From: a virus | Lineage: Duplodnaviria; Heunggongvirae; Uroviricota; Caudoviricetes | IMG/VR virus record: IMGVR_UViG_2802429246_000008 | Length of the DNA: 5,211 nucleotides | Direction: 5' to 3' (one strand) | Part shown: positions 1 through 5,211 of the stretch, piece by piece | How the letters are laid out: each line of letters opens with the position of its first letter | How positions within the stretch are numbered: position 1 is the first letter of the stretch | Made by a program: the position numbers and the translations under genes | The notes under the pieces: generated by a model | Seen by the model: the letters and a program-made list of their open reading frames with translations, nothing else | Databases searched by the model: none | Told to the model about the DNA's origin: nothing

Positions 1-4
1 GTAC

Positions 5-583
5 ATGATAAAATTTCTTGAATTGATATCAATGATTTATATCATTTCAACACTCATGTATTATGTTTTCAGGAAATTAAATCATGCTAATCATATGGCA
101 ATTCATGATCCACTAACGAATACATACAATAGAAGATACTTTATTGACTCATTGAAGAATATATCAAAACACCATGATTTCTCAGTAATAATGTTAGATA
201 TTGACAATTTCAAAAGCATCAATGACAAATGGGGGCATCATATGGGTGATCAAGTCATAGTAATGGTTACCAGAATAATAAAAAAATCCATCAGGAAAGA
301 GGATATATTAGGGCGCTTAGGCGGTGAGGAGTTCGGTATTATCATTAAAGGTAATACTCAAAAGCTCTTGCTATCAATTGCAGAGCGAATCAGAAAAAAC
401 ATTGAAGAGCAATGCTCGGAAAAATTATTATCGCATGGACCTGAGAAAATAACTGTCAGTATTGGTTGTTTTACTTCAAAAGAGAATAATCTCAGTCCAT
501 CTGAAATGTTAGTCAATGCCGATAAAGCGTTATATCAAGCCAAAAGAACCGGAAAAAACAAGGTGATAATTCACTCAAAATAA
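5..583 (+). CDS. GGDEF-domain diguanylate cyclase, predicted catalytically active; possibly 5'-partial because the frame is open to the window edge
   Basis: Translation carries the GGDEF-family motifs in order: DPLTNTYNRRYF, LDIDNFKSINDKWGHHMGDQV (metal/GTP-binding Asp and Asn, with Asp at the base-specifying GD position), an RKED match to the RxxD I-site a few residues before RLGGEEFGIII (canonical GGEEF), and C-terminal ADKALYQAKRTGKNKV. One N-terminal hydrophobic stretch (LELISMIYIISTLMYYVF) looks like a TM helix. The codon at 2-4 (tac) is in frame with no stop upstream, so ATG at 5 may not be the true start. Sampled 60-nt lines are about 23-30% G+C, far lower than the adjacent phage genes. 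Confidence 0.85.
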   Translation: MIKFLELISMIYIISTLMYYVFRKLNHANHMAIHDPLTNTYNRRYFIDSLKNISKHHDFSVIMLDIDNFKSINDKWGHHMGDQVIVMVTRIIKKSIRKEDILGRLGGEEFGIIIKGNTQKLLLSIAERIRKNIEEQCSEKLLSHGPEKITVSIGCFTSKENNLSPSEMLVNADKALYQAKRTGKNKVIIHSK

Positions 584-611
584 ACACCTTTTTAAAATAC
601 AGCCCCAATAA

Positions 612-646
612 ACTGCAGAATATTATCCCATATAATATCCTGCAGT
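612..646. terminator. Inverted repeat (15-bp stem, 1 mismatch, 5-nt loop) between convergent genes; candidate bidirectional terminator
   Basis: 612-626 actgcagaatattat pairs with 632-646 ataatatcctgcagt (single A/C mismatch at 619/639), loop cccat. It lies 29 nt after the GGDEF stop (581-583) and 11 nt after the tfa stop (657-659, minus strand). No strong U-tract on either side, so terminator function is uncertain. Confidence 0.4.
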
Positions 647-656
647 TCGTAATGCA

Positions 657-1241
657 CTATTCGATAATGGGTACTGTTGGCCATTCAATATCCGGTGCAG
701 TTGATGTATCAACACGGTTCAGCAACACCCGATACTTTTTCCAGGCTTCCAGCAATGAGGTTTCTTCCTCCGTTGCGATTTCCAGATCTACAGCATCCTG
801 AAGTGGCGCAATATGCTCACTGGCTACCTGCATCAGGCTGTTTTTTGTTTCTTCCGCCTCTCGGATCCGGAACAGTTTTTCTGCTTCTGCATCTTTCACC
901 CAGGCTGTGCCGTTCCACTTCTGAAACTCCCCTTCCGGCGATAACCAGGTAACATTTTCCGGTAACGGACCGAGTTCAGAAATAAATAACGCGTCCCCTG
1001 ACGCTACGTCATAAACCGTTTTACCCCGATGGTCTTCAACGAGATGCCACGATGCCTTATCACTGTTGAAAACAGCCACAAAGCCAGCAGGAATATCTGG
1101 TGGTGCAATATCGGTACTGTTTGCTGGCAGACCTGTATGAGGCGGAATATATGCGTCACCTTCACCAATAAATTCATTAGTTCCGGCCAGCAGATTATAA
1201 ATTTTTATGGTCCGTGGTTGTTCACTCATTCTGAATGCCAT
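657..1241 (-). CDS. tfa: Tail fibre assembly protein (lambda Tfa-like chaperone)
   Basis: 194-aa product [51 protein letters not shown]... matches my recollection of phage lambda Tfa nearly along its whole length. ATG at 1239-1241 overlaps the stf stop (TAATG arrangement), with a GAGG Shine-Dalgarno about 8 nt upstream inside the stf 3' end. Position immediately downstream of stf matches lambda synteny. Confidence 0.9.
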
Positions 1242-4201
1242 TATGCAAGCCTCACAATATAGTTAAATGCGATGTTTTTGACGGTGTTTTCCGCGTTACC
1301 AGCAGCGTTAACGGTGATGGTGTGTCCATGTGAACCAATCGCAACGGAGTGCGTATGAGCACCAATACCGACAGTATGCGCGTGTGCACCTGCAGATGCT
1401 GCTGTGCCGGACAGTGAATGGCTATGATTACCATCTGTACTGGTATTCGCTAACCACCCCGTAGACATACCTACTGAGCCTTGTACACCCCAGGTATTTT
1501 GACCTGAGCTTGTATAACCATATTGATAAGTATCTTTAAAAACACTGGGGTTAAATCGACGGCCATCTCTATGGCTGTGATTACCAGCTGCATTCGTGCT
1601 GCCACTTAAACTATGGGTATGCGCACCAGTGTTATTCGTGGATTTAGTGCCGTAATCAAACGACGATGTGGTTTTCGTCCCCAAATCCGTACTGGATGCG
1701 CTGGCGCTGTGGGTATGCGATTTAATGCCGTCCTGTTCCTGAGACAATACGGCCCGACCACTGGCAGGTTTGCCCTTAATCGTCCAGCCACGCATATCAG
1801 GGATCACGCCTGACGGATAAGCGGCTGCAAGTTTCGGGTATGCAGATTTGTCAAAAGTCTGCCCCTGCATCAGGGCATAGCCAGACGGAACGGTATCTGA
1901 TGGCCACGGGATTGGTGCGCCAGGCGGATAAAACTGCTCTGATGGCGTATAGAGTGAATAAACTGTACCGTCCGTTAACCCTTCCGGCTTATTAGCAGAA
2001 TATGCTGGTGACGTATGAATCGTCACGCTGGCATTACTGGTATAATCCCATTGAATATTTACACCAGTCGCATAATTTCCGATTGCAACGTAAATATCGT
2101 AAGTATCACCAGATGTATTGACCCAGGCAAAATTTGTAAACCCTGTCGATGTGCGCTGCCATAAAGCACCAGTAATCCCCTTCGGATTACCATTACCTGC
2201 ACGTAAAACAAGTTCAGATATACCTGCCTGTTGAGGTGACCCCACGTTAAATCCAGCGCCACCAATCAACGTAATTGAAACAACAGAACTCGCCTGTGGC
2301 ATGGTTACCGTTGCTAATTTGAACCAACCAGCACCACCGCTGAATGACATTGTTGTTGAGTTAAGCGTACCAATATCTTTCGGCGTCAGTGTTATATCCG
2401 CTGAAAGCGCCTTACCATTCACCTTACGGGCAGAAGGTACCCGACCATTCGCATTGTCATTAGCTGCTTTCACTGCTTTCGGTGTCGCAGCAAGCGTTTC
2501 AGATGTGCTGTTGGTTGCACTACTGAGCTGGACAATTCCTTTTTGTGCTGTCGTAGCGTCCTGTGCGGTGTATTTCCCGTTAGCCAGGTCATACGCGGCC
2601 TTAACGGCTTTTGGCGTTGCCGCCTGTGACTCGGAAGTGCTGTTAGTCGCACTGCTGAGCTGAACTATCCCTTTCTGTGCTGTCGTTGCATCCTGTGCGG
2701 TGTATTTCCCGTTAGCCAGGTCATACGCGGCCTTAACGGCTTTTGGCGTTGCCGCCTGTGACTCGGAAGTGCTGTTGGTCGCACTGCTGAGCTGTACTAT
2801 CCCCTTTTTCGTCGTGCTCGCATCCTCAAGCGCCACGGCGGATGCAATATCCTCTGCCCGTTTTGCTGCTGTCTCGGCGCGCGTTGCCGCGGATTCCGCC
2901 GTACTTTTGCTCTGTGCTGCCGCTGCCGCACTGCCAGCAGCCTCTGTCGCCTTCGTGGATGCCGTCGTGGCGCTGCCCCTCGCTGCTGACGCCTGTCTGG
3001 TCGCCTCATCTTTTGAAGCAGACGCAGATGATGCCGATGACGCCGCCGAACTGGCGGACGATGCGGCAGCCGTTTTTGAGGATTCTGCGCTGGTTTCCGA
3101 CGCTTTCGCGTTCGTTTCGGATGTCTTCGCTGCGGAAGCAGACCTCGCTGCTGCGCTGGCCTGTTCAGTGGCTTCGCCAGCCTTCGTTGTGGCTGTTGAA
3201 GCAGACGATGCGGCACTTTCTGCCGACTTTCCGGCAGCGGTGGCACTGGCTGAGGCCTGCCCGGCACTTGTTGACGCGGCGCTGGCAGATGATGCAGCCG
3301 CTGTTTTTGAGCCTGCCGCAGCCGAGGCGCTCTGTCCCGCTGCCGTTTCAGAAGACCTGGCGTTCGTCTCGGACGTTTTTGCCGCCTTCGCGGAATTTCC
3401 TGCCGCCGTTGCCGAGGAAGCGGCACTACTGGCGCTTGATGATGCGTTCGTTTCTGATGATTTTGCCGCCTCTTTTGAAGCCGACGCATCCCGGGCTGAG
3501 GTGGCAGCTTCTGACGCCTTCGTGGTCGCGGCGGATGCAGAAGTAGCTGCTGATTGTTGTGACGCTGCCGCATTCGTTTCTGACGTTTTCGCCGCAGCGG
3601 CACTGGTAGCTGCCGCGCTTTTTGAGGACTCTGCAGCAGCAGCACTTTTCGATGCTTCACTGGCCTTTGTTGATGCCGTTCCTGCGCTGGAAGATGCTGA
3701 CTGAGCAGATGATGCAGCCTGTCCGGCTGACGTGCTGGCGGCACGAGCTGAGCCTGCAGCATCGGTTGCATGAGTTGCCGCCTCACTGGCAGATGTGCTG
3801 GCATCACTGGCTGACTTCTTCGCGGCTGCCATGTTCTGTGCCACTGCGGACGCGTTACGCGCCACCTCTTCCACCATCAGTTCAAAACGTCGCAGAGCCT
3901 CCGGACGGGCATCATCCTCCGTCATGGCACCGAGAAAATCATTCAGCGTACCGGGTCGGGAATCTTCATACACGGTGATGGTCCCGGCATGTGACGGCGG
4001 GAATCCTTCCACCAACAGAATAACGCTGTACTGACCGTACTCAACGTCCATGCTGTAACGCCCGGCTTCATCCGGATTTTCTGAGGCCAGCGTGTTCACC
4101 ACCACCGCTGTACTGTTACGTTTTGCTTTCAGCTGGATTGTGCAGTTCTGTACCGGTTTTCCTGTGCCGTCTTTCAGTACACCTGAAATCTTTACTGCCA
4201 T
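1241..4201 (-). CDS. stf: Side tail fibre protein (lambda Stf-like), intact 986-aa reading frame
   Basis: N-terminus [26 protein letters not shown]...[11 protein letters not shown]...[15 protein letters not shown]...LNDFL...MTEDDARPE matches recalled lambda Stf. Then a long Ala/Ser/Thr-rich region, 44-aa [15 protein letters not shown]... repeats, and a C-terminal region with multiple HxH motifs (HTHS, HSHS, HAHT, HTHS, HGHT) ending ...[25 protein letters not shown] place the start at ATG 4199-4201 (MAVKISG) with a GGGGTG Shine-Dalgarno (plus 4205-4210) 5 nt upstream; the ORF track's earlier start at 4207 is a GTG inside that SD. Stop TAA at 1241-1243. Confidence 0.9.
2466..2807 (-). repeat. 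Intragenic tandem repeat in stf: two near-identical 132-bp units (2544-2675, 2676-2807) plus an upstream diverged partial copy (2466-2543)
   Basis: Direct alignment of 2544-2675 with 2676-2807 shows about 4-6 mismatches in 132 bp, including an 86-bp perfectly identical block (2559-2644 vs 2691-2776). Both encode the identical 44-aa unit [45 protein letters not shown] third copy keeps about 26 aa of protein identity ([27 protein letters not shown]) but is substantially diverged at DNA level. Confidence 0.9.
2808..3860 (-). repeat. GC-rich low-complexity tract encoding the Ala/Ser/Thr-rich shaft of Stf (degenerate short repeats such as AAKTSETNA / [10 protein letters not shown])
   Basis: Translated minus-strand frame is dominated by A/S/T/E/K with recurring AKTSETNA-like units. 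The nucleotide sequence is GC-rich and biased, which explains the long stop-free ORFs in other frames on both strands. Boundaries are approximate. Confidence 0.7.
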
Positions 4202-4212
4202 ATTCACCCCAC

Positions 4213-4239
4213 AAAAAAGCCCGCCTGAACCGGCGGGCT
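4213..4239 (-). terminator. Rho-independent terminator downstream of lom (minus-strand orientation)
   Basis: On the minus strand: AGCCCGCC-GGTTCA-GGCGGGCT followed by TTTTTTG (plus-strand A-run 4213-4218). GC-rich 7-8 bp stem and 6-nt loop, 26 nt after the lom stop and about 12 nt before the stf ATG. Confidence 0.6.
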
Positions 4240-4265
4240 GTCATAACACTGTGTTACCTGGCTAA

Positions 4266-4865
4266 TCAGAACTTATAACCGACACCCACGATGAAACCGT
4301 CAGTGCGCCAGTCGCCACTGCCGGAGCCTTCATAAGCAATATCAATGGCCACGGATTCGGTCGGGTTAAACTGCACGCCAGCTCCCCACGCCAGAGACGT
4401 GTTGCTGTGGCGACCGTCATCACTTCCGGTCAGCACGTCGTGCGTTTTCCCCTTGTTGTCAGTTACGCGGAGATAATCCCCGGAGAAAGTCGACACACGG
4501 CTGTAAGCCATACCCGCCATCGCATACGCGCTGAACCATTCATTCACGCGCACAGACGGCCCCACCATCACGCTGAACCAGCGGTTACGCACGGAATCTT
4601 CATGCCAGCGGGTATCGCTGTAACGGGTAAGCTGGCGATTCTTGTCTCCTGCATAGCTGAATGACGTCACCAGCCCCAGTGTGTCCGTAAACTCATAACG
4701 GTATTTCACGTTAATCCCGTTAAGATCATCGCTGCCGGGAACGTTCGTCGAGGCATGAAGATACCCCGCGCTCAGCGTGGACTGATGTTCAGATGCCCAT
4801 GCAGGCGCACCGGATACGGCCAGACAAATGGCTGCGGACAAAATTGCTGCACAAACTTTACGCAT
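4266..4865 (-). CDS. lom: Lom outer-membrane protein (Ail/Lom/PagC/OmpX family beta-barrel)
   Basis: 199-aa product with a Sec-type signal peptide ([24 protein letters not shown]) and C-terminal ...[24 protein letters not shown], which matches the C-terminus of lambda Lom as I recall it; internal GINVKYRYE and [10 protein letters not shown] blocks also match. Terminal Phe is typical of outer-membrane beta-barrels. GAGAGG Shine-Dalgarno at plus 4871-4876, 5 nt upstream of ATG 4863-4865. Position between J and stf matches lambda synteny. Confidence 0.9.
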
Positions 4866-4889
4866 AATTACCTCTCGCTTTTCTGCAAT

Positions 4890-4913
4890 AAAAAAGGCGT
4901 CATTCCTGACGCC
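4890..4913 (-). terminator. Rho-independent terminator-like hairpin between the J-like gene and lom (minus-strand orientation)
   Basis: On the minus strand: GGCGTCA-GGAA-TGACGCC followed by TTTTTTATT (plus stem 4896-4902 / 4907-4913, loop ttcc, A-run 4890-4895). Lies 23 nt after the J-like stop. Only about 25 nt separate it from the lom Shine-Dalgarno. Confidence 0.55.
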
Positions 4914-4935
4914 CTTTATTGGGGTTATAAATATT

Positions 4936-5211
4936 TCAACGAATACTGATGCCGGAAGCAGCTTTTTTGGTCACAATCACCGTACAGTCGGTGATATTGC
5001 CTGCCCCCTGATTGCCTTTCTGGAAAATCTTAAACTCCAGAGTGACGCTACCACCACCACTAGGCATATCAATAACTGCACTGTAACTACCGGGAATGGC
5101 CCCTTTAGTTTCTCTGGATGCGATTAATACACCGTTTTTGCGAACTTCAAAACCATAACCCGTGTATCGCGTGCCTCCTGGGTTATTTCCGCTCCCCGGA
5201 TCGTCATACGC
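4936..5211 (-). CDS. J: C-terminal 91 codons of a tail tip / host-specificity protein (lambda J-like), 5' end outside the window
   Basis: Minus-strand frame is open from the window edge (5211) to TGA at 4936-4938, translating AYDDPGSGNNPGGTRYTGYGFEVRKNGVLIASRETKGAIPGSYSAVIDMPSGGGSVTLEFKIFQKGNQGAGNITDCTVIVTKKAASGISIR*. Assignment as J rests mainly on synteny (in lambda the order is J-lom-stf-tfa). I cannot verify the residue-level match to lambda J from memory. The ORF track omits it because there is no in-window Met start. Confidence 0.55.
   Translation of the reverse strand, partial: AYDDPGSGNNPGGTRYTGYGFEVRKNGVLIASRETKGAIPGSYSAVIDMPSGGGSVTLEFKIFQKGNQGAGNITDCTVIVTKKAASGISIR

Follow-up and report, generated by a model that had tools for sequence, protein, structure and literature searches.

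The gene analysed here encodes DgcX of Escherichia coli, a diguanylate cyclase (DGC) that was defined by Richter et al. 2014 (PMC4287979), with strain 55989 as one of the defining strains. In that work, dgcX had the highest expression among the E. coli DGC genes, the expression was RpoD- and RpoS-dependent, and a -412/+18 lacZ fusion was strongly active in K-12 (PMC4287979). The genetics of DgcX were tested in 2023 by Cimdins-Ahne et al. (PMC10459773): overexpression resulted in csgD-independent cellulose production, which was lost in the GGEAF and GGAAF mutants, and deletion of dgcX in Fec101 had a minor effect only on the rdar phenotype (PMC10459773). The published DgcX work cited here contains neither direct measurements of c-di-GMP nor in vitro activity data. 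Two K-12 paralogues, DgcT (YcdT) and CdgI (YeaI), share the MASE4-GGDEF architecture with DgcX, and the AT content of each of the three genes is high for E. coli. CdgI keeps the I-site only (PMC5635695), and dgcT is described in the literature as weakly expressed, versus very strong expression of dgcX.

Two further systems serve for comparison. PleD (1w25), a phosphorylation-activated response regulator, is soluble, whereas DgcX is membrane-anchored by MASE4. On the phage side, the lambda genes ea47, ea31 and ea59 and the morons lom, bor and sitABCD are, like dgcX, non-essential inserts convergent with the late operon.

The DNA under study (the window, 5211 bp in full) comprises a left open reading frame (ORF), a 73-bp spacer and then four minus-strand lambda-type tail genes. 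The left ORF (2-583, plus strand) is open at the 5' edge and corresponds to the 3' part of dgcX, codons 251-443 of 443 followed by the stop codon (581-583); codons 1-250 (~750 nt) are located beyond the window, and 43% of the gene is in view. The fragment is identical to residues 251-443 of the 55989 DgcX in 191 of 193 positions (99%), and the DNA is ~99% identical to 55989 across dgcX, the spacer and tfa. The two substitutions relative to 55989, T253I (ACA to ATA; window 8-10) and T440I (569-571), leave the catalytic motifs untouched; T440I is common to the window copy and strain 504838 (locus L001). The gene order in 55989 is J-lom-stf-tfa-[443-aa cyclase]-ybhB-bioA, and the ybhB-dgcX-tfa-stf-lom-J neighbourhood is alike in 55989, 504838 and 90-9281, with a stf allele beside dgcX in the window that differs from the one in 55989. 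The published dgcX::lacZ primers (-412/+18; Supplementary Table S3) match L001 exactly (13859-13875 and 14243-14264), and the dgcX ATG is therefore fixed at L001:14252. The RxxD (348-351) and GGEEF (357-361) numbering also agrees with that of DgcX from enteroaggregative and O104:H4 E. coli. Since the 55989 identity, the neighbours, the primers and the GGEEF numbering all agree, the window gene is dgcX as published in 2014. The preliminary description, which had been made from the window alone, named DgcX as a candidate identity; that suggestion was right (99% to the 55989 protein, same gene order, exact primer matches), and the observation, although correct, was already known.

The GGDEF catalytic domain spans positions 98-562 of the plus strand (fragment residues 33-187, equal to DgcX 283-437). 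In the Pfam search, PF00990 was matched with E = 1.3e-45 and 155.5 bits (cut-off 23.8) over profile positions 1-161 of 161, and the full-length homologue also matched TIGR00254 (1.1e-47). The A-site GGEEF, residues 357-361, was read directly at 320-334 (plus strand) and confirmed by the PleD alignment; its E359 and E360 are the positions changed in the published catalytic mutants (PMC10459773). Five residues upstream of the A-site, the I-site RxxD is present as R348-K-E-D351 (RKED; 293-304, plus strand, direct read) and aligns with R359xxD362 of PleD; this is a motif from which inhibition is predicted. In the phmmer alignment with PleD (1w25), D327/D329 (DID), K332, N335, H340, D344 and K442/R446 are all kept, and the A-site, metal-binding, guanine-binding and primary I-site residues of PleD thus all align with DgcX. 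The guanine-specifying Asp sits in the HHMGDQ motif of DgcX, opposite D344 of PleD. A Hypr (cGAMP-type) enzyme was ruled out because this GD position holds Asp, not Ser/Thr. The earlier claims of a complete GGDEF signature and of a non-Hypr enzyme are accordingly upheld, and the predicted active, product-inhibited cyclase is in keeping with the intact motifs and with the mutagenesis of E359/E360, which abolishes the cellulose phenotype (PMC10459773).

The full-length homologue is 1332 nt long and encodes 443 aa, with MASE4 (PF17158) at residues 40-274 (E = 1.9e-36) and GGDEF at 283-437. The initial ~25 residues of the window fragment are the end of MASE4 and the linker, so that on the window copy the MASE4 assignment concerns the final ~25 residues of the domain; an N-terminal membrane domain out of view, as had been suspected, is what the homologues have. 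Full-length identity to the K-12 paralogues is 35% for DgcT and 37% for CdgI. In contrast to these two, dgcX is accessory and prophage-borne, and its G+C content is 29.7% versus 38.5%. The G+C content is 32.1% in the dgcX part of the window and 29.7% in the whole gene, compared with 47.2% in tfa, 54.1% in stf and 55.5% in lom. The compositional contrast with the tail genes reported in the preliminary description is real, but the values quoted there (25-30% against 50-60%) were slightly too extreme at both ends.

The stop codons of dgcX and tfa are convergent and separated by an AT-rich spacer of 73 bp (584-656, sequence read), the distance noted before. The spacer was assigned to the dgcX module because the homology of other tfa genes begins only at ~658-679. 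Folding of the spacer gave an inverted repeat (stem-loop) at 611-647, a possible bidirectional terminator, with -26.6 kcal/mol on the minus strand (z = -5.2) and -16 kcal/mol on the plus strand (z = -5.6). Its stability is higher on the tfa strand, with UUUAUU directly behind the stem-loop, and the dgcX strand has no clear U-tract; a simple terminator scan did not call the spacer hairpin (611-647). At the other end of the gene, a TTGACA-17-TAGTAT motif 73 bp upstream of the dgcX ATG is a candidate promoter. The promoter and terminator calls come from consensus or folding scans, each of which is non-significant alone. With Rfam at gathering thresholds, no match was obtained in or around dgcX, and no riboswitch in its leader.

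The tail module follows on the minus strand. tfa (657-1241) encodes a tail fibre assembly protein of 194 aa (Pfam Caudo_TAP, 5.1e-45; PHROG 105), and stf (1241-4201) encodes a side tail fibre of 986 aa with Pfam phage_tail_N, three Phage_fiber_2 and Collar matches. The stf start was placed at the ATG at 4201; an in-frame GTG is present at 4207, and the gene is annotated with 2961 nt in the closest genome. lom (4266-4865) encodes an Ail/Lom outer-membrane protein (Pfam Ail_Lom, 2.4e-121), and the edge-cut 3' end of J (4936-5211), the tail tip gene, encodes the C-terminal receptor-binding domain (Ig_GpJ_C, 3e-12, and annotations).

Several further features were seen in these genes. The Phage_fiber_2 repeats of stf are encoded by 132-bp units in tandem (2.3 copies, 92% identity; window 2505-2809), ahead of which comes a long low-complexity stretch rich in Ala and Ser (stf residues ~130-460). 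Stf length varies across the dgcX-linked prophages, with 986 aa in the window, 1024 aa in 55989 and 1132 aa in 504838. Between lom and stf, a GC-rich hairpin with a T-run (window 4218-4239, minus strand) is terminator-like, and stf-tfa would therefore need read-through or a promoter of their own. The Rfam family IS009 (RF02111) matches window 700-898 on the minus strand, in the 3' half of the tfa coding strand, with 229 bits. RF02111 is an sRNA candidate that stems from an old screen of intergenic regions, and IS009 probably models tfa remnants of cryptic prophages, not an independent RNA.

The prophage boundaries were located by means of the att sites. In strain 504838 (L001), a lambda att core with one mismatch lies between ybhB and dgcX. 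The segment L001:13612-13860 aligns near-perfectly with lambda ~27.48-27.74 kb, which includes the sib/tI hairpin, the P arm and the core, and on the ybhB side of the core the bacterial B' arm is found, the whole being a textbook attR. Upstream of the window, a sib/P-arm block with the core GCTTTTTTATACTAA would be expected, followed by ybhB. In 55989, the exact 15-bp lambda core occurs once at the ybhC|int boundary (L004:13138) and once at the dgcX|ybhB boundary (L003:36847); the prophage between those cores is 45.7 kb, and dgcX is within it. The empty attB of K-12 is a ybhC-ybhB gap of 151 bp without dgcX, and in most genomes the homology to a ybhB-attR-dgcX query ends at the att core. At a second locus, beside uspF (the Rac site), dgcX again adjoins tfaR-stfR, and an exact copy of the 26-bp repeat bounding Rac in MG1655 sits between uspF and dgcX. 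Because the cores lie outside the gene, dgcX belongs to the phage side of attR, and it does so at two integration sites unrelated to each other. It is inside the att boundaries at both of them and should therefore be counted as prophage cargo (lysogenic conversion) and not as an orphan HGT gene. This placement differs from the published "specialized transduction" (Richter et al.) and "not part of a mobile element".

The insertion point was defined from both sides of the gene. Next to the attR block, the end of a 147-bp non-coding element (L001:13855-14003) folds into a stable hairpin (-22.8 kcal/mol), and a U-rich tract comes after it. This element is 88-93% conserved in more than 200 phage records (HK106, HK75, phi80, HK633 and Stx phages). 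In those phages it separates the tail-fibre genes from attP, and it may act as a second terminator behind sib/tI. Phage HK106 has the order int-attP-sib-147-bp element-tfa with no intervening gene, and its homology to L001 stops at ~L001:14003, directly past the hairpin. On the opposite side, other tfa genes are homologous from the tfa stop onwards. From these two breakpoints, the dgcX module is therefore ~1.65 kb long (L001:14004-15656) and comprises, besides the gene, 248 bp upstream, in which the TTGACA-17-TAGTAT motif lies, and the 73-bp stem-loop spacer. The module occupies the position of lambda ea47-ea31-ea59 in the same orientation, and dgcX is thus a b-region moron between the tfa stop and the terminator/sib/attP block. 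As in those lambda genes and morons, the G+C content of dgcX deviates, and a candidate promoter and hairpin of its own are present. Unlike the ea genes, to which it has no sequence similarity, dgcX carries a second-messenger synthase as cargo, and unlike the lambdoid morons it was seen in no isolated phage genome among the 50,697 deposited ones.

These results bear on the earlier proposal of horizontally acquired cargo at the b-region position, which holds: dgcX is absent from the K-12 attB, occurs in 14% of the genomes, and lies between tfa and sib/att. The preliminary description had left it to the att sites to decide whether the gene is inside the prophage, and it is, the cores being outside the gene. 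It had also considered a core chromosomal gene kept at the same locus by strains lacking the prophage; this was not what was found, as in most genomes the match to the ybhB-attR-dgcX query breaks off at the att core.

The distribution was determined in 5426 complete E. coli genomes, 770 of which (14%) contain window 1-656, 640 of them with at least 99% identity. Among the matches listed for window 1-656, most dgcX copies are annotated as intact. The ybhB-attR-dgcX junction was found in 590 complete genomes, the dgcX-tfa junction in at least 511, a colinear match of at least 80% of the window in 602, and the Rac-att junction with dgcX in 8. Other upstream contexts account for ~170 dgcX genomes, one of which has sitABCD-dgcX. 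No complete genome holds an identical copy of the whole window, and the best match (97.8%) is at attB in the O128:H27 strain 90-9281. In species-representative genomes, a close relative was found in E. coli only, with no donor lineage. A 2.5-kb contig of a Bacillota bacterium MAG (JAEWTL010000008.1) encodes a protein 99% identical to DgcX and is probably a misbinned E. coli contig.

Full dgcX gave 0 megablast matches in 50,697 deposited phage genomes, and tblastn of the same collection returned only distant GGDEF domains of less than 40% identity. In a few phage records, ON470595.1 (Escherichia phage vB_EcoS-683R6) and Bacillus phage SP-15 among them, diguanylate cyclases are annotated that share 36-37% identity with the GGDEF domain of DgcX; their GGDEF cargo is unrelated to dgcX. 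In PLSDB plasmids, no dgcX was found, and only ~100 bp from the start of the conserved 147-bp element were present in ~30 plasmids. IMG/VR contains 17 dgcX loci, mostly short prophage fragments of isolate genomes, which are uninformative on virion carriage.

Both dgcX prophages that were inspected are defective. In the 55989 prophage, the terminase large subunit gene and rusA are frameshifted. In the 504838 prophage, the integrase has been cut short by an IS3-family element, no immunity/replication (early) region is present, and IS66 has inserted near the lysis genes. Carriage of dgcX by a viable isolated phage was not seen in the 50,697 phage records or in these two prophages. The 14% frequency, the absence from sequenced phages and the decayed prophages point to spread by recombination at the tail-fibre end of cryptic prophages, or to vertical inheritance, and this suggests such a route in preference to active transduction. 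In strain CFSAN061763 (L005:5432-10666), a frameshifted dgcX lies directly downstream of sitABCD, an iron/manganese transporter, by uspF and a degraded tail-fibre region, and two accessory cargo modules are stacked there at one prophage end.

Two other accounts of dgcX were weighed. According to Richter et al. 2014, the gene would be host DNA just outside the prophage, hitchhiking by specialized transduction. Statements in the literature (PMC4287979; PMC10333796) favour this, and dgcX is indeed always directly beside lambdoid DNA, with varying upstream neighbours, but the att cores are outside dgcX at two different integration sites, and an intact lambda P arm and sib separate it from ybhB. 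Moreover, a bio-side transducing phage would hold host DNA beyond POB', not within, and the left breakpoint falls at the very point where a block conserved among free phages such as HK106 stops. For the present-day arrangement this account is contradicted, and we consider it quite improbable; an ancient capture of dgcX from an AT-rich donor may have occurred. Alternatively, dgcX could act for the phage, either instead of the host or in addition to it. After excision it would lie downstream of int-attP-sib, like the ea genes of lambda, and could be read from pL under N antitermination, or its c-di-GMP could lower superinfection, by way of matrix production or loss of flagella, or tune induction. 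The position and orientation identical to those of lambda ea47/ea31/ea59, together with GGDEF-only families in PHROGs and a few phage records, are consistent with such a role, against which stand the terminator hairpins of sib/tI and of the 147-bp element, both ahead of dgcX, the defective state of the inspected prophages and the absence of any PADLOC match. We regard this role as unlikely, and give the same low probability to the view, which position and orientation would merely allow, that dgcX is a true phage gene kept because c-di-GMP benefits the prophage. If it were true, the benefits could be a matrix-embedded lysogen, less superinfection or tuned induction, and an excised dgcX read from pL through int-attP-sib, as the ea genes of lambda are, would be a phage-controlled second-messenger switch.

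The remaining alternatives concern the protein and the copy at hand. DgcX is 37% identical to CdgI, has the MASE4-GGDEF architecture in common with it, and could, like this paralogue, be an inactive c-di-GMP receptor or scaffold; yet DgcX has GGEEF where CdgI has EGEVF, all PleD catalytic residues are kept, and the cellulose phenotype needs E359/E360, which makes an inactive DgcX extremely improbable. The window copy itself could be a pseudogene remnant disrupted upstream of position 1, given that the first 750 nt are beyond the window and that a frameshifted copy exists (L005, CFSAN061763). Against this, the visible 582 nt are intact and two residues away from functional copies, and most of the hits listed are annotated as intact; a disrupted window copy is therefore very improbable.

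The preferred reading, that dgcX encodes a MASE4-GGDEF c-di-GMP synthase and is carried as a moron of lambda-like prophages, is very probably correct as a full explanation. The identity, motifs, att placement and distribution that enter it come from the present analysis, and the expression and GGEEF-dependent phenotypes from the literature. In this reading, DgcX is a 443-aa inner-membrane protein with an N-terminal MASE4 sensor and a C-terminal GGDEF domain. The dimer is predicted to condense two GTP to c-di-GMP at GGEEF, c-di-GMP bound at the RxxD I-site would feed back on the enzyme, and signal input would occur via the MASE4 membrane domain. In the lysogen, dgcX would be read from its own strong sigma70/sigmaS-dependent promoter, and its transcription is expected to be independent of the late and early operons of the phage. 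The gene is placed within the prophage yet outside its operons, from which the sib hairpin and the hairpin of the 147-bp element, both upstream of dgcX, would insulate it. DgcX would then add to the c-di-GMP pool of the host and promote matrix production (cellulose; CsgD/curli in O104:H4), a form of lysogenic conversion. PADLOC-DB defence models matched 0 families at E <= 0.01, and PHROGs contained GGDEF-domain families only, with function uncharacterised there; a role in phage-host conflict, which the preliminary description had labelled as speculation, gained no support.

What the present analysis adds is the att-based placement of dgcX as a b-region moron, its exact insertion point and its frequency (14%, no free phage). 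In enteroaggregative, enterotoxigenic and O104:H4 E. coli, DgcX is known as an accessory factor, and it raises the c-di-GMP/biofilm potential of these bacteria.
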